A stretch of 64,000 nt of DNA. Source: an uncultured Clostridia bacterium (lineage in GTDB: Bacteria > Bacillota > Clostridia > Christensenellales > UBA1242). How positions within the stretch are numbered: position 1 is the first letter of the stretch; each line of letters opens with the position of its first letter. Positions 1 through 64,000 of the stretch are shown here, one piece after another. The translations under genes were made by a program, and so were the position numbers. The stretch covers positions 3,498 through 67,497 of the forward strand of contig CALWPD010000003.1 of NCBI GenBank assembly GCA_944383335.1, given 5' to 3'. The notes beneath the pieces are model-generated. The model searched no databases, was not told where the DNA came from, and saw nothing but the letters and a program-made list of their open reading frames with translations.

Positions 1-698
1 ACACAAAAGAAGATTTTGAAATAGTAGGAAGCACAGATGATGGACAAAAAGCCTTGCTTGACATATGCGCACTTAAGCCAGATATCGTACTTATGGAGTG
101 TGTTTTGCCAAACCTTGACGGCTTTGTGATCATGGAAAAACTCACCGAAAAAATGGGGATAAATAAACCAAAAATCATTATCATATCTTCATTATCTCAT
201 GAAGGGTTTATTGCAAAGGCGATGAGCCAAGGGGCGTCGTACTTTTTGTGTAAGCCAATCGGACTAGATATAGTTGAAAGCAGAATTAATGATGTTTTTG
301 GGCTTGAAAATTCTCCACAAATAACAAAAGCAAAACCTCGCAATCGTGCACTTGAAGAAAAAATTTCTAATATATTTATCACTGTTGGAATTCCAGCGCA
401 CATCAAAGGTTACCAATTTTTGCGCGAAGCAATAAAAATGGCAATAGACCAGCCGGAAATAATAAATTCAATCACCAAAAAACTTTATCCGGCAATAGCA
501 CAAAAATTTGGTACAAGTGCCAGTAAAGTTGAGCGTGCAATAAGACATGCTATTGAGGTTGCTTGGAACAGGGGAAAGATTGAGAACATAAATTCAATCT
601 TTGGACTTAAAGTTTATACTTCAAATGATAAACCAACAAACGGAGAATTTATAGCACTTGTTGCCGATAAAATGATAATTGAAGGTGAAGGTGCTTAG
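1..698 (+). CDS. spo0A: Spo0A sporulation response regulator, 5' end cut by window edge
   Basis: Frame stays open back to base 3 ([19 protein letters not shown]...). Receiver-domain segment ([15 protein letters not shown]) is followed by the Spo0A-type C-terminal signature ([12 protein letters not shown]...[18 protein letters not shown]). The listed start at 54 is an internal TTG. Confidence 0.9.
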
Positions 699-723
699 CA
701 AAAAAGATGCCCAAGAGCATCTC

Positions 724-752
724 AGACTGTAGACAAACTGCAGTCTTTTTTT
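724..752 (+). terminator. Rho-independent terminator after spo0A
   Basis: Stem GACTGTAG/CTGCAGTC (one G-U pair), loop ACAAA, then T7. A second small hairpin GATGC/GCATC lies at 706-721. Confidence 0.75.
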
Positions 753-1099
753 GTATAAGTATTTTGGAAAAATAATGTTTTATTTGCCTACAGTCTGGCA
801 ACTTGTATTTTTAGTTATTTTTATACTTCCTGAATTTTGATTCTAATAATTTAAAATCAACAACACAATCCAAATATTTACTATGTTCAGAAACTTTGTA
901 CTTTCCTATTTTTTGATTTGTATATTATGTTTGCTTTTCTTACTATTTCTTTTCTATTTTAGTAATAAAGTCTAATTCCTTAATTATTAAGGTTCTGTAA
1001 TTTAAATCTTTTTCTTCGTTTAGATTAATTTTTGTTAATGTTTTTTTAAATCATGTCCTATTGGGACTTGTAAGAAACCCATAATGCTCGACAAAAATC

Positions 1100-1227
1100 A
1101 ATCTAGCGTGTCTGCCCATCGTCAAAACCTGCGCCAACGGCCTAAAATTGCCAAGGCAATTTGTGAGGCTTTTTGCTTGGTTTTGCCTCTCCCCAAAAAG
1201 TTTCCATAGGTACTTTATTGGGGGCCC
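1100..1227 (-). repeat. About 130-nt structured repeat element, copy 1 (inverted relative to copy at 50302-50431)
   Basis: The reverse complement aligns by eye with 50302-50431: about 38/42 identical over the first block, looser after. Both carry hairpins CCAA(T)AAAGT...ACTTTTTGG and AAATTGCC/GGCAATTT. It lies just 3' of tRNA-Leu on the same strand. Confidence 0.6.
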
Positions 1228-1258
1228 CGTGAAACGGCAGCCACATTATTCTTATTAT

Positions 1259-1343
1259 TGGTGCTGATGAGGAGATTTGAACTCCTACGCCTTTTGGGCA
1301 CTAGAACCTGAATCTAGCGTGTCTGCCGTTTCACCACATCAGC
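1259..1343 (-). tRNA. tRNA-Leu (anticodon CAG), encoded CCA
   Basis: Reverse complement is GCTGATGTGGTGAAACGGCAGACACGCTAGATTCAGGTTCTAGTGCCCAAAAGGCGTAGGAGTTCAAATCTCCTCATCAGCACCA. It has a 7-bp acceptor stem, anticodon stem CTAGA/TCTAG with loop TTCAGGT, a long variable arm and a GTTCAAATC T-loop. Confidence 0.92.
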
Positions 1344-1352
1344 ATACATTTT

Positions 1353-1381
1353 AGTATACATCAAGGTAGTAATATTTTCAA
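1353..1381 (-). promoter_or_regulatory. Sigma-A-type promoter for tRNA-Leu(CAG)
   Basis: On the minus strand, TTGAAA-17 nt-TATACT ends about 10 nt before the mature tRNA 5' end. Confidence 0.55.
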
Positions 1382-1439
1382 GTTTTGTTGCAATAAATTT
1401 GAATATTATTTTTATTTCTGCAATAAATATGATATTATA

Positions 1440-2327
1440 ATGAGTATGAAAAAAGGTATTTTAACATTATTTATTTGTGTATTATCGATTTTTTTGTGCG
1501 GTTGTGCGGACGCTCCGACATATTCGTTGGCACAGAACCCAGACGGGACTGTAACGCAAGTTCTTTATGTCCCATTCGTGAGTAGTGAATTGACTGACCT
1601 TGGCGTTGATATTGACACTGTTTCACAAATCAAAGATTCAATGGAAACAAGGTTAAACACTTATTTTTGGAATTTACAACAAAACTTTTTAACTAGAGTA
1701 CAATCCGATGAAGCGCTGACAGAACAAGATAGACTTTTCCTTATTGCAGGTTGCCCAACCGCCACTATTTTGCCAGCACAGTCCGAAGGTGGCATTTTGT
1801 ACACATTAAATTTTTCTTCTGCAATTCATTATTATTATTTTAATTCTGATAAGATGTACACAGAATTGATTGAGATATTAAGCCAAGATACAAGTGTTGT
1901 CAAAAATGGTTTTTTCACAAATAGAATTATGAGTACTGGAACCACAGTTTATGGAATAAACACACCATACGCTGAAAACCAAACACTTGCCGAATATATC
2001 ACATCGTATGCAACAAAACTTCTCGATGATAACACCAACCTGAGCGCTGAACAAATTGCTTCAGTGGTTCCGACCAATTTCATTTATAGTTACGGTACAA
2101 CATCTTCAAAACTTCATAGTGATGCGGACAGGATCTATCATTACACAAATGGAATGTACTATCATGAGTGGGATATCTCCACAAATAATAGCAATCGTCA
2201 AATTTCCACTTGGACGATTGAAGTAAACAACAACGTTTGGTATGTAGTAATACTTTGTGCTGGTTTTATACTTTTGGGTGTGTTGTTTCTAATTGACTAC
2301 TTAAAAAGGAAGAAAGCTGTGGAGTAA
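1440..2327 (+). CDS. Putative lipoprotein with C-terminal membrane anchor, unknown function
   Basis: N-terminal signal peptide with lipobox-like FLCGC, and a C-terminal hydrophobic helix (VWYVVILCAGFILLGVLFLI) followed by KRKK. No recognisable catalytic motif. Confidence 0.6.
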   Translation: MSMKKGILTLFICVLSIFLCGCADAPTYSLAQNPDGTVTQVLYVPFVSSELTDLGVDIDTVSQIKDSMETRLNTYFWNLQQNFLTRVQSDEALTEQDRLFLIAGCPTATILPAQSEGGILYTLNFSSAIHYYYFNSDKMYTELIEILSQDTSVVKNGFFTNRIMSTGTTVYGINTPYAENQTLAEYITSYATKLLDDNTNLSAEQIASVVPTNFIYSYGTTSSKLHSDADRIYHYTNGMYYHEWDISTNNSNRQISTWTIEVNNNVWYVVILCAGFILLGVLFLIDYLKRKKAVE

Positions 2328-2331
2328 CACA

Positions 2332-2673
2332 ATGGATTATGTGGAATTAAATTTAAAAGAAAATTCGCCTTCAGTAAGTGAAGCCATTGCCATTTTAGAT
2401 ATAAATCTTGAAATATATCAAAGTTCTGGCATAAAAGTCGTCAAAATAATTCATGGATATGGTTCACATGGTGTGGGTGGTGCGATTTGTCTTGAACTTA
2501 GAAGATATTTGGCACAACTTAAAAAACATAACAAAATAAAAGATTATTTATATGGCGATGAATGGGATATATCAAATGAAAAATGTTTTCAAATATTAAA
2601 AACCCTTTCAAATCATTATTTGGATAAAGATCTAAACCATAGAAATCCGGGGATTACGATTGTTGTTTTATAG
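2332..2673 (+). CDS. Smr-domain protein
   Basis: KVVKIIHGYGSHGVGG and C-terminal NPGITIVVL match the Smr/MutS2 C-terminal domain pattern (IIHGkG...G.t.V.L). Confidence 0.6.
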   Translation: MDYVELNLKENSPSVSEAIAILDINLEIYQSSGIKVVKIIHGYGSHGVGGAICLELRRYLAQLKKHNKIKDYLYGDEWDISNEKCFQILKTLSNHYLDKDLNHRNPGITIVVL

Positions 2674-2731
2674 TAACAAAACAACAATTTTTTTCATATA
2701 AATCGTTGTTAGATAATTTGGTGAAATTTAA

Positions 2732-3598
2732 ATGAGTGTTATTGGCGATTGTGATTATGAAATGTTGCATCAAAACCTTCAAAAATTAAAAGAAGATAAA
2801 ACCATTGACTGTTTTTTATATGGCAAATCTTTATATGGGAATGATCTAATTGCATTTCATAAGGGCGATTATGGCGGAAAGCAATTTTTAATAACTGGGG
2901 GAATTCATGCACGCGAATATATTTCATGTTTTGTTGTAATAAAATTAATTCAAGAATATGACTTGTCATGCGGTTGTTTTTTTATTCCATTGTTAAATCC
3001 AGACGGAGTGGATATATGTTTGAATGGTTTAAAGAATGTGCCAAACGATTATGTCGAATTGCTATTAAGATTGAATAACTATTCAACCGACTTTTCCATG
3101 TGGAAAGCAAATGGTAGAGGTGTGGATTTAAATGTAAATTTTGATGCATTGTGGGGAAAAGGAAAATTTAACAAGTGGTTACCTGGATCTGAAAATTTTG
3201 TTGGAGAATGTCCTTGCAGCGAAGTGGAAAACATTGCGCTTTTAAAATTAATTAAGCGTTTTGATTTATTTTTGTCGCTTGCGTATCATTCAAAAGGAGA
3301 AGTAATCTATCATGGCTTTAGCGGTGCAAATAAAGATGTAAAGCACAAAATTAAGGTTTTTGCACGGTTTTTTGCTAAATTAACAGGTTATAAACGGTTA
3401 ATTTCTAAAAATTCGGTTGGCGGGCTTAGTGATTATCTTAGTTTGCATGGTATACCAAGTTTGACGGTTGAAGTTGGCAATGATGCACTTTCTCATCCAA
3501 TAAGTTACAAGTTTTTAAACGATATATATTCAAAACATTATCAGTCAGTAAAAAAACTATTTAATTTTGTGAGGGAATATGATAGATCTTCACAATGA
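2732..3598 (+). CDS. M14 zinc carboxypeptidase family (gamma-D-Glu-meso-DAP peptidase-like)
   Basis: Motifs GGIHAREY, LLNPDGVD, GRGVDLNVNF and AYHSKGE are typical of the M14 family. Confidence 0.8.
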   Translation: MSVIGDCDYEMLHQNLQKLKEDKTIDCFLYGKSLYGNDLIAFHKGDYGGKQFLITGGIHAREYISCFVVIKLIQEYDLSCGCFFIPLLNPDGVDICLNGLKNVPNDYVELLLRLNNYSTDFSMWKANGRGVDLNVNFDALWGKGKFNKWLPGSENFVGECPCSEVENIALLKLIKRFDLFLSLAYHSKGEVIYHGFSGANKDVKHKIKVFARFFAKLTGYKRLISKNSVGGLSDYLSLHGIPSLTVEVGNDALSHPISYKFLNDIYSKHYQSVKKLFNFVREYDRSSQ

Positions 3599-4385
3599 TT
3601 TTTTGACTAAACTAAATGATGATGATATTGTGAAATACTTAGAAACCAATCAAAACCTATTAGATTTAATTTGTTGTCCTGTATTCACAACAGAATTGAA
3701 AAATCCATTAAAATTCATAAAAAATGCGAAAAAAACAATAAAAAATTATAATTTTTGCAAAATTTCTATTGAAGATATCGGTTTTTTAAAACAAAAAAAT
3801 TTTTTTGAGATACTTAAAATCAAGCCTATTTACATTAGTTTAACTTGGAACTACAAAAATAAATTTGCTGGTGGGGCTTATAGTGATGGAAGATTGACCG
3901 AATATGGTAAAGTTATGATCAGAAAGTGTGAAGAAAATAATATTTTGATTGATTGTGCGCATTTAAACTATCGTTCTTTTTCTGATATTTTGGATATTTC
4001 AAAACGGCCAGTAATATGTTCACACACGGGTTTTTGTGATATTGTTTGGGATAAACGAAATTTAACAAGACATCAAATAAAGGATTTAATTGATAACAAA
4101 GGTATAATTGGTTTGTATTTTGTTGGAAAGTATATATCAAAAGAAAGGATAAATGCTTATGATATAATAAAAAATATTGATTATTTTGTGCAAAATTTTG
4201 GAGTTGATAATTTATGCTTTGGCACCGATTTTTTTGGAACAGATGATTTACCTAAAAAAATCACTCAGTATAAAGATATGGAATTAATCAAAAGATTATT
4301 GGTTAAATGTGGATATACACACTTGGATATCAATAAAATATTTAAAACTAACGCTGAAAGGTTTTTTCAAAAATATTCATATTGA
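3579..4385 (+). CDS. M19 membrane-dipeptidase family protein
   Basis: IDLHNDFL at the N-terminus, then CAHLNYRSF, ICSHTG and FGTDFFG. The start overlaps the upstream peptidase gene by 20 nt, with GAGGGA as RBS. Confidence 0.72.
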   Translation: MIDLHNDFLTKLNDDDIVKYLETNQNLLDLICCPVFTTELKNPLKFIKNAKKTIKNYNFCKISIEDIGFLKQKNFFEILKIKPIYISLTWNYKNKFAGGAYSDGRLTEYGKVMIRKCEENNILIDCAHLNYRSFSDILDISKRPVICSHTGFCDIVWDKRNLTRHQIKDLIDNKGIIGLYFVGKYISKERINAYDIIKNIDYFVQNFGVDNLCFGTDFFGTDDLPKKITQYKDMELIKRLLVKCGYTHLDINKIFKTNAERFFQKYSY

Positions 4386-4410
4386 CAATATTTGGATAAT
4401 ATGATATTCT
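4382..4410 (+). promoter_or_regulatory. Promoter of paralog 1
   Basis: TTGACA-17 nt-TATTCT with a TG extension. RBS GAAGGAG precedes the ATG at 4431. Confidence 0.6.
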
Positions 4411-4430
4411 CATGCTGAAGGAGTAAATTA

Positions 4431-4979
4431 ATGAATATATTAGATTTGTTTAGGTTTGTTAGAAAACCAAAAGATCAAACTGAGAGAACTCACTTGACTA
4501 AAAACTTGTATATTGCAAAACTTTATAGTGCAACTCACTTTGGTGGAGATTACGACTATGATACGCCTATGTCTGCTAGTTTAACGTCTGATCACTATGT
4601 TTTGTTGGTCGAATCAAATGGAAAATATTATGTTATTCCAGAGACAGATAACCAAAAAGCAATAGAAGTATCAGATATCAATCAAGTTCAAAGAGAACAT
4701 GAATTGTTAATTCAGCCTGATTCAAACAAGCGATTTAAGCCATTTACATACTACGCACCATCATCAGAGTATGGATTTGTAACTTCATATGAATTAAGAA
4801 AAATTGCAAAATTTATTCATTACTATTTCATCAAAGGTGATGATCATGCTCACAGAAGAGATCTTGACGTTTATTACAAATTTCTCAGAGACATTGAACT
4901 TACTGCAGAAGAAAAAGAAAGGCTTTTATCTTTAGAAGATTTTGCAAAAACACAAACTAAAGAAGATTTGAATAGATAA
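4431..4979 (+). CDS. Hypothetical protein, tandem paralog 1 (182 aa)
   Basis: Shares long blocks with the next gene: KNLYIAK.YSA, GKYY..P, KAIEV.DI, QP, YAPS.E.G.VTS.ELRK.A.FI..YF.KG..HAHRRDLDVYY. I recognise no family. Confidence 0.75.
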   Translation: MNILDLFRFVRKPKDQTERTHLTKNLYIAKLYSATHFGGDYDYDTPMSASLTSDHYVLLVESNGKYYVIPETDNQKAIEVSDINQVQREHELLIQPDSNKRFKPFTYYAPSSEYGFVTSYELRKIAKFIHYYFIKGDDHAHRRDLDVYYKFLRDIELTAEEKERLLSLEDFAKTQTKEDLNR

Positions 4980-5033
4980 TTTTTTCTTGTGTCTAATTTC
5001 GACAAAAAATTTTCAAAAAAATCAAATTTTTGT

Positions 5034-5062
5034 TTGACAAATTTTGCATAATATGGTACTCT
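5034..5062 (+). promoter_or_regulatory. Promoter of paralog 2
   Basis: TTGACA-17 nt-TACTCT with a TGg extension. RBS AAGGAGG precedes the ATG at 5085. Confidence 0.6.
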
Positions 5063-5084
5063 CTCCGCCGGCAAGGAGGTAGAA

Positions 5085-5609
5085 ATGAGTATTTTATTTA
5101 AAGTGCCAAACATCTCAGTAGATGAAGATCCAACGGAAAAAACATTGCAGGCAAAAAATCTTTATATTGCTAAGGTTTATTCTGCAAATAATGGTAATGA
5201 CCGTACCGATTTGGCGTCCAAACACTATGCATTAGTTGTAGGCATTGGTGGAAAATATTATATTGTTCCAACAAATAATTATAACAAAGCAATAGAAGTC
5301 GAAGACATTGATGAAGTTAAGGATTCTCATGGGCTTATGGTTCAGCCTAGTTTGGAAAATAGTTTCAAATCATTTTCTCACTATGCACCATCTGCAGAAG
5401 TTGGAGTTGTTACATCTGATGAATTAAGAAAACTGGCACAGTTCATTTATCTTTATTTTGTCAAAGGTGAGCATGCTCATAGACGAGATCTTGATGTTTA
5501 TTATAGATATCTCAAGGGCGCAGCGCTTTCTAATGATGATAAAAAGATACTTTTATCGCTTAAAAATTCAGCAAATAGCAAATATGTTTCTGATGAATTA
5601 AGTAGATAA
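5085..5609 (+). CDS. Hypothetical protein, tandem paralog 2 (174 aa)
   Basis: By eye, about half of the residues are identical to the 4431-4979 product across the full length. Confidence 0.75.
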   Translation: MSILFKVPNISVDEDPTEKTLQAKNLYIAKVYSANNGNDRTDLASKHYALVVGIGGKYYIVPTNNYNKAIEVEDIDEVKDSHGLMVQPSLENSFKSFSHYAPSAEVGVVTSDELRKLAQFIYLYFVKGEHAHRRDLDVYYRYLKGAALSNDDKKILLSLKNSANSKYVSDELSR

Positions 5610-5617
5610 TGATTTAC

Positions 5618-5648
5618 CAGATTGTAGAGCACTACAATCTGTTTTTTT
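5618..5648 (+). terminator. Rho-independent terminator after paralog 2
   Basis: Stem CAGATTGTAG/CTACAATCTG, loop AGCA, then T7. Confidence 0.85.
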
Positions 5649-5750
5649 AATTATTTTTTAGAGTTTTCAAGAGAAAAAATTGATATGCATTAAGTTTACT
5701 TTGTTTTAGAAAAATGTTATCATAATAAAGTATAATTTATAGGAGAATGT

Positions 5751-7175
5751 ATGAAAAACAAAGCGATAACATCACGAGATTTAGATTTTGCCAAATGGTA
5801 TACAGATATTGTTAGATGCGCAAAACTCGCTGAATATTCAAACACAAAAGGGTGTGTAATTTTGGAGCCAAATGGCTATGCACTTTGGGAAAAGATGCAA
5901 AGCGTACTTGATAAAATTTTTAAACAAACAGGGCATCAGAATGTTTCAATGCCATTATTAATTCCTGAAGGACTATTGAGAAAAGAGGGTGAACTTGTAA
6001 AAGGTTTTGCGCCAGAGTGTGCTTGGGTAACAGTTGGCGGTCAAAATACCCTTGATGAAAGACTTGCAATTCGCCCAACCAGCGAAACACTATTTTCAGA
6101 TTATTATAGTTTAAAGATAAAGTCTTATCGAGATTTGCCAAAACTTTACAATCAGTGGTGCAATGTTATGCGTTGGGAAAAGGAAACTAGACCTTTTCTT
6201 CGAACTCGTGAGTTTTTGTGGCAAGAAGGACACACTGTGCACGCAACCAAAGAAGAAGCAGAAGAAGAAACATTAAAAATGTTGAATGTCTATAAAGATT
6301 TTTTTGAAAAATATCTTGCAATCCCTGTTATTTGTGGCAAAAAAACTGAAAAAGAAAAATTTGCTGGTGCAGAATATACGTTTACAGTTGAAGCGCTTAT
6401 GTACAACGGTGTTAGCCTCCAAAGTGCAACATCTCACTATTTTGGGCAAAAATTTGCAAAAGCGTATGACATTAAATTTTTAAACAAAAACAACGAATGG
6501 GAATATGCATATCAAACTTCATGGGGATGTTCAACTCGTATGATTGGCGGGCTTATTATGGTCCATAGTGATGATAACGGGCTTGTACTTCCACCTAGGA
6601 TAGCACCAAGACAAGTTGTGATAGTCCCAATAGGTGATAGCGAAGAAGTAAACAAGCTTGCAGATAAATATTTAAAACTACTTACAGATGCTGGAATATC
6701 AGTATTTTGCGACAATTCCGATCGTTCGCCAGGTTTTAAATTTGCAGAACATGAAGTAAATGGAATACCTGTTAGGATAGAGATTGGTGCTAGAGACCTT
6801 GCTAATGGTGAAATTACTCTTTCTAGGCGTGATACACGAGAAAAAATAAATAAAAAAATAGATTGTGATATTGTTTTTGAAGTTAAAAAACTTATGGATG
6901 ACATTCAAAGTAATTTATATGCGCGTGCACTAAAGCGTAGAAACTTACTCACCTATAGGACTGATGATATAAAAGAAGTGGAAAATATAATCAAAACCAA
7001 ACCAGGATTCATTTATGCACATTGGTGTGGAGATGAGGCTTGTGAACTCAAGATGAAAGAACTTGGCGGAATAAAATCTAGGTGTATAACAGATGAACCT
7101 GTTGGTGATGGTGATAGATGTTTAGTATGCCAAAAACAGGCTAAATATATGGTGGTTTGGGGAACTCAGTATTGA
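5751..7175 (+). CDS. proS: Prolyl-tRNA synthetase (short, archaeal/eukaryote-like class II type)
   Basis: 474 aa. N-terminal FAKWYTDIV...AEYS..KGC.ILEPNGYALWE and class II core motifs. Lacks the large bacterial insertion domain. Confidence 0.9.
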   Translation: MKNKAITSRDLDFAKWYTDIVRCAKLAEYSNTKGCVILEPNGYALWEKMQSVLDKIFKQTGHQNVSMPLLIPEGLLRKEGELVKGFAPECAWVTVGGQNTLDERLAIRPTSETLFSDYYSLKIKSYRDLPKLYNQWCNVMRWEKETRPFLRTREFLWQEGHTVHATKEEAEEETLKMLNVYKDFFEKYLAIPVICGKKTEKEKFAGAEYTFTVEALMYNGVSLQSATSHYFGQKFAKAYDIKFLNKNNEWEYAYQTSWGCSTRMIGGLIMVHSDDNGLVLPPRIAPRQVVIVPIGDSEEVNKLADKYLKLLTDAGISVFCDNSDRSPGFKFAEHEVNGIPVRIEIGARDLANGEITLSRRDTREKINKKIDCDIVFEVKKLMDDIQSNLYARALKRRNLLTYRTDDIKEVENIIKTKPGFIYAHWCGDEACELKMKELGGIKSRCITDEPVGDGDRCLVCQKQAKYMVVWGTQY

Positions 7176-7215
7176 CATTTTTTGACATTATGTTACACTT
7201 TAATAAGGAGTTAAT

Positions 7216-8499
7216 ATGAAATTTGCCATTGAACTGAAGAACCTTGATAAATTACCCATATACTTAAAAAATCAAAACCAAAAAACACAAAAAAAACATT
7301 TACTTTATGTGCGATGTCCAATGGACATAGCACCTATTTATGAAGATATTTATCAAGAAATTTTACACAAAACAAAAGATCTTAATATAGATATCAATAT
7401 AGTGTTTGTTGTGAATAGTTATAATGTTGATGTTAAACTTCTAAAAGCCTTAAAAGCCTTTTCTGAGCAGAAAAATATAGGACTCTTTATCGAAGATGAG
7501 TTTGAGGTTATCAATTATTATAATGATAATGATTATATAACACTAGACACGGCAATTTCTGCCATTGAAAAATTAGACAAGATTGTGAATGTGGCAAAGA
7601 AAAATAATTTTTCTCCCTTTGAAGCATTGCTATACGCATATCTTTATGTAACTAAAAGACCTTATGTAGAAGAAGATATGGATGAATGCTGGGGATTATC
7701 TCGTTCAGTATTTCATGTTTTAACTGGAAATAAAATTGTTTGCTCAGGCTATTGCAATGTTATTCGAGCCTTTGTTGACAAATATAATGATCCAAATCTT
7801 TTGGCTTTTGAAAATAGCACTTTATATAAAGAAGAAGATTCTCATGAACTGCATTCTACACTAATCACATATGTAAAAGACAATAAATATTCTATAAACA
7901 CATACTCTTATCAAGATCCAACTGCTGACGCAGAGCGTGAAAATGTTAAATTAGTTAAGAATAGAGAATTCCTTTTAAGTGGATTCATGGTGCCAATAAG
8001 TGATATAGCACATTTGTTATCAAAGCCATTCGATGTGGAGTTTCCAGACCTGTACTCCGAAGATTCATTTTTGACAGATAAAGAGTATATTGAATACATG
8101 GAAGGCCCAGGATACAATAGTTTTGCGTCTAATTGTATTAAATTTGATGACAAATTTCAAAAATCATTAAATGATAATATTAATATTATAGACTATTATA
8201 GTAAAAAGTATCAATCTCTTAAAAGCAAATATCCCAGCATGATAGAGCAGACCAAACAAGACCCAGAGTTTTTAACTGAAGATTTACATAAATTTAGCAA
8301 TCCAGTTTCGTTAAACAAGATAAAAAGTGCATTATATCGCGTTCTTGAAAAAACTACGAACATTCCAAGAAAACGACTCCATGCTTTTATAAAACGAATA
8401 ATTGACGATAATATAAAGACTATATCAGATATTTATGATAGTAAAGCCATGAACTCGTTTTCAAAACAAAAAGTCGAACAGGATTATGAAAAACAATAA
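7216..8499 (+). CDS. Hypothetical protein (427 aa), possible Cys-His-Asp papain/transglutaminase-like core
   Basis: Ordered candidate triad: IVCSGYCNVIRAF ... ELHSTLITYV ... YQDPTADA. No family recognised with certainty. Confidence 0.5.
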   Translation: MKFAIELKNLDKLPIYLKNQNQKTQKKHLLYVRCPMDIAPIYEDIYQEILHKTKDLNIDINIVFVVNSYNVDVKLLKALKAFSEQKNIGLFIEDEFEVINYYNDNDYITLDTAISAIEKLDKIVNVAKKNNFSPFEALLYAYLYVTKRPYVEEDMDECWGLSRSVFHVLTGNKIVCSGYCNVIRAFVDKYNDPNLLAFENSTLYKEEDSHELHSTLITYVKDNKYSINTYSYQDPTADAERENVKLVKNREFLLSGFMVPISDIAHLLSKPFDVEFPDLYSEDSFLTDKEYIEYMEGPGYNSFASNCIKFDDKFQKSLNDNINIIDYYSKKYQSLKSKYPSMIEQTKQDPEFLTEDLHKFSNPVSLNKIKSALYRVLEKTTNIPRKRLHAFIKRIIDDNIKTISDIYDSKAMNSFSKQKVEQDYEKQ

Positions 8500-8540
8500 A
8501 AATATTTGTAAAAATTTTAAAATGAGAGTACTATAACCAT

Positions 8541-10328
8541 ATGAAACATTTAACAAGTGAACAATTAAGGTCGATGTACATTAATTTTTTTGTCGACCAT
8601 GGACATGTACAAATTCCATCTGCATCGGTGATTCCAGAGAATGATCCAACGGTGCTTTTTACAACTGCAGGTATGCATCCGCTAGTGCCATATCTTCTTG
8701 GAGAAAAACACCCAGCGGGAAAAAGATTGACAGATTATCAAAAATGTATAAGAACAGGAGATATTGATGATGTTGGTGATTCTTCGCATTGTACATTTTT
8801 TGAGATGCTTGGAAACTGGAGCCTTGGCGATTATTTCAAAGAGCAAATGATTGCTTGGAGTTATGAATTTTTGACCAGCCCAAAATATCTTGGCATAAAT
8901 AAAGACAAAATTGCTGTTTCTGTGTTTGCTGGAGATGACGAAATGCCTCGCGACGAAGAAAGTGCATCTCTTTGGGAGAAAGCGGGAATAAAAAAAGAAG
9001 ATATTTATTATCTTTCTCGTGAGCATAACTTTTGGGGACCGGCAGGTACAACAGGACCTTGTGGAACCGACACCGAGATGTTCATAAAAGTCAAAGAAAA
9101 ATGCTCAGAAAATTGTTCTCCAGCTTGTTCTTGTGGTGCTTTTTTGGAAATTTGGAACGATGTCTTTATGGCATATAATAAAAATGCTGATGGATCATAT
9201 TCCCCACTCAAACAAAGAAATGTTGACACAGGCATGGGACTTGAAAGAACACTTTGCGTTTTAAATAATATGGAGTCAGTTTATGATACCGACTTGTTTG
9301 AAAATGCTCGCAAAAAACTTGAAAATTTAACAAGTTTAAAGTATGGCGAAAATGAAAAAATCACAAAGTCTTTTCGTGTAATTTTGGACCATATCCGAAC
9401 TGCTGTGTTCATGCTTGGCGATCAAAATGGAATTGTTCCAAGCAATGTGGATCAAGGATATATTTTACGAAGGATTTTGCGTGGAGCAATTCGACATGCA
9501 CGCACTGTAGGGCTTAAAGAAGATGGTCTCAATCAAATTGCAAAAGAATATGTTGAAAAATATAAAGATGTATATCCGGAGCTTGAGGAAAACCGCCAAA
9601 AAATTGATGAAGAGATAACAAAAGAATATAAAAAATTCATGCGCACACTTGAAAGCGGATTAAAAGAGTTTGAACGCACAGTCAAAAAACTTGACGGCGA
9701 CACCATTGATGGATTAACTGCTTTTCATCTTTTTGATACATTTGGTTTTCCGCTTGAAATGACTGTTGAACTTGCTAAAGAAAATGGTTTGAAAGTTGAT
9801 ATTGATGGGTATAAAGAAGCCTTTAAGAAACATCAAGAAATTTCCCGTGCTGGCAGTGAACAAAAGTTTGCTTGTGGACTGGCAGATAATCAAGAGGCGA
9901 CAACACACCTTCATACCGCAACACATCTTTTGCACGCAGCATTAAAAAAAGTAATTTCGACAGATATAAACCAAAAGGGTAGTAACATAACGGCAGAAAG
10001 ACTCCGCTTTGATTTTAATTTGGAGCGTCCTTGCACCAAAGAGGAACTTCAAAAAATTGAAGATTTGGTGAACGATGTCATAAAGCAAAATATTCCAGTA
10101 GTAATGGAAGAGATGACAGTAGAAGAAGCCAAAAATGGTGGTTTCATAGGATTATTTACAAACAAGTATGGCGATAAGGTTAAAACTTATAGGATAGGCG
10201 ATTTTTCCAAAGAAATTTGTGGGGGTCCGCATGCGAATAGCACTGGCGAACTTGGACATTTTAAAATTGTAAAAGAGCAGTCATGCAGTGCTGGAGTTAG
10301 AAGAATAAAAGCAATACTTGAAAAATAA
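8541..10328 (+). CDS. alaS: Alanyl-tRNA synthetase, compact form lacking the C-Ala domain
   Basis: FTTAGMHP, TFFEMLGNWSLGDYFK, editing-site HTATHLLH and CGGPH. The protein ends at 595 aa, shortly after the CxxxH motif. Confidence 0.85.
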   Translation: MKHLTSEQLRSMYINFFVDHGHVQIPSASVIPENDPTVLFTTAGMHPLVPYLLGEKHPAGKRLTDYQKCIRTGDIDDVGDSSHCTFFEMLGNWSLGDYFKEQMIAWSYEFLTSPKYLGINKDKIAVSVFAGDDEMPRDEESASLWEKAGIKKEDIYYLSREHNFWGPAGTTGPCGTDTEMFIKVKEKCSENCSPACSCGAFLEIWNDVFMAYNKNADGSYSPLKQRNVDTGMGLERTLCVLNNMESVYDTDLFENARKKLENLTSLKYGENEKITKSFRVILDHIRTAVFMLGDQNGIVPSNVDQGYILRRILRGAIRHARTVGLKEDGLNQIAKEYVEKYKDVYPELEENRQKIDEEITKEYKKFMRTLESGLKEFERTVKKLDGDTIDGLTAFHLFDTFGFPLEMTVELAKENGLKVDIDGYKEAFKKHQEISRAGSEQKFACGLADNQEATTHLHTATHLLHAALKKVISTDINQKGSNITAERLRFDFNLERPCTKEELQKIEDLVNDVIKQNIPVVMEEMTVEEAKNGGFIGLFTNKYGDKVKTYRIGDFSKEICGGPHANSTGELGHFKIVKEQSCSAGVRRIKAILEK

Positions 10329-10353
10329 CTTCACATAGTTGTGAGGTTTTTTT
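10328..10353 (+). terminator. Rho-independent terminator after alaS
   Basis: Stem ACTTCACA/TGTGAGGT, loop TAGT, then a T-run. Confidence 0.75.
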
Positions 10354-10412
10354 CTTAAACATTGGTTTTTTTACACGGATATGTTAATATATTAGTCAGT
10401 AGAGAGTGGATT

Positions 10413-11282
10413 ATGAAGTTTGATTTAAATAAAATTTTTGCAAAACGAAAAGCAAAAGTTGGAATTGCATTTGGTGGCGGTGGAGCAAGAGGATTTGCTC
10501 ATCTTGGCGTCATTAAAGCATTTGAAGAATATGGTATAAAGGCAAGTGATTTTGCTTTTATTTGCGGTACAAGCGCTGGTAGTATTATTGGCGCATTTTA
10601 TGCTGCAGGTTACACTTTTAGCCAAATGATGAAAATAGCAAAGAGCATTAAAGAAGAAGATATCCGCACAAACAAAATACCATTTATGCCATCTAAAACT
10701 GATGGGATAATTGACATTATGACCAAAAATCTTGGAGATTTAAACATAGAAGATTTACCATATCCATATGCATGCGTAGCATGTGATATAAAGTCTACAA
10801 AAGAGATAATCATAAAAAAAGGCAACCTTGCTAAAGCCGTTGCTGGAAGTTGCTGTGTTCCAGGTGTTTTTGTGCCTGTTGTGTTTGAAAAATATCATCT
10901 TTGTGATGGCGGGCTTAAAAACACTATTCCAACCAATGTACCCAAAAAATTTGGGTGTGATTATTGTATTGGTGTGGATGTAAACAAACATCGTACATAT
11001 GGTACAGATAGTTTAAAACTTGTGGATGTTGTGTCATGTTCTATACGGATTTTAATGGAAAATACAGCACTTCGTGGATACCTTAGTGCCGATGTGATGA
11101 TCGGTCCGGAAACCAAGCGGTTCTCTGCATCCAAGACCGAAGGTATGATGGATATGGTGGACGAGGGTTATAAAGAAGCTATTGACAAAATGCCTGAAAT
11201 TTTGGCATTACTTAGTAAAAAACCACCAAAAGGCAAATATAAAGAAAAATTCAGTCGAGAGGAAGCAGAGGTTAATGGCTAA
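10413..11282 (+). CDS. Patatin-like phospholipase
   Basis: GGGGARGFAHLGV (oxyanion), GTSAGS (nucleophile elbow) and DGG (Asp). ATG at 10413 with an upstream GAGAGTGGA is preferred over the TTG at 10362. Confidence 0.85.
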   Translation: MKFDLNKIFAKRKAKVGIAFGGGGARGFAHLGVIKAFEEYGIKASDFAFICGTSAGSIIGAFYAAGYTFSQMMKIAKSIKEEDIRTNKIPFMPSKTDGIIDIMTKNLGDLNIEDLPYPYACVACDIKSTKEIIIKKGNLAKAVAGSCCVPGVFVPVVFEKYHLCDGGLKNTIPTNVPKKFGCDYCIGVDVNKHRTYGTDSLKLVDVVSCSIRILMENTALRGYLSADVMIGPETKRFSASKTEGMMDMVDEGYKEAIDKMPEILALLSKKPPKGKYKEKFSREEAEVNG

Positions 11283-12426
11283 AGCAAAGCAAAAGAGAAA
11301 TTTGAAATTAAGATTATTGATATTTATCGCTATTTCTGTAATAGTTTGTTCTACATTTTTCTTTAATGATATTTTGGAAGTTTGGGTAAATGAACTAATC
11401 AATCCACCAATTTCAGAAGATGTCGAAAACTGCGAACTTAAGTTACACATAATTGATGTTGGTCAAGGTGATAGTATACTTGTAGAATTTCCAGATAATA
11501 AAGTTATGCTTGTGGATTCTGGAGACAATTCAAACGAAGATGATCTTTTGAAATATTTAAACCAAATTTTTGCCACAAGATCAGATAGAGATATTGATTA
11601 TTTTATAGCAACACATCAGGATCGAGACCATGTTGGCGGTGCTGATGTTGTGTTTGATAATTTTAATGTACTTACATTTTTTAGACCAAATGTTTATACT
11701 GATGATGAAATGAAGGAATTGGGATATGTTTCTTCTCAAGTAAATACTTGCAACACTGATTGCTATACAACAATGATTGAAAAAGCCAATTTGGAAAAAT
11801 GTAAAATGTATGTCTCTCAAACAATGATAAACCCATTATCTCTAAAAAGTGATTGTGAATACGAGGTTCAATTCTTATCCCCATCAAAGTCAAAGTATAC
11901 CGATGCAAACAACTATTCTCCAATTATTCTCATTGAATATAAATATCGTAAAATATTACTTACCGGAGATGCTGAAACATTGGTAGAAAATGAGGTTTTA
12001 GAAAATTATGGAGACATTCCAAACTTTTTGGATTGTGATATTTTAAAGTTAGGTCATCATGGCAGCAATACATCTACATCACAAGAATTTTTGGAAGCAG
12101 TAAATCCAAGTTATGCAGTAATCTCAGTTGGCGAGGGAAATGGTTACAAACATCCAAGTGATGAAGTGGTGGCCCGTGTTGCGAGTCTGATAGGTGAACA
12201 AAATATCTTTCGTACCGACACTATGGGGAATGTGGTGTTTGGAATAGATGCCGATAGTTTGACGGCGGGTAAGGGTGAAATTTTGATAACAACATTAAAA
12301 GGAGTAGTGTTTAATATACATATTGAATGGTGGTGCGTAGTGCTTGGCATAGAGTGTTTACTTTTTGTGATAGGTTCTTGCACCAAAGAAAAAATTACGA
12401 GAATAATATTGCCTTATTTTAACTAA
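11275..12426 (+). CDS. ComEC/Rec2-related MBL-fold hydrolase (membrane-anchored, MBL domain only)
   Basis: N-terminal TM helix, then IIDVGQGDSILVEF, ATHQDRDHVGG and LKLGHHGS. ATG at 11275 overlaps the patatin stop, with RBS GAGG. Confidence 0.7.
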   Translation: MAKAKQKRNLKLRLLIFIAISVIVCSTFFFNDILEVWVNELINPPISEDVENCELKLHIIDVGQGDSILVEFPDNKVMLVDSGDNSNEDDLLKYLNQIFATRSDRDIDYFIATHQDRDHVGGADVVFDNFNVLTFFRPNVYTDDEMKELGYVSSQVNTCNTDCYTTMIEKANLEKCKMYVSQTMINPLSLKSDCEYEVQFLSPSKSKYTDANNYSPIILIEYKYRKILLTGDAETLVENEVLENYGDIPNFLDCDILKLGHHGSNTSTSQEFLEAVNPSYAVISVGEGNGYKHPSDEVVARVASLIGEQNIFRTDTMGNVVFGIDADSLTAGKGEILITTLKGVVFNIHIEWWCVVLGIECLLFVIGSCTKEKITRIILPYFN

Positions 12427-12497
12427 TTTCTCACCTTCATACTTTTTGATAGTTGTAAGGTCATTAGTTTGCTGATAGGTATGATTTGCTAATTTAG

Positions 12498-12530
12498 AAA
12501 TCCAAATCTTATAAAAGGTTTGGATTTTTA
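12498..12530 (+). terminator. Rho-independent terminator
   Basis: Stem AAATCCAAA/TTTGGATTT with a 12-nt loop and a T-rich tail. Confidence 0.65.
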
Positions 12531-12603
12531 AATTTATAAAGCTTCAATTTGACATCATTATGATGATTATGTTACACTTGATTGTTTAAAAAGGACAAGA
12601 AAT

Positions 12604-15600
12604 ATGAAAAAAGAGCAAGGCTTACCAAATTTTGTAAGATTAGAAAAAGACATATTAGATTTTTGGGATAAGGAACATTGTTTTGAAAAAATGCGAGACC
12701 AAAATTCCAAAACAGGCAAATGGTATCCTTTTTTGGATGGACCGATAACTGCCAACAACGAAATGAAACTTCACCATGTGTGGAATCGTGCATTAAAAGA
12801 TATTATGCTGCGTTATAAAAGCATGCAAGGCTATGATAGTTGTTTCCAAAATGGTTTTGATGCACAAGGGCTTTGGGTTGAAGTAAATGTTGAAAAAGAA
12901 CTTGGACTCAAGGGTAAACCTGACATCCTTTCATATGGTATGGACAAGTTTGTTGAAAAGTGTATGGAAAGGGTAAAATATTATTCGTCTATAATTTCTA
13001 ACCAGTCAAAAAGACTTGGGCAGTGGATGGACTGGGATAATTCATATTACACTAATACAGATGAGAACATAACATCAATATGGTATTTTCTTAAAAAATG
13101 TTATGAAAAAGGTTGGCTTATTGAAAAGCATAGGCCAATGCCTTGGTGTAGCCATTGTGGCACATCATTAAGCGAGCACGAAGTTGCGGATAATTACCAA
13201 GATATGGAGCACTTGGCTGTATTTTTTAAGTTGCCAATCAAAGATTCAGATTTGTCCATCGTGGTCTGGACAACAACTCCATGGACTCTTTCATCCAATG
13301 TGGCAGTGGCTGTAAATCCTGAACTTGATTATATCATCTGTAAAGTAAAAAGCACAAATAGAAAATTAATAGTTTGTAGTGATGCAAAAAAATGTTTGAA
13401 AGATGACCTTTTGAGCATTGAAAAAACTGTTAAAGGCAGTGAACTTGTTGGTCTTGAATATGAAACTTGTTTTCCACAGTTTAAACAACAACATTTTGTG
13501 CACAAAATAGTGGCTTGGGATATGGTTGACGCAACCGAAGGCTCTGGTGCCGTTCATATTGCACCTGGTTGTGGACAAGAGGACTTTGAGCTTGGTGAAA
13601 AGTTGGGACTTGAAAAAGTTTGCCCAGTTGATGAGAATGGTGTATTCTATTCAGATTTTGGATTTTTGGCGGGTAAAAAGACAACTGAAGTCGTTGATAT
13701 TGTGTTTGATGAACTAAAGAAACAGGACAAACTTTATTATACACACAAGCACAAACACCGCTATCCAATATGTTGGCGTTGTAAAAATCCACTTATATTT
13801 AGATTAAGTAAAGAGTGGTATTTAAGTGCGGATGAAATCCGTCCAGAACTTATAAAGGCAATAGACACAGTAGAATGGCAACCGGCATTCATAAAAAAAC
13901 GTATGCTTGATTGGCTAACAAATATGGGAGATTGGAATATATCTCGAAAGCGTTTTTATGGTTTGCCATTACCATTTTATAGATGCGAACATTGTGGAGA
14001 ATTGACTGTAGTTGGTTCACTTGATGAGTTAAAAAAATTGTCTAGCAATGCAGAAGTTGAAAGTTTGCCACATTTGCACCGCCCATACATCGACAAGATT
14101 GAGATAACTTGTCCAAAATGTCATCATAAAGTAAAGCGTGTATCCGAAGTTGGCGATTGTTGGTTGGATGCTGGAATAACTCCATTTAGCACAAAAAAGT
14201 ATTTCACAGATAGAAAATATTGGGAAAAAGACTTTCCCGCTGAGTGCGTAATTGAAATGAAAGAACAGATAAGGCTTTGGTTTTATTCACTGCTATTTAT
14301 GAGCGTTGCTTTGGAACATCGCGCACCATACAAAAAGGTTATTGGATTTGCGATGCTTGTTGCTGAAGATGGTTCCAAATTTAGCAAATCAGGTCCAAAC
14401 AACATAAGTTTTGATGAAGTTGTAGATAAATACGGTGCAGATGTTTTAAGATATATTTTTGCATCCAATAATATGCAAAATGACACTCGTTTTGGGTTTA
14501 ATATTTGCGATGAAACACGACGAAAAATTCTAGGGCTTTGGAATGCATATGTATTCTTTAACACATATTATGTTTTGGACAATCCAGATATAACAAAATT
14601 CAAGTCTGAAAAGTTGGATATTGTTGATAAGTGGCTAATCATCTCGGTTAACAAATTTGTTCATGATAGCATTGATAACTATGAAAATCAAAGGTACTTT
14701 AATGTTGTTAAGGACTTTGAAACTTTGATAGACAATGTCTCAAATTGGTATATTCGCACAAGTCGTAGAAGATTTTGGAAGAGCGAAGGAGATGATAAGC
14801 TTTGTGCATATTTTTCGCTTTATTATGCGCTTAAAAATATCACAAAAGTTATGGCACCAATTATGCCATTTATGTGCGAATATATCTATCAAAATCTCGT
14901 AAGATGTATAAATAAAAATTCTAAATTATCAATATTTATGGATGGCTTTGCTGATACAAGTTATGAGATAGATAATAATGACATAATTTATCAAACACAG
15001 GTTGCAAGGAATGTTATTAACTTAGCACAACGTCTCAGAAATGAAAATCAATTAAAAATCAAACAACCATTAAAAACAATGTATGTAACTGTTGACGAAA
15101 AGGCTCAAAAAGCAATACTTGCATATGAAAATATAATAAAAGATGAGTTGAATATAAAAAATATCGTCTTTGAAAACGATGCAACCAACTTTAATGATGA
15201 ATATTTGCAAGTAAACTTTAAAAAAGCGGGAGCAGTCCTAAAAGGTGATGTTCAAAAGGCAAAGGCAGAACTTTTGGAGGCTTCGGCTGACGCAATGCAA
15301 AACCTAGTTAAAGGTTATAAAAATGACAGCGTAAACCTACTTGGACAAAATTTTTCGAGTGATTTGTTTACACTTTGTTTGAAACCTAAAAAAGACTACG
15401 TTATTGCAAGCGAAAATGGTATAACTGTTGTACTTGACATAACTCTTGATGAAGACCTTATGCTTGAAGGCTTACTTCGTGAACTTGTCCGTGCAATTCA
15501 GGTACTTCGTAAAGAGAGTGGACTTAAAATTGAACAAAGAATCGAACTTGAAATCGATTCAGACGATGAAAGTATAAACAAAGTTGTAAATAAGTTTATG

Positions 15601-15714
15601 GATAAGATAATAAGCGAAGTATTAGTTACAAAATTTGGTGATGTACAAAATGCAAACATTGTGCAAACAATAATCGTTGGTGGCGAAGAAGTAGTTATAA
15701 AAATTAAGGGCTAA
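12604..15714 (+). CDS. ileS: Isoleucyl-tRNA synthetase (long form, 1036 aa)
   Basis: Class Ia architecture with KFSKS (KMSKS motif), a CP1 editing insertion and Zn-knuckle CxxC pairs. The HIGH position reads KLHH. Confidence 0.88.
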   Translation: MKKEQGLPNFVRLEKDILDFWDKEHCFEKMRDQNSKTGKWYPFLDGPITANNEMKLHHVWNRALKDIMLRYKSMQGYDSCFQNGFDAQGLWVEVNVEKELGLKGKPDILSYGMDKFVEKCMERVKYYSSIISNQSKRLGQWMDWDNSYYTNTDENITSIWYFLKKCYEKGWLIEKHRPMPWCSHCGTSLSEHEVADNYQDMEHLAVFFKLPIKDSDLSIVVWTTTPWTLSSNVAVAVNPELDYIICKVKSTNRKLIVCSDAKKCLKDDLLSIEKTVKGSELVGLEYETCFPQFKQQHFVHKIVAWDMVDATEGSGAVHIAPGCGQEDFELGEKLGLEKVCPVDENGVFYSDFGFLAGKKTTEVVDIVFDELKKQDKLYYTHKHKHRYPICWRCKNPLIFRLSKEWYLSADEIRPELIKAIDTVEWQPAFIKKRMLDWLTNMGDWNISRKRFYGLPLPFYRCEHCGELTVVGSLDELKKLSSNAEVESLPHLHRPYIDKIEITCPKCHHKVKRVSEVGDCWLDAGITPFSTKKYFTDRKYWEKDFPAECVIEMKEQIRLWFYSLLFMSVALEHRAPYKKVIGFAMLVAEDGSKFSKSGPNNISFDEVVDKYGADVLRYIFASNNMQNDTRFGFNICDETRRKILGLWNAYVFFNTYYVLDNPDITKFKSEKLDIVDKWLIISVNKFVHDSIDNYENQRYFNVVKDFETLIDNVSNWYIRTSRRRFWKSEGDDKLCAYFSLYYALKNITKVMAPIMPFMCEYIYQNLVRCINKNSKLSIFMDGFADTSYEIDNNDIIYQTQVARNVINLAQRLRNENQLKIKQPLKTMYVTVDEKAQKAILAYENIIKDELNIKNIVFENDATNFNDEYLQVNFKKAGAVLKGDVQKAKAELLEASADAMQNLVKGYKNDSVNLLGQNFSSDLFTLCLKPKKDYVIASENGITVVLDITLDEDLMLEGLLRELVRAIQVLRKESGLKIEQRIELEIDSDDESINKVVNKFMDKIISEVLVTKFGDVQNANIVQTIIVGGEEVVIKIKG

Positions 15715-15716
15715 TT

Positions 15717-16568
15717 ATGAGATATAACGAAGAATGGCAAGATTTTGAGGTAATTTCAACCTCAAAAGGTGAAAAGTTAGAGCGCTGGGGAAATGTTTAT
15801 CTTTTGCGCCCCGATCCGCAAGTTATTTGGAACACAGAAAAATCTTTAAAAATTCCAGAACTTTGTGCACATTATCACCGTAGTAAATCAGGTGGTGGCA
15901 AGTGGGAATATTTAAAAAAAATTCCGGCAGAGTGGGTGGTTTCTTGGCGTGATTTAAAATTCTTAATTAAACCGATGGGCTTTAAGCACACCGGTCTTTT
16001 TCCAGAGCAAGCAACGAATTGGGATATGATGATTTCTTTAATAAAAAATGCAAATCGTGAAATAAAAGTTTTGAATCTTTTTGGTTACACAGGTGGTGCA
16101 ACTGTTGCTTGCACAAGCGCAGGTGCCATTGTTACGCATGTTGACGCAAGTAAAAATATGGTTGAAAGATGTAAGGAAAATATTAAACTTTCCAACCTTG
16201 AAACAAAACCAATAAGGTATATTGTGGATGATTGTAAAAAGTTTGTCGAACGCGAAATAAGGCGTGGCAATCACTATGATGCCATTATTATGGATCCACC
16301 AAGTTATGGACGTGGACCAAGTGGAGAAATGTGGAAACTTGAGGACAACTTATTTGACTTTGTCAAACTTTGCAAAAATGTGCTTTCAAAAAGTCCACTT
16401 TTTGTGCTTATAAATTCTTATACAACTGGGCTTCAGCCACTTGTTTTGAACAATATATTAAAACTCGTGTTTGCAGATGGCAATATTTTATCATACGAGG
16501 TTGGTATAAAGTGTCGTGATGGGCTTATTCTCCCATGTGGCGCAAGTGGAGTAAAGGTATGGAAATAG
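15717..16568 (+). CDS. Class I SAM-dependent (RlmI/RlmK-like) RNA methyltransferase
   Basis: LNLFGYTGGATVA (SAM motif I), HVDASK, and IIMDPPSYGRGP (DPP motif). Confidence 0.7.
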   Translation: MRYNEEWQDFEVISTSKGEKLERWGNVYLLRPDPQVIWNTEKSLKIPELCAHYHRSKSGGGKWEYLKKIPAEWVVSWRDLKFLIKPMGFKHTGLFPEQATNWDMMISLIKNANREIKVLNLFGYTGGATVACTSAGAIVTHVDASKNMVERCKENIKLSNLETKPIRYIVDDCKKFVEREIRRGNHYDAIIMDPPSYGRGPSGEMWKLEDNLFDFVKLCKNVLSKSPLFVLINSYTTGLQPLVLNNILKLVFADGNILSYEVGIKCRDGLILPCGASGVKVWK

Positions 16569-17242
16569 CTATTGTTTATGAAGATAACCAAATTTTGGTA
16601 TGCATAAAACCACAAAATGTGCCATCACAAGCTGATAGTAGTAAAGATATGGATATGTTAACGCTAGTTAAACAACATATTAAACAAAGGTATCACAAGT
16701 TGGGTAATGTGTATGTTGGGCTTGTGCATAGGCTTGACAGGGTAACGGGCGGACTTATGGTGTTTGCAAAAACTTCTAAAGCAGCCAAAAGACTGAGTGA
16801 ACAAATTGCAAGACATGAGATGCAAAAGTCTTACCTTGCTATTTGTAAAGGTGTATTAAAAGATGATAAAGGAAAATTAATTGACTATTTAAAAAAAGAT
16901 AATAAAACTAACCTTGTTAAAATTGTATCTAAAACAACACCTTTTTCAAAACGTGCAGAACTTGACTATGTTGTTTTGTCCAAGAAAAATTATCTAAACT
17001 TAGTAGAAATAAATTTGCATACGGGACGAAGTCATCAAATAAGAGTTCAATTAAAAAACGCAGGTGCACCAATTTTTGGCGACCATAGATATGCAGGTGC
17101 AAAAGAAGGTAATCTCGTACTTTGGGCATATAAACTTTGTTTTATTCATCCAACCAAAAAAGAAAAAATGACATTTATTTACTTTCCACCAAATGATAAA
17201 CCTTGGAATTATTTTCAAAAAGAAATAGATAATAAAAAATAG
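16559..17242 (+). CDS. RluA-family pseudouridine synthase
   Basis: HRLDRVTGGLMVFAKT (catalytic Asp) and GRSHQIRVQL. ATG at 16559 overlaps the upstream gene end. Confidence 0.85.
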   Translation: MEIAIVYEDNQILVCIKPQNVPSQADSSKDMDMLTLVKQHIKQRYHKLGNVYVGLVHRLDRVTGGLMVFAKTSKAAKRLSEQIARHEMQKSYLAICKGVLKDDKGKLIDYLKKDNKTNLVKIVSKTTPFSKRAELDYVVLSKKNYLNLVEINLHTGRSHQIRVQLKNAGAPIFGDHRYAGAKEGNLVLWAYKLCFIHPTKKEKMTFIYFPPNDKPWNYFQKEIDNKK

Positions 17243-17250
17243 GAGTTATA

Positions 17251-19026
17251 ATGGAAAGAGAAAAAATTGAAGAAAAATATAAATGGGATTTAACAGAATA
17301 TTTCAAGGATTTATCCGCTTGGGAAGATATGTATAATTATGTGCAAAATAATTATAAAGAAATAATTAAATTTGAGCATAAATTAAATAATAAATATGAT
17401 ATTTTATCTTGCCTTACAAAAGAGAGTGAGATATCTAGTAAACTTGGTCTTTTATATGTGTTTGCGAGCCTTAAAACAAAAGAGAATTCAAAAAATTCAA
17501 TTTATCAAAACATATTGAATAAAATAGAAAAATTGTCTGTTGAAATAAGCGAAGCTTATTCATTTATCGATAGTGAATTAAATGATTTAAGTGATGAATA
17601 CTTAAAGGAATTATCTCAAGATATTGATTTTAAAAATTATGATTTATATTTTTTAGATATAATAAAAAATAAAAAACATATGCTGTCAAAAGCTGAAGAA
17701 AAATTGCTTGCAAAAACAGGACTTTTCTCAGGACAATTTTCTTCCATATTTGATAAAATTGACACCGCTGACATAAAGTTTGATGATATAGAAGATTGCA
17801 ATGGTAAAAAATATAAAATGAACAATTCAGTGTACAACCGCTATAGTCAATCTTCTGACAGAACTCTTCGAAAAAATGCTTTTAGATCAATGAATGGTGC
17901 CTACGGAAAATTAAACCAAACCATTACGCAGGTGTATCTTGGAAATATAAAGTCAGATTGCTTTTATAGTCAAGTACGAAATTTTCCAACTTGTTTAGAT
18001 GCTTCAATGTTTGCTGAAGATGTAAACAAAAATGTTTACATTACACTTGTTGAATGTGTAAATGCTAACCTTGATGTATTTCATCGTTATTTTGAACTTA
18101 AAAGAAAAATACTGGGATTGGACAAAATTGCAATTTACGATATGCGTGCACCTTCTTGTGATAGTCTTGAAAAATCATATTCATACGAGCAGGCCTATGA
18201 TGCCGTTTTAGATGCTTTAAAAGTGCTTGGAAATGATTATATAGATATTCTTAAAACTGCCAAAGAACAGCGTTGGATAGATGTTTTTACAAATGATGGC
18301 AAGGACACGGGGGCATTTTCTTGGGGTGCATACAAAAAGCATCCTGTTGTGCTTCTGAATTTTGAAAATACAATAAATGATGTATTCACTTTGGCACACG
18401 AACTTGGACACAGCATGCACACATATTTTTCAAATTTATACCAAGTTGAGCAAAAAGCGGGGTATGAAATATTTGTGGCCGAAGTTGCATCCACAGTAAA
18501 CGAGATGCTATTAGTTAATTATTTTATGTCAAAAGCAAAAGATAATCAGGAAAAATTATATTATCTTGATTATCTTTTCAAAATGTTTTATTCAACAATA
18601 TTCCGTCAAACGCTTTTTGCTGAATTTGAAGAATATGCTCATAGTGCCTATGAAAAGGGCAACGATACAACCGCTGAAGCACTTAATTCATATTACTACA
18701 ATTTGAATAAAAAATATTTTGGTGAGAACGTTACACTTATTGATGAAATAAAATATGAGTGGTCGCGGATTCCGCATTTCTACACATCATTTTATGTTTA
18801 TAAATATGCAACAGGATTAATTTCTGCATTTTATATTGCCAACAAAATATCAAGTAAAGATAGTGAAGTGCTACAAGGTTATAGAAAGTTTCTAACACTT
18901 GGTTCAACCCTTGATCCTATTTCACTTTTAAAAGTTGCAAAAGTAGATTTATCGCAAAAGTCAACTTTCGACTATGTATTTGCCGAAATGAGAAAATTAC
19001 TCAAAACCTACGAATCACTTATCTAA
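17251..19026 (+). CDS. pepF: Oligoendopeptidase F (M3B)
   Basis: HELGHSMH zinc motif, about 590 aa, typical PepF length and C-terminal conservation. Confidence 0.88.
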   Translation: MEREKIEEKYKWDLTEYFKDLSAWEDMYNYVQNNYKEIIKFEHKLNNKYDILSCLTKESEISSKLGLLYVFASLKTKENSKNSIYQNILNKIEKLSVEISEAYSFIDSELNDLSDEYLKELSQDIDFKNYDLYFLDIIKNKKHMLSKAEEKLLAKTGLFSGQFSSIFDKIDTADIKFDDIEDCNGKKYKMNNSVYNRYSQSSDRTLRKNAFRSMNGAYGKLNQTITQVYLGNIKSDCFYSQVRNFPTCLDASMFAEDVNKNVYITLVECVNANLDVFHRYFELKRKILGLDKIAIYDMRAPSCDSLEKSYSYEQAYDAVLDALKVLGNDYIDILKTAKEQRWIDVFTNDGKDTGAFSWGAYKKHPVVLLNFENTINDVFTLAHELGHSMHTYFSNLYQVEQKAGYEIFVAEVASTVNEMLLVNYFMSKAKDNQEKLYYLDYLFKMFYSTIFRQTLFAEFEEYAHSAYEKGNDTTAEALNSYYYNLNKKYFGENVTLIDEIKYEWSRIPHFYTSFYVYKYATGLISAFYIANKISSKDSEVLQGYRKFLTLGSTLDPISLLKVAKVDLSQKSTFDYVFAEMRKLLKTYESLI

Positions 19027-19269
19027 CCTTTGACCAATACCTATACCAATCATAAGCCACATTAAATCATCGCAAGAATTTATTGGTTTGCATTTAGAGC
19101 GATGTGGTGAGCATTGTGGTGGGCAAGGTTGTTGACAAAAATCTGGAAAATTTGGAAAATTTGGTGAATGGCAGTGATTGTTACAAGGATCACAGCCACA
19201 CCCACAACGCATATCAAAGTGTGGATATTCTTTATATACTCTATAGTCTCTTGTCATAAGTTCCTCCAC
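19015..19269 (-). CDS. Small Cys/Pro/His-rich protein (84 aa) with hydrophobic C-terminal segment
   Basis: Strong RBS GGAGGAA. Sequence is CGCGCDPCNNHCHSPNFPNFPDFCQQPCPPQCSPHRSKCKPINSC followed by LMWLMIGIGIG. The 3' end overlaps the pepF 3' end by 12 nt. Confidence 0.6.
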   Translation of the reverse strand: MEELMTRDYRVYKEYPHFDMRCGCGCDPCNNHCHSPNFPNFPDFCQQPCPPQCSPHRSKCKPINSCDDLMWLMIGIGIGQRLDK

Positions 19270-19283
19270 ACCATTATATGTAT

Positions 19284-19562
19284 TTAATTGATTTTAGTGA
19301 GATGTGATAAATCAATTTTATCACTCTCAATTTTTTTTATATTTTTTTCACTTTTTTGCACACTACTCAATGCATTAGCAAGCATAGGATTGACATTTTT
19401 AATATTTGTTAGTGATGGCAAAATTTCATTAAAATTTTTGCCTGATAAAATAAGTGGCAAAATTTTTTGAATAAGTGGTGTGGTGTTTGAGTTATTTTGC
19501 TCTTGATTTGAATTATTCGAATCATTATTTAAGTTTGCATATATATTAAAATTATTTTCCAT
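19284..19562 (-). CDS. Small Asn/Ser-rich hypothetical protein (92 aa from internal ATG)
   Basis: ORF on the same strand, directly upstream of the Cys-rich gene. The longer N-terminal extension in the track overlaps the divergent gene and looks non-coding. Weak RBS. Confidence 0.4.
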   Translation of the reverse strand: MENNFNIYANLNNDSNNSNQEQNNSNTTPLIQKILPLILSGKNFNEILPSLTNIKNVNPMLANALSSVQKSEKNIKKIESDKIDLSHLTKIN

Positions 19563-19616
19563 CACTAAATATATTATGCAAGCATATAATGTTTTAGTGA
19601 AAAAAGGAAAATTTTT

Positions 19617-19904
19617 ATGAAATTTAGTGAGTTTAAATCTACACAAAAAAAAGAAGTTAAAAATCAAACGGCAAACACTGAAACACAGAACAGTCAAACC
19701 GAAGATGTGGAAAAACTTTTTGAAAAATACAAGGATATGGATTCAAATTCGCTTATGGGCGAACTTTTAAAAAACGTTGACAGGCAAAAAAATGATGGAA
19801 GTTTTGATTTTGAAAAACTGCAAAGCCAGATTAACCAAATTTTACCATACTTAACAGATGAACAGCAAAAATATTTAATGACAATTTTATCACAACTTAA
19901 ATAA
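19617..19904 (+). CDS. Small acidic hypothetical protein (95 aa)
   Basis: RBS AAAGGAAA and a TATAAT box upstream. Sits immediately upstream of the subtilase gene. Confidence 0.55.
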   Translation: MKFSEFKSTQKKEVKNQTANTETQNSQTEDVEKLFEKYKDMDSNSLMGELLKNVDRQKNDGSFDFEKLQSQINQILPYLTDEQQKYLMTILSQLK

Positions 19905-19912
19905 TATGATAT

Positions 19913-21043
19913 ATGAGAAAAATAGATACAAATTTAGAAAATGTTTTTATGTTGACCGACTCCAAACCCAAGCAAATATGCTTAGTTGAAGTTTTTGATT
20001 TTCCAAAAGCAAGAAGGTACTTTGAAAAACGTAATGTTAAAATACTTAAAGAATATCAATTTCTTAACTTATTTTGTTTGGACGCAACCCTTAATGATGT
20101 ATATGATTTTGCTCGAATGCCATTTGTTAAATACATAGCGCATTCTAGTAAAGTGCAGTCATTTTGTAATGTTGCACGTAAGATCATGGGAGTGGATGAT
20201 ATTGAGTACGCTGGCGATAACATTACTGTGGCAATAATTGATACAGGAATTTGTCCACATCTTGATTTTACACTTGGAAAAAACAGAATAAAAAAATTTG
20301 TTGATTTTGTACATAAGCAGAAAATGCCATATGATGATAATGGGCATGGTACCTTTGTTACGGGGGTGCTTTGTGGTAGTGGAATAATGTCATTTGGCAA
20401 ATATAGTGGCTTTGCAAAAAATGCTGATATAATTTCTATAAAGGCGCTCGATCAAAATGGTGAGGCTTCGGCAACCACAATTTTGGACGCAGTTGAATGG
20501 GTGTACAAAAATCAAAGGAAATATGACATTCGCGTTGTGTGTATGAGTTTTGGTAGTGAGCCACTGGGGCATAATGACCCAATTATGCGTGGGGCAGAGA
20601 AACTTTGGAATAGTGGGATTGTTGTTGTTGCCGCGGCGGGCAACAGTGGTCCTGAATATTACACAATAAAAAGTCCGGGAATTTCATCAAAGATAATCAC
20701 AGTTGGAGGCTTTGATGACAACAGAATAGGCGACACATTTAACGAGAATTTTTTTGAAATTGCACCTTTTTCATCTCGTGGGCCTGCTTTTTCAAGAATA
20801 AAACCTGATGTTGTTGCGCCAAGTGTAGACATTGTGTCGTGTGGACGGCACAGTGATTATGTAACACTTTCGGGAACAAGTGTTTCTGCTCCAATGATTG
20901 CAGGCATATGTGCACTAATCTTGCAAAAATATCCACATCTTAAACCTGATCAAGTAAAAAGGGTGTTGCTTCAAAGTTCAAAAGGTATTACACACAACAG
21001 AAATATAGAAGGTATGGGATATCCAGTGTTGAAAAAAAAATAG
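19913..21043 (+). CDS. S8 subtilisin-like serine protease
   Basis: Catalytic triad motifs AIIDTGI (Asp), NGHGTFV (His) and SGTSVSAPM (Ser). Confidence 0.88.
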   Translation: MRKIDTNLENVFMLTDSKPKQICLVEVFDFPKARRYFEKRNVKILKEYQFLNLFCLDATLNDVYDFARMPFVKYIAHSSKVQSFCNVARKIMGVDDIEYAGDNITVAIIDTGICPHLDFTLGKNRIKKFVDFVHKQKMPYDDNGHGTFVTGVLCGSGIMSFGKYSGFAKNADIISIKALDQNGEASATTILDAVEWVYKNQRKYDIRVVCMSFGSEPLGHNDPIMRGAEKLWNSGIVVVAAAGNSGPEYYTIKSPGISSKIITVGGFDDNRIGDTFNENFFEIAPFSSRGPAFSRIKPDVVAPSVDIVSCGRHSDYVTLSGTSVSAPMIAGICALILQKYPHLKPDQVKRVLLQSSKGITHNRNIEGMGYPVLKKK

Positions 21044-21085
21044 GATTTATAATCCTGCTACGCTGTTAAAAACGGCGTGATAATC

Positions 21086-21655
21086 CTACTCTTTAATTTG
21101 TGTTTGTTTTTGTTTATATGTCCTTCGTTTGTAAAAAAACACATACACTGCAATAATTATGGCTCCAATAAAGTCGCAAATAAGGTCAAACATGGTGTCA
21201 TTAAGTGCGTCTCTGCCAACAAAGCCTTGCCATTTTTGCGTATTTTGTCCAGGGATGATTCCATCAAGTGAAAATTCGATTATTTCCCACACTCCACCTA
21301 TCATCATTGCAAATGAAAAAATGAAAAGGCATAACCAAAAAGGACTAAGTTGTGTTTTACTAAGTTTTGTATAGATATCATAAAATAAAAGACCAAACAA
21401 TATTCCGCTACAAATATGAATAATTTTATCCAGGGGAGTAAAAATTGAATAAACGTTCCATGCAGTACCTATGATGGTGGTGGCAAACAAAAATAATTCA
21501 ATTAAAATAATAAGTATCAAGTTGAGATTGGTTTTAAAAATTATTTCAAACAACAAAGGCAACCAAACTAAAATTATGAACAATATGTGCATCAAATATG
21601 TTTCAATATTTGCAGAAAAATAGCCCAAGCCATCAAGTGTAATTATTAAAACCAA
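21086..21655 (-). CDS. Polytopic membrane protein, unknown function
   Basis: Several hydrophobic helices. The annotated start is TTG, so the start is uncertain. Confidence 0.5.
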   Translation of the reverse strand: MVLIITLDGLGYFSANIETYLMHILFIILVWLPLLFEIIFKTNLNLILIILIELFLFATTIIGTAWNVYSIFTPLDKIIHICSGILFGLLFYDIYTKLSKTQLSPFWLCLFIFSFAMMIGGVWEIIEFSLDGIIPGQNTQKWQGFVGRDALNDTMFDLICDFIGAIIIAVYVFFYKRRTYKQKQTQIKE

Positions 21656-21732
21656 ACTTATTATTCCAATGATATCAGAAATTATTGACGTCCATATAAC
21701 ATGTTTTCGTATTTAATTCTCCGTTACTGTAA

Positions 21733-22932
21733 TTATTGATTTTCAATTTTTTTGTTTTGTATTTCTTTTTGTTTTCTTTTTTCTTCTCGTTGTTTTCTTT
21801 CGATTATTGTTTCGCGTTCATTCTTGATTTGTTTTGCCACAACAAGTCCAAAAATCAAATTGCCGATCAGTGAGATTGTTATAATTTTTTTGGCTTCATG
21901 ATTTCCTTTGTCAAATACACTCTCGTCGTCAAGTTCTGCCTGTTTTTCCATTTCATATGCAGTCCAAACACAAAACATCGTCATAATAAGTGGCACTAGG
22001 CAAAAAAGGCCAAAATAACTACCTATTGGGTTCCGTGTTATAGTACCTAAAATAATTAGTACCAAAAGTCCTTGCATGGAACATAGTGATTTTGTCGCAA
22101 AACAATATAAATCAAAAAATTCATTTCGGTGCTTATATTCCAAAGTTACTGGGTCATGCGTTATCTTTTTGTATGCAAGTGTTACAATATAGTAAACGAC
22201 AAAGCAAATAATTAAAAATGCGGGTATGGATACAAGTAGATGCCAAGGGAAGTCAATATCTATACCAAGTTTAATAAGCGAATTGGAGTAAGTCATTTCA
22301 GCGATATTTCCGTTTACAGTTACAATAGATAAAGACATACATAAACATGCAATCATTGTGTATCCTGATATGGCAAGCCAAAATTTTTGAAGCCTTGGTC
22401 TAAGTTCACCAATTTTTAAGAAGTAAATTGGAACAAATAACAAAAGTATAGTAAATAAAATTGAGATAATGTTGAGAATGTGATAGACATTGTCGATTGG
22501 ATTAATTACAAGGTCAATTCTAAATAACTGAATTATTCCAAGTGGTAAGCCAATCCCCAAAAGTGTATGTTTGCAAAAGTCAACTATATTATTGTTTGTT
22601 TTTGAAAAAGCACTGATAAAAAGTGCAATCATTGCAACATACATTAAAAGTGTAGTTACAGCGTAATCGCCATTTATACCAAGTGAAAGTAAGAAAAATG
22701 AGAAAGAGTAACTATTGCTAAGATGCACCGCTCTAACAATCCAAAAACAAAGCCGTATCAAAAGAAGAAGTGCGATTAAACTTGCCATAATAATTTTGGT
22801 GATCTTTTTTGCCTTGTCAGAATTTGAAAATAATGCAAAATATAAACACAAAACCACAGAGACAATTCCAATAGGTAACAAAATTTTTAAAAGTAATGAT
22901 ATACTTATTCTTGAATATTCTAAATTAAACAT
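21733..22932 (-). CDS. Polytopic membrane protein (399 aa) with charged C-terminal tail
   Basis: About 10 hydrophobic segments and a C-terminal ERKQREEKRKQKEIQNKK tail. No recognised motif. Confidence 0.6.
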   Translation of the reverse strand: MFNLEYSRISISLLLKILLPIGIVSVVLCLYFALFSNSDKAKKITKIIMASLIALLLLIRLCFWIVRAVHLSNSYSFSFFLLSLGINGDYAVTTLLMYVAMIALFISAFSKTNNNIVDFCKHTLLGIGLPLGIIQLFRIDLVINPIDNVYHILNIISILFTILLLFVPIYFLKIGELRPRLQKFWLAISGYTMIACLCMSLSIVTVNGNIAEMTYSNSLIKLGIDIDFPWHLLVSIPAFLIICFVVYYIVTLAYKKITHDPVTLEYKHRNEFFDLYCFATKSLCSMQGLLVLIILGTITRNPIGSYFGLFCLVPLIMTMFCVWTAYEMEKQAELDDESVFDKGNHEAKKIITISLIGNLIFGLVVAKQIKNERETIIERKQREEKRKQKEIQNKKIENQ

Positions 22933-22995
22933 AAAAAAATCCTTAAAATGTTTTGTGTATAGCGTATCACAATTTTAAGGAATTATCAAATAATT

Positions 22996-25080
22996 TTATA
23001 AATATTTATCACAACTCAAATTTGCGTGCTTGTCAAAGTCGCACAAAGCAGTTATCTCACGCTTTGTTCTATCCGCCTTTTTAATGACTACCGGTATTGT
23101 GTCGGTTATCTTTAACGCTTTATTATCAAACCTTAATAAACATTGTCTGCTTTTATCAAACCTATAGCCGTTGGAAGATAAATTTTGCATTGGGATAACA
23201 AATGTTAAAAGTCCATACTGAACAATTACACGAGAAGGTTCAATATTAAAAATTTTTGCATCAAATTTCTCACCAATATGATTTTCTGCCCAAATTGCAT
23301 TCATTAAATTATTGCTTTCAATTTCTGCATTTTTGGCGTCAAGTTCTTTTTTGCTTAAGTGCAGGCCCATTGCATCAAGTTCTTCATAAGTTGGTGAATA
23401 TGTTTTGTCTGTGAAGTAACTGCTTAAGATTCTGTGTGCCACAAGGTCGGGATATCGTCTTATTGGTGAAGTGAATTGAATATAATCTTTTGAAGCCAAG
23501 CCAAAATGCCCTTCGTTTAAAGGCGAATATATTGCTTTTTGCAAACTTCGCAGAACATTGTATGTTATGTACTCTTCGTATGGTTTATTTTTTATCATAT
23601 TTAATACATGCTGGAAACTTTTTACATCACTATTCACTGGTGGTAAGTTATATTTTTTTAATACTAAATTCAATTCGTCTATTTGCGAATTAAGTGGCGA
23701 AAAATGTATTCTACGAAGCGTTAAAAGGTTATTCTTTACAAAAAAATCGCCAATAGCTTCATTGATTGCGAGCATAAACGCTTCGATAATTTTTGTAGAG
23801 AGCAGAGCAGAGTGATCTTCAACGCCTTCAACAAATGTTTTAGTTTCGTCCAAAACATAATCAGGTTCTTTTGAATTTATCATTATTGCGCCACGCTGTT
23901 TGCGTTCTTTATCCAAAACTTTATAAAGGTCAAACATCAAATTAATTTGGCCACTAATATCAGCGTACTTGTTATGCATATTGTTTTGTTTCAAATATAT
24001 TTGATCAACAACATCATAACTTAATTTATGCTTGCTTTTTATAACCGCTGGCTTGATTGAATATCTTATTCGATTGCCATCATTGTCAAAGTCTATGGCT
24101 ATGCTTATAGCAAGCCTATCAACATTTTCATTTAGTGAACATATTTCGTTTGAAAGTTTCTCAGGAAGCATAGGGTAAACACCATCTCCAAGATAGCAAC
24201 TTGTGCCACGTTTATAAGCTTCTTTATCGAGGTTACTTCCAGGTATTACATAGTGGCTAACGTCTGCAATGGCACCGACAAGCCTAAACCCATCCTTTAT
24301 TTTTTCAACATAGACTGCATCATCCATATCTTTGCAAGTTTTAGGATCTATGGTTATTATGTTTAGTTTTCTTAAATCAACTCTATTCAAAGTCTCTTCT
24401 CGTGTAACTTTGCTTGGGATTGAATCAAGTTCTTTTATTACATCCTTGTTAAAATCTTTTTTAAACCCATGTTTTTCTGCAATTACAATATTTTCAACGA
24501 TTGGATCATTAGCGTTACCATATACTTTATATATGGAACCAACTGGGATATGTCCCTCTTGTTTTGATTCGATTTTCACGCAAACACTTTTGCCAATGCA
24601 TTTTTGTGTCAATTCATCGTTGGGTAAAAGAATCGTCTTATTATTTTCATCAATCATAATTATTGCATTTGATTTCAACTTGACAACTCTGCCATAACAA
24701 AATTCATTTTGCTTTTGCAAAATAGAAACAACAACTGCTGTTTCTTTTAAGTTATCGTTTATTATATATGCAGATATTATATCTCCATCTTTTGCACCAT
24801 TGGGGTTTGTGATAGGGACAAATTTGTTTTGTGTTTTTATTTCTAAATAACATTTATTTTTGTTACCATGCAAAATTCCGGTTGTAGATTCCAAACCACA
24901 AAAATATCGTTTGTTTTTTAATTTAATTTTTTTCTCTTGTATAAGTTCATTTATTGCAAAAGTCAGCAATTTATCATTGACATGCAAAGTTTTTGAAATC
25001 TTGTTAAACACCGAAGCATAATTTTTTCCAAACAGATTTTGTATAACAAACTGTTCAAAAATCTTATTTTTTAATTCCAT
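22996..25080 (-). CDS. rnr: Ribonuclease R
   Basis: RNB-domain motifs DPKTCKDMDDAVYVEK, GTSCYLGDGVYPMLPEKLSNEICSL and HFGLASKDYIQFTSPIRRYPDLVAHR, plus a C-terminal S1-like region. Confidence 0.9.
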   Translation of the reverse strand: MELKNKIFEQFVIQNLFGKNYASVFNKISKTLHVNDKLLTFAINELIQEKKIKLKNKRYFCGLESTTGILHGNKNKCYLEIKTQNKFVPITNPNGAKDGDIISAYIINDNLKETAVVVSILQKQNEFCYGRVVKLKSNAIIMIDENNKTILLPNDELTQKCIGKSVCVKIESKQEGHIPVGSIYKVYGNANDPIVENIVIAEKHGFKKDFNKDVIKELDSIPSKVTREETLNRVDLRKLNIITIDPKTCKDMDDAVYVEKIKDGFRLVGAIADVSHYVIPGSNLDKEAYKRGTSCYLGDGVYPMLPEKLSNEICSLNENVDRLAISIAIDFDNDGNRIRYSIKPAVIKSKHKLSYDVVDQIYLKQNNMHNKYADISGQINLMFDLYKVLDKERKQRGAIMINSKEPDYVLDETKTFVEGVEDHSALLSTKIIEAFMLAINEAIGDFFVKNNLLTLRRIHFSPLNSQIDELNLVLKKYNLPPVNSDVKSFQHVLNMIKNKPYEEYITYNVLRSLQKAIYSPLNEGHFGLASKDYIQFTSPIRRYPDLVAHRILSSYFTDKTYSPTYEELDAMGLHLSKKELDAKNAEIESNNLMNAIWAENHIGEKFDAKIFNIEPSRVIVQYGLLTFVIPMQNLSSNGYRFDKSRQCLLRFDNKALKITDTIPVVIKKADRTKREITALCDFDKHANLSCDKYL

Positions 25081-25140
25081 GGTACCAACCTTGTTATACT
25101 ATACCATAATATGCACATATTTGCAAGTGTGATTTTTTTG

Positions 25141-25692
25141 CTATTTATCAATCATACTAAAATTCTCATGACTAAGATAGGCAATGAAAGGGCTTTCGAT
25201 GTTTTCTATATTGCCTTTGTAGAAAAATTTTGCACTTTGCTCGCCCTTATTTTTGTCAAGATTGATAAATGTTATATCATAGAAATTATAACCCAATATG
25301 TTTAAAAAAGGATTGATATAAAATAGGTCATTTTTAACATAAACTATGCCGATAAAAATAATAACCAGTACAAAAACCACAAACATACTAACTTTTTCGA
25401 GTTCGTAACTTAGTGCAAATAGTACAAAAAGTGAGAAATAGCCCAAAAAATATTTTTCTGTGATATTTGTGGCTGTAACTATTTTTATCTTAGATTTCGG
25501 AGTTGTTTCATGCTTTATTGCCATATATGCACCATAACATCCCATAAAAATCAAAATAGAAAATAATATTATTGTGAAAGTGTTTAAAAAATTAAAAGAA
25601 AGATTAAAAAATATGATATCTATGAGTATCTTGATTATCACAAGCATATATAAAGGCACAAAAGCACTTAAATATAGTAATATTTTTTTCAT
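25141..25692 (-). CDS. Membrane protein, unknown function
   Basis: Start taken at MKKILLYL (25692). The longer track ORF would run into the Fic operon promoter. Five or more hydrophobic helices. Confidence 0.55.
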   Translation of the reverse strand: MKKILLYLSAFVPLYMLVIIKILIDIIFFNLSFNFLNTFTIILFSILIFMGCYGAYMAIKHETTPKSKIKIVTATNITEKYFLGYFSLFVLFALSYELEKVSMFVVFVLVIIFIGIVYVKNDLFYINPFLNILGYNFYDITFINLDKNKGEQSAKFFYKGNIENIESPFIAYLSHENFSMIDK

Positions 25693-25728
25693 ACTGTTAT
25701 ATTGTGTAAATTTTGATAATATATAACA

Positions 25729-25757
25729 TTGACGGTACACCACTTTGGTGATACAAT
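25729..25757 (+). promoter_or_regulatory. Promoter of the Fic operon
   Basis: TTGACG-17 nt-TACAAT, followed by RBS GAGGTG and a GTG start at 25776. Confidence 0.6.
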
Positions 25758-25775
25758 AAATTTTGAGGTGTAATA

Positions 25776-25958
25776 GTGAATAAGTTATCTATACAAAAAA
25801 TTAAAAATATCGAACAAGTGTTAAATATTTGGAGTAGTGAAGGTTATATTCTTTCAAATGAAGATAAATTGGATCTTGAAAAAACGGCATTGTCAGGTAC
25901 AGCAACAAATCAAATAAAAAAAATCTTACAACAAAGGAATAGAAAAGAGAAATGTTAA
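25776..25958 (+). CDS. VbhA-like small antitoxin/inhibitor of Fic (60 aa)
   Basis: Small helical ORF whose stop overlaps the Fic ATG (ATGTTAA). It contains an S-S-E-G segment at the position of the inhibitory (S/T)xxxE(G/N) helix, but the canonical S/T spacing is not met. Confidence 0.5.
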   Translation: MNKLSIQKIKNIEQVLNIWSSEGYILSNEDKLDLEKTALSGTATNQIKKILQQRNRKEKC

Positions 25959-26869
25959 AATACGATACAGCGAACGATGAACAAAAGAAAAGCTTACCCT
26001 ATCTTGATAATAAACTTGGCATTGTTGATATTAAAGATTGTAAAGAAAAAGAAAGTAAAATTTCTGCTCAGCGGGCCTTGGAATTACTTGAGAGTGGAAA
26101 ACTTAAAAATATGCCATTAAATGCTAAAACGCTTTGCTACATACACAAAATTCTTTTTCAAGACATCTATCCTTGGGCGGGAGAATACAGGACAACGAAT
26201 ATAACGAAAGGCGAAACATTGTTTTTCAATGTTGAATTTTTGCGCTATGGAAGCGATGAATTATTTAATAACCTTGCCAAAGATAAATTTTTGACAAAAC
26301 TTTCCAAAATGGAATTTGTTGAGTTGTTTAGTTACTATGCTAACGAACTAAATTTTCTTCATCCGTTTAGAGAAGGTAACGGCAGAACAAAAAAAATTTT
26401 TCTATCCGAACTGGCAAGAAGGGCGGGTTTTGAGATAGATTTTAAAAATATAACTCATGACCAACTAAAGTTGGCAGAAGTCAGTGCGATTGGTGTTGGT
26501 GTGCCAAAAGTTCAAAATATGGCTATATTAAAAAACTTATATAATGAAAACATTGTAGATAAAAGAAGTGAGCCATACAAACCGAAAGTAAAAACAGTTG
26601 AGCAAATAATCAATCGAATTCTTTGGATATATGATCGTGAAAGTACAGTGAATTGGATGTCAAACTTTAATAGTTTAATAGAAGGTGAGAATGCAGTGAA
26701 ACAAAAACTCGCCTTAAAGAGTGGAAAAGAAGAACTTTGTCAATTCTTAAGAAGAAGCAAAAAAGGTGCAAAGCCAACGAAAATTTTGAAAGTCATAGAT
26801 ACACTTATTAAGCAAATTTCACAAGCGAATGAAAATATTTTAGAAGATACAAAAAACATAGAATATTAA
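25952..26869 (+). CDS. Fic-domain protein (AMPylase-type toxin) with uncharacterised C-terminal region
   Basis: Fic motif HPFREGNGRTKK (HxFx[DE]GNGRxxR with a terminal K), upstream IHKILFQDIYPWAGEYR. Confidence 0.85.
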   Translation: MLKYDTANDEQKKSLPYLDNKLGIVDIKDCKEKESKISAQRALELLESGKLKNMPLNAKTLCYIHKILFQDIYPWAGEYRTTNITKGETLFFNVEFLRYGSDELFNNLAKDKFLTKLSKMEFVELFSYYANELNFLHPFREGNGRTKKIFLSELARRAGFEIDFKNITHDQLKLAEVSAIGVGVPKVQNMAILKNLYNENIVDKRSEPYKPKVKTVEQIINRILWIYDRESTVNWMSNFNSLIEGENAVKQKLALKSGKEELCQFLRRSKKGAKPTKILKVIDTLIKQISQANENILEDTKNIEY

Positions 26870-26916
26870 AAAAAATAGGGTAAATGAAGGAAATTTTCTT
26901 CAAAAACCCTATTTTT
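26870..26916. terminator. Bidirectional terminator between fic and the DUF378 gene
   Basis: Stem ATAGGGT/ACCCTAT with an inner GAAG/CTTC hairpin, flanked by an A-run and a T-run. Confidence 0.6.
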
Positions 26917-26926
26917 ATTGCAATTT

Positions 26927-27145
26927 TTATAAGTTTCTAAACAAAATGTAGCCATTGCTATAAATGATGGAGAATATAAGCCAAAGCATAGCAATAAATA
27001 CTAGAATATAGATTATTCTGTTTCCGATGGTTCTTTCAGAGCCAAAAATTGCACTAACTAAGTTAAAATTGAATAGCCCAATAAGGCCCCAGTTTAATCC
27101 ACCGATAGCTAACAGTATAAAGGCAATATAATTTACAACTATCAT
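26927..27145 (-). CDS. DUF378 small membrane protein
   Basis: The GGLNWGLIGLFNFNLVSAIFG signature is typical of DUF378. Confidence 0.8.
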   Translation of the reverse strand: MIVVNYIAFILLAIGGLNWGLIGLFNFNLVSAIFGSERTIGNRIIYILVFIAMLWLIFSIIYSNGYILFRNL

Positions 27146-27203
27146 TTTTTCATCTCCTTTTACACTTATTTTGTGAAAAAAATTTTTTAATATTCAAAAT
27201 TTA

Positions 27204-27252
27204 TTGACTTTTTATTTACAATCAAATAAAATGTAGTTGAATTTTCATTCAA
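27204..27252 (+). promoter_or_regulatory. arsR-family gene promoter plus palindromic operator
   Basis: TTGACT-17 nt-TAAAAT (27204-27232), followed at about the transcription start by the perfect inverted repeat TTGAAT-TTTC-ATTCAA (27237-27252). Confidence 0.55.
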
Positions 27253-27269
27253 TTAAAGGAGTATATAAG

Positions 27270-27632
27270 ATGGGGAAAGCGGAGAAAGGTTGTGATTGCA
27301 GAGTTTTACATGAAGACGTGGTAAAGTTGTTTAAAAGGGGATTTAATCAAAACCCATTACTTTTAAAGCTTGCCAACTTTTTTCATATTCTTAGCGATAA
27401 TACAAGAATTAGTATACTTAGTGTGCTTGACCAAAATGAAATTTGTGTCAGCGACTTATCTTCCATTATGAATATGACCAAAAGTGCGATTTCTCATCAG
27501 CTAAGAGTGTTAAAAGATGCTGGTTTTGTAAAATCTGAAAAAAAAGGCAAGGAAATTTTTTATTCCTATGCCAGTGATGAGGTAAGGGATATTTTTGAGA
27601 TTGCCCTCAATTATATAAGTAAAGACCTATAA
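27270..27632 (+). CDS. ArsR/SmtB-family metalloregulator
   Basis: LSDNTRISILSVL, ICVSDLSSIMNMTKSAISHQLRVLKDAGFV (winged HTH) and an N-terminal GCDC. ATG at 27270 with RBS AAAGGAG is preferred over the TTG at 27237. Confidence 0.82.
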   Translation: MGKAEKGCDCRVLHEDVVKLFKRGFNQNPLLLKLANFFHILSDNTRISILSVLDQNEICVSDLSSIMNMTKSAISHQLRVLKDAGFVKSEKKGKEIFYSYASDEVRDIFEIALNYISKDL

Positions 27633-27681
27633 TATTGACTTGTTTTGTTAAATATGATAAAATTAAATTTAGGGAGTGATT

Positions 27682-27906
27682 ATGGAAAAGTTCTTTAATG
27701 ACATAATTACGGGCATAGCAACCATGAACAACGCTTTGAAAATTACCATTGTGGCATTGCTTGCAATAATTGACATGTTTATTGTAATGGAATTTATAAA
27801 AAATATTTCAAATAAAAGCAATAAACCCAAAATAAAGTTCGTAAATGTTTTGCTTTTTATAATCGTTTCGGGTATTATATTATTGTTTAGTATATATGGA
27901 TTTTAA
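27682..27906 (+). CDS. Small two-helix membrane protein (74 aa)
   Basis: RBS GGGAG and two hydrophobic helices. Function unknown. Confidence 0.45.
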   Translation: MEKFFNDIITGIATMNNALKITIVALLAIIDMFIVMEFIKNISNKSNKPKIKFVNVLLFIIVSGIILLFSIYGF

Positions 27907-27919
27907 TAAAGGAGACAAA

Positions 27920-28237
27920 ATGAAACACTTATCACAAATTTTAACTTCACTTGTACCATATTGGGTTGAGTCATCATTTCCCATTGTAAGAATAGTGCTT
28001 ATTAGCATCACTGTGCTTTGTGCTATAATGCTAATAGTTACAACACTGCTTCAGTCCAATTCAAATGAAGATGGCAGCAATGCTTTAAGTGGGGCTGTGG
28101 GACAGGAAAGTTACTATGCACAAAACAAAGGTGAATCTCGAAATGTAAGACTTTCTCGTGCAACAGTTACACTTATTTCAATAATGGCAATTTGCATTAT
28201 ATTATATTTTGTAAGTTTAATCATTTATCAAGGTTAG
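27920..28237 (+). CDS. secG: Preprotein translocase subunit SecG
   Basis: Two TM helices flank the LLQSNSNEDGSNALSGAVG segment (SecG LLQ.gkg..lsgafg pattern). RBS AAAGGAG. Confidence 0.65.
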   Translation: MKHLSQILTSLVPYWVESSFPIVRIVLISITVLCAIMLIVTTLLQSNSNEDGSNALSGAVGQESYYAQNKGESRNVRLSRATVTLISIMAICIILYFVSLIIYQG

Positions 28238-28455
28238 TTTAAAAGTTATGTTTTCTATTATAGAAAGCTGTTCAAAAACAAGTAAGACGAGGCTGGAAAA
28301 TGCTCAAAAGCGGGAGTTTAGTTCCTTAAATAACTGCTTTTGGGCGTTTTGTAGATAAAAATAAAAAAATTTTGTAAAAATTTTCGGTTGCGAAAGGTTT
28401 TGACAATTTGGGATATGCACTTTGCATATTTTTTGATTGTAATTTGGAGAGTAAG

Positions 28456-30096
28456 ATGAAAAATATTTTTATTGGTGGCGCATGGCCATATGCTAACAAT
28501 TCGTTGCACATAGGACACTTGGCAGCATTGCTTCCGGGTGATGTTATTGCTCGTTTTTTTAGGATGGAAGGCAAAAATGTCATATATGTTTCGGGTTCAG
28601 ATTGCCACGGTACACCTATAACACAAAGAGCTCAAAGTTTGGGAATTTCGCCGGAAGTAATTGCGAAACACTACCATGATGAATTTTTAAAAAATTTTAG
28701 TGATCTTATGTTTACTTATGATGTCTATTCAAACACGATGACACAAAGGCATAAAGAAAATGTTGAAAATATTTTAAAAATAATAAATAGCAAAGGTCTT
28801 TTATATGAAAAGACTGAACTTAATGACTATTGTCCCCATTGTCAGAAGTTTGTTGTTGATAGAGAGATCAGGGGAATTTGTCCGGTGTGTGGAAGTGAGG
28901 CAAATGGCGACCAGTGCGACAAATGTTTAACATCTCTTACGCCTGAAATGCTTAAAGATAAGACCTGTAAAATTTGCGGGACAAAAACTATTTTAAAAGA
29001 AGATACAAATCTATACTTTAAATTATCTGCATTTGAGGATATTATCTTAAAATATTTAAACAAAAACAAACATTCTTGGCGTCCGACAGCGATAAATGAA
29101 ACACAAAAATATTTGAAGCAAGGCCTTGTAGACAGGGCAATAACACGTGCACTTAATTGGGGAATTGAACTTCCTTTTGAGGGCTATCAAGATAAGCGTG
29201 TATATGTTTGGATAGATGCTGTTTTGGGATATCTCACAACTTGTGAGATGGCTTGTGAGAAAAAGGGCATAAAATATCCGCTCTTTTTGCAGTCAAATGA
29301 CACCATTTCATACTATGTTCACGGCAAAGATAATATAGTGTTCCATACCATCATTTTGCCAGCACTTTTGGATGCTATTGATAAGGATTTGAATAAGCCC
29401 GAGATGATAGTTTCATGTGAGTATGTGAATCTCAACAATGATAAAATGAGTAAAAGCAAGGGAAATCTTATCACAGTCAATACACTTCTTGCAAACTTCG
29501 ATTCGGACAGTATAAGATATTTCTTTATACTTAATAATCCAGAAAAAAAAGATTGTTCCTTTAGTTTGGAAGATTTTATACTCATTCACAACAAACATAT
29601 AGTTGGTGGTTTTGGAAATTTTGCTAACCGAAATCTTGCGTTTTTGGAGAAGAAATTTGAAGGAAAATTACCAAAAATAGATTTAGATGATGAAATTGTA
29701 AAATATGTTAACGACACATATGTTGAAATTGGAAAATTGTTTGAATCAGGCGAGCTTAAAACTGCTTGCACAAAACTTTATGATTATATTCAGTTCGCAA
29801 ATAAGTATTATGATACAAACACTCCTTGGACTTATGCTAAAACCGATATTGAAAAGTTTGATAAAATAACTTCTAATTGTCTATATTTAATGGCAAATAT
29901 GGCAAATCTTTACAGTCCAATTATGCCAAAGGGTTGTCAAAAACTTAAAGATATACTTGGAGTGGCGCAAAGCACATGGAATCCGGTTTGTTATGATGAA
30001 AACAAACTGTTGGAAAATATTCAAGTACTTTATCAAAGACTCAAATTTGAAGATATAGATATGACAAAGGGCGCTCAAGATACACTAAATATATAA
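28456..30096 (+). CDS. metG: Methionyl-tRNA synthetase (short form)
   Basis: AWPYANNSLHIGH (HIGH), zinc knuckles CPHC...CPVCG...CDKC...CKICG, and KMSKSKGN. Confidence 0.92.
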   Translation: MKNIFIGGAWPYANNSLHIGHLAALLPGDVIARFFRMEGKNVIYVSGSDCHGTPITQRAQSLGISPEVIAKHYHDEFLKNFSDLMFTYDVYSNTMTQRHKENVENILKIINSKGLLYEKTELNDYCPHCQKFVVDREIRGICPVCGSEANGDQCDKCLTSLTPEMLKDKTCKICGTKTILKEDTNLYFKLSAFEDIILKYLNKNKHSWRPTAINETQKYLKQGLVDRAITRALNWGIELPFEGYQDKRVYVWIDAVLGYLTTCEMACEKKGIKYPLFLQSNDTISYYVHGKDNIVFHTIILPALLDAIDKDLNKPEMIVSCEYVNLNNDKMSKSKGNLITVNTLLANFDSDSIRYFFILNNPEKKDCSFSLEDFILIHNKHIVGGFGNFANRNLAFLEKKFEGKLPKIDLDDEIVKYVNDTYVEIGKLFESGELKTACTKLYDYIQFANKYYDTNTPWTYAKTDIEKFDKITSNCLYLMANMANLYSPIMPKGCQKLKDILGVAQSTWNPVCYDENKLLENIQVLYQRLKFEDIDMTKGAQDTLNI

Positions 30097-30118
30097 AACA
30101 GGGTACTCCTGTTTTTTT
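30097..30118 (+). terminator. Rho-independent terminator after metG
   Basis: Stem ACAGG/CCTGT, loop GTACT, then T7. Confidence 0.65.
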
Positions 30119-30154
30119 ATTGCGATAGTGTATATGATATGATATATTATTTAC

Positions 30155-31405
30155 ATGATAGTCAATATATTGAGATATGGAAATAATGGTGAAGGAATTG
30201 CGCAAAAAGACGGCAAGATTATTTTTATTGATGGTGCATTACAAAGCGAGATTGTGGATATAACCATAACACAGGAAAATGTAAGTTTTTGTAAAGCAAA
30301 AATAAATAAGGTAATAATGCCGAGTCCAAACCGAGTAAAGCCACCATGTCCTTATTTTGGAAAGTGTGGTGGCTGTCAATTACAGCATATAAACTATTTA
30401 GAACAATTAAGATTAAAATCAATAAAAATCAGAGGAAACTTAAAAAAATATGCCAATTTTGATGGAGATTGCGAAATAAAATCAAGTAATTTTCAATATA
30501 ATTATAGAAATCATATGCGTTTTGCTGTTGTAGACAATAAACTTTGTTTGCATAAAAATAAGAGTAAAGAGTGTGTGATTGTTAACTATTGCCACATTGC
30601 TTGTGATGCTATAAATTGTTGTATTGAGCCAATTAATGAATTTTTATCAATTAATAAATTGGAGATAGATGAAGTAGATATAAAATCAATAAAAAACCAA
30701 ATAATTATTACGTTTATTTCAAAAACTGATGTAAAGCACATAAAAATTTCATATTTAGAAGATATTTTAAGTCCATTTTTTACTTATGGATTTTACATAT
30801 TTAATAAACAAACTAATCAATTAAATCATCTTAAAGGAATAAAGAAAATTGAATATCAAGACGAAATTACATGTTTTATAAGTCCTTTGAGTTTTTTGCA
30901 AGTCAATAATGAAGTTGCAAGAATGTTGTATAACGATGTTCGCGACATTGTACAAAATGAAGTTGTAGTCGATGCTTTTTGTGGTAGAGGTACACTTAGT
31001 TGTAAACTTGCAAAAAAAGCAAAAAAAGTATATGGGATTGAAATAGAGAAATCTTCAGTTTCGGATGCAATGGATATCCAGAGAATTAATAATATTCAAA
31101 ATGTGCAGTTTATTTTGGGAGATTCTGGCGAAGTGCTATCAAACCTTTATGAAAAGTTTGATTGTCTTGTACTTGATCCGCCTAGAGGTGGAGTGCAAAG
31201 ATCGGTTATTTCAAATATATTAAATATAAAACCTAAAAAAATAGTTTATATTTCTTGTGCATCCAATACGCTTGCTAGGGATTTAAAAGAGTTATTGAAT
31301 ATTTATACGATTAAGAACATTAAAGCTTATGATATGTTTCCACAAACTGATGAAGTGGAAACTGTGGTAATTATGGAGAAAATAGATGAAAAAAATTCAA
31401 AATGA
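30155..31405 (+). CDS. 23S rRNA (uracil-5)-methyltransferase RumA/RlmD family
   Basis: N-terminal TRAM-like segment, 4Fe-4S Cys cluster CPYFGKCGGCQLQH, LDPPRGG, and catalytic ISCASNTLARD. Confidence 0.85.
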   Translation: MIVNILRYGNNGEGIAQKDGKIIFIDGALQSEIVDITITQENVSFCKAKINKVIMPSPNRVKPPCPYFGKCGGCQLQHINYLEQLRLKSIKIRGNLKKYANFDGDCEIKSSNFQYNYRNHMRFAVVDNKLCLHKNKSKECVIVNYCHIACDAINCCIEPINEFLSINKLEIDEVDIKSIKNQIIITFISKTDVKHIKISYLEDILSPFFTYGFYIFNKQTNQLNHLKGIKKIEYQDEITCFISPLSFLQVNNEVARMLYNDVRDIVQNEVVVDAFCGRGTLSCKLAKKAKKVYGIEIEKSSVSDAMDIQRINNIQNVQFILGDSGEVLSNLYEKFDCLVLDPPRGGVQRSVISNILNIKPKKIVYISCASNTLARDLKELLNIYTIKNIKAYDMFPQTDEVETVVIMEKIDEKNSK

Positions 31406-31547
31406 TAAAAAAAACAATAAAAAATTTAAAGAGTTGTATTATTCTTATTATGACGATATTAAAGACAATTCAAAATATAGCCGAGAAGACTGGTAAATAA
31501 ATATAAATTTTAATGCATATTTATTCATATTTAATAGTGGAGAATAT

Positions 31548-32231
31548 ATGGAAGAGTTTAAAAAGTTGATAAACCTTATAGGGGAAGAAAGTTTCAATAA
31601 AATGCAAAATATGAGTGTAATAGTTTTTGGTATTGGTGGAGTAGGTGGATATGTTGCTGAAGCACTTGCAAGATCTGGTATAGGGAAATTGACACTGGTT
31701 GATTTTGATAAAATTGAAAAAAGTAATATTAATCGTCAAATTATTGCACTAAATAGCACAGTTGGAAAATATAAAGTGGATATAATGGAAAAAAGAATTA
31801 GTGATATAAATCCAAATTGTTATGTTGAAACATTATGCAAAAGAATAGACGACACCAATGTAGATGAAATAGATTTTAAAAAATACGATTATGTTGTAGA
31901 CGCTATAGATATGGTTTCGTCAAAATTGGCAATAATTAGAAAATCAAAAAAGTCTAACGTTGAGATTATTTCTTGTATGGGAACCGGAAATAAATTGGAT
32001 CCTTCAAAGTTGGAGATTGCTGATATTGCAAATACTTCTGTTTGTCCACTTGCTCGTGTTATGCGCAAACTTTTAAAAGAAGAGGGAATTAAAAATGTAA
32101 AAGTTATTTATTCAAAAGAAATTCCTAAAGCGAACGTAATAGAACATAAACCACAAAGTGCCATATTTGTTCCAGCAGTGGCTGGACTTATGATCGCTAA
32201 TTATATTTTTAGAATATTAATGGAGAAATGA
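31548..32231 (+). CDS. tcdA: ThiF/HesA-family tRNA threonylcarbamoyladenosine dehydratase (TcdA-like)
   Basis: VFGIGGVGGYVAEALARSGIGKLTLVDFDKIEKSNINRQ (E1-like nucleotide-binding fold). Confidence 0.75.
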   Translation: MEEFKKLINLIGEESFNKMQNMSVIVFGIGGVGGYVAEALARSGIGKLTLVDFDKIEKSNINRQIIALNSTVGKYKVDIMEKRISDINPNCYVETLCKRIDDTNVDEIDFKKYDYVVDAIDMVSSKLAIIRKSKKSNVEIISCMGTGNKLDPSKLEIADIANTSVCPLARVMRKLLKEEGIKNVKVIYSKEIPKANVIEHKPQSAIFVPAVAGLMIANYIFRILMEK

Positions 32232-33043
32232 TGAAAGATGATGAAATTATGCACAGCATAACAAAAAAATTTAAAAAAACTATATATAAACGGTTTATTC
32301 ATGCAGTTGATCGGTATAAACTCATTCAGGAAGGAGATAAAATTGCTATTTGCATCTCTGGTGGAAAGGATAGTTTTTTGCTTGCGAAATGTATGCAACT
32401 TTTAAAAATTCACTGGAATAAACATTTTGAAATAAAATTCATTTGTATGGATCCAGGCTATTTGCCAGAGAACAAAAAATTAATTGTAGAAAATGCCAAA
32501 AATATGGGTATAGACTTGCAAATTTTTGAAAGTCCAATTTTTGAAGTTGTAAAAGATGTAGAAAAATCAGCTTGTTATCTTTGTGCAAGGATGAGAAGGG
32601 GATATCTATACGAATTTGCCAAAAGTCTTGGTTGTAATAAAATTGCGCTTGGACATCATTTTGATGATGCCATAGAAACGACACTTTTAAGTATGTTTTA
32701 TGGTGGACAATTCAAAACTATGATGCCAAAACTCAAAAGTACAAACCACAAAGGTATGGAACTTATTCGTCCGCTTTATATGGTTCGTGAAGAAGATATA
32801 ATACATTGGGTCAATTACAATAATCTTAAATTTTTAAACTGTGCTTGCAAACTGACACAAGGCGTAAGTGTTGGAAAACTTAGTTCAAAACGAAAAGAGA
32901 TTAAGGCTTTAATATCCACTTTAAAACAAACAATTCCTGCAGTGGACAATAACATTTTTAAAAGCTTGGACGCCGTCTGTCTTGACACCATTATTGGCTA
33001 CATAAAAGGTCAAGAATATCATAGTTTTTTGGATGAATACTAA
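32228..33043 (+). CDS. ttcA: PP-loop ATPase, TtcA-like tRNA 2-thiocytidine synthetase
   Basis: SGGKDS PP-loop, CYLCARMRRG and LGHHFDD. Confidence 0.8.
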   Translation: MMKDDEIMHSITKKFKKTIYKRFIHAVDRYKLIQEGDKIAICISGGKDSFLLAKCMQLLKIHWNKHFEIKFICMDPGYLPENKKLIVENAKNMGIDLQIFESPIFEVVKDVEKSACYLCARMRRGYLYEFAKSLGCNKIALGHHFDDAIETTLLSMFYGGQFKTMMPKLKSTNHKGMELIRPLYMVREEDIIHWVNYNNLKFLNCACKLTQGVSVGKLSSKRKEIKALISTLKQTIPAVDNNIFKSLDAVCLDTIIGYIKGQEYHSFLDEY

Positions 33044-33564
33044 AATTTTATACTCAATTTTAAAAATAGATAATCGTTCAATATTTCGTTCAGCATCTTA
33101 AGTTTTTCCTCTTCAGTACCTTTGTTTTCAAACAAAATATGAGATGCACCATATATAAAAAATGATATATAAAGTTGTTTTTTTGTTGTATTTATTGTAC
33201 TTTCGTATTCTTTAAAGAGTTTTTTTTCACATTTATTTATAAGGATATCAAATCGATTTTTAAAAAGGATGATAATTTCTTTACAATTAAATGAATTATA
33301 TATTTGATAAATTAGTTGCTGTGAATTTAACAGTGCTCCACTATATTTTGGCAATATTTTAAATTTTTCTTCTATAATCTTATTTTCAAGATAGTCTGAA
33401 AGGGCATAGATATCAGGGAAATAATTGTAAAAAGTTGTTTTGTTTATCATTGCTTTTTCGCATAAAGTTTTTACTTTAATTTGTTCTAGTTGATTTGTGG
33501 CTCTGAGTTCATAAAAAGCCTTTTCAATCGACATTAAAGTCCTTTTAACTCTTAAATCTTTCAT
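33040..33564 (-). CDS. TetR-family transcriptional regulator
   Basis: N-terminal HTH (IKVKTLCEKAMINKTTFYNYF). Divergent from the ABC transporter genes. Confidence 0.8.
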   Translation of the reverse strand: MKDLRVKRTLMSIEKAFYELRATNQLEQIKVKTLCEKAMINKTTFYNYFPDIYALSDYLENKIIEEKFKILPKYSGALLNSQQLIYQIYNSFNCKEIIILFKNRFDILINKCEKKLFKEYESTINTTKKQLYISFFIYGASHILFENKGTEEEKLKMLNEILNDYLFLKLSIKF

Positions 33565-33639
33565 AATATTTTCTCCTTTTTCAACTATTTTTTAACATAG
33601 TTGCAAAACCAACGCATACAAATAACTGTGGTTGTTTAT

Positions 33640-33668
33640 TTGACACAAGTTTGATATAAATATATTAT
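33640..33668 (+). promoter_or_regulatory. Promoter of the ABC transporter operon
   Basis: TTGACA-17 nt-TATTAT in the TetR/ABC divergent region. Confidence 0.55.
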
Positions 33669-33708
33669 CATAACCAAAATTTATTTTGCAACAAAAGGAG
33701 AGCAAACT

Positions 33709-34410
33709 ATGAGTTTTTTAAAACTTGAACATGTAAAAAAAATTTATACTTCAGAAGCGGGAAATTTTTGTGCACTTGATGATATAAATTTTGAGTTAGA
33801 AAAAGGCAAATTCGTTGTAATACTTGGCCCGAGCGGTGCTGGTAAGACCACACTATTAAATCTTCTTGGTGGAATGGACAACGCAACCGAAGGTGAGATA
33901 TTTGTAAACAACAAAGATATAGCTAGATACGACAAAAAACAGCTTACGCTATATAGGCGTGAAGATGTTGGTTTTGTATTTCAGTTTTATAATCTTATGC
34001 CAAACCTAACAGCACTTGAAAATGTTGAACTTGCAACTGAGATATGCAAAAATGCTTTGAATCCACAAAAAGTGCTTGAGTCTGTGGGATTGGGTGAAAG
34101 ATTAAAATATTTTCCTGCACAACTTAGTGGGGGAGAACAACAACGCGTTTCCATAGCAAGAGCAATAGCAAAAAATGCTCAAATTTTGCTTTGTGATGAG
34201 CCAACTGGTGCATTAGATTATAATACGGGGAAAAATGTTTTAAAATTACTGTATGAAGTATCTAAATCTCAAAATAAACTTGTGATAGTTGTTACACATA
34301 ATCAAGCATTAAAGGATATGGCCGATGAGGTAATAAGTATAAAAAATGGCAAGATAGAAAACATTGTCGAGAACAAAAACCCAAAGCCAATTATGGAGAT
34401 TGAATGGTAA
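33709..34410 (+). CDS. ABC transporter ATP-binding protein (MacB/LolD-like)
   Basis: Walker A GPSGAGKTT, signature LSGGEQQR and Walker B ILLCDEP. Confidence 0.92.
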   Translation: MSFLKLEHVKKIYTSEAGNFCALDDINFELEKGKFVVILGPSGAGKTTLLNLLGGMDNATEGEIFVNNKDIARYDKKQLTLYRREDVGFVFQFYNLMPNLTALENVELATEICKNALNPQKVLESVGLGERLKYFPAQLSGGEQQRVSIARAIAKNAQILLCDEPTGALDYNTGKNVLKLLYEVSKSQNKLVIVVTHNQALKDMADEVISIKNGKIENIVENKNPKPIMEIEW

Positions 34411-36173
34411 TGAAAAAATATGATAAAACCATATTGAGACTTTTCAAAAGCCAAATAACTCGCTTTTTGACACTTGTTCTAATGTTATTTATAAGTGTCA
34501 GTTTTATGACGGGTATAGGAGAGAGTCAAAGCAAAATTCAACGCTCCGTTACGCAGTATTATCAAACTCAAAATATTCCAGATTTAATTTTAAAAAGCCA
34601 TAGCCAAACGGGATTTACTCAAGAACAAATAAATTTATTAAAGTCTACATATGGTGATGAAAATGTGATGCCTCTTTTTAGTTTGGATTTGCAGTTTGAT
34701 GAGAATGTTTATAGAGTTTACCAATATGATATTAAAAATTCTGACATAAATACGTTAGATATTATAGATGGACATTATCCACAAAGCGCAACCGAAATTA
34801 TGGTTGAAAGGGGAAAAGATAAATTAAAATCATATAATGTTGGCGACACTGTACAATTATTTGGTCAAACTTTTACGATTAGTGGAGTTGTTCAAAACCC
34901 ATTGCTTATAAACAAATATGCTGAACCAAGTACTATTTTGAACGAAAGTCTTGACTATGTTGTGTATTTCTCTCAACTTACAGCATTGCCATTTGTAAAC
35001 ACTGATATTTACATCACAATAACAGACAGAGACCTTTTTAACCACTACTCTAGAAATTATGAAAATTATATAAACGAACAGGTAACACTTCTTGAAAACG
35101 AAAACATCACAGTATTAACGCTATACCAAAACTATGGGCTTTATTCTTTAAATGAATATGCAATAAAAGTTGGCAACATTGGTGCTATATTTTCTGTGTT
35201 CTTTATGCTTGTAACTGTGCTTGTTGTTTTCTCTACTATGACACGACTATTTGATGAAGAGCGTTCGCAAATAGCATGCCTTAAAACTCTTGGATATTCA
35301 AATTTTAAAATCATAAGCAAATATGTTCTTTTTGTTTTTCTTGCTACAGTGATAGGTGGGCTTTGTGCTTTTGGAATTGGAACCTGGCTTACTGATGTAT
35401 TATATTCAACTTTCAGCATTCAGTTTGTTATGCCACCAAGCATTCAAGGGGCAACCTTTATTAGATATATAATAATAATTGCAATTTATATTATTGCCAC
35501 ACTTTTAGTTACTATTTTAACGGGACTTCATATTACCAAAAACAAACCTGCAACTTTGCTTTTGCCTAAGTCGCCACCACCTGGAAGGCGAACAATTCTT
35601 GAAAGAATACCATTTATTTGGAATAAGCTTAGTTTTAAATATAAATCGAGTTTTAGAAATGTATTTTTGTTTAGAAGTAGATTTTTTATGACACTAATTT
35701 CAATTATAGGTGCCACAATTTTGGTTTTTGCCGGACTTGGACTTCTAGATTGTGCTATTGCACAGGGAGAACTTGGTTCAATTATATACATTTCAGTGTT
35801 CTTGATTGTGTTTGCCGCGCTGCTGTGCGCTTTAGTAATATACAATCTTTCAAATATAAACATAAGTGAAAGGCGTAGAGAGATTGCTACATTAATGGTG
35901 CTAGGTTATACAAATCGTGAAGTTACGGGATACATTTTTCGTGAGATTTATATACTTAGCATAATATCGGCAATACTTGGTGTTCCACTTGGCGTTGGAT
36001 TTTTATATTTTCTTTTTAGTTATATTTCATTTGGCTCAATTACAACAGTTAACTGGTGGTCATATATTTTAGCACCGCTTGCAACTATTTTCTTTACATT
36101 TTTATCTACTTTGCTGTTAAGACGAAAAATTACTAAAACAGATATGAATGCTTCACTTAAATCTGTGGAATAA
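34410..36173 (+). CDS. FtsX-family ABC permease (two FtsX-like halves)
   Basis: TAATG stop/start overlap with the ATPase gene. 588 aa with repeated 4-TM FtsX-type blocks. Confidence 0.82.
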   Translation: MKKYDKTILRLFKSQITRFLTLVLMLFISVSFMTGIGESQSKIQRSVTQYYQTQNIPDLILKSHSQTGFTQEQINLLKSTYGDENVMPLFSLDLQFDENVYRVYQYDIKNSDINTLDIIDGHYPQSATEIMVERGKDKLKSYNVGDTVQLFGQTFTISGVVQNPLLINKYAEPSTILNESLDYVVYFSQLTALPFVNTDIYITITDRDLFNHYSRNYENYINEQVTLLENENITVLTLYQNYGLYSLNEYAIKVGNIGAIFSVFFMLVTVLVVFSTMTRLFDEERSQIACLKTLGYSNFKIISKYVLFVFLATVIGGLCAFGIGTWLTDVLYSTFSIQFVMPPSIQGATFIRYIIIIAIYIIATLLVTILTGLHITKNKPATLLLPKSPPPGRRTILERIPFIWNKLSFKYKSSFRNVFLFRSRFFMTLISIIGATILVFAGLGLLDCAIAQGELGSIIYISVFLIVFAALLCALVIYNLSNINISERRREIATLMVLGYTNREVTGYIFREIYILSIISAILGVPLGVGFLYFLFSYISFGSITTVNWWSYILAPLATIFFTFLSTLLLRRKITKTDMNASLKSVE

Positions 36174-36220
36174 CTTGACTTTTTGTTGATAGAATTGTAA
36201 TGTATATTTTAGGAGATAAA

Positions 36221-37216
36221 ATGAAGAGAATACTTACTGGAGTGAAACCAACAGGAATTGCACATCTTGGCAACTATTTTGGAGCAATAAAACCTGCAAT
36301 AGAATTAAGCAAAAATAAAGATTATGAATGTTATTATTTTATTGCAGACTATCATGCTTTAACAACGGTACAAAACAAAGAAGATCTTTACGAATATACT
36401 TATCATATTGCATGTACATGGCTTGCTTGTGGACTTGATCCAAACCATGTAGTGATGTATAAACAGTCCGATGTTCCCGAAACTTTTGAGCTTTCTACGA
36501 TACTTTCAAATCTCACACCAAAGGGGCTTATGAATAGGGCACATGCATACAAAGCAAAAGTTGAAGCAAATGAAAAAATAGGTGAAGATAAAGATTTTGG
36601 CGTAAATATGGGGTTATATTGTTATCCAATTCTTATGACAGCGGACATACTTCTTCTTGATTCTGACTATGTACCAGTTGGAATTGATCAAAAACAGCAC
36701 ATAGAAATTGCTCGCGATGTTGCATCATATTTTAATAAAAAATATGGGGATACATTTGCATTGCCACAGGAATTAATTTCTGAAAATGTTGGTGCGCTTG
36801 TTGGGCTTGATGGAAGAAAAATGAGTAAAAGTTATGGTAATACCATCCCCATTTTTGCTGATGAAACAAAATTAAAAAAGCTAGTTAATAAGATAGTTAC
36901 TGACAGCACTTTACCAAATGAACCGAAAAGTTTAGATAATACAATATTTAAACTCTATAAACTTTTTGGCACAGAAGAACAAACACAACAGTTTGCACAA
37001 AAACTCAAAACGGGCATATCTTGGGGAGAAGCCAAATCAGAACTTTTCACACTTATGAATAATTATTTGTCGCCAATGCGAGAAAGATATAACTATCTTC
37101 AAAGTCATAGGAAAGTGGTTGATGAAATTTTAAGAAATGGTGCAATTAAAGCACGGAACTTGGCAAAGCAAACCATGCAAAGAGTTCGCAATGCAATAGG
37201 TGTTGTTAAGATATAA
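36221..37216 (+). CDS. trpS: Tryptophanyl-tRNA synthetase
   Basis: GVKPTGIAHLGNY (HIGH-type) and KMSKS. RBS AGGAG precedes the ATG at 36221. Confidence 0.93.
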   Translation: MKRILTGVKPTGIAHLGNYFGAIKPAIELSKNKDYECYYFIADYHALTTVQNKEDLYEYTYHIACTWLACGLDPNHVVMYKQSDVPETFELSTILSNLTPKGLMNRAHAYKAKVEANEKIGEDKDFGVNMGLYCYPILMTADILLLDSDYVPVGIDQKQHIEIARDVASYFNKKYGDTFALPQELISENVGALVGLDGRKMSKSYGNTIPIFADETKLKKLVNKIVTDSTLPNEPKSLDNTIFKLYKLFGTEEQTQQFAQKLKTGISWGEAKSELFTLMNNYLSPMRERYNYLQSHRKVVDEILRNGAIKARNLAKQTMQRVRNAIGVVKI

Positions 37217-37254
37217 AAAAATCTAAAAACGATTTTCGTTTTTAGATTTTTTTA
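37216..37254. terminator. Bidirectional terminator shared by trpS and the MPE operon
   Basis: 13-bp stem AAATCTAAAAACG/CGTTTTTAGATTT with loop ATTTT, an A-run on one side and a T-run on the other. Confidence 0.85.
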
Positions 37255-37255
37255 A

Positions 37256-37465
37256 TTAAGACAATTTGTTTGTTAATTGATCTAAAATTTTAAGTGTAGC
37301 TTCATCATTGACCGCTTTTGTCAAGGCAACAACAAGTTTTAGTTGTGCTTTTTTTTCTTTGTTATGCTCAACTTGTTTACCTTTTTCTGTTAATGGTTCA
37401 GAACAATATGGGCAAAAATTGAAATCATCTTCTATTTCAAGATTACAATATGGACATTTTTCCAT
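37256..37465 (-). CDS. Zinc-ribbon small protein (69 aa), third gene of the MPE operon
   Basis: CPYC-x10-CPYC at the N-terminus with a helical Lys/Glu-rich tail. RBS AAGGAG. The ATG lies 2 nt after the upstream stop. Confidence 0.7.
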   Translation of the reverse strand: MEKCPYCNLEIEDDFNFCPYCSEPLTEKGKQVEHNKEKKAQLKLVVALTKAVNDEATLKILDQLTNKLS

Positions 37466-37467
37466 AG

Positions 37468-38652
37468 TTATTCTCCTTTTTCTTTTTCCAATAGTTTTCT
37501 ATAGTTAGGTTGGGCTTGATACATCTTCGCCAATTTTTCTTCAATCTCTTTTTTCGCAATGTCTGCAAGAATTTTTAATTCTTGTTGTTGTTTTGCAATT
37601 CGCTTTTCAATGGCATAAGTTTTTGGATCAATAAAGTTAGTTGTGCGAGCTATCTCCATTTTGTGATTGGCATCGCCAAGGACAAGGGTAAAAGAGTTGT
37701 AACCTTTTGTTGAAATGGTTGGTACATAACTTTTTGTTGAATCCTTGTACCTAGCAAGTCCAGATGAAAACACAACATTAGAGTAACTGCCAACTGCATT
37801 TTCAGAAGGGACAAAGATATAATCGGCTTCAGCCAAATCGCCATGTTGGTTCTGTGCTGCTCGCTTATTACCTTGCATTGTCCTAGATGTAGTCTTAAGA
37901 TTTGTATGTATTGAAATATCATAATAATATGTTTTGTCAGGAGTTACGCGCCTTATATTAAACACTTTTTTTACGCCTGGTACATATGAAATTTTTACTT
38001 TTTTTGTTTGGCCATTAACTTTTTCTACTGCATAGTTTAAAAGGACATTGTTATAGGCGTCAATAAGTGCATCTTCCAAAATATCTCGATTAAGTTTTCG
38101 CTTTGCTTGATGTTCATCACGACCATTCATAAGAATTATTTCGTCAGCACCGTTTTTGGCAACGTATTCAAGGTAGTCAATAAGTTTGCTAATTCTCTTT
38201 TGTAAACCCCAAAAAAGTATTTTTTTCTTTTCAATAGATGCATTTTGCAAACTTGATATATTAAACTCTTTTCCTATAATATCTCCGCTGAAAAATACTA
38301 AAGTTTTATCACTAGGGTTTTTGTTTGTCAGTGCTGATTTTATTGCCTTAAACGAAGTCATATCCTCAACACCTTTTTGTGGGTTGGACATATCATAAAG
38401 ATTAAAGTCATGCAAAAACACAATATGCAAATTTTTGTTACCACGAACGATAATATCATTTTTCCAAACAAGTGGAATATCTTTGTGTTTTACTTGTTGA
38501 ATATACTCACGAGTGCCACTAGGTGAAGCATTTGCGACTTCATCATTGGTTTCAAGGTTAACTTTCCCAAATTTATCACCTGTAAGTTTATACCATAAAT
38601 CAACAATATCATTTTGTTTTTGTGCATTATTTTTTGGATTTAAGTCCTGCAT
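37468..38652 (-). CDS. Degenerate metallophosphoesterase-like protein with C-terminal coiled coil (394 aa)
   Basis: Motif-like blocks in MPE order but with altered ligands (FLHDFN, FSGDIIG, MNGRDEH, ISIHTN). The last 50 aa or so are heptad-rich (QQQELKILADIAKKEIEEKLAKM). The ATG abuts the stop of the upstream gene. Confidence 0.6.
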   Translation of the reverse strand: MQDLNPKNNAQKQNDIVDLWYKLTGDKFGKVNLETNDEVANASPSGTREYIQQVKHKDIPLVWKNDIIVRGNKNLHIVFLHDFNLYDMSNPQKGVEDMTSFKAIKSALTNKNPSDKTLVFFSGDIIGKEFNISSLQNASIEKKKILFWGLQKRISKLIDYLEYVAKNGADEIILMNGRDEHQAKRKLNRDILEDALIDAYNNVLLNYAVEKVNGQTKKVKISYVPGVKKVFNIRRVTPDKTYYYDISIHTNLKTTSRTMQGNKRAAQNQHGDLAEADYIFVPSENAVGSYSNVVFSSGLARYKDSTKSYVPTISTKGYNSFTLVLGDANHKMEIARTTNFIDPKTYAIEKRIAKQQQELKILADIAKKEIEEKLAKMYQAQPNYRKLLEKEKGE

Positions 38653-39792
38653 TTACATAATCCTCCCGTCATCTAAATCTTTGGTTTTTCTTGTTATTTC
38701 AGATGCGACCTTTTTAAGAGATTTTTTTGACCAGCTGTCTTCATAATCTTTACCACAATTAAGTGCATACTTCTTTTGATACATCTTAAGTAACATACTT
38801 GGCTCATCTGCGTTTTGATCAAGAGCATTGAATGCATTTATGCATGGTTTATACTTTGGTTCTTCTGTTGAATTTTCACGCGTATGATATGGGTTTAACT
38901 GCCAACTTATATCGTAAACTCTCAAATTTGTCTTTTGCCCAAACATCTTTTGAGAACCATAAATAGTGGAACCATTTTGAAATGAATATCCCATCCCGAT
39001 AAATACTTCATGGTTTTTGTCGCCAAGCCGTTTGCCAACTTTATCGTAAACTGGAACAGGTACTGTATAAAGGGCTTCTTGTGCTTGGTGGAGGTGTTCA
39101 ATCATAATTCCATCCAAAAGTAGTCCCGTTTCTTCTTTGACGACATTCACAAGCCTAAGTGCCTTATCTAAATTGCCTGCATCGTGGATGAATAAATAGT
39201 TTTGGTATTTTACAATATGAGTATCAGGAGTGAGAAGGGGAAGGCTATAAATCAGTCCATAAGGTACATAGTCCACACCAAGTGTATCTGCAATATGGCG
39301 AGAAAGAGAAACATCGTTTTGTTTGTTTCTGTTGCCATATTCTGCATCGTGATTTCCACCTAAAATAGCTATAATTTTAGATTTCACATCTTTGTCATGA
39401 AGTAAATCAAAGATGATTTCTGGTGATTCACTGGGTCTAACACGATTGCCAAAACTATTAGTTGCACAGTTGGGATTGTTATTGGCATTATCTACACTGT
39501 CTCCGCCAATGTAGATGTGTGCATTAAAACATTTTGCAACTTCATTAATTGCCAATTTACATCTTTTTGCATCAAAACCTTGACCTCCAGCATGGATATC
39601 AGTTACTGATGCAAGTAGTATGTGTGAATTTACATTTATCGCTTGTTTTTTAATAAATCTTATCTCATCAGAGCGTGAATCTTGGCTTCGCTCTATTATG
39701 TAATCCTTCTTTGCGTCAAGTTCAGTTCTATCAGTCATAAGATTAGGATTATTAGCATCCTGAGTAAAATTTGCAGTTTTCTTAAAAGCCAT
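38653..39792 (-). CDS. Calcineurin-like metallophosphoesterase (379 aa), first gene of operon
   Basis: All five MPE motifs in order: TDIHAG, GGDSVDN, GGNHDAE, FIHDAG, EHLHQ. RBS AAGGAG. Confidence 0.8.
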   Translation of the reverse strand: MAFKKTANFTQDANNPNLMTDRTELDAKKDYIIERSQDSRSDEIRFIKKQAINVNSHILLASVTDIHAGGQGFDAKRCKLAINEVAKCFNAHIYIGGDSVDNANNNPNCATNSFGNRVRPSESPEIIFDLLHDKDVKSKIIAILGGNHDAEYGNRNKQNDVSLSRHIADTLGVDYVPYGLIYSLPLLTPDTHIVKYQNYLFIHDAGNLDKALRLVNVVKEETGLLLDGIMIEHLHQAQEALYTVPVPVYDKVGKRLGDKNHEVFIGMGYSFQNGSTIYGSQKMFGQKTNLRVYDISWQLNPYHTRENSTEEPKYKPCINAFNALDQNADEPSMLLKMYQKKYALNCGKDYEDSWSKKSLKKVASEITRKTKDLDDGRIM

Positions 39793-39817
39793 TTTTTCTC
39801 CTTTTAATTCTGCCTAA

Positions 39818-39846
39818 AGTCTATCAAAAAATTGCATTTGTGTCAA
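39818..39846 (-). promoter_or_regulatory. Promoter of the MPE operon
   Basis: Minus strand TTGACA-17 nt-TAGACT, about 25 nt upstream of the RBS. Confidence 0.6.
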
Positions 39847-39989
39847 TATACTATATGTTGCAAAGATGTATAAAAAAGACCAATATGTGGAGCGATATAA
39901 GTTTGTTTTATGAAAGTTTTAATTATTTCTGCAATTATCTTGACTTTTTTAAAATAATTTGTTAACCTTTAAAGGTTGACACAAAATAG

Positions 39990-40064
39990 TGGGGTATCGC
40001 CAAGCGGTAAGGCATTGGACTCTGACTCCAACATCCGTAGGTTCGAATCCTACTACCCCAGCCA
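39990..40064 (+). tRNA. tRNA-Gln (anticodon CTG)
   Basis: TGGGGTA/TACCCCA acceptor stem, anticodon stem TTGGA/TCCAA with loop CTCTGAC, GTTCGAATC T-loop, encoded CCA. Confidence 0.9.
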
Positions 40065-40151
40065 AATTTTGGGTAAAAATGAAATTTTGTAAAATTTGTC
40101 AAAAAAGTTCTTTACTTTTTTATGGAAGTTTTATATAATAGACAAAGTTAT

Positions 40152-40226
40152 TGGGGTGTAGCCAAGTGGTAAGGCACGAGACTTTGACTCTCGCATGCGT
40201 AGGTTCAAATCCTGCCACCCCAGCCA
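40152..40226 (+). tRNA. tRNA-Gln (anticodon TTG)
   Basis: TGGGGTG/CACCCCA acceptor stem, anticodon stem CGAGA/TCTCG with loop CTTTGAC, GTTCAAATC T-loop, encoded CCA. Confidence 0.9.
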
Positions 40227-40231
40227 AATAT

Positions 40232-40307
40232 GGTTCACTAGCTCAGTCGGTAGAGCACTTGACTTTTAATCAAGGGGTCCCGGGTTCGAATCCCGGGTGA
40301 GCCACCA
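40232..40307 (+). tRNA. tRNA-Lys (anticodon TTT)
   Basis: AGCTCAGTCGGTAGAGC D-arm, anticodon stem CTTGA/TCAAG with loop CTTTTAA, GGTTCGAATCC T-arm, encoded CCA. Confidence 0.92.
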
Positions 40308-40335
40308 TCTAAACTCCTTTATTTATAAGTCTTTC

Positions 40336-40363
40336 AAGGCGATTTGTCGCTTTGATTTTTTTT
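40336..40363 (+). terminator. Terminator of the Gln-Gln-Lys tRNA operon
   Basis: Stem AAGGCGA/TCGCTTT, loop TTTG, then T8. Confidence 0.7.
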
Positions 40364-40386
40364 GTTAAAATTTTGCTATTTTTAAA

Positions 40387-40424
40387 AAAACTGTGTCAAA
40401 AACTGTGTCAATTTTTTAAACTGT
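40387..40424 (+). repeat. Short direct repeats AAAACTGTGTCA x2 plus a partial third (AAACTGT)
   Basis: Exact 12-nt tandem copies at 40387-40398 and 40399-40410, with AAACTGT again at 40418-40424. They lie between two convergent tRNA terminators. Confidence 0.8.
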
Positions 40425-40472
40425 TATTATGTAATAATAATCGCCATATAATCTTAATAGTTTTTCTTATAC

Positions 40473-40500
40473 AAAAAAAACCTCGCCACAAGGCTTGGTT
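40473..40500 (-). terminator. Terminator after tRNA-Leu(TAG)
   Basis: Minus strand AACCAAGCC-TTGT-GGCGAGGTT imperfect stem, followed by T8. Confidence 0.6.
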
Positions 40501-40501
40501 T

Positions 40502-40584
40502 TGGTGCGGATGAAAGGACTTGAACCTTCACGGTTGCCCACAGGATCCTAAGTCCTGCGCGTCTGCCAATTTCGCCACATCCGC
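40502..40584 (-). tRNA. tRNA-Leu (anticodon TAG), encoded CCA
   Basis: Reverse complement is GCGGATGTGGCGAAATTGGCAGACGCGCAGGACTTAGGATCCTGTGGGCAACCGTGAAGGTTCAAGTCCTTTCATCCGCACCA, with a long variable arm. Its own TTGACA-17-TAACAT promoter lies upstream. Confidence 0.92.
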
Positions 40585-40774
40585 ATATTTAACTTAGTTA
40601 TGTTATCAAAATTCTTTTTTTTTGTCAACATTTCATTAAATAATTTCATTTGCATATTTAAAATGTAGGATGGGTCGGTCGATAAGTTACCGCTTAACTA
40701 CAAATAAAATGAATATGGTTTGACAAACTCCTATGTTGTATTGTAATATTTACTAAGTATCTAATAGAGGATGT

Positions 40775-42517
40775 ATGGAACTATTAAATAGAAAGTTAAA
40801 ACAAATTATCTTAAAAGCCTTTTGTGATGCTGGCTACATGGAAGAAGATATTAATATTGGAGATTGTGCCATACCAAAGTTCGGTGATTTTTCATGTCAA
40901 TCACCTCTATTTCTTGCAAAGAAATATCATAAAGCACCTTTTGTTATTGCTAGTGATGTGCTGTTGCATTTGCAAAAAAATGAAATTATAGTTAATGCAA
41001 GCGTGGCAAATCCGGGTTACATAAACTTTTTTATCGACAATAATTATCTTGCTGAGTACTTAAAAAAATATTTGGAGTATGTTAAAAACCCATTAATCTC
41101 CAAAAACAAAAAAGTGCTTATTGACTATGGTGGTGCAAATTGTGCAAAACCACTTCACGTTGGTCATCTTCGTTCGGCGGACATTGGAGAGGCAATAAAG
41201 CGCATTTGTGTGTATATGGGCGATGATTGTGTAGGCGATGCACATCTTGGCGACTGGGGGCTTCAAATGGGTATGGTTATTTATGCAGTGTGGGAAAAAA
41301 ATCCTGAACTTGTGTATTTTGACGATAACTACGCCGGTGAGTATCCAAAGGAGCCACCATTTACGATAGACGAACTAAAAGTTATGTACCCAAGCATTAG
41401 CAAGCGTGCGAAACAAGATGCGGGATTGTATGAAAAAGTTAAAAGCATAACTCATGACCTTCAATCTGGAAGAAGGGGATATATCGCACTTTGGAAACAT
41501 ATTGTTGATGTGTCAAAAAAATTAATAAAAGCAGATTATGATAAACTAAATATACACTTTGACCTATATTTAGGCGAAAGTGATAGCAAAAAATATCAAG
41601 ATGAAGTGATAGATTATGTGATAAGAAATGGTTATTCTCGCATAAGTGATGGAGCAACGATTGTAGATGTGTCCATGCCAGATGATAAAACTGAAATTCC
41701 GCCTTTTATGCTTTTAAATTCTGCAGGTTCGGCGCTTTATAGCACCACCGAACTTGCCACCATAGTTCAGCGCGAGCGTGAGTTTAATGTGGATCAAATT
41801 TTATATGTAGTTGACAACCGGCAAGAGTTGCATTTTATTCAGGCTTTTAGATGCGTTAAAAAAATAAACATATTAAAAAAAGATGTAGATTTAAAGTTTA
41901 TTGGTTTTGGTACCATGAATGGTACTGATGGCAAGCCATATAAAACTCGTGATGGAAATGCAATGCAGCTTAAAGAACTTATGGATATGGTTAAAAACAA
42001 AGCTTTGGAAAAAGTTAAAGAAACTAAGGCAAATTATTCCCAAGACGAAATTGAAAATATCTCTGATGTTGTAGCAATTTCAGCACTTAAATTTGCAGAT
42101 CTGAGCGTGTTTAGGTCAAAAGACCTTGTGTTTGATGTAGACAAGTTTTGTTCGTTTGAAGGGAAAACTGGTCCATATATTTTGTACACAATCACAAGAG
42201 CAAACTCAATATTATCAAAAGTTCCAAATATAGAAGGAAATTTTACTTTGTCTGATGAGGACAGAAAACTGGCACTATGTTTAATAAAATTCACAGATTC
42301 AATACAATCTGCATACGAAAAGTTTGCACCATCGTATTTATGCGATTATGCTTATAGCCTTGCCAATGAATTCAATGCATTTTATGGAAAATCAAGCATA
42401 ATTCATGAAGAAAATATAGATAAACAGTATTCGAAATTATTACTTACAAATTATACAAAAGATATGTTAAAAAAATGTATGGATTTGCTTGCAATAAATA
42501 CACTTGAAAAAATGTAA
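40775..42517 (+). CDS. argS: Arginyl-tRNA synthetase
   Basis: ANCAKPLHVGHLRS (HIGH), class Ia core and a C-terminal anticodon-binding DALR-type region. 580 aa. Confidence 0.9.
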   Translation: MELLNRKLKQIILKAFCDAGYMEEDINIGDCAIPKFGDFSCQSPLFLAKKYHKAPFVIASDVLLHLQKNEIIVNASVANPGYINFFIDNNYLAEYLKKYLEYVKNPLISKNKKVLIDYGGANCAKPLHVGHLRSADIGEAIKRICVYMGDDCVGDAHLGDWGLQMGMVIYAVWEKNPELVYFDDNYAGEYPKEPPFTIDELKVMYPSISKRAKQDAGLYEKVKSITHDLQSGRRGYIALWKHIVDVSKKLIKADYDKLNIHFDLYLGESDSKKYQDEVIDYVIRNGYSRISDGATIVDVSMPDDKTEIPPFMLLNSAGSALYSTTELATIVQREREFNVDQILYVVDNRQELHFIQAFRCVKKINILKKDVDLKFIGFGTMNGTDGKPYKTRDGNAMQLKELMDMVKNKALEKVKETKANYSQDEIENISDVVAISALKFADLSVFRSKDLVFDVDKFCSFEGKTGPYILYTITRANSILSKVPNIEGNFTLSDEDRKLALCLIKFTDSIQSAYEKFAPSYLCDYAYSLANEFNAFYGKSSIIHEENIDKQYSKLLLTNYTKDMLKKCMDLLAINTLEKM

Positions 42518-42532
42518 TAACATGGAGAAAAA

Positions 42533-42943
42533 ATGTTAAATTCAAAAAAAATATGTGATATATTTTTAACTTATAGAAAAATATTTAAAAATTTAAATGA
42601 AGAAATAAATATCGTATTAAAACCTTTTAAAATAACAGTCCAACATGCCGTCTATCTAATGGCGTTAAAAGCAAAAGGGCCACTTACAATAAAAGATTTA
42701 AATTTGATTATTGATAATGACAAAGCGATTACAACTCGTGTTATAAAAACATTAAAAAAAAATGAATATGTAAAAAAAATCGGAAGTCGAATAAAAAAAT
42801 ATAAAGTTTCAATAACAATAAATGGCGAAAAGGTTTTTAAAGTAATTTTAGGTGTAATAAATAAATTTAAAAAAGAAAAATTAAAAGATTTAACAGCAGA
42901 AGAAATAATGGCACTTTCGCATATATCAGAGAAATTAATTTAG
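42533..42943 (+). CDS. MarR-family transcriptional regulator
   Basis: Winged-HTH pattern (ITVQHAVYLMALKAKGPLTIKDLNLIIDNDKAITTRVIKTLKKNEYVKK). Confidence 0.72.
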   Translation: MLNSKKICDIFLTYRKIFKNLNEEINIVLKPFKITVQHAVYLMALKAKGPLTIKDLNLIIDNDKAITTRVIKTLKKNEYVKKIGSRIKKYKVSITINGEKVFKVILGVINKFKKEKLKDLTAEEIMALSHISEKLI

Positions 42944-42953
42944 TGAGGATTAA

Positions 42954-43313
42954 ATGGGATTTTTAAATGGACTTTTCAAAACGCTCGGTTTTGAAAGTGA
43001 AAAAAAGAAAAATAATAATGAAAATGTTATAAAGCCACAATTAAAACAAAAAAATCAACCTATGGCTGAGTATGATTTAAAGAATATGCAACAGGCACCA
43101 ACGCTTTATGAACCAAAGTCGCAGATTGATGTACAAAACTTGGTGGATAGGTTTAAAGACGGCGAAGATATTTTGGTGGATATTAAAGACATAGACGCAA
43201 AAGAAAGGACTCGTTCACTTGATTTTTTCTGTGGTGCGACATATGCTTTGGGTGGTAAAATTAAACAAAGTGATGCAACTACATTTTTATTTTGTCATAT
43301 GGAGCGTGAATGA
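42954..43313 (+). CDS. sepF: Cell division protein SepF
   Basis: C-terminal DUF552 pattern: YEPKSQIDVQNLVDRFKDGEDILVDIKDIDAKERTRSLDFFCGATYALGGKI. Confidence 0.7.
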   Translation: MGFLNGLFKTLGFESEKKKNNNENVIKPQLKQKNQPMAEYDLKNMQQAPTLYEPKSQIDVQNLVDRFKDGEDILVDIKDIDAKERTRSLDFFCGATYALGGKIKQSDATTFLFCHMERE

Positions 43314-43822
43314 AATTTTTAGATAAACCATTTTTTTATAGAATTCGTTATGGAATAATCACAAGCCTTGTTGTGTTTGTGTGTCTTTTTTGGGATTTAT
43401 TTTTTAAAATAATAACAGATGGTTTTGATATTACAATAATTGAAGGTTTTTTGTGGTTTTCTTCAATACACAACAATGGTGCAGCATATGGAATTTTGGG
43501 AGGACAAACAGTGCTTTTGATCGTTGTATCAATCATAATGATTGCACTAATTTTACTCTATAATTATTTCCACAAAAACAAGAGTATATATTATTCAATA
43601 TCTCTTGGTCTAATTTTGGGTGGGGCTTTTGGCAATTTGATTGATAGAATTTTTTTAGGTTATGTTCGCGATTTTATAAAGTTTAGTTTTTTTAATTTTA
43701 CATTCAATTTGGCAGATGCTTTTTTAACTGTTGGAGTAGTACTGTTTTTAATATACCTTATATTCTTTGATGATTTTTTGGGGTTTAAGAAAATAAAAAC
43801 TAGAAAAGGTGGCAAAAAGTGA
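43310..43822 (+). CDS. lspA: Lipoprotein signal peptidase II
   Basis: IHNNGAAYG, GGAFGNLIDR, VRDFI and FNLADAF. Confidence 0.9.
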   Translation: MKFLDKPFFYRIRYGIITSLVVFVCLFWDLFFKIITDGFDITIIEGFLWFSSIHNNGAAYGILGGQTVLLIVVSIIMIALILLYNYFHKNKSIYYSISLGLILGGAFGNLIDRIFLGYVRDFIKFSFFNFTFNLADAFLTVGVVLFLIYLIFFDDFLGFKKIKTRKGGKK

Positions 43823-43823
43823 T

Positions 43824-44744
43824 ATGATAGAGCATGTGGATATAAAAGATTCGCGTTTAGATCTTTTTTTACAGCAAAAATTAAAACAATATTCTCGCTC
43901 GCATATAAAAAAAATGATTGATGGACAACTTGTACGAGTCAATGGAAAGATAATAACAAAATCGGGCTACAAAGTTGCTGTTGGAGATGAAATTGAATTT
44001 CAAGATCTTCCAATAAAACAACTTGACACCAGCGCGGAGAATATAGACATTGACATAGTATATGAAGATGATGATTTGGTTGTAATAAACAAACCGCAGG
44101 GGCTTGTGGTGCATCCTGCGTGTGGGAATGAAAGCCACACCCTAGTCAACGCACTTTTGTACCATATAAAAAATCTTAGCACCATAAATGGCGTAATTCG
44201 TCCGGGAATTGTGCATAGGCTTGACAAAAACACGTCTGGACTTTTGGTTATTGCCAAAAACGATAAAGCACATATATCACTTTCAAAACAAATTCAAAAC
44301 AAGACCTGCAAACGCTGCTACCTTGCACTTTGTGATGGGATTTTTAAACAAGATTGTGGAACAATCACTACACATATTGCGAGAAGCAAAAAAGATAGAA
44401 AAAAAATGGCTGTATGCTCGGACACAGAAGGTAAACTTGCCATAACCAATTACAAAGTCTTAAAAAGATACAACTTTTATACACTTTTGGAATTTGATTT
44501 AAAGACGGGCAGAACTCATCAAATTCGTGTTCACGCAAGTTATGTTCATCATCCTGTTGTTGGCGACGAAGTGTATGGAAACAAGTCAAAGTTCAAATTG
44601 AATGGGCAACTACTTCATGCCTACAAACTTGAATTTACTCAGCCAACGACAAAAGAACATATAGTTGTAACTTGCGAACTTCCTGATTATTTTAAAAATG
44701 TGCTTGAAATTTTGGAAAAACAAAAAAATAGTTGCAAAATATAG
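43824..44744 (+). CDS. rluD: RluD-type 23S rRNA pseudouridine synthase (S4 domain + RluA core)
   Basis: S4-like N-terminus (RLDLFLQQKL...SRSHIKKMI), HRLDKNTSGLLVIAKN and GRTHQIRVH. The start is ambiguous: ATG 43824 or GTG 43809. Confidence 0.88.
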   Translation: MIEHVDIKDSRLDLFLQQKLKQYSRSHIKKMIDGQLVRVNGKIITKSGYKVAVGDEIEFQDLPIKQLDTSAENIDIDIVYEDDDLVVINKPQGLVVHPACGNESHTLVNALLYHIKNLSTINGVIRPGIVHRLDKNTSGLLVIAKNDKAHISLSKQIQNKTCKRCYLALCDGIFKQDCGTITTHIARSKKDRKKMAVCSDTEGKLAITNYKVLKRYNFYTLLEFDLKTGRTHQIRVHASYVHHPVVGDEVYGNKSKFKLNGQLLHAYKLEFTQPTTKEHIVVTCELPDYFKNVLEILEKQKNSCKI

Positions 44745-44783
44745 TTAAAATAAATATACTATATGGAGTAAAAAGGAGACATT

Positions 44784-45041
44784 ATGAAAAAGTTTATGAA
44801 TATGCTTGCCTTCATTGGTATAGTAGTCGTAGCAGTCGCACTTTTAATTGCTAAAATATTGGCTTTGGTTGATGTAAGCGCTGGTGCAGTAACTGCTCTT
44901 CAAATGGTTGGTGAGTGCATAGCATACATTGTTACAATGGTTTATGCTTTCTACTTTGTGAAAAACAAACGCAATGTTTGGTGGTGGATCGCATATGTTG
45001 CTGCTGCTGTAATCGTTGTATTGCTCGTCATTCTTAGGTAA
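44784..45041 (+). CDS. Small membrane protein (85 aa)
   Basis: RBS AAAGGAG and three hydrophobic helices. Function unknown. Confidence 0.6.
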   Translation: MKKFMNMLAFIGIVVVAVALLIAKILALVDVSAGAVTALQMVGECIAYIVTMVYAFYFVKNKRNVWWWIAYVAAAVIVVLLVILR

Positions 45042-45064
45042 TAGGCAATGACATTTAAAGAATT

Positions 45065-45095
45065 GCACAAGTTAGCCATACTTGTGCTTTTCTTT
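45065..45095 (+). terminator. Rho-independent terminator
   Basis: Stem GCACAAGT/ACTTGTGC with a 7-nt loop and a T-rich tail. Confidence 0.75.
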
Positions 45096-45241
45096 ATAAG
45101 CACACAAAATAAAACAAAGTTAGACATATTGTTTATGTTAAATATTTTTTTTGTGTGATAAAATAATTTGGTGCAAAAATTTGAGATTATTTGCACTATA
45201 TGGTATAATTGCCTGTAAAAACATTAAGGAGAAAATTAAAA

Positions 45242-46522
45242 ATGTACACAATTAAAAAATTAGAAAATAACAAATATCAAATTACAATCTCTGCGGATAA
45301 ACAAACTTGGGAAAAGTATGTTGATCACGCATATGAAGAAAACAAAGAAAAATTCAATATTGAAGGTTTTCGTAAGGGCAAAGCGCCAAGAGCGATTATA
45401 GAGAAAAATTATGGTGCGTCAGTGTTTTATGATGATGCTCTTGACCATCTCTTTGCACATGAATATACAGAAGCACTTGCAAGTGATAAGGATATTGAAC
45501 CAGTGTCTAACCCTGAAATTAAAATTGATAAATTTGATGATGATGGCATTGTTCTAATCGCAGAAGTGCAATCTATGCCAGAAGTTAAACTCGGTCAGTA
45601 TAAAGGCTTAACTCTAAAAAAAGCGACAGGCACTGTAAGTGATGAAGATGTGGAAAAAGAATTAAATCAATCTCGTGAGCGTCAAGCAAGATATGTTGAA
45701 GTTGAGCGTGAAAGTCGCGATGGAGATTATGTAGTTATTGATTTCACAGGTTACACCGACCAAAAAGCATTTGAAGGAGGCTCAGCACAAGATTATAGGC
45801 TAAAACTCGGTTCACACACATTTATCGAAGGATTTGAAGAGCAGCTTGTAGGACTTAAAAAGGGTGATAAAAAGGATGTTAAAGTAACTTTCCCTGTGGA
45901 TTATTTCAGTGAGGAACTTAAGGGTAAAGATGCAATTTTTGATGTAACTGTCAAAAAAGTTGAAGAAAAAACTCTTCCACCACTTGATGATGAATTTGCT
46001 TCAAATGTTTCTGAGTTTGAAACTCTTGCCGACTATAGATCTGACATAAAAAAACACCTTGAAGAAAATTTGCAAGCCAAATTAAAGCGTGAAGATGAAA
46101 ATAACTTAATTGAAACAATAGTTAAATCCAGTGAAGTCAATATTCCAGATGTGCTTATTGAGCGTCAACTTGACAGTTTTATAGAAGATTTTTCAATGCG
46201 TTTGAGCTATCAGGGCTTTAAACTTGAAGATTACTTGAAACAAGCAAATGTTACAGAAGAAGATCTTCGTAAAGAGCGCCGTGAACAGGCTAAAGAAGTT
46301 GTAAAGACTAGACTTGTTCTTGAAACTATTGTAAAACAAGAAAATCTTGATGTTACAGAAAAAGAACTTGATGAAAAACTCGCTGAAACAGCACAAAAGT
46401 ATGGTAAGAGTTTGGAAGAATACAAGAAAAATCTTGGAGATAGAAACATTGCATATATTCAAAATGACATCTTAATGCAAAAGCTTTTATCACTTCTCAC
46501 AAATTCAAACACATTAAACTAA
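45242..46522 (+). CDS. tig: Trigger factor
   Basis: GFRKGKAPR signature, a central FKBP-type PPIase segment, and RBS AAGGAG before the ATG at 45242. TTGAGA-17-TATAAT promoter upstream. Confidence 0.95.
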   Translation: MYTIKKLENNKYQITISADKQTWEKYVDHAYEENKEKFNIEGFRKGKAPRAIIEKNYGASVFYDDALDHLFAHEYTEALASDKDIEPVSNPEIKIDKFDDDGIVLIAEVQSMPEVKLGQYKGLTLKKATGTVSDEDVEKELNQSRERQARYVEVERESRDGDYVVIDFTGYTDQKAFEGGSAQDYRLKLGSHTFIEGFEEQLVGLKKGDKKDVKVTFPVDYFSEELKGKDAIFDVTVKKVEEKTLPPLDDEFASNVSEFETLADYRSDIKKHLEENLQAKLKREDENNLIETIVKSSEVNIPDVLIERQLDSFIEDFSMRLSYQGFKLEDYLKQANVTEEDLRKERREQAKEVVKTRLVLETIVKQENLDVTEKELDEKLAETAQKYGKSLEEYKKNLGDRNIAYIQNDILMQKLLSLLTNSNTLN

Positions 46523-46543
46523 ATAGTATAAAGGAGAAACAAA

Positions 46544-47128
46544 ATGCTAATACCAATGGTGGTAGACCAAACAACGAGAGGAGAAAGGTCTTATGATATT
46601 TATTCAAGATTGCTCGAGGATAGAATAATATTTGTAACAGGCGAAATAACAGATGATACTGCGAATGTTGTTGTTGCTCAACTTATCTATCTTGAAGGTA
46701 AGGACCCTAAAAAAGATATCTCAATGTATATAAATAGTCCAGGTGGTTCTATTTCTGCGGGCATGGCAATACTTGATACAATGAGATATATCAGTTGCGA
46801 TATTTCAACAATTTGTATAGGGTGTTGTGCATCAATGGCTGCAGTGTTGCTTGCCTGTGGAACAAAGGGAAAGCGATTTTCGCTCCCAAATGGTGAAATT
46901 ATGATTCATCAACCATTAACCACTGGTATGCAAGGACAGGCAACAGATATAGAAATTGCATCCAAGCATTTACAAAAATTAAAACTTAAAATGCAAGAGA
47001 TATTAAGTGAAGCCACTTCACAAAGCGTTGAAAAAATTGCAAAAGATTGTGAAAGAGATAACTACATGTCATCTTTCGAAGCGAAAGATTATGGGCTAAT
47101 TGACCAAGTGATAGAAAAACGACAATAA
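46544..47128 (+). CDS. clpP: ATP-dependent Clp protease proteolytic subunit
   Basis: YINSPGGS, catalytic CASMAA (Ser) and MIHQP (His). Confidence 0.96.
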
Positions 47129-47177
47129 AATATGATATAAAGTTTCTTTTTAACTCTATAAAAATAGGAGGGATATT

Positions 47178-48449
47178 ATGAAAGACAATGAAGATATGGT
47201 GTGTTCATTTTGTGGAAAATCTCAACGCGTAGCAAAAAAACTTATAGCCAATCCAACGGGCGATTGTTATATTTGTGATGAATGCGTTGAAATTTGTCGC
47301 GAAATAATAAAAGATTCAGTGAAATCAAGCGATTTTGAACCTATTGAACTTCCAACTCCACAAGAGATAAAAGACCAACTCGACCAATATATTGTGGGGC
47401 AAGATGAAGCAAAAAAAGTGCTTTCAGTTGCAGTCTACAACCATTACAAACGGATAAATTATTTGTCCGACCAAAACAATGCTAAAAAAGATGATTTTAT
47501 AGAACTTGACAAATCAAATATATTAATGGTTGGACCAACTGGTTGTGGAAAAACTTTACTTGCCAAAACGCTGGCAAAGATTTTAAAAGTTCCTTTTGCA
47601 ACGGCGGATGCAACCACACTTACACAGGCAGGTTATGTCGGTGAAGATGTTGAAAATATATTATTAAAACTCATCCAAAATGCCGACTATGACATTAAAA
47701 AAGCCGAACGTGGAATTGTGTATGTTGATGAAATCGATAAAATCGCCAAAAAAGGCGAGAATGTTTCAATAACACGTGATGTTTCTGGCGAAGGTGTTCA
47801 GCAGGCACTTTTAAAAATATTAGAAAGTACTGTTGCTTCTGTTCCGCCACAGGGAGGAAGAAAGCATCCACAACAAGAGAACATTCAAATTGATACAACA
47901 AATATACTTTTCATTTGTGGTGGAGCATTTGTTGGTCTTGACAAAGTTGTGGAATCTAGATTGAATCAGTCATCACTTGGCTTTAATGCTAAGGTTACGA
48001 AATTTTCAGAAGATTCCACAAAACTTATCCATGAGCTTCAACCACAGGACCTTATCCAGTATGGGTTGATTCCTGAGTTTGTTGGCAGGCTTCCAGTTGT
48101 GGTTGGTCTAAATGATCTTAATGAGCAAGCACTTGTTGACATTATGACAAAGCCAAAAAATGCAATCATCAAACAGTACAAAAAGTTGTTTGATATTGAA
48201 CATATTGATCTTGAGATTAAACCGGCAGCAATTCGAGCAGTATCCAAAAAAGCACTTGAATTAAAAACCGGGGCAAGAGGTCTAAGAACCATAATGGAAG
48301 GTAAAATGCTTGAACTTATGTATAGTGCGCCAAATGACAAAAAAATCTCAAAAATTATCATTGATGAAGATGTCATAAACAACAATGCGAAACCAATCAT
48401 TGTTCATGAAGAAGAACAACCTGAGAAAAAAGTTGTTGGGCAGGAATAA
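47178..48449 (+). CDS. clpX: ATP-dependent Clp protease ATP-binding subunit ClpX
   Basis: N-terminal zinc finger CSFCGK...CYICDEC, Walker A GPTGCGKT, and IVYVDEIDK. Confidence 0.96.
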
Positions 48450-48468
48450 CTGAATAATTTAATATCAA

Positions 48469-48504
48469 AACTCACTTTGAAGCACTTATCAAAGTGAGTT
48501 TTTA
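48469..48504 (+). terminator. Rho-independent terminator after clpX
   Basis: 12-bp stem AACTCACTTTGA/TCAAAGTGAGTT, an 8-nt loop, and a short T-run. Confidence 0.8.
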
Positions 48505-48506
48505 TG

Positions 48507-48598
48507 TCAGGCGGACTCACTCCAAGGTGCTGTGCAAGTTCTACTTGCCCAACACCTTTTTCTTGTCTAAGAAGTTTTAAATTGTTTTTAAACTTATT
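48507..48598 (-). pseudogene. Remnant of an XRE-family HTH gene
   Basis: The minus strand reads NKFKNNLKLLRQEKGVGQVELAQHLGVSPPD, a typical Cro/C1 HTH N-terminus. There is an in-frame stop just upstream, no ATG, and the frame runs into the clpX terminator. Confidence 0.5.
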
Positions 48599-48849
48599 TT
48601 ATAGAACACATTATCCAACTACAGGTGGCATCTATCACCCTTAATATGTGTTAAATATGAACCACTTAGCAATATTGCGAAAGTGTAGTTTTCTACTTAT
48701 TGTTTACGCCTTATTGGTTACGCAGTCCTGTAGGTGAAAGTGATGAGAACTTTACAATATTTGAAGATGGAGAGTTACAGGTTGATGATGTATATACCTG
48801 ACCAATTTGCCGCTCGTGCTGCTTTTCTTTTAGAATTATAAAAATTTTA

Positions 48850-48879
48850 AAAAAATTGCTCATTTTTGGGCAATTTTTT
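48850..48879. terminator. Bidirectional terminator downstream of the DUF1858 gene
   Basis: Stem AATTGCTC/GGGCAATT (one G-U pair) flanked by an A-run and a T-run. Confidence 0.65.
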
Positions 48880-48887
48880 ATGTTGTT

Positions 48888-49085
48888 TTATTTATTTTCT
48901 TCATTTAGTTTTTTTAAAACAAAGTCCAAGTCAAGGCCGTGTGCCATGCAGGCCTCTTCAAGTGTTTCCATTTGACTAAGTGGACATGTGAAACAGTGCA
49001 TACCAAAGCCTGCCAAAACATCTAGCAAATCATCATTGTAGTTTGCAATGTCAAGTATTGTCCAATCTTTTGTTATTTCTTCCAT
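48888..49085 (-). CDS. DUF1858 (hybrid-cluster-protein-associated redox disulfide) small protein
   Basis: GMHCFTCPLSQMETLEEACMAHGLD pattern, 65 aa, RBS AAAGGAG. Confidence 0.72.
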   Translation of the reverse strand: MEEITKDWTILDIANYNDDLLDVLAGFGMHCFTCPLSQMETLEEACMAHGLDLDFVLKKLNEENK

Positions 49086-49147
49086 ATTTTTTCTCCTTTT
49101 TTAATGATTATTTGTTTATATAAATTTTGTGTCTTTATTCATAAAAT

Positions 49148-49311
49148 GACATTCTTTATGTCATCCCAAGCCATGCCTTAATGCGTCGGCTTTTTATGTC
49201 ATTCTGAGACGGCCGTCAACACATCGACCTTTTTCGTCATTCTGAGCGAAGCGAAGAATCTCAACTTTATACTGTCATTCCGAGTAGTGCGGCATGTCAG
49301 AGCAACCGGTT
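49148..49311 (+). repeat. Phased array of four 38-nt units, each opening with GTCAT(T/C)C(T/C)(G/A)AG
   Basis: Unit starts at 49160, 49198, 49236 and 49274, exactly 38 nt apart, with a partial GACATTC at 49148. Unit 3 is the canonical hairpin GTCATTCTGAGCGAAGCGAAGAATCTC. Units 1 and 2 end in T5. Confidence 0.8.
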
Positions 49312-49323
49312 GGGTGGTGGGCA

Positions 49324-49917
49324 TTAACTTATTGTTTCATCAAGAAATGTTGCCATATTATCAGCAATATGAGTCAAAAACGCATTTGGATATTTGTAAT
49401 AAATATCATTCAAACTAATTCCGCCTTTAACTCGCATGTCATACTCTCCCATATGCCAGTTGATACACATCGCTTCTTCTCTGGTTAGTCGAATAAAACC
49501 ATTTAAGATATACACAGATTTTTCACCATGACCATAGGGTAATTTGTCCTGTGTTGTATAATATGGTACTTGCACCCAAACCCCATTTTGTTTAACATTT
49601 TTGGTGTCCACAACATATGTATCAACTTTACAAATATCATGAAACAATGCCACAATAGTTGCACTTTCAAGCGAAAAATATTGTTGCCATTGTTCGCCAT
49701 ATTGCATTTTTAAAAGTTTAACAAGTCTTTCAAAAACATTAAGGGAATGTTTACAAAGCCCACCAGCGCAATTTGAGTGATATCTTGTTGATGCTGGTGC
49801 TACAAAAAAGTCAGTTTTTTGTAAATATTCAATAAGTGTATTAATACCTTCACGTTTTATGTTGTCTTTAACCAAACTTAAAAAAATATTTTTGTTGTCT
49901 TCAATAACATTATCCAT
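49324..49917 (-). CDS. HD-domain hydrolase (YhaM-like HD domain, no OB fold)
   Basis: STRYHSNCAGGLCKHSLNV and ALFHDICK (H...HD). Start taken at MDNVIEDNK (49917) with RBS GGAGAA. The upstream extension in the track is repeat-rich and probably non-coding. Confidence 0.72.
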   Translation of the reverse strand: MDNVIEDNKNIFLSLVKDNIKREGINTLIEYLQKTDFFVAPASTRYHSNCAGGLCKHSLNVFERLVKLLKMQYGEQWQQYFSLESATIVALFHDICKVDTYVVDTKNVKQNGVWVQVPYYTTQDKLPYGHGEKSVYILNGFIRLTREEAMCINWHMGEYDMRVKGGISLNDIYYKYPNAFLTHIADNMATFLDETIS

Positions 49918-49934
49918 TAATTTTCTCCGAACAC

Positions 49935-49963
49935 ATTTTAGCATAAAAACAATCAATAAACAA
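49935..49963 (-). promoter_or_regulatory. Candidate promoter of the HD-hydrolase gene
   Basis: Minus strand TTGTTT-17 nt-TAAAAT with a TG extension, about 17 nt before the ATG. Confidence 0.45.
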
Positions 49964-50143
49964 CATTTTGGCATATAAATAATACATATGGAAAATAATA
50001 ATGTGGAAAATATAATATCGCTTGCAACAATTTTTTCCACATCACTTTCGAAAAACAGTACAAAAGAACAACTGTTAGAATATAAAATATTTTTTCAAAC
50101 TGTAACAAATAATTTAAATTCAATACTCTCAAGCAAAAAGTAA

Positions 50144-50300
50144 GAGATTTTTCACTGACGCCACTTTTCGTCTTCTTGAGCGTTTCAGTCTGTCATTTTG
50201 AGTTTGAATTTCGTCATTTTGAGTGTGTATTCCGTCATTCTGGGCGTTTTAGCCTGTCATTCTGAGCCCGCTCCAACGCGTCGACCCACGAAGAATCTCA
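50144..50300 (+). repeat. Tandem 21-22-nt array of the GTCATTYTGAG family (five units) plus one inverted partial copy
   Basis: Unit starts at 50170, 50192, 50213, 50234 and 50256 (spacing 22, 21, 21, 22). An inverted partial copy GAGATTTTTCACTGAC lies at 50144-50159. The last unit is a long form, GTCATTCTGAG-22 nt-CGAAGAATCTC. Confidence 0.8.
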
Positions 50301-50301
50301 T

Positions 50302-50431
50302 GGGCACCAAAAAGTACCTACGGAAACTTTTTGGCGAGAGGAGAAACGGAGCGTAAAGTAAAAATTTGCGAATAGCAAATTGAAGCCCTAAGCGACAGTT
50401 TTGACGAGAGACGGAGCCGCAGAGCTCACGA
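50302..50431 (+). repeat. About 130-nt structured repeat element, copy 2
   Basis: Aligns with the reverse complement of 1100-1227. Hairpins CCAAAAAGT/ACTTTTTGG and AATTTGC/GCAAATT. Followed by another CGAAGAATCT half-site (50429-50438). Confidence 0.6.
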
Positions 50432-50437
50432 AGAATC

Positions 50438-51355
50438 TTATTTTTTTAATCGCAAATCGCTATTCTCAACATTGATAACAAGTGAAGATGCTTGGCTTAA
50501 AAGTCTTGAAAACACTCTGTCGCCATAAAAGTCTTGAATTTGCTGTAAGGATAGGTTAGTAGATATGACCGTTTTTTTATTGTTTCTCATTCTCTCAGAA
50601 AGCACATTATATATCCCTTCAATCGTAACATTTTTTAATATAGGTTCTGTTCCAAGGTCATCAATAAAAAGGTAATCGGGTTCCATTAACATATGCAAAT
50701 ATTGACCCTTAGTTTCATCAAAAGTTGTGTGATATTTTAATAAATTTTGATTAAGCTCAAAAGCGGAAGTAAAGTATACAAGTACTTCTTTATTAATAAG
50801 GTCATTTGCCATACATTCCATTACATATGTTTTGCCAGCGCCGGTTTTACCAATCAAAAGCACATTATTATAGGGGTTTTTCTTATCACACCAGTTTTTT
50901 AAGATTTCATATAATTTTTGTGTTTTTTTGGGGTCATCAAAGATTTTAAAATCGCAATTTTCGAAACTTTTTTTGTCCTTGCTAAGTCCGCTTTTTTCAA
51001 ATAAAATTAAATTAATTTCGCGTTTTAGACAAGAACATATCTCACCATTAACATAGCCTGTATCATTACATTTTGCACAAGTGTAGTGTGGTGAAATGGC
51101 TTTTTTGTCAATTTCTAATTTTTTCAAAATGTCATCTTGAATTTTAAGAAGATTTGTTAGGTCATATTTTGGCTTTTCCCCATAAACTTCAGATTTAGCA
51201 TTTTGAATTTCTGCTTGTTTAATTTCTTTAAAATTCTTTTTAAATTCTTCATTTGCCATCGCTTTTTCAAAAAAACTGTATGCCAGTGCTTCAGCATTTA
51301 CACGCCTTGCTTTGATTTTGTTTAGCGCTGATTCAATTATTTGTTTGTTTAACAT
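50438..51355 (-). CDS. dnaI: Helicase loader DnaI/DnaC-like AAA+ protein
   Basis: N-terminal Cys cluster CAKCNDTGYVNGEICSC, Walker A GKTGAGKTY and Walker B LFIDDLGTE. Confidence 0.8.
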   Translation of the reverse strand: MLNKQIIESALNKIKARRVNAEALAYSFFEKAMANEEFKKNFKEIKQAEIQNAKSEVYGEKPKYDLTNLLKIQDDILKKLEIDKKAISPHYTCAKCNDTGYVNGEICSCLKREINLILFEKSGLSKDKKSFENCDFKIFDDPKKTQKLYEILKNWCDKKNPYNNVLLIGKTGAGKTYVMECMANDLINKEVLVYFTSAFELNQNLLKYHTTFDETKGQYLHMLMEPDYLFIDDLGTEPILKNVTIEGIYNVLSERMRNNKKTVISTNLSLQQIQDFYGDRVFSRLLSQASSLVINVENSDLRLKK

Positions 51356-51357
51356 AG

Positions 51358-52800
51358 TTATATCTCCACTTCATCAAGATTTGTAAACAGCGAATTTATT
51401 TCTGCTGGTGTGTATTCATGGTTGTCATAGTTTCTTTTAGGTGAAACATCTTTTACTTGTTTTGGAGAATTGTTTTTTGCTTGTTCTATGGTTTTTATAC
51501 CATTCTGATTCCATGAAAGTATAAGTTTGTTTGCAAATGCCATTGCTTTTGGTTTGTTTTTTGCAATTTCACAGGCATAATCAATAAGATCCTGACCAAT
51601 GTTTAGTTTTGTCCAATTAGAATAAATTTCACGATCTATATTGTTCACATTTCTATCATTTCCAAGTTTTTGCAAAATTTGTTTAATTTTTTCTTCGGTG
51701 TCTAAAATCTCTTTAAAGTATTCGTCCAAAGAACTTGTGGTAACAATTCCAAGTTTAAAAAATTTTAAAATTTGCTTGTCCATATATTCAAGCGTACGAA
51801 CTGAGTTTTTAAAACAGTAGTTACTTATGGTTAGTAAAGTGTCATCGTCAAAACCCATATTCTCCCAAACGCTTACATAATTTTCAACAACAGGTTCAAC
51901 ATTTTCGTAATACACGCCTAGATTTTTACATATATTTTTTGCAAGTTCATAAAGCCTTGTTTTTGTGTTTTCATACTGTTCAATATCCAAAATATCAAAA
52001 AGACGCATTGAAAAATATTTTTCAAAAATAGCATCCAAATATCTAAAATTAACTGAATTTTTTGATTTTTTCTGTAATTTTGCCACATAATTTATAACAT
52101 TTGGTAAAAATCCCATATCTAGCCACTTTTTGTAAAGGTCTTTTTCAAAAGTGTCAAGTGCGCGTTTAATTCCCATACTTTTTGCAACGATGGCAATACT
52201 TTCACTATCTTTTTGATAACCAAGCAGTTTTTCTTCCATTGCCTTGGCTGTGGTTATGCCTTCTTGTGCCCAATTTTTTGCAACTGTAATTATGTAAGCA
52301 TATCCCACGTTATCACCTTTAAGGTCAACGCAATATTTGATTATCATAATTAGCGCACTTGGTTCAATTTTTAAACTTTCCATAAGAGCATAATATTCAT
52401 AGTATTCATTAGGAGTTATCATTCTGCCCGTTATAATCTCTTGTGCTTGCAAATTGAATGAGTTATATTTTCCGTCTTTAATTTTTGGATGTTTAATGTT
52501 TACATTTTTAACAGGCAAAAACCTTACTTCATAAGGAATTGTATCCAAGATTTGCACGAGACCTTTGTCCTGCCAATACACGAATGCACTTTCTATGTCT
52601 TCATGCGACATATTTAAGGTTTTTGAAAATTCTTCAATGGAGTTATGTATTGGACTTGCCACACTACAAGCAAAAAGTCCATACAAATAGACCTTTACAC
52701 ATTCCGCTGGGGCAGATGGCATAAATGAAGTGATGAACAAATTGTCCACCGTCGTCTGATTATCAACAATTAATTGTGATGAAAAACTACAGAAACTCAT
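51358..52800 (-). CDS. Replication initiation/membrane attachment protein (Bacillus DnaB-like, DnaD-domain)
   Basis: About 480 aa with repeated DnaD-like segments (YWQDKGLV..., AKNWAQEGITT, ILSWNQNGIKTIEQA). The stop is 2 nt from the dnaI ATG. Start at 52800 with RBS GAGG. Confidence 0.7.
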   Translation of the reverse strand: MSFCSFSSQLIVDNQTTVDNLFITSFMPSAPAECVKVYLYGLFACSVASPIHNSIEEFSKTLNMSHEDIESAFVYWQDKGLVQILDTIPYEVRFLPVKNVNIKHPKIKDGKYNSFNLQAQEIITGRMITPNEYYEYYALMESLKIEPSALIMIIKYCVDLKGDNVGYAYIITVAKNWAQEGITTAKAMEEKLLGYQKDSESIAIVAKSMGIKRALDTFEKDLYKKWLDMGFLPNVINYVAKLQKKSKNSVNFRYLDAIFEKYFSMRLFDILDIEQYENTKTRLYELAKNICKNLGVYYENVEPVVENYVSVWENMGFDDDTLLTISNYCFKNSVRTLEYMDKQILKFFKLGIVTTSSLDEYFKEILDTEEKIKQILQKLGNDRNVNNIDREIYSNWTKLNIGQDLIDYACEIAKNKPKAMAFANKLILSWNQNGIKTIEQAKNNSPKQVKDVSPKRNYDNHEYTPAEINSLFTNLDEVEI

Positions 52801-52933
52801 ATTAACCTCGTGGCTAACTATAACACAAAATTTTGATTTTATCAACAATAGGTTAATCATTTTATTATGAATCTTAAATGTGTCTATTCATAGTTTTGTT
52901 CTTGCGACATAGATATATTTTAGTGAGGGAAAT

Positions 52934-54403
52934 ATGAAGAAGATTGCATTTTTACTTATTTTTGTACTTTGTTGTTTCACGTTTTCGGGCTGTGGTAGTT
53001 TATATAATTATACAAAAGACTTAACATCCTATGATATGGACATACTTTACGACGAAACAAAGCATGCGCTTACAATTCAGCAGACAACAGATTATGTAAA
53101 TACTTCAAACAACATACTTTCGTACATCAAATTTCATTTATATCCAAATGCTTTTCGTGAAGGGGCAAAGGCAAAAGTTGTCAGCGTACAAAATAGCGAC
53201 CTGGCGTATCCAAATGGCGAAAGTTATGGGGATATTAAAATTCAAAGCGTTGAAACCTCTGGAGAAAGTGCAGATTTTGAAGTTGGAGGCGAAGATGAGA
53301 ACATTTTAACTGTCAACCTTAAAAATGAACTCTATCCAAATGATAGGGCAATAATTTATATTGAATACGAAGTAACTCTTGCTAACATAAATCATAGGTT
53401 GGGTTATGGTGAAAACGCCGTAAACTTATGCAATTTTTATCCAGTTGTATGTATGTACGAAAGTGATGATTTTGTATGCGACCTATATAATTCTAATGGT
53501 GATCCATTTTATAGTGCGGTTTCTGACTATGATGTAACAATTACTTATCCAAATTCTTACATTTTGGCAAGCACAGGCAATCAAAAAACTCAAAATTTTG
53601 AACTTGTCAAAAAAACAAATATTCTAGCACAATGCGTGCGTGATTTTGGAATGGTACTTTCAAAAGAATTTCAGCAAAAGTCCGGAGTAATAGATGATGA
53701 TTTGACGGTAAATTATTATTATTACAATGACGAAAATTGCGACCAAACTCTTGAATTTGTTAAGAAAGTTATGACTTTTTTTGAAGAAAAAATTGGCAAA
53801 TATCCATATTCGCAAATAAGTGTTGTCAAAACCAACTTTGTGCATGGAGGAATGGAATATCCAAATATGGTACTTATATCTGACAATATTATAGACGATG
53901 AAACATATGAACTTGTTATTGTCCACGAACTTTTGCACCAATGGTGGTATTGTGTAGTTGGAAACAATCAGTTTGATTATGGTTGGATAGATGAAGGACT
54001 GACTGAGTTTTGTACAGTATATTTTTATGAAAAACATCCGGACTATAACAGAACAATGTCCGAGATGATTTCAAGTGCCACAAAAAGTTACAAAACTTTT
54101 GCAAAAGTCTATGAGTCTGTGCAAGGAAGCGTTGATACCAGCATGAATCGTCCGCTTGATGAATTCGCAACTGAGCCCGAGTATGTTTATAACACATATG
54201 TTAAGGGCACACTTATGTTTTCTACCATTTATGATTTAGTTGGAGAAAAAAGATTTGTTAATGCTTTGAAATATTATTATGAGAATAATTTATATAAAAT
54301 AGCAACACCAAGCACAGTTATTCAATGTTTTTCACGTGGCACCGGAAAAAATCTTGAAGATATTTTCACAAGTTTTCTTGACGGAAAAGTTGTAATAAAA
54401 TAG
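52934..54403 (+). CDS. M1-family zinc metallopeptidase, lipoprotein
   Basis: Signal peptide with lipobox FSGC, and the HELLHQWW...18 residues...EGLTEF motif (HExxH-x18-E). Confidence 0.82.
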   Translation: MKKIAFLLIFVLCCFTFSGCGSLYNYTKDLTSYDMDILYDETKHALTIQQTTDYVNTSNNILSYIKFHLYPNAFREGAKAKVVSVQNSDLAYPNGESYGDIKIQSVETSGESADFEVGGEDENILTVNLKNELYPNDRAIIYIEYEVTLANINHRLGYGENAVNLCNFYPVVCMYESDDFVCDLYNSNGDPFYSAVSDYDVTITYPNSYILASTGNQKTQNFELVKKTNILAQCVRDFGMVLSKEFQQKSGVIDDDLTVNYYYYNDENCDQTLEFVKKVMTFFEEKIGKYPYSQISVVKTNFVHGGMEYPNMVLISDNIIDDETYELVIVHELLHQWWYCVVGNNQFDYGWIDEGLTEFCTVYFYEKHPDYNRTMSEMISSATKSYKTFAKVYESVQGSVDTSMNRPLDEFATEPEYVYNTYVKGTLMFSTIYDLVGEKRFVNALKYYYENNLYKIATPSTVIQCFSRGTGKNLEDIFTSFLDGKVVIK

Positions 54404-54437
54404 AACCTATATTTATAGTTTTTTGTTATTAAAAAAT

Positions 54438-54468
54438 GGACATCAAAGGTCCACTCACGAAAAATCTC
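54438..54468 (+). repeat. Degenerate copy of the hairpin repeat family (long-form right arm CCACTCACGAAAAATCTC)
   Basis: The right half resembles CCCACGAAGAATCTC at 50286-50300. The left half is diverged (GGACATCAAAGG). Confidence 0.35.
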
Positions 54469-54509
54469 AACATTTAGTGCCATTTAAGGTCGTTCGACCG
54501 TGAAAATTT

Positions 54510-54968
54510 TTAATACACAGCGTCAGGAGTTGAATATTCTTCAACCAAAAAAGTGCCAGGTCCATCGGCAGTCATTTCAATTTCCATATGTGTGCGAAAT
54601 ACGCCAGTTTTGGTTGTAACATATTTATTAAGTTCTTCTACTAAAGCATTATAAATTTTTTCAGCAAGTTCGGGTTTTGCCGAGTGCGTAAAGTCAGGGC
54701 GATTTGCACCTTTTGTTCTACCATAAAGAGTGAAATTACTTACAAGCATAATTTCTCCACCAACTTTTTGAATATCTAAATTCATTTTATCATTTTCATC
54801 ACGAAAGACACGCAGTTTAAGTAGCCTTTTGGCAAAGTGTGGGACCATTTCTAAGTTGTCGGTCTCATGCACTCCAAAAAGTATCAAGAAACCGCCGTCT
54901 ATATGGCTATAAAGTTTATTTTCACTGTACAATGTGCAATTTTTAACTTTTTCAACAATGGCTCTCAT
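54510..54968 (-). CDS. dtd: D-aminoacyl-tRNA deacylase
   Basis: MRAIVEKV N-terminus, VSNFTLYG and DGPGTFLVE. Confidence 0.88.
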   Translation of the reverse strand: MRAIVEKVKNCTLYSENKLYSHIDGGFLILFGVHETDNLEMVPHFAKRLLKLRVFRDENDKMNLDIQKVGGEIMLVSNFTLYGRTKGANRPDFTHSAKPELAEKIYNALVEELNKYVTTKTGVFRTHMEIEMTADGPGTFLVEEYSTPDAVY

Positions 54969-55357
54969 CTCATATCTCCTGCATCAAAATTATTTGGCAG
55001 GAGATTTTTTAACGAGTACACCTTAAAACTTTTTTCATCTTTTGCCAAAACAATTTCCATATCTTTAAACTCACTTAAAACTTGCCTACAAATACCGCAA
55101 GGTGGTGTAAAGTCGCCACTACTTGAAACAATGGCGATTGCCATAAACTCAGTTTCACCTTGCGACACCGCACAGGCGATGGCACTGCGTTCTGCGCAAA
55201 TGGATGCACCATAACTTGCATTTTCAATGTTTGTACCAACATAGTAGTTGCCACTTTTTGTTAAAATGCAAGCTCCGACTTTGAAGTGAGAATATGGCGA
55301 ATAAGAATGTTGCATACACGCCAAGGCTAAATTTATCATTTTTTTATAATCAATCAT
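54965..55357 (-). CDS. cdd: Cytidine deaminase
   Basis: CAERSAI and PCGICRQ zinc motifs. Start chosen at MIDYKK by alignment to the typical 130-aa length. The track start at 55408 is a TTG inside the tyrS promoter region. Confidence 0.85.
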   Translation of the reverse strand: MIDYKKMINLALACMQHSYSPYSHFKVGACILTKSGNYYVGTNIENASYGASICAERSAIACAVSQGETEFMAIAIVSSSGDFTPPCGICRQVLSEFKDMEIVLAKDEKSFKVYSLKNLLPNNFDAGDMR

Positions 55358-55454
55358 GCCATAATTGTACACCATCTGGTACTTTTTAACAACTGTTTTG
55401 CTTGACAAACTTTTTTTAGTATAATACTATGTCTTTACATTTAGGAGCATAGTT

Positions 55455-56705
55455 ATGGTAGATAAAACATTATTTCAAACATTAAAAAAACGGGGTCTTT
55501 TATATCAGTGTACAGACGAAGAATCACTTAAAAATCTTCTTGAAAGTGGCAAGCCTGTAACGCTCTATGAAGGCACTGATCCAACGGCAGATAGTTTGCA
55601 TATAGGCCATTGTGTACCATACTGCATATTAAGGCGTTTTCAAAAAGCAGGGCACAAAGTTATACTTTTAATGGGTGGAGCAACTGCACAAATTGGCGAT
55701 CCGAGCGGAAAGAGTGAACTTAGAAAAGTTATGGACGGTGATACAATTAACAATAATATTGAAAAAATAAAAAATTCACTTAAGATATTTTTGGACTTTG
55801 ATGGTGAAAACCCAGCAATAATTGTCAATAATTTCGATTGGTTTAAAGGGCTAAGTTATATAGATTTTATGCGAGAGGTAGGCATACATTTTAATGTCAA
55901 CAAGATGCTTTCAAGTGAAATTTATGACAATAGATTAAATGAAGGTGGTCTAACATTCTTTGAAATGGGGTATATGCCAATGCAGGCGTATGACTTTATT
56001 GAATTAAATAGAAAATATGGTTGCACACTTCAATATGGTGGTGCAGATCAGTGGGGGAATATTGTTGCAGGCGTTGAGCTTCAAAGAAAACTTAATTTCC
56101 AAAATGGTACAGATGTAAATCTAATTGGAGCAACAAACCCACTATTATTAACGCCAGACGGCAAAAAGATGGGCAAGACGGAAAGAGGTGCGATTTGGAT
56201 AGACCGAGATAAAATTTCTGCCTATGATTTCTATCAAGGTGTTTATCAAACTCCGGATGAGTGCACACGCATGATGTTTGCACTTTTCACTGATGTAGAT
56301 ATGGATGAAGTGGACAAACTCATAAAAGAAGATATTGTAAATGCGAAAAAAGTTATGGCATACGAGATAACAAAATTTGTTCGTGGAGAACAAGACGCAG
56401 TTGAAGCACAAAATGCTACAAAGGCTTTATTTGAAAATAAAGGCAGTTTAGACAATGTTCCTACTTTTAAAATAGAAAGGTCCACACTTGATAATGGTTT
56501 GGATGTTGCCACATTGTTTACGCTTTGCGGCTTATGTTCATCAAAAGGTGAAGCAAGAAGGTTGTGCATTCAGGGTGGAATTATGGTCGGTGAAAAAAAG
56601 ATTATGGATGCCAGCGCCATAGTTACAACTCAAGATTTGTCCAAGGATGGATATTTGCTCCTTAAAAAAGGGAAGAAAACATTTATAAAGTTAGAAATAA
56701 AATGA
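55455..56705 (+). CDS. tyrS: Tyrosyl-tRNA synthetase
   Basis: DPTADSLHIGH (HIGH), KMGKT (KMSKS) and a C-terminal S4-like domain. Confidence 0.95.
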   Translation: MVDKTLFQTLKKRGLLYQCTDEESLKNLLESGKPVTLYEGTDPTADSLHIGHCVPYCILRRFQKAGHKVILLMGGATAQIGDPSGKSELRKVMDGDTINNNIEKIKNSLKIFLDFDGENPAIIVNNFDWFKGLSYIDFMREVGIHFNVNKMLSSEIYDNRLNEGGLTFFEMGYMPMQAYDFIELNRKYGCTLQYGGADQWGNIVAGVELQRKLNFQNGTDVNLIGATNPLLLTPDGKKMGKTERGAIWIDRDKISAYDFYQGVYQTPDECTRMMFALFTDVDMDEVDKLIKEDIVNAKKVMAYEITKFVRGEQDAVEAQNATKALFENKGSLDNVPTFKIERSTLDNGLDVATLFTLCGLCSSKGEARRLCIQGGIMVGEKKIMDASAIVTTQDLSKDGYLLLKKGKKTFIKLEIK

Positions 56706-57049
56706 ACGTTTTAGAGATACAAAAATCAAAGTTTATTGGCTTTGCCTATAGTGTAAGTGATGTAAAGAGTGTTGAAAATATTTTAACTAAACTGAAACGG
56801 GAATACAAAAAAGCGACACATGTTTGTTTTGCTTACAAAATAAATTGTGGTGTGGAAATTGTTAAATTTTCAGATGACGGCGAACCACAAGGTACAGCGG
56901 GTAGGCCAATTTATTCAGTTATTGAAAAGAAAAAAATAGAAAATGTTTTGGTAGTTGTTATAAGATTTTTTGGTGGAATAAAACTTGGCGCAGGCGGTCT
57001 TGTCAGAGCATACACCAAAACGGCAAGTTTGGCACTAGGAGAGTTATGA
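56702..57049 (+). CDS. IMPACT/YigZ-family N-terminal domain protein
   Basis: ATHVCFAY...DDGEPQGTAGRPI...VIRFFGGIKLGAGGLVRAY. Confidence 0.8.
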   Translation: MNVLEIQKSKFIGFAYSVSDVKSVENILTKLKREYKKATHVCFAYKINCGVEIVKFSDDGEPQGTAGRPIYSVIEKKKIENVLVVVIRFFGGIKLGAGGLVRAYTKTASLALGEL

Positions 57050-57660
57050 GAATAACAAAAATAGAACAAAAAGGCAAAAGTGAAGTTTATAGAATATTTG
57101 TTGACGAAACTTTTTATTGTCTTTTGATGGCGGAAACTATTGTAAAAAATAAATTAAAAATAAATCAGGAACTGGAAGAAGAAGAATTAATAGTTTTAAA
57201 AAAACAAAGCGATAAACTTTTGGCACGGGAAATGGCGTTAAAATACGTTGAAAAAGGACTAAAAACTCAAAAGCAAGTTTATGAAAATTTAAAGAAAAAA
57301 AATATTGATGATGAAGCCATTTTTGACGCAGTCAAGTTCTTGAAAAGTTATGGGTATATCAATGATTTAACCTATGCAAAAGAGTACATTTCTTCCAAAA
57401 AGTCAAATGGAAAAAATTACTTAAAGCAAGCACTATTTGCAAAAGGCATTGATAAACAAATTATTGATGAAGTTTTGAAAGAATATCAAATTGATGAAGA
57501 TACATTAAATTTGCTAGTAAAAAAATTTATAAAAAATAAACCACAAGACGAGAAATTAAGACAAAAGGCATATAGATATATCTTGTCAAAAGGTTACACA
57601 TTTAATGAAGCAAAATTAGCAGTTGAGAAAGTTCTTGGAGAAAATAATGATTGGAATTGA
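57046..57660 (+). CDS. recX: Recombination regulator RecX
   Basis: Three-repeat helical pattern with ALKYVEKGLKTQKQVYENLKKK, SYGYINDLTYAKEY and LFAKGID. Confidence 0.78.
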   Translation: MRITKIEQKGKSEVYRIFVDETFYCLLMAETIVKNKLKINQELEEEELIVLKKQSDKLLAREMALKYVEKGLKTQKQVYENLKKKNIDDEAIFDAVKFLKSYGYINDLTYAKEYISSKKSNGKNYLKQALFAKGIDKQIIDEVLKEYQIDEDTLNLLVKKFIKNKPQDEKLRQKAYRYILSKGYTFNEAKLAVEKVLGENNDWN

Positions 57661-57982
57661 TATTTTAGAAATTGAAAGAATAAAAATTCTTGCAGATGAT
57701 GAAAATAAATTAAAAAAAATATTTACTGAAAATGAGATAAATTATTTTAATAATTTTAAAAACAAATATGAACATATTTGTGGTTTTTTTTGTGCAAAGG
57801 AAGCGGTAAAAAAAGCGCTTGATTGCCCCAACAATTTGTCTTTTTTGGATATTGAAATCTTGCACTCAAATAGTAAGAAGCCATATGTAAAAATAAATAA
57901 AAAATATGAAATAAAAAAACAAATAAAAATTTCTATCTCACATTCAAAAACATTTGCTACGGCAGTTTGCTTAATTATTTAA
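57647..57982 (+). CDS. acpS: Holo-ACP synthase
   Basis: MIGIDILEIERI N-terminus, FCAKEAVKKAL and ISISHSKTFATA. Confidence 0.88.
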   Translation: MIGIDILEIERIKILADDENKLKKIFTENEINYFNNFKNKYEHICGFFCAKEAVKKALDCPNNLSFLDIEILHSNSKKPYVKINKKYEIKKQIKISISHSKTFATAVCLII

Positions 57983-58042
57983 AGAACTATTTTTCACCTT
58001 AAGCCATCATACTTGTTATTTTGTTTTATTCAACTCCCACTT

Positions 58043-58076
58043 GTCATTTCGAGCGTCAGCGAGAAATCTCTTTTTT
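58043..58076 (+). repeat. Hairpin repeat copy (GTCATTTCGAGCGTCAGCGAGAAATCTC) followed by T6; probably doubles as the acpS terminator
   Basis: Stem ATTTC/GAAAT with inner CG-TCAG-CG, and a T-run at 58071-58076. Confidence 0.75.
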
Positions 58077-58125
58077 AAGAATATATTTTTTTGTTTTTCG
58101 CAACATATGTTTAGAAGTTTAAAAT

Positions 58126-58380
58126 ATGGAGATAAATTATATGGAAATAAATTACGATAAAATCAAAGAAGTTTTACAGAAAAATGTCGATGATTTTGAA
58201 AAGAAAAACGGCAAGGACTATTCATTTTATCTAAGTCAAAATGATGAACTTGTGCATAGTATGAAAGTGAAGGGAATGTTGTTTTCAAAACTTGATCTTG
58301 ATAGAGAATTTGAAAATGCTGACCTTTTAGACTATTTAGGGTATGAAAGGATTATATCGTGCAAGAAAGACCACAAATAA
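58126..58380 (+). CDS. Putative antitoxin of the MazF module, not RHH/MazE-like in sequence
   Basis: Overlaps the mazF start by 22 nt. Acidic/aromatic C-terminus ([18 protein letters not shown]). Begins with a 15-nt tandem duplication ([10 protein letters not shown]). The second ATG (58141) has GGAG 9 nt upstream and may be the real start. Confidence 0.55.
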
Positions 58381-58718
58381 CAAGAGGTGATATATATTAC
58401 GCAGACCTAAGTCCTGTTGTTGGAAGCGAGCAGGGTGGACAAAGGCCTGTTTTGGTAATACAAAATAATGTAGGAAATAAATATTCACCAACTATAATTG
58501 TTGCAGCGATAACAAGTCAGCTTACAAAAGCAAAAATTCCAACACACATTGAACTTTCTTCTTCTAAATATAATTTGCCAAAGGATAGTGTTATTTTACT
58601 TGAACAAATTCGTACCATAGACAAACGTAGACTAGGCGATAAAGTATGCAAAATAGATATGGTAAAAATGAAAGAAGTCGACAAAGCAATCTTAATCAGT
58701 TTAGGTTTTTATGAATAA
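58359..58718 (+). CDS. mazF: MazF/EndoA (PemK-family) mRNA interferase toxin
   Basis: [32 protein letters not shown]...[10 protein letters not shown]...PTHIEL...[16 protein letters not shown] is near-colinear with Bacillus EndoA. GTG start with RBS GAAAGGA. Confidence 0.92.
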
Positions 58719-58753
58719 TGAATTTTAACACTAATTTTCAATTTTGCTTCACT

Positions 58754-58781
58754 GTCGTGGCTAGCGTTAGCGAAAAATCTC
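58754..58781 (+). repeat. Degenerate hairpin repeat copy (GTCGTGGCTAGCGTTAGCGAAAAATCTC)
   Basis: Same length and outer/inner landmarks as the 58043 copy, but the stem arms no longer pair. Confidence 0.55.
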
Positions 58782-58782
58782 T

Positions 58783-58816
58783 AAATTATACTTTTCATTG
58801 AGTATAATTTTTTTTA
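58783..58816 (+). terminator. Rho-independent terminator after mazF
   Basis: Stem AAATTATACT/AGTATAATTT, an 8-nt loop, then a T-run. Confidence 0.8.
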
Positions 58817-58870
58817 TTATCTAGAATTTTTTGTCAGTCATAGTTTCCTTAAAATTAGGTTGGTAAAAAG

Positions 58871-60797
<1,927 letters not shown>

Positions 60798-60818
60798 AAT
60801 ATTTGCATATAATACTCT

Positions 60819-61691
60819 ATGGGTATTATAGATATAAAAAATTTAAAAATAAATGTGCCATTGTCCAAATTCACAACTATGAGAGTTGGTGGAAACGCAC
60901 ATTTTTTTGTTGAACCAAAAAGTATAAATGAATTAATTAAAATAATTAAACTTTGTCAAAAACAAAAAATCAAATATTTCATTTTAGGCAATGGAAGTAA
61001 TGTTATTTTTTCTGACATAGGATATAATGGAATCATTATTTGTACAAAAAAATTAAATAAAACAAAAATAAAAAATAATTGTTTAATATGTGAATGCGGT
61101 ACAAATTTATATGTTTTAAATAAGCTATTAATAAATCATGGGCTTTCAGGTATGGAATTTACATATGGCATCCCGGGCACCATAGGTGGTGCAACCTTTA
61201 TGAATGCAGGCGCCTACGGTTTTGAAATGAAGGATGTCGTTCGAAAAGTTATGTTTTTTAATGGAAAAAAGATTAACATATCAAAAAATAAAAATTTAGA
61301 TTTTTCATATAGAAATTCTATATTTAAAAAGAGTAATTTTATTGTGCTAAAAGTATGGTTAAAATTAAAGAAAAAGAATATATTAGATGTCCAAGACCTT
61401 TGCATGCAAAATTTAAAAAAAAGACAAGTTTCTCAACCTTTTGAGTTTGCAAACAGCGGAAGTATTTTCAAAAAAGTAAATGGCATCAGTGCAGGAAAAA
61501 TACTTGATGAACTAAACCTTAAAGGTAAACGTGTTGGCGGGGCAGAAGTTTCAAATCTTCACGCTAATTTCATAATAAATAAAGGTAATGCAACGTCAAA
61601 TGATATAAAACAACTTGTCCAAGAAATAAAACAAGAAGTAAAAACAAAAAAAGGTATAACTTTGGAAGAAGAAGTTATATTTATTCCTTAA
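60819..61691 (+). CDS. murB: UDP-N-acetylenolpyruvoylglucosamine reductase
   Basis: FTTMRVGGNA, ILGNGSNV, GIPGTIGGA and GSIFK. Confidence 0.9.
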   Translation: MGIIDIKNLKINVPLSKFTTMRVGGNAHFFVEPKSINELIKIIKLCQKQKIKYFILGNGSNVIFSDIGYNGIIICTKKLNKTKIKNNCLICECGTNLYVLNKLLINHGLSGMEFTYGIPGTIGGATFMNAGAYGFEMKDVVRKVMFFNGKKINISKNKNLDFSYRNSIFKKSNFIVLKVWLKLKKKNILDVQDLCMQNLKKRQVSQPFEFANSGSIFKKVNGISAGKILDELNLKGKRVGGAEVSNLHANFIINKGNATSNDIKQLVQEIKQEVKTKKGITLEEEVIFIP

Positions 61692-61998
61692 AATAAGTTA
61701 CACACAAAGGCTTGCCTTTAAGTTTATTTATCGTAATTCCATTTGCTTCACACGTTTGTTCGTTTCTAAATATGCAATTTGCTTGGCAATGTATGCAACC
61801 TTTTTTAGATTCACGATGGGCGTGATATTTTGGGGGTGTTGTTCCAAAAATTTCACGCGAAGTGTCTTCCAAATTTTTTAGGTTTGGATTTTTTTCGTAA
61901 TCAGTACAATTTATTTTGTCGCCAATTAAAATTTTTCGTTTTGAGCACGAAAAACCTTTGTTATATACGCAAGTGCGTTCTCTACAAATAATATCCAT
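61681..61998 (-). CDS. DUF1540 Cys-rich protein
   Basis: Two DUF1540-type repeats: CRERTCVYNKGFSC...INCTDY and CQANCIFRNEQTCEANGITI. Confidence 0.7.
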   Translation of the reverse strand: MDIICRERTCVYNKGFSCSKRKILIGDKINCTDYEKNPNLKNLEDTSREIFGTTPPKYHAHRESKKGCIHCQANCIFRNEQTCEANGITINKLKGKPLCVTYFKE

Positions 61999-62073
61999 AT
62001 TTTTTCCTTTTACTTAAAAAGTATTGACTTATTGCACTTTATTAAACTAAAATAATTGTAAAAGGAGAAAATG

Positions 62074-62514
62074 ATGAAAGTAATTTTGCAAAAAGATGTA
62101 AAAGGCACCGGGAAAAAAGGTGATGTAGTAAATGTTGCAGATGGTTTTGCAAAAAATTTTCTTTTAAAAAATGGCTATGCAGTGCTTGCAAATAGTTCAA
62201 ATTTAAATGATACCTTAAATCAAAAAGTGGCAAAAGACTACCATAAGGAGCAGGAAAGACTTTCTGCCAAAGCGCTTGCTGACAAAATTGAAGGCAAGGT
62301 GGTAATGCTAAATATAAAAAGCGGAGAAAATGGCAAGATTTTTGGTTCCATAACGTCAAAAGAGATTGCCGATGAACTTGCAAAACTTGGTCTTATTGTG
62401 GATAAACGCAAAATTGAAATTAAAGAACCGATAAAATATACTGGAGACTATAAATTAAAAGTAAGACTTTATGAAGGTATTTCGGCAAATTTTACAGTAA
62501 AGGTTATGGCATAA
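62074..62514 (+). CDS. rplI: Ribosomal protein L9
   Basis: [30 protein letters not shown]. Tandem ATGs at 62071 and 62074 follow RBS AAAGGAG. Confidence 0.93.
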
Positions 62515-62515
62515 A

Positions 62516-63304
62516 ATGAGAGTTTGTAATCTTTCATCTGGTAGCGACGGAAATTGCACCTATGTTGAAACTTCTCAGGCTAAGGTACTTGTGGACATTG
62601 GGCTTAGTGCAACTGAAATTACTAAACGATTACGCATTTTGGGTATTGACGCTAAAGATATTGACGCTATTTTAATTTCTCATGAACATAGCGACCATAT
62701 AAAAGGTTTGGATGTTTTTGCAACCAAATATAAAACAAAGGTTTATGTTCATTCCAGTGGTGTTGGTGCCGTATACATAAAAATGAAAAAACTTCCAGCA
62801 AGTCAAATATATAGTTTCGATGATTTACCTTTTACAATAAAAGATTTAACGGTAGATACAGTTTGTTTACCACATGATGCAGTGCATTGCAGTGGCTTTA
62901 TTTTGTCGCAGGGTTCAAGAAAAATTAGTATAATAACAGATTTGGGACATACTAACGATGTAATTCTTAATAAAATATGTGGCAGTACATTAGTTTATTT
63001 AGAAAGTAATCACGATGTTGATATGTTAAAAAATAATCCACATTATCCGCAACAATTAAAGGCACGAATTCTTGGAAAAAATGGACATCTATCAAATATA
63101 GATTGTGCAAAGGCGGTGGAGTATTTGGCAAAAACTGGAACAAAACAAATTATGCTTTCTCACATTTCAAGACATAACAACACCCAAAGTCTGGCATATA
63201 CATCTGTATGCAAATATTTGTCCACAGTTGGAATTGTCGAGGGGCGAGATATAAAGATTTCCACAACCAGCATAAACATGAGCACAATTTTTAAACTAAA
63301 CTAA
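62516..63304 (+). CDS. MBL-fold metallo-hydrolase (YycJ/WalJ-like)
   Basis: ISHEHSDHIKG motif, 262 aa, position between rplI and an HtrA-like protease. Confidence 0.8.
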   Translation: MRVCNLSSGSDGNCTYVETSQAKVLVDIGLSATEITKRLRILGIDAKDIDAILISHEHSDHIKGLDVFATKYKTKVYVHSSGVGAVYIKMKKLPASQIYSFDDLPFTIKDLTVDTVCLPHDAVHCSGFILSQGSRKISIITDLGHTNDVILNKICGSTLVYLESNHDVDMLKNNPHYPQQLKARILGKNGHLSNIDCAKAVEYLAKTGTKQIMLSHISRHNNTQSLAYTSVCKYLSTVGIVEGRDIKISTTSINMSTIFKLN

Positions 63305-63327
63305 ATAACTGCCCAAAAAGGAGTGAT

Positions 63328-64000
63328 ATGAAAAAGGCAGTTATTTTTTTGTGTTTTATTTTTACATTCACATTTTCTGGTTGTTTATTCAATGCAAATG
63401 TAGATACATATGACGAAAATATTGACATGACGCCACGGCAAATTCAAGTGGGCGATAAAACATCACTTGTTGATGTTATATCAAGCGTAAAAGGCGCAGT
63501 TGTGGGCGTTTTGGCGGTAACAAGTAGAGGCTATAGCATAGGCAGTGGTGTTGCAATAAGTGATGGGGGATACATTGTAACAAATCATCATGTCATAGAA
63601 AATTCTAGTGCCATAACGGTGTATTTGGCCGATCAAACAACTTCATCAGCAAAACTTTTGTATAGTGATAGTGCAATGGATATAGCGGTAATAAAGTCCG
63701 AAAAAAACTTACCACATCTTGTGTGTAGTACTGGTGCATTAAATGTCGGCGAAGATGTAATTGCCATAGGAACACCACTTTCACTTGATTTTAAAAATAC
63801 AGTTACGAAGGGAATAGTCAGTGCATTAAATCGCACAGTTGGAGTTTCAAATTTGGGCGGTTACACAACATATATGCAAAACCTAATTCAGCATGATGCC
63901 AGTATAAACCCAGGTAACAGTGGAGGCCCACTGCTTAGAACAAACGGTGAAGTGGTTGGCATAAACACTTTAAAGGCAAGTGATGCTGAGGGCATAGGGT
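63328..64000 (+). CDS. HtrA-like S1C serine protease, 3' end beyond window
   Basis: Not in the ORF track because there is no stop in the window. RBS AAAGGAG, signal/lipobox FSGC, then TNHHV (His), MDIAVIK (Asp) and GNSGGPL (Ser). Confidence 0.85.
   Translation, partial: MKKAVIFLCFIFTFTFSGCLFNANVDTYDENIDMTPRQIQVGDKTSLVDVISSVKGAVVGVLAVTSRGYSIGSGVAISDGGYIVTNHHVIENSSAITVYLADQTTSSAKLLYSDSAMDIAVIKSEKNLPHLVCSTGALNVGEDVIAIGTPLSLDFKNTVTKGIVSALNRTVGVSNLGGYTTYMQNLIQHDASINPGNSGGPLLRTNGEVVGINTLKASDAEGIG

Follow-up and report, generated by a model that had tools for sequence, protein, structure and literature searches.

Pneumococcal BOX, RUP and SPRITE repeats and the Correia elements, known from Firmicutes and Neisseria, are modular, structured intergenic repeats of about 100-150 nt, which fold when they are transcribed and can affect neighbouring genes. 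IS200/IS605 elements and their miniature derivatives (PATEs) move by single-strand 'peel and paste' transposition. REP/BIME mosaics and REPINs are mobilised by RAYT transposases of the Y1 HUH type (PMC2817692, PMC3333891, PMC3116915), and REP and IS200/IS605 systems have been compared with each other (PMC3333891). Besides, some insertion sequences home into palindromic repeats, such as IS1397 and ISKpn1 in BIME loops, or the IS110-family members ISPpu9 and ISPpu10 in REPs, with a separately movable RNA module, Ssr9 (PMC1525189, PMC12288879). The BOX, RUP, SPRITE and Correia repeats have been reviewed (PMC3184786).

The window considered here is a stretch of 64,000 nt from an uncultured Clostridia bacterium (GC content 32.5%), in which spo0A and clpX are present, as suits an AT-rich, spore-forming Firmicute. 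A first-pass annotation of this DNA had described an element occurring twice in opposite orientation, with the reverse complement of 1100-1227 aligning with 50302-50431. The match was confirmed by blastn of the window against itself, which gave 74% identity over 104 nt (E=6e-11), a value far beyond chance; between blastn and the alignment of family copies, the identity of the two copies ranges from 67 to 74%. Concerning the extents, they had to be corrected to the cores 1119-1229 on the minus strand and 50302-50407 on the plus strand, the surplus bases being flank, and 50408-50431 is local sequence outside the element. The covariance model R1, described below, finds just two copies of this element, termed A, inside the window, and blastn found no third copy within it. 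The two copies and their surroundings are as follows.

1119-1229, minus strand: element A copy 1, 111 nt, core CGGGGCCCCC...GGTTTTGACGA, R1 106.5 bits (E~1e-26), ends taken from the multi-copy alignment
1230-1245, minus strand: stretch on the 5' side of copy 1, repeating the tRNA-Leu D-arm in inverted form (TGTGGCTGCCGTTTCA), blastn 15/16 to 1319-1334
1100-1116, minus strand: stretch on the 3' side of copy 1, repeating 17 nt of tRNA-Leu (1311-1327, D-loop to anticodon stem) in direct orientation, 100% identical
1259-1343, minus strand: tRNA-Leu(CAG), found by ARAGORN and Rfam, the upstream neighbour of copy 1
1353-1381, minus strand: promoter-like site of tRNA-Leu, TTGAAA-17-TATACT, 10/12 in a consensus scan, predicted by sequence alone
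50302-50407, plus strand: element A copy 2, GGGCACC...AGTTTTGACGA, R1 110.9 bits
50287-50301, plus strand: left direct-repeat member beside copy 2, 15 nt, imperfect, CCACGAAGAATCTCA, the 3' half of a GTCATTCTGAG...GAAGAATCTC unit
50427-50441, plus strand: right direct-repeat member beside copy 2, TCACGAAGAATCTTA, blastn 14/15 to 50287-50301

Copy 2 lies, as had been described, behind a tandem array (period of 21 nt, 50192-50239) near dnaI, a DnaI/IstB-type gene; it stands on the strand opposite to dnaI, 30 nt past its stop codon.

Element A is a previously undescribed family of non-coding, hairpin-forming repeat modules. Its kind, that of small structured intergenic mosaic repeats, is familiar, while the family itself is undescribed. 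In the best reading, A behaves as a tiny parasitic DNA module rather than as a dedicated RNA gene. We propose, with a probability of roughly 60%, that it is a new family of non-autonomous selfish mosaic repeat DNA without terminal inverted repeats (TIRs) or target-site duplications (TSDs), which is moved or recombined in trans. Between the two identities suggested in the first-pass annotation, the non-autonomous mobile element is retained on account of copies that are multiple, nested, present or absent by site and nearly identical across species, while nothing speaks for the unclassified structured RNA as a dedicated gene.

In the alignment of copies, element A is about 111-116 nt long and reads (C)GGGG-N-CCCCAAAAAGT...ACTTTTTGGGGAGAGG...long hairpin...GACGA, behind a T-rich leader with the consensus TTTTTC in the 5' flank. 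The CCCC of GGGG-N-CCCC starts an 11-bp hairpin (CCCCAAAAAGT/ACTTTTTGGGG) with the conserved loop ACCTAYGGAA, which an AGAGGA linker joins to hairpin 2. This second hairpin is irregular and spans ~65 nt, with a base stem RAAMC/GKTTY and a tip AAWTTGC/GCAAWTT. GACGA is the invariant 3' end of all copies; hairpin 1 begins ~6 nt inside the 5' end and hairpin 2 stops 6 nt short of the 3' end. The two hairpins named in the earlier description were both found, the first as CCAAAAAGT/ACTTTTTGG and the second as AATTTGC/GCAAATT in one copy versus AAATTGCC/GGCAATTT in the other, and the same two-hairpin fold was predicted for each copy; the two were also aligned by MAFFT.

The covariance model R1 was built from 15 copies of A and retrieves 19 strong copies (95-147 bits) from the window and the collected related loci. 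Canonical pairing is observed in 99.4% of the pair cells of these 19 copies, and five base pairs show double-sided changes (21 cells); at the tip of hairpin 1, the copy of locus L027 provides a further change, from CC/GG to TC/GA. The covariation score was reached by none of 500 column shuffles of the alignment, and in controls where the pairing partner was slid, pairing fell to 29-58%. Compensatory changes maintain both hairpins. Folding energy barely beats that of shuffles in the two window copies (z = -0.7 and -1.7), so the structural support comes from covariation, not from stability. On the GGGG...GACGA strand, five G-U wobbles were counted versus three mismatches, and this strand is mildly favoured as the putative folded one. 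Coding is excluded because the indels of the alignment are not multiples of 3.

The compensatory changes and the count of five G-U versus three mismatches would also fit an RNA function. The corresponding alternative is that each copy of A encodes a small structured RNA that acts in trans (sRNA or RNP component), the gene having been duplicated around the genome. Its support here consists of the hairpins conserved with compensatory changes, the strong conservation of the hairpin-1 loop and of the GGGGAGAGG junction, and the slightly higher number of G-U pairs than of mismatches on one of the strands, but folding energies so close to those of shuffles and copies of the same genome that are just 67% identical speak against it. 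Considering also the genomic evidence given below, we regard such RNA genes as quite unlikely.

The ends of A resemble those of IS200/IS605 elements in several respects. TIRs are absent, since the ends (C)GGGG... and ...GACGA are not complementary in the aligned copies, and no regular TSD was found in the flanks, where direct repeats vary in length (15, 17, 34, 61 and 73 nt) and reflect local module or tRNA duplications. Furthermore, as in IS200/IS605, a hairpin lies a few bases inside each end, the left junction may have a short sequence preference, here T-rich (TTTTTC), and the right end carries an invariant pentanucleotide (GACGA). The left-flank motif is nevertheless loose: T is present in 13/19 copies at -6 to -3 and in 11/19 at -2, followed by C at -1, none of it invariant and with many copies co-ancestral. 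Other differences are the two hairpins, which are unlike each other, the lack of a known tnpA/tnpB partner and the position of the window copies on opposite replication strands. These lie within a region of uniform positive GC skew, an arrangement that, for just two copies (n=2), seems at odds with the strict strand bias known from IS200/IS605. Regarding the flanks, the 3' flank pairs with the 5' flank from +1 or +2 in 9/14 copies, which places the junctions at the boundaries of host stems; the flank hairpin is missing in the other 5/14.

With respect to known families, Rfam 15 at gathering thresholds recognised only five tRNAs in the window, and at E<=10 the 400-nt pieces around both copies gave just noise from miRNA, snoRNA and lncRNA models. 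Viral contigs scanned with two patterns and blastn against phage and plasmid collections gave zero matches to A, and a full-text search of one collection of papers with sequence words of the A core and of its companion repeat m4 returned primer coincidences alone.

Several more specific identities were considered and discarded. A hammerhead-like CUGANGA could be read at the 3' end of A, but this sequence is not constant (CTGACGA, TCGACGA and TTGACGA occur) and ribozyme models give no match. A promoter based on the TTGACG of the 3' end lacks a -10 box at the proper spacing, and A is not an intrinsic terminator, with no U-tract behind its own hairpins. The reading as retron ncRNA (msr/msd) was left aside as well, with inverted flanks in just 9/14 copies, where they are part of a host hairpin, and no adjacent reverse transcriptase. 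For the integron attC and inverton readings, the defining partners or end motifs are missing. A is short, non-coding, multi-copy and polymorphic for presence and absence, all of which is MITE-like, but a classical MITE would have the TIRs and the fixed-length TSD that A lacks.

The distribution of the family was explored with a degenerate pattern derived from the best-conserved part of A, GTACCTAYGGAAAC-N4-7-GGNGAGAGG, run on GTDB species genomes. It gave 16 matches, all of which fall within four MAG species classed as uncultured Clostridia or "Christensenella"; two of the four hold six or seven matches per MAG. Beyond the two copies first annotated, the pattern scan and the covariance model together yielded at least 19 more, distributed over four or five related MAG species. 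The scan of JGI/ENA metagenomes provided one additional match only, which, in such a large collection, indicates that A is confined to a narrow clade. With six or seven exact-pattern copies per MAG, the copy number of A looks low against that of BOX, RUP or Correia repeats, to which A bears no sequence similarity; it is alike in size, intergenic position, structure and construction from modules, while RUP and Correia elements have TIRs and TSDs.

Seven of the 16 pattern matches lie at most about 660 nt from a contig end, which is what repeats that interrupt assemblies would produce. The other assemblies of the window strain are 100% identical, with no polymorphism, and simply end in repeats. 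Two of them (L018 and L019 in the L001-L029 numbering of the loci and assemblies compared with the window), assembled independently from the same strain, end at window positions 50275 and 50372, inside an m4 array and inside A copy 2, respectively, which shows how these repeats break short-read assemblies. A third one of the identical strain (L020, 1-4561) extends the window upstream with spoIIGA, sigE and sigG-type sporulation genes and two holin genes before spo0A; no further copy of A was found in these 4561 nt.

All copies of A are intergenic, their orientation to the neighbouring genes varies, and several sit just 3' of genes. No recurrent protein was found beside them, the only clusters being spurious ORFs that cross the repeats. 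The tblastn searches with IS200 TnpA and RAYT queries (approximate sequences) gave nothing in ~300 kb, and no copy among the R1 matches has an ORF separating hairpin 1 from hairpin 2. The flanks of the copies are mutually unrelated, so there is no conserved promoter or terminator, and no terminator-like site stands behind either window copy on its own strand. For a trans-acting RNA, this lack of conserved signals and the occurrence in either orientation are adverse features. The more specific proposal of an independent sRNA gene is not supported, as the copies have no conserved promoter or intrinsic terminator of their own.

Element A also has relatives and companions. Weak full-length matches of R1 (19-31 bits), which often overlap strong ones on the opposite strand, define a sister family, B. 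It has an A-like architecture with a homologous second hairpin and a different hairpin-1 sequence; its first hairpin reads GTCACGGC-AAAACCGC...GCGGTTTT-...-GCCGTGAG and the repeat spans ~140 nt. A small hairpin (AAGAAATCC...GGATTTCTT) precedes B, and its end is adjoined by the m4 unit, of the form GTCATT(C/T)TGAG...variable...CGAAGAATCTC. In the related MAGs, m4 adjoins nearly every copy of A or B (L001-L016). The modules A, B, m4, M5, M7 and M8 combine in variable order and orientation; within the window, m4 units alone accompany A, with B, M5, M7 and M8 absent. The positions of these repeats are given next.

L002 843-984, minus strand: family B copy
L016 6827-6967, plus strand: family B copy
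L007 2103-2242, minus strand: family B copy
L024 ~2600-2810: family B copy
Window 50192-50300, plus strand: m4 array, four GTCATT(C/T)TG(A/G)G units, directly upstream of copy 2
Window 49198-49290, plus strand: second m4 array, three units, on the far side of the 49324-50040 ORF
Window 58043-58073, plus strand: m4 occurrence
L021 ~2700-2810: module M8
L009 113-262 and 520-655: module M8
L007 2270-2520: module M8
L006 1770-1880 and 7640-7740: GGGCAAC...CGAGCCT repeat

Some of these sequences deserve a separate comment. M8 (...CAGTCATTTAGGAAACTAAACTCCTGC...GAGCCTTGTCTTTCTTG...TTTTGACGA...) is another structured repeat, whose 3' part shares TTTTGACGA with the end of A. The repeat GGGCAAC...CACACAGTCACGTAC(A/G)GAGTACGCTCGTGCGTG...CGAGCCT is a further one, found downstream of both A copies in MAG E21__bin298. 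The m4 units yield spurious small ORFs (peptides such as ...FFASLRMT...). The minus-strand ORF 49324-50040, of ~195 aa from an internal ATG, lies between two m4 arrays, with copy 2 following shortly after; a Pfam search (E<=0.001) gave no match, and the ORF may be a small cassette-like insertion between a DUF1858 gene and dnaI. At 48497-48590 on the minus strand, between clpX and the DUF1858 gene, an XRE-type helix-turn-helix frame fragment (...NLKLLRQEKGVGQVELAQHLGVSPPDIKT) with stop codons upstream is probably a pseudogene remnant.

A recurrent arrangement is the nesting of one family in the other. In six loci (L001, L003, L012, L016, L009 and L017), A lies inverted inside hairpin 1 of B, between GGCA and AAAA, and B without A is found in L002, in L007 and at a second site of L016 (L016b). 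This nesting explains the pairing of the flanks of those A copies, CACGGC/GCCGTG, with a compensated variant TGTGGC/GCCACA in L012. It recalls the insertion sequences that target REPs, since A is likewise a repeat inside the hairpin of another repeat, with junctions at stem/loop boundaries and modular composites as a result; those insertion sequences, however, are protein-coding and 1-2 kb long, whereas A is non-coding, 113 nt long and accompanied by a partial replacement of the target stems. Frequent nesting inside another repeat is a further point against a trans-acting RNA.

The likeness to REP/BIME mosaics and REPINs is broader. A is a short, non-coding, hairpin-forming intergenic repeat with many copies per genome, it clusters with other motifs in variable mosaics and in both orientations, and relatives differ in having it at all, although it persists within the lineage; TIRs and TSDs are lacking. 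On the other hand, A is ~113 nt long with two unlike hairpins, while REP is a palindrome of 20-40 nt with a GTAG-type head; the A/B pairs are nested, and A is not arranged in symmetric inverted doublets; and no RAYT was found for A in the ~300 kb searched with the approximate query. REP/RAYT systems are best known in Proteobacteria, and the hosts of A are AT-rich Clostridia.

Turnover of these modules was observed at orthologous sites. The contig L016 (MAG E30__bin7) is collinear with window 51600-58728 at ~80% identity and carries a 470-nt m4-m4-B(A)-m4 block (3771-4241) where window 55403-55441 has ~40 nt of unrelated sequence, as well as a B mosaic of 180 nt (6780-6958) where window 57982-58035 has ~54 nt of unrelated sequence. 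The stretch 55403-55441 includes a promoter-like TTGACA-17-TATAAT. L007 and L009 are orthologous, with flanks 95-99% identical; A sits in M8 in L007 versus B in L009, and the A subtypes differ.

The identity among copies does not follow that of the genes around them. Between L005 and L012, identity reaches 98% for A against ~76% for the adjacent genes, and in general copies 96-99% identical occur between species with genes ~76% identical. The subfamily A1 shows 92-99% identity across three MAG species, and the window copies are 67% identical to each other. This is what is seen in repeat families that combine a subfamily of recent spread with old, decaying copies, and not in a uniformly constrained RNA gene. 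The near-identity between MAGs could be due in part to binning or assembly artefacts at repeats. No clean pair of filled and empty sites with identical flanks was found among the compared loci. Moreover, at B and M8 the host stem is not just interrupted, part of its 3' strand having been replaced, so the mosaics could have arisen by recombination or by template switching from one module to another, with no need for true transposition.

The tRNA-Leu locus bears on the readings of A as an RNA. Copy 1 is directly downstream of a tRNA-Leu(CAG) on the same strand (1259-1343), with a promoter-like site at 1381-1353, just as had been described, and there is no terminator between the two in the window; copy 1 is likely transcribed behind tRNA-Leu. 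On its other side, a bidirectional terminator after spo0A (709-746) is followed by a very AT-rich, ORF-free stretch of ~350 nt (750-1100), in which no feature was found.

When the orthologues of the gene neighbouring copy 1 (spo0A/tRNA-Leu locus) were traced in ten related assemblies, tRNA-Leu(CAG) was kept beside that gene in all but one. A is downstream of tRNA-Leu in four of the loci: the window, L004, L027 and L022, where it is 3'-truncated and fused to M8. At L021, an M8 module lies inside the terminator hairpin and there is no A; L023 and L024 have an inverted B and no A; L025, L028 and L029 have no module. The neighbouring proteins are only 46-59% identical among the species that retain A by tRNA-Leu, a persistence that favours the trans-acting RNA, but the occurrence is patchy, and the replacement of A by other modules at this one conserved locus counts against it.

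A terminator hairpin stands between the tRNA and A in L004, L006, L022 and L027. Co-transcription with tRNA-Leu, suggested from the start, is therefore possible in the window and not a family-wide property, being at most a local accident of this locus. The same evidence is relevant for a cis-acting RNA, by which A would serve as a tRNA 3' trailer, a stabiliser of mRNA 3' ends or an insulator selected in place, as REP, BOX and ERIC sometimes are. Copy 1 behind tRNA-Leu with no intervening terminator, copy 2 at 30 nt past the dnaI stop on the opposite strand and the several copies immediately 3' of genes agree with this role; in addition, GATTGATTTTTG follows the flank palindrome, so an A-containing hairpin could end the tRNA transcript. 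Nevertheless, terminators separate tRNA and A in the four loci just named, the orientation to the upstream gene is inconstant, the hairpins of the element itself have no following U-tract and A is missing at the same sites in closely related species, all of which makes a cis-acting function unlikely. The stricter version, a tRNA-linked trailer, is not supported in view of the intervening terminators and of the six relatives in which A is missing at the locus.

The sequences around A at this locus have a particular layout. An inverted fragment of the tRNA D-arm, shared by L022, L004 and L027, precedes A at every A-bearing tRNA-Leu locus, and a direct copy of the tRNA from the D-loop onwards follows it. 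In the window this direct copy has a length of 17 nt; in L027 it extends over 73 nt, as far as the CCA end, and has a different acceptor strand. An unrelated tRNA-Leu(AAG) locus, L006, is organised in this way too, its direct copy reaching the CCA end with 61 nt, all identical. Two tRNA fragments in head-to-head arrangement consequently form a palindrome whose loop holds A, and in the window the 5' flank 1230-1245 is able to pair with the 3' flank of copy 1. The flanks of the A copies away from tRNAs show no tRNA-Leu similarity, so the tRNA pieces are a property of the site rather than a part of the element; for the same reason, the tRNA D-arm was discarded as a component of A itself.

Direct duplicates of this sort, from D-arm to CCA, could also be left by an integrative element targeting tRNA-Leu, of which A would be a leftover arm (the att site of a phage or island). 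The 61 identical nt of L006 and the 73 nt of L027 with their different acceptor strand have the classic look of attL/attR. However, most copies of A lie away from tRNAs with flanks devoid of tRNA similarity, there is no integrase in the examined loci, only about 170-190 nt separate the tRNA repeats and compensatory changes in hairpins are unexpected for protein arm sites, and an att remnant is consequently very improbable.

Returning to selfish mosaic repeat DNA as the preferred reading, A would depend on factors acting in trans for its movement or recombination, passing through a folded single-stranded state. An enzyme of the HUH/Y1 type could recognise the folded single-stranded A, as occurs in IS200/IS605 and in REP/BIME-RAYT systems; the covarying hairpins near both ends, the junctions at host stem boundaries and the lack of TIRs and TSDs fit such recognition. 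The tRNA-Leu-derived flanks of copy 1 are most readily explained as a tRNA-fragment palindrome that lies at a hot spot behind tRNA-Leu and holds A in its loop. Where A is transcribed, it would fold as RNA, and this may be a side effect and not the reason for its existence. A bolder version, which we consider doubtful, holds that A and B are new miniature elements, in need of neither TIRs nor TSDs, homing into the loop/stem junctions of DNA hairpins by means of a single-strand-specific enzyme, with one subfamily spreading between co-resident species. The targets would include the hairpin of the sister element and the palindromes of tRNA-Leu fragments.

These results add a repeat family, a sister family and companion modules to what is known of the poorly studied AT-rich Clostridia (Christensenella-like MAGs), where mosaics of the REP/BIME type have hardly been described so far. 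In practical terms, these modules break assemblies, create spurious small ORFs and might be misannotated as sRNA genes or as RNAs linked to a tRNA. The nesting of A in B, the palindrome of tRNA fragments and the near-identical subfamily constitute a tractable case for the target choice of an element without TIRs and, if an associated enzyme is found, it might be a hairpin-directed DNA-insertion system.

Follow-up and report, generated by a model that had tools for sequence, protein, structure and literature searches.

The window analysed here, a stretch of 64 kb of DNA, begins within spo0A, which is recognised by Pfam through its Spo0A_C and receiver domains. An intact tRNA-Leu(CAG) gene on the minus strand, hereafter tRNA#1, and a lineage-specific lipoprotein gene, for which an exact-sequence look-up returns no record, lie next to it. 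Between spo0A and the two genes sits a block of repeated sequence, and the features of the locus are the following.

1086-1099, minus strand: U-rich tail past the 3' arm, GAUUUUUGUCGAGC (from the sequence)
1100-1116, minus strand: 3' arm GGCAGACACGCTAGATT, sense tRNA nt 17-33 (homologous position in L036, L004 and L006)
1119-1228, minus strand: module A core, 110 nt, GGGG...GACGA (covariance model 105.5 bits, E=7e-25; alignments, covariation and fold)
1229-1244, minus strand: 5' arm GTGGCTGCCGTTTCAC, antisense of tRNA nt 10-25 with one mismatch (inverted repeat, folds)
1245-1258, minus strand: A/T spacer of 14 nt from the tRNA 3' end to the antisense arm (from the sequence)
1259-1343, minus strand: tRNA-Leu(CAG), intact gene, tRNA#1 (ARAGORN; Rfam tRNA model, 53.6 bits)
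1311-1327, minus strand: copy 1 of the 17-nt direct repeat, within tRNA-Leu(CAG) nt 17-33
1353-1381, minus strand: promoter-like site for tRNA-Leu(CAG), TTGAAA, 17 nt, TATACT (consensus scan 10/12, a consensus match only)
1440-2327: lineage-specific lipoprotein gene, beyond tRNA-Leu(CAG) in window coordinates

The 17-nt direct repeat AATCTAGCGTGTCTGCC occurs exactly at 1100-1116 and at 1311-1327, has no further site in the window even at two mismatches, and found no match of any kind in 100 shuffles (0/100). Read on the tRNA strand, it corresponds to tRNA nt 17-33, from the D-loop to the 5' strand of the anticodon stem. The inverted repeat GTGAAACGGCAG lies at 1229-1240 (+) and 1323-1334 (-), once per strand; shuffled sequences gave a mean of 0.1 matches to it and in no case two. 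Additionally, the inverted repeat reaches 16 nt at 94% identity (1229-1244 versus 1319-1334), and this 16-mer is the antisense of tRNA nt 10-25. Both the 17-nt direct and the 12-nt inverted repeat reported in the initial annotation are thus real, at exactly these positions and far beyond what shuffling yields, and its assignment of the 17-mer to the D-loop to anticodon-stem part of the tRNA is confirmed.

On the tRNA strand, the order of elements is tRNA, 14 nt of A/T, GTGGCTGCCGTTTCAC, a 110-nt block, TG, GGCAGACACGCTAGATT and a U-rich stretch. The 110-nt block, which we term module A, is conserved and non-coding and is bracketed by both tRNA-Leu repeats. Specifically, the antisense arm abuts the 5' end of module A (GGGG, 1225-1228), and the 3' arm begins 2 nt past its sharply conserved 3' end (GACGA, 1119-1123). 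The duplicate, described in the initial annotation as lying inside the repeat element, therefore starts 2 nt outside the conserved 3' end, with the inverted copy abutting the 5' end, and window 1100-1244 (minus strand) is one module A copy plus two target-derived flanks. Nor does the suggestion that the element itself is tRNA-derived hold, as Rfam and ARAGORN match only the true tRNA, and the core has no tRNA similarity, only its flanks being copied. A terminator scan makes no call at the U-rich tail (1086-1099), where read-through transcription from the tRNA possibly ends.

Module A belongs to a repeat family. A pattern scan on the shared hairpin loop identifies 16 true copies in four genome bins, namely the uncultured Clostridia BRZ_KC__bin26, E30__bin7 and E21__bin298 and an uncultured Christensenella sp., and a scan of a metagenome collection adds one more true copy (L027), its nine remaining matches being due to chance. 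The covariance model (R1) recovers 21 module A copies at 68-143 bits. Rfam 15 contains no family that matches the window module even at E up to 10, and none that matches in 17 related loci; the pattern scan of IMG/VR found nothing, BLAST against phage and plasmid collections gave no match, and literature searches by REP-unit sequence, miniature integrative elements and folded attP returned nothing relevant. We find this undescribed repeat family in no organisms other than a few uncultured Clostridia of gut type. No reading frame is conserved in module A; the frame varies among copies, and we dropped a hidden peptide gene on this ground. A hammerhead-like CUGANGA box at the 3' end of the module was likewise dropped, several copies carrying UUUGACGA or UUCGACGA there.

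The consensus fold of module A is a three-way junction. In particular, P2 consists of CCCCAAAAAGU, the loop ACCUAYGGAA and ACUUUUUGGGG, and is followed by GAGAGG, a long irregular hairpin (P3) and GUUYYGACGA. In the window, the P2 hairpin lies at approximately 1191-1223 with the invariant loop GUACCUAYGGAAAC, GAGAGG follows, and the long P3 hairpin lies at approximately 1123-1185. Standard pairs fill 99.3% of pair cells and six pairs are altered on both sides, in an alignment that was fitted to the covariance model and hence leans towards structure; these pairing values are matched by none of 500 shuffles, and structures slid by 1-3 columns fall to 28-57% paired. An independent MAFFT/RNAalifold alignment contains four compensatory pairs.

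The second copy of module A in the window lies downstream of dnaI and convergent to it, and its features are the following.

50256-50299, plus strand: 5' flank of copy 2, a long REP-like unit GTCATTCTGAGC..CACGAAGAATCTC
50300-50407, plus strand: module A core, copy 2 (covariance model 109.4 bits; alignment)
50408-50438, plus strand: 3' flank of copy 2, with GGAGCCGCAGAGCTC pairing with the 5' flank

Pfam identifies the genes next to copy 2 as replication genes of the dnaB/dnaI type; we considered an IS21 element here, since IstB_IS21 tops the Pfam matches of the dnaI-like protein, and rejected it on the identity of these neighbours. The 5' flank of copy 2 holds the 5' strand of its closing helix, GAGCCCGCTCC, and the direct repeat CACGAAGAATCT (50287-50298); a second CACGAAGAATCT, with a U-run behind it, occupies 50427-50438. 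What had been taken for a looser version of the tRNA-like block in this copy (GACGGAGCCGCAGAGCTC, 50410-50427) is its own unrelated 3' flank, and the flanks of the roughly 20 other copies differ again.

A second family, module B, is homologous to module A and is picked up by the same covariance model; it is flanked by 27-nt REP-like hairpin units GTCATTCTGAGCGAAGCGAAGAATCTC. In six copies, module A sits inverted inside the first hairpin (P2) of module B, so that the closing stem of module A is there module B's own stem (TCACGGC/GCCGTGA), and L014 carries a triple compensatory change in this B-derived stem. Further modules, C and D, occur beside A and B. Together they form intergenic arrays of combined and nested modules with a short hairpin unit between them. 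A further polymorphism is found in L018, where REP units, module B and module A occupy the space between a cytidine-deaminase-family gene and tyrS, which in the window is a 46-nt spacer. Most copies of module A have no tRNA context, and most lie inside other repeats. Module A has no conserved terminal inverted repeats, its arms being tRNA-derived, module-B-derived or REP-derived by locus. The 3' end of module A has a sharp boundary that in every case abuts the target, and the flanking duplications vary in length (12, 17 as a remnant, 34, ~65, 61-66 and ~145 nt), the long ones including unrelated sequence of 34 nt and ~65 nt in L016 and L017 and of ~145 nt in L010.

Orthologous spo0A / tRNA-Leu(CAG) / lipoprotein loci were reached through homologues of the lipoprotein. 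Three of these loci (L030, L004 and L036) carry module A, and those of at least five relatives (L029, L031, L033, L034 and L039) lack it; this presence/absence pattern, obtained by the comparison that the initial annotation had proposed, bears out the reading of the repeats as insertion scars at a tRNA gene. Among the empty sites, module C follows the tRNA in L029, an inverted module B directly follows it in L031 and L033, and no modules are found in L034 and L039. Among the occupied sites, L030 retains the antisense arm and the 5' two-thirds of module A, fused to module C and ending before the 3' arm, and L004 carries both arms, its contig stopping in the 3' arm after a sense copy of at least 19 nt. 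L036 is arranged as tRNA, terminator-like hairpin, TACCGTTTCACCACA, module A, the tRNA again from nt 12, and an inverted module B. Its antisense arm TACCGTTTCACCACA is the antisense of tRNA nt 6-20, with 13 nt perfect, and its second tRNA copy is perfect over 61 nt and then runs into a decayed acceptor end (14 nt at 93%), the T-stem being broken. The inverted module B trails the displaced copy in L036 as it trails the real tRNA in the empty L031 and L033, and in L004, L036 and L030 the sequence from tRNA to arm is homologous to the first ~36 nt of that inverted module B. We had considered that the insertion might have generated the terminator ahead of the arm as a fold-back palindrome; the alignment shows it to be the duplicated start of module B with its own hairpin. 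The 14-nt spacer of the window lacks this terminator-like duplicated flank. Because the Leu-CAG copies of the window, L030, L004 and L036 share their junction sequences, they probably go back to one ancestral event.

L006 lies at another isoacceptor gene, tRNA-Leu(AAG), and is arranged as tRNA, spacer, CGCGTCTGCCATT, module A, and the tRNA from nt 20 to CCA followed by AAAA. Its antisense arm CGCGTCTGCCATT is the antisense of nt 14-26, 13 nt perfect, and its direct repeat of the tRNA is perfect over 66 nt, through CCA. Empty tRNA-Leu(AAG) sites are found in L133-L135, whose tRNA is identical, and in L136-L143. The flank past the displaced copy in L006 matches the downstream flank in L133-L135, and the L006 spacer resembles the start of the module C that trails the tRNA in L133. 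L006 is a second, independent tRNA-linked insertion. The arms at each locus match their own isoacceptor (CAG in the window, L004 and L036; AAG in L006), and the tRNA-linked copies share a common geometry of tRNA, flank, antisense D-arm, module A and sense tRNA copy. In both events, the antisense arm spans the left breakpoint, with 4-7 target nt missing downstream. These loci resolve the puzzle raised in the initial annotation, that the 5' and not the 3' part of the tRNA is duplicated: in L036 and L006 the second copy extends from the D-arm in the direction of the 3' end (61 and 66 nt perfect), and the window keeps only the first 17 nt of such a copy.

All loci compared are short-read metagenome assemblies, and several copies of the module A and B repeats sit at contig ends. 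That every dataset is a metagenome assembly is the one point in favour of chance similarity or an assembly artefact, an account that we regard as practically negligible, given that no shuffle reproduces the 17-mer pair and that assemblies produced independently by different projects (the window, L030, L004, L036 and L006) agree in their geometry.

All four two-armed tRNA-linked copies fold as P1, P2 and P3, with z-scores of -5.7, -4.4, -2.6 and -0.7. In the predicted structures, 7-10 nt at the start of the displaced tRNA copy pair with the antisense arm, which closes the P2/P3 three-way junction; in the window, the predicted closing helix P1 has its 5' strand at 1236-1244 and its 3' strand at 1108-1116. 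A closing helix as a family-wide trait was dropped, since in a crude duplex-energy test cognate flanks pair no better than shuffled or non-cognate ones, and L016, L017, L002 and L007 are without one. Approximately four G-U pairs occur on the module strand, and approximately three A-C mismatches there are G-U on the opposite strand; these counts do not settle the strand of folding, nor RNA versus single-stranded DNA.

The searches for an enzyme bear directly on how the fragments arose. The 54 largest ORFs of the window (64 kb) include no integrase, transposase, reverse transcriptase or other recombinase and are housekeeping genes, with many aminoacyl-tRNA synthetases, clpP/clpX, trigger factor and obg. 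No ORF or recombinase lies between the repeats of the window, and the stretch between tRNA#1 and the arm, ~30-65 nt at both independent loci, contains no ORF. Around the copies of module A, no neighbour protein recurs, an all-against-all BLAST giving only orthologous pairs. An integrase pairing with this site, which the initial annotation proposed to look for, was accordingly found neither in the 64-kb window nor around the copies, and a reading as classical site-specific integration is not supported, given the lack of a recombinase in either place and the duplication of ~36 nt of host flank. A classical scar, in which a tyrosine integrase crossed over in the tRNA-Leu D-arm and module A with its antisense arm is the remnant of attP next to attR, the rest having been deleted, would have the appearance of textbook attL/attR, with a direct repeat that starts in the D-arm and heads for the tRNA 3' end, which in L006 it passes, and with the insert lying between the intact gene upstream and the displaced one downstream. 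It would also suit the finding that two related isoacceptors were struck at one sub-location, integrase subfamilies reportedly targeting the same tRNA sub-location (Williams 2002). We nevertheless hold this account to be unlikely: at both loci the space between tRNA#1 and the arm measures only ~30-65 nt and holds no ORF, the duplicated flank is host-specific and foreign to an element-borne attP, no integrase recurs by any copy, most copies lie within other repeats and not at tRNAs, and the module is unmatched in phage and plasmid collections and in IMG/VR.

Because the duplication enters host-specific flank and the 64 kb hold no integrase, transposase or reverse transcriptase, an in-place duplicative insertion is indicated and not a classical scar. 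Likewise, as the spacers match host flanks, the duplicated segment spans the D-arm to well past the gene and is host-made, not delivered by attP. We consider it fairly probable that the tRNA fragments are the flanks of a duplicative in-place insertion of a structured repeat, copied with the help of a trans function or by template switching. Comparison with the relatives shows the insertion point to be the D-arm of the tRNA-Leu(CAG) gene and the target duplication to amount to ~110 bp, from tRNA nt 12 to ~36 nt beyond the gene, which is why an intact tRNA gene survives upstream. This upstream gene was completed by the duplication, and the displaced tRNA copy after the 3' end of module A (GACGA) is the end of the original gene. 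Directly 5' of module A lies a 13-16-nt inverted copy of the target that covers the left breakpoint. Decay in the window lineage would later have removed all but 17 nt at the start of the displaced copy, together with the duplicated flank that separated the tRNA from the arm, the 17-mer then being the stump of the displaced copy and the 12-16-mer the antisense arm, which may pair with each other to close the module.

In the proposed duplicative insertion, module A would be non-autonomous and copied by a function acting in trans or by replication template switching at hairpin-rich repeats. We favour, as a guess, a copy-in by replication or repair in which synthesis switches from one nearby template to another; this would explain both the long, variable target duplication and the inverted templated piece. 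Since the arm holds 4-7 nt that the downstream copy lacks, the intact target would have been its template, or selection would have kept the arm in step with that target. Over 61-66 nt the displaced tRNA copy shows 100% identity, and the duplicated flank next to it is strongly diverged; this would call either for gene conversion by the functional tRNA gene or for selection acting on the displaced copy. We rejected an origin by retro-copying of mature tRNA, as the duplication passes the CCA end into the flank. A D-arm break in tRNA-Leu on two occasions looks more site-specific than random template switching predicts. Only two independent tRNA events are known, and generalising from two is risky; with this number, a preference for the tRNA-Leu D-arm is inseparable from chance combined with selection for a working tRNA.

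Selection on the arms would be expected if the antisense arm, module A and the tRNA-like tail together formed a functional tRNA-linked RNA, either a small RNA or a cis-regulator. The core is kept with compensatory changes, the arms are identical or nearly identical to the tRNA where the neighbouring protein is only 46-71% identical, and the window lacks a terminator on the way from tRNA to module and has a U-run after the 3' arm. Possible roles of such an RNA include pairing with, or mimicking, the tRNA-Leu D-arm, and ending or processing the tRNA transcript. In L004, L036, L030 and L006, however, tRNA and module are set apart by a terminator-like hairpin and its U-run, and past its first ~17 nt the tRNA copy is unconserved, being deleted in the window and broken in the T-stem in L036. 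Close relatives dispense with the element entirely, and most copies stand outside a tRNA context, all of which makes a functional RNA of this kind improbable.

The position of the antisense arm also admits a guide-directed element, in which the arm is a programmable guide across the insertion point and a trans-acting enzyme inserts the module. Candidate routes are SINE-like target-primed reverse transcription of an RNA, or folding of single-stranded DNA in the manner of CTXphi attP or integron attC. The arm crosses the left breakpoint in both events with the 4-7 nt absent downstream, the 3' end of the module is sharp and invariably joined to the target, the target duplications are long and variable in length, and the stem in which the arm pairs with the downstream copy recreates the duplex of the target. 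Set against this, neither the 64 kb nor the neighbours of the copies yielded a reverse transcriptase, HUH enzyme or recombinase, L016 and L017 have long duplications and no recognisable arm, the closing stem of nested copies is simply the host repeat's own hairpin, and the independent events number only two. To our knowledge, no such guide-directed system has been described in bacteria. We therefore give little credence to module A as the cis element of a protein-less guide-directed insertion, in which a polymerase or recombinase supplied in trans copies it in and spares the tRNA.

Taken together, these findings define an undescribed family of intergenic repeats with conserved structure, made up of module A and the related module B; modules C and D occur alongside, and the family is confined to a small clade of uncultured Clostridia. 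They caution that a partial tRNA duplication can be read as an integrase scar and yet be something else, here with an insert of 150-250 bp, no protein, a break in the D-arm and a duplication that arose in place. The repeats break assemblies and vary between species at orthologous sites, and are thus useful markers of recent genome change. The signature itself, a long and variable target duplication with a short inverted copy of the breakpoint, is unusual and occurs twice at tRNA-Leu. Were it enzyme-directed, it would be a new way of moving DNA in bacteria, and were the guide-directed reading true, a bacterial counterpart of SINE-type or bridge-RNA-type targeting.

The tRNA duplications known as attL/attR resemble the present loci in the intact gene upstream, the far-side repeat from the break towards the 3' end and the existence of empty sites, and here too a direct repeat of the tRNA flanks the insert with the intact gene on one side. 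Unlike in these systems, the insert with module A measures ~150-250 bp, no integrase lies inside it or at its border, and an inverted copy of the target is present. Additionally, the break falls in the D-arm and not in the anticodon loop, the T-loop or the 3' end, and the identity block is not confined to the tRNA as for an element-borne attP, ~36 nt of host flank being duplicated with it.

Bacterial small repeats and MITEs, such as bcr1 of the Bacillus cereus group, BOX, RUP, ERIC and Correia elements, are 100-150 nt long, structured and lineage-restricted. Module A is small, non-coding, multi-copy and insertion-polymorphic, and shares with bcr1, BOX, RUP, ERIC and Correia its intergenic position, its structure and its presence/absence polymorphism. 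It differs from MITEs in having neither terminal inverted repeats nor a short fixed target duplication, its flanks being locus-specific and its duplications 12-145 bp.

The CTXphi attP(+) and integron attC sites are folded single-stranded recombination sites, in which inverted segments ~100 nt apart can form a stem, as they can around module A, where the stem is chromosomal target sequence. This likeness is purely structural: no Xer/IntI-type features are identified, the target is a tRNA, and the loop and not the stem is conserved. In IS110 and IS1111, a structured non-coding RNA, the bridge RNA or seekRNA, lies beside a DEDD recombinase. Module A is comparable in being a structured module with one antisense and one sense segment to the same target. 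In contrast to IS110/IS1111, no DEDD recombinase lies beside the module A copies or in the 64 kb, and the two segments are outer flanks rather than internal loops, with an overlap of 7-10 nt. Module A also has a long target duplication, which IS110 elements do not make.

Neisserial intergenic mosaic elements (NIMEs) and REP/BIME clusters are mosaic repeat modules that are combined, nested and placed at the ends of highly expressed genes. Although the modules themselves differ, and the tRNA-splitting duplication is without a described counterpart there, modules A, B, C and D are likewise combined, nested and split by a REP-like unit (GTCATTCTGAGCGAAGCGAAGAATCTC), in arrays at the ends of highly expressed genes.

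Module B is a second repeat family, homologous to the 110-nt structured non-coding repeat module A, and the two families share a common plan of a hairpin, a GAGA(A)AGG motif and a long hairpin. In the related genomes, module B was located at the following positions.

L002 848-983, module B
L016 2805-2938, module B
L007 2108-2241, module B
L018 6828-6962, module B
L031 2655-2812, module B
L036 700-965, module B

Some copies of module B are solitary, some are arranged in tandem (twice in L036), and some lie immediately against the CCA end of tRNA-Leu. Covariation between loci is seen at the foot of the long hairpin of module B, with the pairs GGGCA/TGCCC, AGAGA/TCTCT and GGAGA/TCTCC.

Beyond these families, two further multi-copy modules, C and D, form long hairpins with the shared ends GAAATACTTYGTTTCTG ... 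CGAGCCTYGTCT followed by a U-run, and they look like elaborate terminators.

L006 1760-2060, module C/D
L006 7290-7760, module C/D
L029 2690-2800, module C/D
L133, downstream of the tRNA, module C/D

In L002 and L007, module A is nested inside module C, where it occupies two different positions.

At the tRNA-Leu loci, the displaced, partial tRNA copies (L036 965-1039 and L006 1694-1759) share 100% identity with the live gene across 61-66 nt, whereas the adjoining co-duplicated flank has diverged to roughly 65-80%. This contrast suggests that the live tRNA has converted the displaced copies, or that the fragment is under selection. In a single relative, an rve-type (DDE) transposase gene (L030 6115-6882) is present approximately 3 kb away from the tRNA-Leu locus, and no link between this gene and module A was seen.

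Aminoacyl-tRNA synthetase genes are unusually abundant in the window (5751-42517). By their Pfam domains they comprise ProRS, AlaRS, MetRS and ArgRS types, a 1036-aa class I synthetase of the I/L/M/V type, and two enzymes of the W/Y type. Genes for tRNA modification are also present in the window, a cluster of tRNAs lies at 39990-40584, and a short tandem repeat was found in the spacer of convergent tRNA genes.

Window 40388-40420, short tandem repeat AAAAACTGTGTCA AAAACTGTGTCA, between tRNA-Lys and tRNA-Leu(TAG)

Additionally, two adjacent paralogous genes of unknown function (window 4431-4979 and 5085-5609), for which a Pfam search returned no match, contain 70-130-nt repeats with 72-73% identity and 630-nt spacing.

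The spacer between a cytidine-deaminase-family gene and tyrS spans 46 nt in the window (55409-55454), whereas the orthologous spacer in L018 spans approximately 480 nt and is filled with REP units together with module B and a nested copy of module A (3725-4250). Modules A and B are flanked by a 27-nt hairpin unit, GTCATTCTGAGCGNAGCGAAGAATC(TC), which is distributed as follows.

Window 49198-49262, 27-nt unit
Window 50150-50299, 27-nt unit
L018 3780-3830, 27-nt unit
L018 4103-4133, 27-nt unit
IMG/VR loci L041-L120, 27-nt unit
Window 50150-50270, head-to-tail run of five 21-23-nt units, immediately upstream of the second copy of module A

Every one of these 21-23-nt units begins with GTCATTYTGAG/GGG, which corresponds to the 5' half of the 27-nt unit. 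In IMG/VR, 92 stretches carrying the 27-nt unit were found on contigs of very different base composition, and these copies often adjoin variant or inverted copies. The 27-nt unit is REP-like and very widespread.

What the first reader, a model, noticed from the sequence alone, without database searches (positions are those of the whole stretch)
49148..49311. Four repeat units phased at exactly 38 nt downstream of the HD-hydrolase gene
GTCATCCCAAG, GTCATTCTGAG, GTCATTCTGAG and GTCATTCCGAG start at 49160, 49198, 49236 and 49274. Only about 11 nt at the head of each unit is conserved. The tails differ, but each folds locally: GCC...GGC plus T5, GGCCG...CGACC plus T5, and the canonical GCGAAGC mini-hairpin. 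The strict phasing with variable tails is unusual for simple REP clusters. It superficially recalls repeat-spacer logic, but the dimensions do not fit CRISPR.
Basis: seen in the sequence. Interest (0 to 1): 0.55.

Follow-up and report, generated by a model that had tools for sequence, protein, structure and literature searches.

The report
Phased cluster of nuclease-target hairpin repeats
The four 38-nt-phased units are one complete and three truncated copies of a known hairpin repeat family (NTS/SRM, the "CGTC-tagged REPs") that small GIY-YIG "Ssn" nucleases cut as single-stranded DNA, but this hairpin variant and its head-only tandem arrays do not seem to have been described.

Summary
Four GTCATYCYRAG heads start at 49160, 49198, 49236 and 49274, exactly 38 nt apart.

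Unit 3 is a complete hairpin element, (T/C)GTC-ATTCT-GA-GC-GAA-GC-GA-AGAAT-C. Units 1, 2 and 4 keep only its 5' half. A second array sits on the other side of the HD gene at 50170-50299, with spacings of 22, 21, 21 and 22 nt. A solo element lies at 58043.

The same motif occurs in many phyla. It is concentrated about 100-fold around small (about 95 aa) GIY-YIG genes: 64 of 80 such loci have it within 300 nt. This matches the published Ssn nuclease / Ssn-related-motif (SRM, NTS-like) system and the older "CGTC-tagged REP" superfamily.

Two things appear undescribed:
- This G·A-bulged hairpin subtype is missed by the published SRM search string (0 of 137 elements match).
- Many arrays share an "h_nC" layout: several head-only units followed by one complete unit at the 3' end. 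Spacing peaks at 21-22 nt, with a smaller peak at 38 nt.

Sister lineages carry different element sets, or none, at the same two intergenic sites, so both arrays are fast-turnover insertions. No ssn gene lies in the window. Verdict: a new variant of a known kind, of moderate interest.

The parts
49140..49150 (-). Degenerate inverted head (GTCATTTTATG on the minus strand), facing unit 1 head-to-head across 9 nt
   Evidence: Relatives L209 and L211 have full minus-strand elements head-to-head with the plus-strand element at this site. Head-to-head dimers are typical of CGTC REPs.
49160..49197 (+). Unit 1: head-only unit of 38 nt. The head is degenerate (GTCATCCCAAG) and no matching 3' arm (GGGAT) follows.
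   Evidence: Weak local hairpin plus T5. The tail resembles the loop insert of the 50256 element.
49198..49235 (+). Unit 2: head-only unit of 38 nt (GTCATTCTGAG plus a 27-nt tail). Its arm ATTCT could pair only with the 3' arm of unit 3.
49236..49262 (+). Unit 3: complete hairpin element GTCATTCTGAGCGAAGCGAAGAATCTC (GTC tag, ATTCT/AGAAT stem, tandem G·A, GCGAAGC mini-hairpin, C after the palindrome)
   Evidence: An identical element sits at the orthologous site in L209 and L211. Covariation of both stems across the family.
49274..49303 (+). Unit 4: 22-nt head-only unit (GTCATTCCGAG plus 11 nt), followed by a degenerate head GTCAGAGC at 49296. No GGAAT 3' arm lies downstream.
50170..50255 (+). 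Second array: four head-only units (GTCTTCTTGAG, GTCATTTTGAG, GTCATTTTGAG, GTCATTCTGGG) with spacings of 22, 21, 21 and 22 nt
   Evidence: Absent from relative L123.
50256..50299 (+). Complete long-loop element that ends the second array: GTCATTCTGAG, a 22-nt insert, then CGAAGAATCTC
   Evidence: Logan contig L001 ends inside its 3' arm.
50427..50439 (+). Orphan 3' half (CACGAAGAATCTT) abutting the stop codon of the dnaI/dnaC-like gene. A complete element occupies the orthologous position in L209 and L211.
58043..58070 (+). Solo complete element GTCATTTCGAGCGTCAGCGAGAAATCTC, lying between two plus-strand genes
49324..49917 (-). HD-type hydrolase gene flanked by the two arrays. It is context only, not part of the element. 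The gene is conserved widely in Clostridia whether or not the repeats are present.

Best explanation
The array is a local cluster of a dispersed hairpin repeat family: a subtype of the NTS-like 'Ssn-related motifs' (SRM), which belong to the CGTC-tagged REP superfamily.

A complete element reads (T/C)GTC, a 5-bp stem starting with AT, tandem G·A, a GCGNAGC mini-hairpin, the closing stem, then C. [quoted passage not shown] A roughly 95-aa single-domain GIY-YIG nuclease, encoded elsewhere in the genome, would bind it and nick a few nucleotides upstream of the GTC tag. This step is inferred, not shown.

Units 1, 2 and 4 are truncated copies that keep only the 5' half. They arose by tandem duplication of a segment made of pre-head flank plus 5' half. 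The length of the first duplicated segment set the 38-nt period (here head, loop insert and a short T-rich flank; elsewhere a 27-nt complete element plus about 11 nt). This process is common in the family and gives an 'h_nC' layout, with head-only units upstream of one complete unit.

I think the duplications are most likely by-products of stalling or nick repair at the hairpin (speculative). The head-only units here are probably decaying and have no function of their own.
For: Shown by tool results:
- Unit 3, the element at 50256 and the element at 58043 carry the full signature: HGTC tag, a stem that starts with AT, and C after the palindrome.
- The hairpin covaries. The inner pairs are GC 41 / AT 18 and CG 43 / TA 6. 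This control does not depend on how the elements were chosen. The outer arms are perfectly complementary in 53 of 75 elements anchored on the inner core, against 8.1 expected when partners are shuffled.
- The motif occurs in many phyla. It is concentrated next to small PF01541 GIY-YIG genes. 64 of 80 loci (62 of 78 clusters at 90% identity, 41 on both sides) have a head within 300 nt. Density is 5.5-8.1 per kb in the first 100 nt against 0.04-0.3 per kb beyond 1 kb.
- These GIY-YIG proteins are 45-52% identical (E = 1e-21 to 1e-26) to GIY-YIG genes directly flanked by canonical NTS hairpins.
- The literature describes the same system. Ssn nucleases bind NTS/SRM hairpins only as single-stranded DNA and cut upstream. 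GTC is needed for cutting and the C after the palindrome for binding. CGTC REPs have no known transposase.
- The h_nC layout is common. 46 of 57 arrays with at least 3 heads end in a complete unit, and 124 of 142 internal units are head-only. This is replicated in loci chosen by the gene rather than by the array (hC 21, hhC 11, and so on).
- Head-only units share the first 11-13 nt with the terminal element and carry about 10 nt of pre-head flank.
- 38 nt is a recurrent secondary spacing mode.
- Both arrays are lineage-specific. Relative L123 (HD protein 86% identical) and L213/L214 have empty sites (spacers of 41-55 nt against 238 nt, and 228-241 nt against 520 nt). L209 and L211 carry other element sets at the same two sites.
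Against: - No ssn-like gene lies in the 64-kb window or in the relatives' loci, so a cognate nuclease in this genome is unproven.
- The elements do not fit the published degenerate SRM string (0 of 137).
- No Ssn of this subfamily has been tested biochemically.
- Head-only units cannot form the hairpin alone. Units 1 and 4 have no complementary 3' arm anywhere nearby.
- The proposed link between nicking and duplication is untested.
- There is no strand bias relative to local GC skew (37 against 41 loci).
- Heads are only marginally better conserved than spacers within arrays (12.8% against 20.8% mismatches, p = 0.064).
- That the unit 3 to unit 4 spacing also equals 38 nt may be coincidence.
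Confidence: 0.75

Rival explanations
1. The head-only units are functional. Each 5' half in an h_nC array can pair with the single downstream 3' arm, looping out the units in between. The array would then offer an Ssn-type nuclease a ladder of phased alternative cleavage sites, or act as a tunable sink for the nuclease.
For: - Published data show that Ssn tolerates loop extensions and cuts when the two NTS halves are supplied on separate strands.
- The terminal complete unit is always on the 3' side of the heads.
- Unit 2's arm matches unit 3's 3' arm.
- Arm positions diverge slightly less than spacers.
Against: - Units 1 and 4 in the window have arms (ATCCC, ATTCC) with no complementary partner.
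- The conservation difference is not significant (p = 0.064).
- The arrays are absent or different in sister lineages.
- No biochemical evidence exists.
Confidence: 0.12
2. The array is a set of phased double-stranded DNA binding sites (iteron- or operator-like) for a regulator of the flanking HD, dnaI and dnaD/B genes.
For: - The second array has 21-22-bp spacing, which is two helical turns.
- The arrays flank genes next to replication-loader genes.
Against: - The same motif and the same array layout occur in unrelated gene contexts across many phyla.
- The motif tracks GIY-YIG genes, not replication genes.
- 38 nt is not a whole number of helical turns.
- The closest relatives keep the same operon with no heads at all.
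Confidence: 0.04
3. The elements act at the RNA level, as a terminator, a 3'-UTR stabiliser or a small RNA. This is the role classically proposed for REPs.
For: - Di Nocera et al. report that REPs lie mostly downstream of coding regions and may act as RNA elements.
- Units 1 and 2 end in T5 runs on the plus strand, and the solo element at 58043 is followed by a T-run and lies between co-directional genes.
Against: - The flanking genes of both arrays are on the minus strand, so their transcripts carry the complement, which has no T-run.
- The terminator scan found nothing in the array.
- The RNA and DNA folds of the units are no better than shuffled sequence.
- Rfam has no match.
- Orientation relative to genes is inconsistent.
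- SsnA does not bind RNA.
- The GCGNAGC apex with tandem G·A is a DNA-type mini-hairpin (my own knowledge, not tested here).
Confidence: 0.07
4. A CRISPR-like or toxI-like processed repeat array, or simply a chance pattern.
For: Regular spacing with a conserved head and variable remainder.
Against: - The conserved part is only 11 nt, and no cas or toxin gene is nearby.
- The 'spacers' are diverged copies of element or flank sequence.
- Chance is excluded by the shuffles and by recurrence of the same layout in hundreds of loci.
Confidence: 0.01

Closest known systems
NTS / Ssn-related motifs (SRM) and the Ssn family of GIY-YIG single-stranded-DNA nucleases (Chenal et al., Nat Commun 2025, PMC11893778)
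   Same: - HGTC tag, a palindrome that starts with AT and ends with AT, then C followed by Y.
- 20-50-nt hairpins, mostly intergenic, clustered around particular genes.
- The hairpins flank a single-domain GIY-YIG gene of about 94 aa on one or both sides.
- Many orphan copies lie far from the gene.
- The partner proteins found here are 45-52% identical to GIY-YIG genes flanked by canonical NTS.
   Different: - The stem is 5 bp, tandem G·A, 2 bp and a GNA triloop, instead of a continuous GC-rich stem of 8-9 bp.
- The published search string HGTCWYN(0-2)YYVSBRH... matches none of these elements.
- The hosts here are Clostridia and many non-proteobacterial phyla.
- The main text of the paper does not mention tandem or truncated (head-only) arrays.
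- No nuclease gene is present in this window.
CGTC-tagged REP superfamily (Di Nocera, De Gregorio and Rocco 2013, PMC3733652), including Neisseria dRS3/NIME clusters and Rickettsia RPE-4/RPE-6
   Same: - A terminal CGTC or TGTC tag.
- Complementary A/T at the first two stem positions.
- A short unpaired 3' tail.
- Head-to-head dimers and large clusters.
- No dedicated transposase known.
   Different: - The described families have 8-9-bp perfect stems, 4-5-nt loops and a CCA tail, and were found in 5 phyla, mainly Alphaproteobacteria.
- Head-to-tail (tandem) arrangements were reported as negligible for CGTC repeats. Here tandem head-to-tail arrays are the main feature.
REP/BIME/REPIN elements with RAYT (IS200/IS605-like HUH tyrosine transposases)
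   Same: It works in a similar way. A dispersed hairpin with an unpaired tag is recognised as single-stranded DNA by a small nuclease whose own gene is flanked by the repeats. The repeats form mosaic clusters.
   Different: - The tag is GTC, not GTAG.
- The partner is a hydrolytic GIY-YIG nuclease, not a Y1 HUH transposase.
- No RAYT was seen in the loci examined.
CRISPR arrays
   Same: Regular spacing of a conserved block separated by less conserved sequence.
   Different: - The conserved block is 11 nt.
- The periods (21-51 nt) are set by duplication.
- The 'spacers' are homologous to each other and to flanking or element sequence.
- There are no cas genes and no leader.

Membership tests
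Ssn-related motif (SRM / NTS-like) | Unpaired 5' tag HGTC directly before the palindrome (needed for cleavage) | tested here: met
   The window elements read cGTC or tGTC. Position -1 is T in 81% and C in 15% of 709 family copies.
Ssn-related motif (SRM / NTS-like) | Hairpin-forming inverted repeat of 20-50 nt, with pairing maintained in evolution | tested here: met
   Compensatory changes occur in both stems. The thermodynamic fold of a single copy is weak.
Ssn-related motif (SRM / NTS-like) | C immediately after the palindrome (critical for binding), followed by Y | tested here: met
   AGAATC-T, AGAATC-T and GAAATC-T in the three complete window elements. The next base is T in 81% and C in 15% of family copies. 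The C itself was required by my detector, so it is shown only for the window copies.
Ssn-related motif (SRM / NTS-like) | Matches the published degenerate search string HGTCWYN(0-2)YYVSBRHN(0-5)WNVSBRGN(0-2)RNCYNB | tested here: not met
   There are no matches in the window, and 0 of 137 complete elements from the genome loci match. The canonical NTS control does match. The tandem G·A positions break the required S/B/R columns. This is a search heuristic rather than a biological definition.
Ssn-related motif (SRM / NTS-like) | Physical association of the motif with single-domain GIY-YIG (ssn) genes of about 94 aa, flanked on one or both sides | tested here: met
   This holds for the family. 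64 of 80 loci have a head within 300 nt, and 41 of 78 clusters have heads on both sides, with steep decay over distance. The proteins hit PF01541. They are 45-52% identical to GIY-YIG genes flanked by canonical NTS. It does not hold inside this window, which has no ssn gene.
Ssn-related motif (SRM / NTS-like) | Bound and cleaved by the cognate Ssn only as single-stranded DNA, upstream of the motif | not testable with these tools
   This needs biochemistry. It has been published only for Neisseria and Wolbachia homologues.
Ssn nuclease family (CDD cd10448) | The partner protein is assigned to cd10448 (GIY-YIG_unchar_3) | not testable with these tools
   No CDD library is available here. Pfam gives PF01541 only. 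NCBIfam gives nothing specific. The PDB holds only distant UPF0213 proteins (E = 6e-8).
CGTC-tagged REP superfamily | CGTC or TGTC tag, A/T at the first two stem positions, stem of 8-9 bp, loop of 4-5 nt, CCA-like tail | tested here: inconclusive
   The tag and the AT start are met. The stem spans 9 positions, but two of them are G·A mismatches. The loop is 3 nt (GNA) or a long insert. The tail is CTC rather than CCA.
GTAG REP / RAYT system | GTAG tag and an associated Y1 HUH transposase | tested here: not met
   The tag is GTC(A). No recurrent transposase family was found among 1,434 ORFs from the 120 loci.
CRISPR | Repeats of 23-48 nt, unique spacers of foreign origin, cas genes or a leader | tested here: not met
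   The conserved block is 11 nt. The spacers are homologous to each other and to flanking sequence. The neighbouring genes are tig, clpP, clpX, DUF1858, the HD gene, dnaI-like and dnaD/B-like.

The most novel reading that the evidence does not exclude
The head-only phased arrays may be a direct footprint of Ssn activity. The nuclease would nick about 9-13 nt upstream of the GTC tag on a hairpin-bearing single strand. Displacement synthesis stalled at the very stable GCGNAGC apex, followed by flap ligation or slippage, would then duplicate 'flank plus 5' half' again and again. This would make a small GIY-YIG nuclease a driver of local tandem-repeat expansion across many bacterial phyla. The arrays might also be used afterwards as multi-register cleavage sites. 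Either way, the h_nC layout would be a genomic read-out of where each Ssn homologue cuts.
Probability: 0.25. Interest if true: 0.65.

Novelty: new variant of a known kind. Interest (0 to 1): 0.45.

Why it matters
The Ssn/SRM system was described only in 2025, mainly from Neisseria and other Gram-negative bacteria.

This locus and the census around it show three things:
- A distinct hairpin subtype (tandem G·A plus a GCGNAGC DNA mini-hairpin) pairs with its own Ssn-like subfamily.
- The subtype is widespread in Clostridia, Bacteroidota, Chloroflexota, Acidobacteriota, candidate phyla and viral contigs.
- The published search motif cannot see it, so current SRM counts are underestimates.

The recurrent h_nC arrays give a concrete, testable handle on how these repeats multiply, a question both source papers leave open (the repeats 'lack a dedicated transposase'). 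They could also predict cleavage offsets for uncharacterised Ssn enzymes, which are of interest as single-stranded-DNA tools.

In practice, these elements break short-read assemblies and give rise to spurious small ORFs.

Tried and rejected
- **Rfam.** Searches at the gathering threshold and at E <= 10 found nothing at the arrays.
- **Literature by sequence.** Searching for the motif strings returned only irrelevant hits.
- **Single-unit folding.** Folds were not better than shuffled sequence, so 'each tail folds' is not a defining property.
- **Terminator and promoter scan.** Nothing was found in the array.
- **Recurrent neighbouring proteins.** An all-against-all comparison of 1,434 ORFs gave only generic families plus the small GIY-YIG gene. 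No transposase or RAYT turned up.
- **HD gene as part of the element.** Rejected. The gene is conserved in thousands of Clostridia, and in close relatives that have no repeats.
- **Lagging-strand or GC-skew bias.** None was seen (37 against 41 loci).
- **Selection on head arms within arrays.** Inconclusive (p = 0.064).
- **Nested-insertion model** (stacked heads on the left, stacked tails on the right). Rejected, because the arrays printed show no stack of 3' arms after the terminal complete unit.
- **ssn gene in the window or the relatives' loci.** None was found, even at E <= 10.
- **Organism name.** The cluster look-up gave no names. Homologues are labelled only as Clostridia or Clostridiales MAGs.
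- **Supplementary tables of the Ssn paper.** Not held.

Full report
**1. The observation**

The spacing is 38 nt.

With at most one mismatch, GTCATYCYRAG occurs 12 times in the window against 4.09 expected, and no shuffle out of 100 reaches 12. All exact matches lie at 49160-49274 and at 50256.

Two independent Logan assemblies carry an identical array. One of those contigs ends inside a CGAAGAAT motif, which is how a dispersed repeat behaves in assembly.

The array lies between a minus-strand HD-type hydrolase gene and a DUF1858 gene. The HD gene spans 49324-49917, and its true start is the ATG at 49917, behind a GGAG ribosome-binding site. The wider context is tig-clpP-clpX followed by dnaI-like and dnaD/B-like genes, in a 33% GC Clostridia-like MAG.

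**2.

A second array lies on the other side of the HD gene. Its heads are at 50170, 50192, 50213, 50234 and 50256, with spacings of 22, 21, 21 and 22 nt. The last head belongs to a complete element, GTCATTCTGAG-N22-CGAAGAATCTC. An orphan 3' half lies at 50427-50439, and a solo element GTCATTTCGAGCGTCAGCGAGAAATCTC at 58043.

Unit 3 of the finding is itself complete: GTCATTCTGAGCGAAGCGAAGAATCTC. So the 'head' is the 5' half of a hairpin whose 3' half is CGAAGAATC.

The claim that each tail folds is weak. Only unit 1 shows a marginal hairpin (z = -1.8), and unit 2 shows none. The tails of units 1 and 2 resemble, in register, the loop insert of the 50256 element. Unit 4 is a 22-nt head-only unit followed by a degenerate head at 49296.

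**3. Census across genomes**

I scanned one genome for each of 185,579 species for two heads 21-51 nt apart.

Head-to-head spacing peaks at 21-22 nt, is broad over 24-28 nt, and has smaller peaks at 38, 45 and 51 nt. In an independent set of loci chosen by a gene rather than by arrays, the same modes appear (22, 38, 45). There, 38 nt is mostly a complete element plus a spacer of 9-13 nt.

The 279 complete copies found with a perfect 5-nt arm complement give this consensus: GTC-ATTYY-GA-GC-GNA-GC-GA-RRAAT-C. Loop inserts reach about 50 nt.

Both stems covary:
- The inner pairs are GC 41 / AT 18 and CG 43 / TA 6. My selection criteria did not impose these.
- The outer arms are perfectly complementary in 53 of 75 elements anchored on the inner core only, against 8.1 expected after shuffling partners.

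**4. Array architecture**

Among 57 arrays with at least three heads, 46 end in a complete unit at the 3' side. Of the internal units, 124 of 142 are head-only. The commonest patterns are hhC (21), hhhC (9), hhhhC (4) and hhhhhC (2). The gene-chosen loci show the same layout: hC 21, hhC 11, and so on.

Head-only units share the first 11-13 nt with the terminal element. They then continue with about 10 nt that resembles the sequence upstream of the first head. Identity to that flank averages 5.0 of 10, and identity between neighbouring units averages 7.4 of 10.

So the arrays arise by tandem duplication of 'pre-head flank plus 5' half'. The window's second array is a textbook hhhhC. The finding's array reads h-h-C-h, with a degenerate inverted head at 49140-49150.

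**5. Comparative genomics**

The closest relative (HD protein 86% identical; L123-L125) keeps the gene order dnaD/B, dnaI, HD, DUF1858 but has no heads. Its spacers are 41 nt against 238 nt in the window, and 228 nt against 520 nt. The two arrays are therefore insertions of about 190 and 295 nt. L213 and L214 are also empty at both sites.

L209 and L211 carry different element sets at the same two sites. These include an identical GTCATTCTGAGCGAAGCGAAGAATCTC next to the HD stop codon, head-to-head partners, and a complete element where the window has only the orphan 3' half. These are fast-turnover hot spots, not conserved regulatory arrays.

**6. The partner gene**

Five of the 120 array loci have a GIY-YIG ORF of about 95 aa (PF01541) immediately beside the repeats.

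I then ran the reverse test on 80 metagenome loci encoding this protein subfamily (78 clusters at 90% identity, median pairwise identity 58%):
- 64 loci have a head within 300 nt of the gene, and 41 clusters have heads on both sides.
- Density is 5.5-8.1 per kb in the first 100 nt and 0.04-0.3 per kb beyond 1 kb. None lie inside the gene.

Conversely, of 92 viral-contig loci seeded by a single complete element, only one has the gene, and there the gene is flanked on both sides. Most copies are therefore orphans, as in this window. No homologue lies in the window or in the relatives' loci.

**7. Comparison with what is known**

Di Nocera et al. (PMC3733652) defined CGTC/TGTC-tagged REPs with A/T at the first two stem positions. 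The group includes Neisseria dRS3 and Rickettsia RPE-4/6, and 'apparently lack a dedicated transposase'.

Chenal et al. 2025 (PMC11893778) showed that the extended dRS3 (NTS, CGTCATTCCCGCGMAVGCGGGAATCYRG) and related 'SRM' hairpins flank a 94-aa single-domain GIY-YIG gene, ssnA, in many bacteria. They also showed the following about Ssn:
- It binds the hairpin only as single-stranded DNA.
- It cuts a few nucleotides upstream.
- It needs the three bases before the palindrome (GTC) for cutting and the C after the palindrome for binding.
- It tolerates loop extensions and split halves.

The window elements share the tag, the AT start and the trailing C-Y. The partner proteins are 45-52% identical to GIY-YIG genes directly flanked by canonical NTS hairpins, including one NTS-gene-NTS locus.

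The differences are these:
- The published degenerate SRM string matches none of these elements (0 of 137), because of the tandem G·A.
- The main text of that paper does not mention tandem or truncated arrays.
- Di Nocera et al. called head-to-tail arrangements negligible for CGTC repeats.

**8. Mechanism**

Shown here: the element is a covarying hairpin repeat of the SRM / CGTC-REP kind, its family is tied to Ssn-like genes, and the arrays arise by partial tandem duplication and turn over quickly.

Inferred from the published biochemistry: the complete units act as single-stranded-DNA hairpins that a cognate Ssn, encoded elsewhere, nicks upstream.

Speculative: the duplications are by-products of nick repair or polymerase stalling at the GCGNAGC apex.

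Two checks did not add support. There is no strand bias relative to GC skew. Heads are only marginally better conserved than spacers within arrays. Units 1 and 4 have no possible pairing partner, so this particular array looks like a decaying by-product rather than a device.

**9. Verdict**

I rate it a new variant of a known kind, of moderate interest. The value lies in the undescribed hairpin subtype and the general h_nC layout, not in this locus alone.

Noticed in passing
window 49918-50150: The leader upstream of the HD gene is conserved with relatives. It contains a 13-nt inverted repeat (ATGTGGAAAATAT at 50001-50013 and ATTTTTTCCACAT at 50030-50042) and a 15-nt tandem repeat AAATAATAATATGGA x2.8 (49977-50018). 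This may be an operator or a leader structure.
   Followed up: no
window 50300-50426: The roughly 127-nt stretch between the complete element and the orphan 3' half is absent from relative L123. It holds a direct repeat (GAGGAGAAACGGAGC and GACGAGAGACGGAGC) and two small hairpins (CCAAAAAGT..ACTTTTTGG and AAATTTGCGAATAGCAAATT). Its origin is unknown.
   Followed up: partly
L123, L210, L211 (region between clpX and DUF1858): Relatives carry variable cargo at this position: an HTH_3 gene, plus LRR_5 or DUF6273 genes. The whole neighbourhood, not only the repeat sites, is a variable hot spot.
   Followed up: no
L001:1-10 (window about 50290-50299): A Logan contig from an independent sample ends exactly inside the CGAAGAAT 3' arm, so these repeats fragment short-read assemblies.
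   Followed up: partly
L115:7500-8000: A long array with a period of about 72 nt (AATGACAGGAGCGTTGCCCTTAAGGATG...) sits directly upstream of an Ssn-like GIY-YIG gene. The array contains inverted heads. This shows that much longer composite units can also be amplified.
   Followed up: no
L307-L426 (viral contigs with canonical NTS hairpins), e.g. L323:89-1186: Canonical NTS-type hairpins are common in IMG/VR contigs and also form dense clusters (13 copies in one locus). I did not check whether they show the same head-only h_nC layout.
   Followed up: no
window 48850-48879: A 13-bp-stem hairpin flanked by A- and T-runs lies between the convergent clpX and DUF1858 genes. It looks like an ordinary bidirectional terminator and is unrelated to the repeat family.
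   Followed up: no

Follow-up and report, generated by a model that had tools for sequence, protein, structure and literature searches.

In this uncultured Clostridia bacterium, the tandem array downstream of dnaI very probably belongs to a BIME-like mosaic in which small, dispersed hairpin repeats have clustered, and does not represent an origin element. The window (the whole 64-kb stretch of DNA that was analysed) represents ordinary core chromosome, with spo0A, tRNA synthetases and tig-clpP-clpX present, and the array falls inside the 520-nt gap between the start of a conserved HD-like gene (49917) and the stop codon of a dnaI-like gene. The genes and the conserved block around it are as follows:

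51358-52860, minus strand: gene with a DnaB_2 domain (PF07261, 1.6e-37)
50438-51355, minus strand: dnaI-like AAA+ gene (PF01695, 1.4e-17), with its stop codon at 50438-50440
49918-50140: promoter/leader of the HD-like gene, highly conserved in relatives, unlike the repeat region
49324-49917, minus strand: conserved HD-like gene, 197 aa, without a Pfam match

The 197-aa protein incorporates an HD-like motif (RYHS..., LFHDICK), with sub-threshold similarity only to HDIG or MobH-relaxase proteins. Its gene is syntenic in relatives and has repeat clusters on both flanks. A 52-aa open reading frame within the gap (50198-50356) is regarded as spurious.

Structure of the array and its hairpin element

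The initial annotation had described five head-to-tail units starting at 50170, 50192, 50213, 50234 and 50256 (spacings of 22, 21, 21 and 22 nt), and these were re-found at the same positions. The motif GTCATTYTGRG is matched exactly at six positions of the 64-kb window (0.18 expected), a number reached in 0/100 shuffles. All six lie on the plus strand, either in the 520-nt gap or in the neighbouring gap at 49140-49320, on the other side of the HD-like gene. Tandem Repeats Finder reports a repeat of period 21 at 50192-50239 (score 75). The array is confirmed as real and non-random, and it is composed of the following parts:

50144-50159, minus strand: decayed inverted hairpin copy, reading GTCAGTGAAAAATCTC, with its 5' arm and loop lost
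50170-50191, plus strand: head-only half-unit 1, with the degenerate head GTCTTCTTGAG and an 11-nt spacer
50192-50212, plus strand: head-only half-unit 2, with the head GTCATTTTGAG and a 10-nt spacer
50213-50233, plus strand: head-only half-unit 3, with the same head as half-unit 2
50234-50255, plus strand: head-only half-unit 4, with the head GTCATTCTGGG and an 11-nt spacer
50256-50299, plus strand: complete long-loop hairpin element, with the head GTCATTCTGAG, comprising the GTC tag, the 5' arm ATTCTGAG, a 22-nt loop, the 3' arm CGAAGAAT, C and the tail TC

The inverted partial copy, which had also been noted previously, is real and is homologous to a full inverted element (GTCATTTCAAGCGTTAGCGAGAAATCTC) in one of two relatives (L123). 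The fifth unit is indeed longer than the others, but it is not a unit expanded by an insert, as had been thought. It is a complete hairpin element, the only one in the array, with the long loop CCCGCTCCAACGCGTCGACCCA followed by the 3' arm and tail CGAAGAATCTC. This long-loop subtype recurs at a different locus (10339-10385) in the second relative (L124). The first four units lack a 3' arm and, on DNA folding, have no fold of their own. Units 2 and 3 share 86 % identity, while units 1 and 2 together share 78 % identity with units 4 and 5 over 37 nt, the latter likeness indicating, at the level of sequence, duplication of a block. The array has therefore grown at least partly by local duplication. 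A CRISPR-like reading was ruled out by the 21-nt units, the 11-nt conserved cores and the absence of cas genes.

The head represents the 5' tag and 5' arm of an element of approximately 27 nt, with the consensus (C/T)GTC-ATTCT-GA-GC-loop-GC-GA-AGAAT-CTC. After an unpaired (C/T)GTC tag come a 5-bp variable stem, tandem G.A/A.G mismatches and a G-C clamp. A loop, which may be short or long, separates these from the complementary arm, and an invariant C with a short tail closes the element. The stem can be written as ATTCTGAGC/GCGAAGAAT, two non-Watson-Crick G.A positions included. Loops are 3 nt in length (most commonly GAA, GCA, GGA or GTA), or 5 nt if the innermost C-G pair is assigned to the loop; long-loop subtypes are also present, and the tail is CTC or CCC in the elements examined. 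The tag is CGTC at the heads 49236, 50170, 50213 and 50234, and TGTC at those at 49198, 49274, 50192, 50256 and 58043. Beyond the array, the following copies are found in the window:

49160-49311, plus strand: sister cluster between the HD-like gene and a DUF1858 gene, with heads at 49160, 49198, 49236 and 49274 (38-nt spacing)
49236-49262, plus strand: canonical complete hairpin, GTC-ATTCT-GA-GC-GAA-GC-GA-AGAAT-CTC
54456-54468, plus strand: tail-only fragment, CACGAAAAATCTC
58043-58070, plus strand: solitary complete element, GTCATTTCGAGCGTCAGCGAGAAATCTC, with the compensated stem ATTTC/GAAAT

The window has three full and at least ten partial copies over four intergenic sites, and the 3' arm motif CGAAGAATCTC has seven matches with at most one mismatch, against 0.44 expected. 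Two stem versions, ATTCT/AGAAT and ATTTC/GAAAT, coexist within it. Among non-redundant instances on viral contigs, the stem dinucleotides are complementary in 135/139 against 72.6 expected, with a search pattern that was free at two stem positions per side and did not impose complementarity; the invariance of GTCA in the 149 viral instances, by comparison, is built into the pattern. Since the DNA folds of single elements are weak and no better than those of shuffled sequences, it is this covariation which supports the hairpin structure.

Every head in the window is on the plus strand, whichever way the flanking genes point, and in the relatives 11/13 heads (L124) and 8/10 heads (L123) are found on the equivalent strand. 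The orientation is the same at approximately seven independent intergenic loci. As the strand concerned has a positive GC skew and carries most genes, the strand with the tags would serve as the template for lagging-strand synthesis.

Variation among relatives and distribution of the family

Two uncultured Clostridia MAGs (L123 and L124; DnaI 85 % identical) were the only relatives in the genome collection. Both retain the gene order dnaB2-dnaI-HD-DUF1858, and the 3' end of dnaI and the promoter/leader of the HD-like gene align with those of the window near base for base. Between these conserved flanks lies a variable segment, which contains no repeat in L124, measures approximately 110 nt in L123 and approximately 300 nt in the window. 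At the array site, L123 has one full element, one extra head and one full inverted element. The array site is hypervariable among the relatives. Repeats occupy the sister gap between the HD-like and DUF1858 genes in the window and in both relatives, with different structures, while the sister cluster at 49160-49311 is identical in an independent sample (L125). The loci of the two relatives (4.5-12.9 kb) carry 10-13 heads over at least five intergenic sites, and head arrays closing with a full hairpin are also located upstream of a non-replication gene (DUF6273) in both.

The promoter block of the HD-like gene, near-invariant in the two relatives, includes an inverted repeat (ATGTGGAAAATAT / ATTTTTTCCACAT) at 50001-50042, which is probably an operator. 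Each of its arms holds the DnaA-box-like sequence TTTTCCACA, and a 15-nt tandem repeat (AAATAATAATATGGA, 2.8 copies, 49977-50018) overlaps it. Contigs of this organism from independent Logan assemblies, in which the DnaI and HD proteins are identical, all terminate within the repeat region or at its margin, at the following window coordinates:

Contig L001: ends at approximately 50278
Contig L002: ends at approximately 50372
Contig L125: starts at approximately 50039

Such breaks are consistent with repeat-induced breaks or with breaks due to population heterogeneity.

A second dispersed repeat, unrelated to the hairpin element, adds to the mosaic:

50302-50426, plus strand: second repeat of approximately 125 nt with two hairpins, bracketed by a duplicated 15-nt 3' arm
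50427-50441, plus strand: second copy of the 3' arm and tail, CACGAAGAATCTTAT, overlapping the dnaI stop codon at 50438-50440
1120-1235, minus strand: further copy of the second repeat in the window
1770-1885 in L124: further copy of the second repeat

The three copies (approximately 115-125 nt) share 78 % mean identity, and their predicted fold consists of 11-bp and 7-bp hairpins closed by an AAAACC/GGTTTT helix, with two compensatory pairs. Searches for this repeat gave no match in Rfam and none in the viral-contig scan. The duplicated arms give the second repeat the look of an insertion within the 3' arm of such an element. Adjacent to the copy near tRNA-Leu(CAG) (1259-1343), the sequence GGCAGACACGCTAGATT occurs on the minus strand at 1100-1116 as well as at 1314-1330, and duplicates nucleotides ~9-25 of the tRNA. 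This duplication suggests a tRNA-linked integration scar or a tRNA-derived end of the second repeat.

The hairpin element itself is ubiquitous across bacteria and phages. At least 120 stretches of viral contigs match the pattern GTCATTYYGAGC-N2-8-GCGARRAATC, and at least 120 metagenome stretches, from contigs which range in GC content from 0.30 to 0.70, contain the 25-mer GTCATTCTGAGCGAAGCGAAGAATC exactly. Inverted partners peak at 60-89 nt downstream (63 among 290 elements). Arrays of heads spaced 17-32 nt apart are likewise a feature of the family as a whole: 53 were counted over 1.78 Mb of loci, where shuffles gave 0.4. At least three heads are present in 11/53 of these arrays, with a maximum of seven at a spacing of 24 nt, and the five heads in the window place its array among the longest seen. 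Most arrays terminate in a complete hairpin, among the examples listed. The architecture is polar: an extra head is located upstream of 31/274 elements, whereas an extra tail lies downstream of only 9/274. Nested insertion, which would give the order head head ... tail tail, was rejected, extra downstream tails not being enriched. A full-text literature search with the repeat sequence and its translations returned chance primer matches only.

Alternative readings and formation of the array

Among the alternatives, a 3'-UTR module which would terminate transcription of the dnaB-dnaI operon or stabilise the 3' end of its mRNA, as has been proposed for REP/BIME sequences, is unlikely, and would be compatible with the repeat-cluster explanation. 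Elements start right at the stop codons of dnaI and of the HD-like gene in both the window and L123. The minus-strand RNA has AAUUUGC..GCAAAUU followed by UUUUU, as well as an 11-bp hairpin, and a T-run follows the element at 58043. Published REPs are, furthermore, mainly found downstream of coding regions. However, the terminator scan called no terminator here, the fold of the whole region is no better than that of shuffles on either strand (z -1.0, -0.5), and L124 has no elements at the array site. The terminator-like hairpins, moreover, are part of the second repeat and occur only in the window's copy of it.

The two-hairpin fold of the second repeat, conserved with two compensatory pairs among three copies, could also point to a small RNA gene or a cis-regulatory RNA in the gap. 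The head array is unstructured, though, and the region is missing in L124, an Rfam search of 49050-50500 gave no match even at E<=1, and Rfam at its gathering thresholds found tRNAs only; this alternative is quite improbable.

The initial annotation had compared the array to iterons, in which phased double-stranded sites would bind an initiator or helicase loader (DnaB_2/DnaD-like or DnaI) and mark an origin or control element. In its favour are the five direct repeats at 21-22 nt, or about two helical turns, the adjoining DnaB_2 and dnaI genes, and the AT-rich stretch and DnaA-box-like 9-mers (TTTTCCACA at 50002 and 50033) within 200 nt. The iterons of pPS10, RK2, P1 and Vibrio chromosome 2 are likewise tandem direct repeats of approximately 21-22 bp. 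DnaB_2 and DnaI are, however, primosome/loader proteins and not iteron-binding Rep proteins, and no Rep-family domain was seen among the 25 of 78 Pfam families listed for the window's open reading frames; dnaA was not found in the window among the same families. There are only two DnaA-like boxes nearby, each with one mismatch, while TTWTNCACA occurs 23 times in the window, and the GC skew is positive across the window (the cumulative skew rises), dipping just locally where genes lie on the minus strand. Family periods vary between 18 and 31 nt, with a mode of 24, and helical phasing is thus not a constrained property. Two signs that speak against iterons were looked for computationally, namely a ubiquitous distribution of the repeat and its absence in a close relative, and both were seen. 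Each unit corresponds to one half of a ubiquitous hairpin element, the family of which is spread over hundreds of unrelated contigs. At the orthologous site L124 lacks the array and L123 has a rebuilt version, while the AT-rich block next to it, together with its inverted repeat, has been conserved as the promoter of the HD-like gene. Because the array is a pile-up of a widespread hairpin family and is missing or rebuilt in close relatives, it very probably does not serve the binding of a replication initiator. Compared with known iterons, it is without an adjacent Rep gene, conservation or an origin signature, and its unit is half of a dispersed hairpin. The iteron reading is accordingly highly improbable, and the alternative which the same annotation had put forward, a local pile-up of the hairpin family seen at 49148-49311, is the one which the evidence supports.

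It is similarly most improbable that the heads are subterminal transposase-binding repeats, like the 22-bp TnsB sites of Tn7-like elements, and mark where a mobile element ends, for despite the ~22-bp period, the frequent TGT start and the polar stacking beside a terminal structure, there is no transposase or cargo, the variable segment spans only ~300 nt between syntenic genes, and the arrays close in a hairpin which is not an element terminus and stand single, without a partner end.

In a mosaic cluster of dispersed hairpin repeats, the four copies of the 5' half (tag, 5' arm and ~10 nt) would have been made at least partly by local tandem duplication. These half-units are stacked immediately upstream of one complete element, the 3' arm of which was apparently invaded by a second, 125-nt repeat, and a decayed inverted copy lies on the far side. 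The element is probably of the same kind as the Neisseria NTS/dRS3 and Ssn-related motifs. Its hairpins would form in single-stranded DNA and could provide sites for small single-domain GIY-YIG Ssn nucleases. As selfish or semi-domesticated DNA, the elements would spread to intergenic sites which tolerate them, in this case directly behind the dnaI stop codon, and decay there; any influence on the 3' end of the dnaB-dnaI transcript would be incidental. On this explanation, the array has no bearing on replication biology, representing neither a second origin nor a control array for helicase loading. It exemplifies a class of false positives, in which half-repeats of a dispersed hairpin family, arranged in tandem, mimic iterons.

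A more speculative and rather doubtful proposal is that the one-sided layout, [tag + 5' arm + ~10 nt]n followed by the hairpin, is a footprint of the processing or propagation of the family and not of random decay. Repeated Ssn-type cleavage of single-stranded DNA just 5' of the tag could be followed by template-switch repair which re-copies the 5' half. Alternatively, the half-sites might be alternative pairing partners for the single 3' arm, for which the split half-site cleavage reported in PMC11893778 may be compared. If true, the array would be a natural substrate for studying how CGTC-REP/SRM elements are disseminated, and the SRM variant which the published pattern misses would be the dominant form in environmental bacteria and phages, Clostridia included. 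The polar half-unit arrays (53 vs 0.4 expected) are not described in the available parts of PMC3733652 and PMC11893778. They are a modest curiosity which may bear on the multiplication of hairpin elements.

Comparison with known repeat families and the nuclease link

The NTS of Neisseria (CGTCATTCCCGCGMAVGCGGGAATCYRG; CGTCATTCCCGCG..CGCGGGAATC) and the SRM hairpins are bound and cut by Ssn nucleases, small GIY-YIG proteins which act on single-stranded DNA only and the genes of which are flanked by NTS/SRM (Chenal et al. 2025, Nat Commun 16:2388; PMC11893778). In that article, the three nucleotides 5' of the palindrome are reported to govern cleavage of the NTS, the C right after it to be critical for binding, and split half-sites to support cleavage by Ssn. 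The present element resembles the NTS/SRM in its frame CGTCATTC...GAATC, in the GTC 5' of the palindrome and the C directly 3' of it in all full copies of the window and relatives, and in the clustering of 20-50-nt hairpins in intergenic regions. The published SRM search pattern, given in PMC11893778 as HGTCWYN(0-2)YYVSBRHN(0-5)WNVSBRGN(0-2)RNCYNB, has no match in the window; the NTS control passes, while the three full elements fail because the tandem G.A occupies positions which require S. The pattern has only 13 matches in ~1.1 Mb of loci which hold 149 instances of the tandem-G.A variant. This abundant variant, whose exact 25-mer recurs in hosts with GC contents of 30-70 %, is thus invisible to the published SRM pattern.

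Small single-domain GIY-YIG genes flanked by the element occur on metagenome contigs, as they do for NTS/SRM. Among the 120 metagenome loci listed, three have a GIY-YIG gene (105-111 aa; PF01541, 1e-10 to 1e-15) beside the exact 25-mer, at a distance of at most 200 nt or overlapping it. A tblastn search with approximate query sequences found only four GIY-YIG genes in 681 kb of metagenome loci, 3/4 of which adjoin the exact 25-mer. Their best relative in the PDB is UPF0213 BH0048 (E 1.4e-3). The genes which run at their 3' ends into the hairpin, giving C-termini such as ...DSSLRSE, are:

L129, 574-1071: GIY-YIG gene
L143, 174-700: GIY-YIG gene
L149, 686-1022: GIY-YIG gene

In L143 an inverted pair of elements is also located directly upstream of the gene. 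Judged from sequence, the layout in these loci appears to be like NTS-ssn-NTS, for the tandem-G.A variant. No GIY-YIG gene was seen in the 64-kb window, among the 25 of 78 Pfam families listed, and tblastn with approximate queries found none in the window, the loci of L123 and L124 or the viral loci. Similarly, a regular-expression search found no GIY-YIG open reading frames near the 149 viral-contig instances, and the 850 open reading frames neighbouring viral instances clustered into phage structural families and spurious frames only. Because neither the window nor the loci of the relatives yielded a GIY-YIG gene in these searches, the Ssn link in this organism is one which we infer.

The CGTC-tagged REPs, which include dRS3 of Neisseria and RPE-4/RPE-6 of Rickettsia, have a CGTC/TGTC (or CCTC) tag, stems of 8-9 starting with AT, a 4-5-nt loop and a 3-nt unpaired tail with the consensus CCA, and have no dedicated transposase (Di Nocera, De Gregorio & Rocco 2013, BMC Genomics 14:522; PMC3733652). 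That article describes head-to-tail grouping as negligible for the CGTC families and names as hosts only Proteobacteria, Chlorobi, Bacteroidetes, Spirochaetes and Thermotogae, not Firmicutes. The present element shares with them the unpaired 5' CGTC/TGTC tag and the AT-starting stem of 8-9, and its short loop and 3-nt unpaired tail would be comparable to theirs. It is also extragenic and dispersed, often directly 3' of genes, without an associated transposase gene. Inverted dimers with the tags outside predominate in both (here 63 partners at +60 to +89 among 290 elements). It differs from the REPs of that description in the conserved tandem G.A/A.G of the stem, in the tail CTC in place of CCA, in its Clostridia host and in the common polar head-only tandem arrays, an architecture which stands outside the published description because head-to-tail grouping is called negligible there. 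By its sequence features, and compared with the published description, the element fits the CGTC-tagged REP superfamily. The CGTC-REP/Ssn-motif family would thereby be extended to a lineage of spore-forming Clostridia.

The REP/BIME sequences and REPINs with RAYT of the gamma-proteobacteria are also comparable. The tag is CGTC here as against GTAG in those REPs, and no Y1/RAYT gene is associated with the element. In common with them, however, the present elements are short hairpins with a tag, form mosaics together with other repeats, are hypervariable from one relative to the next and may fold in single-stranded DNA. REP-type single-stranded DNA transposition is linked to the lagging-strand template, and the orientation shared by seven independent loci here would resemble, by analogy, transposition of this kind.
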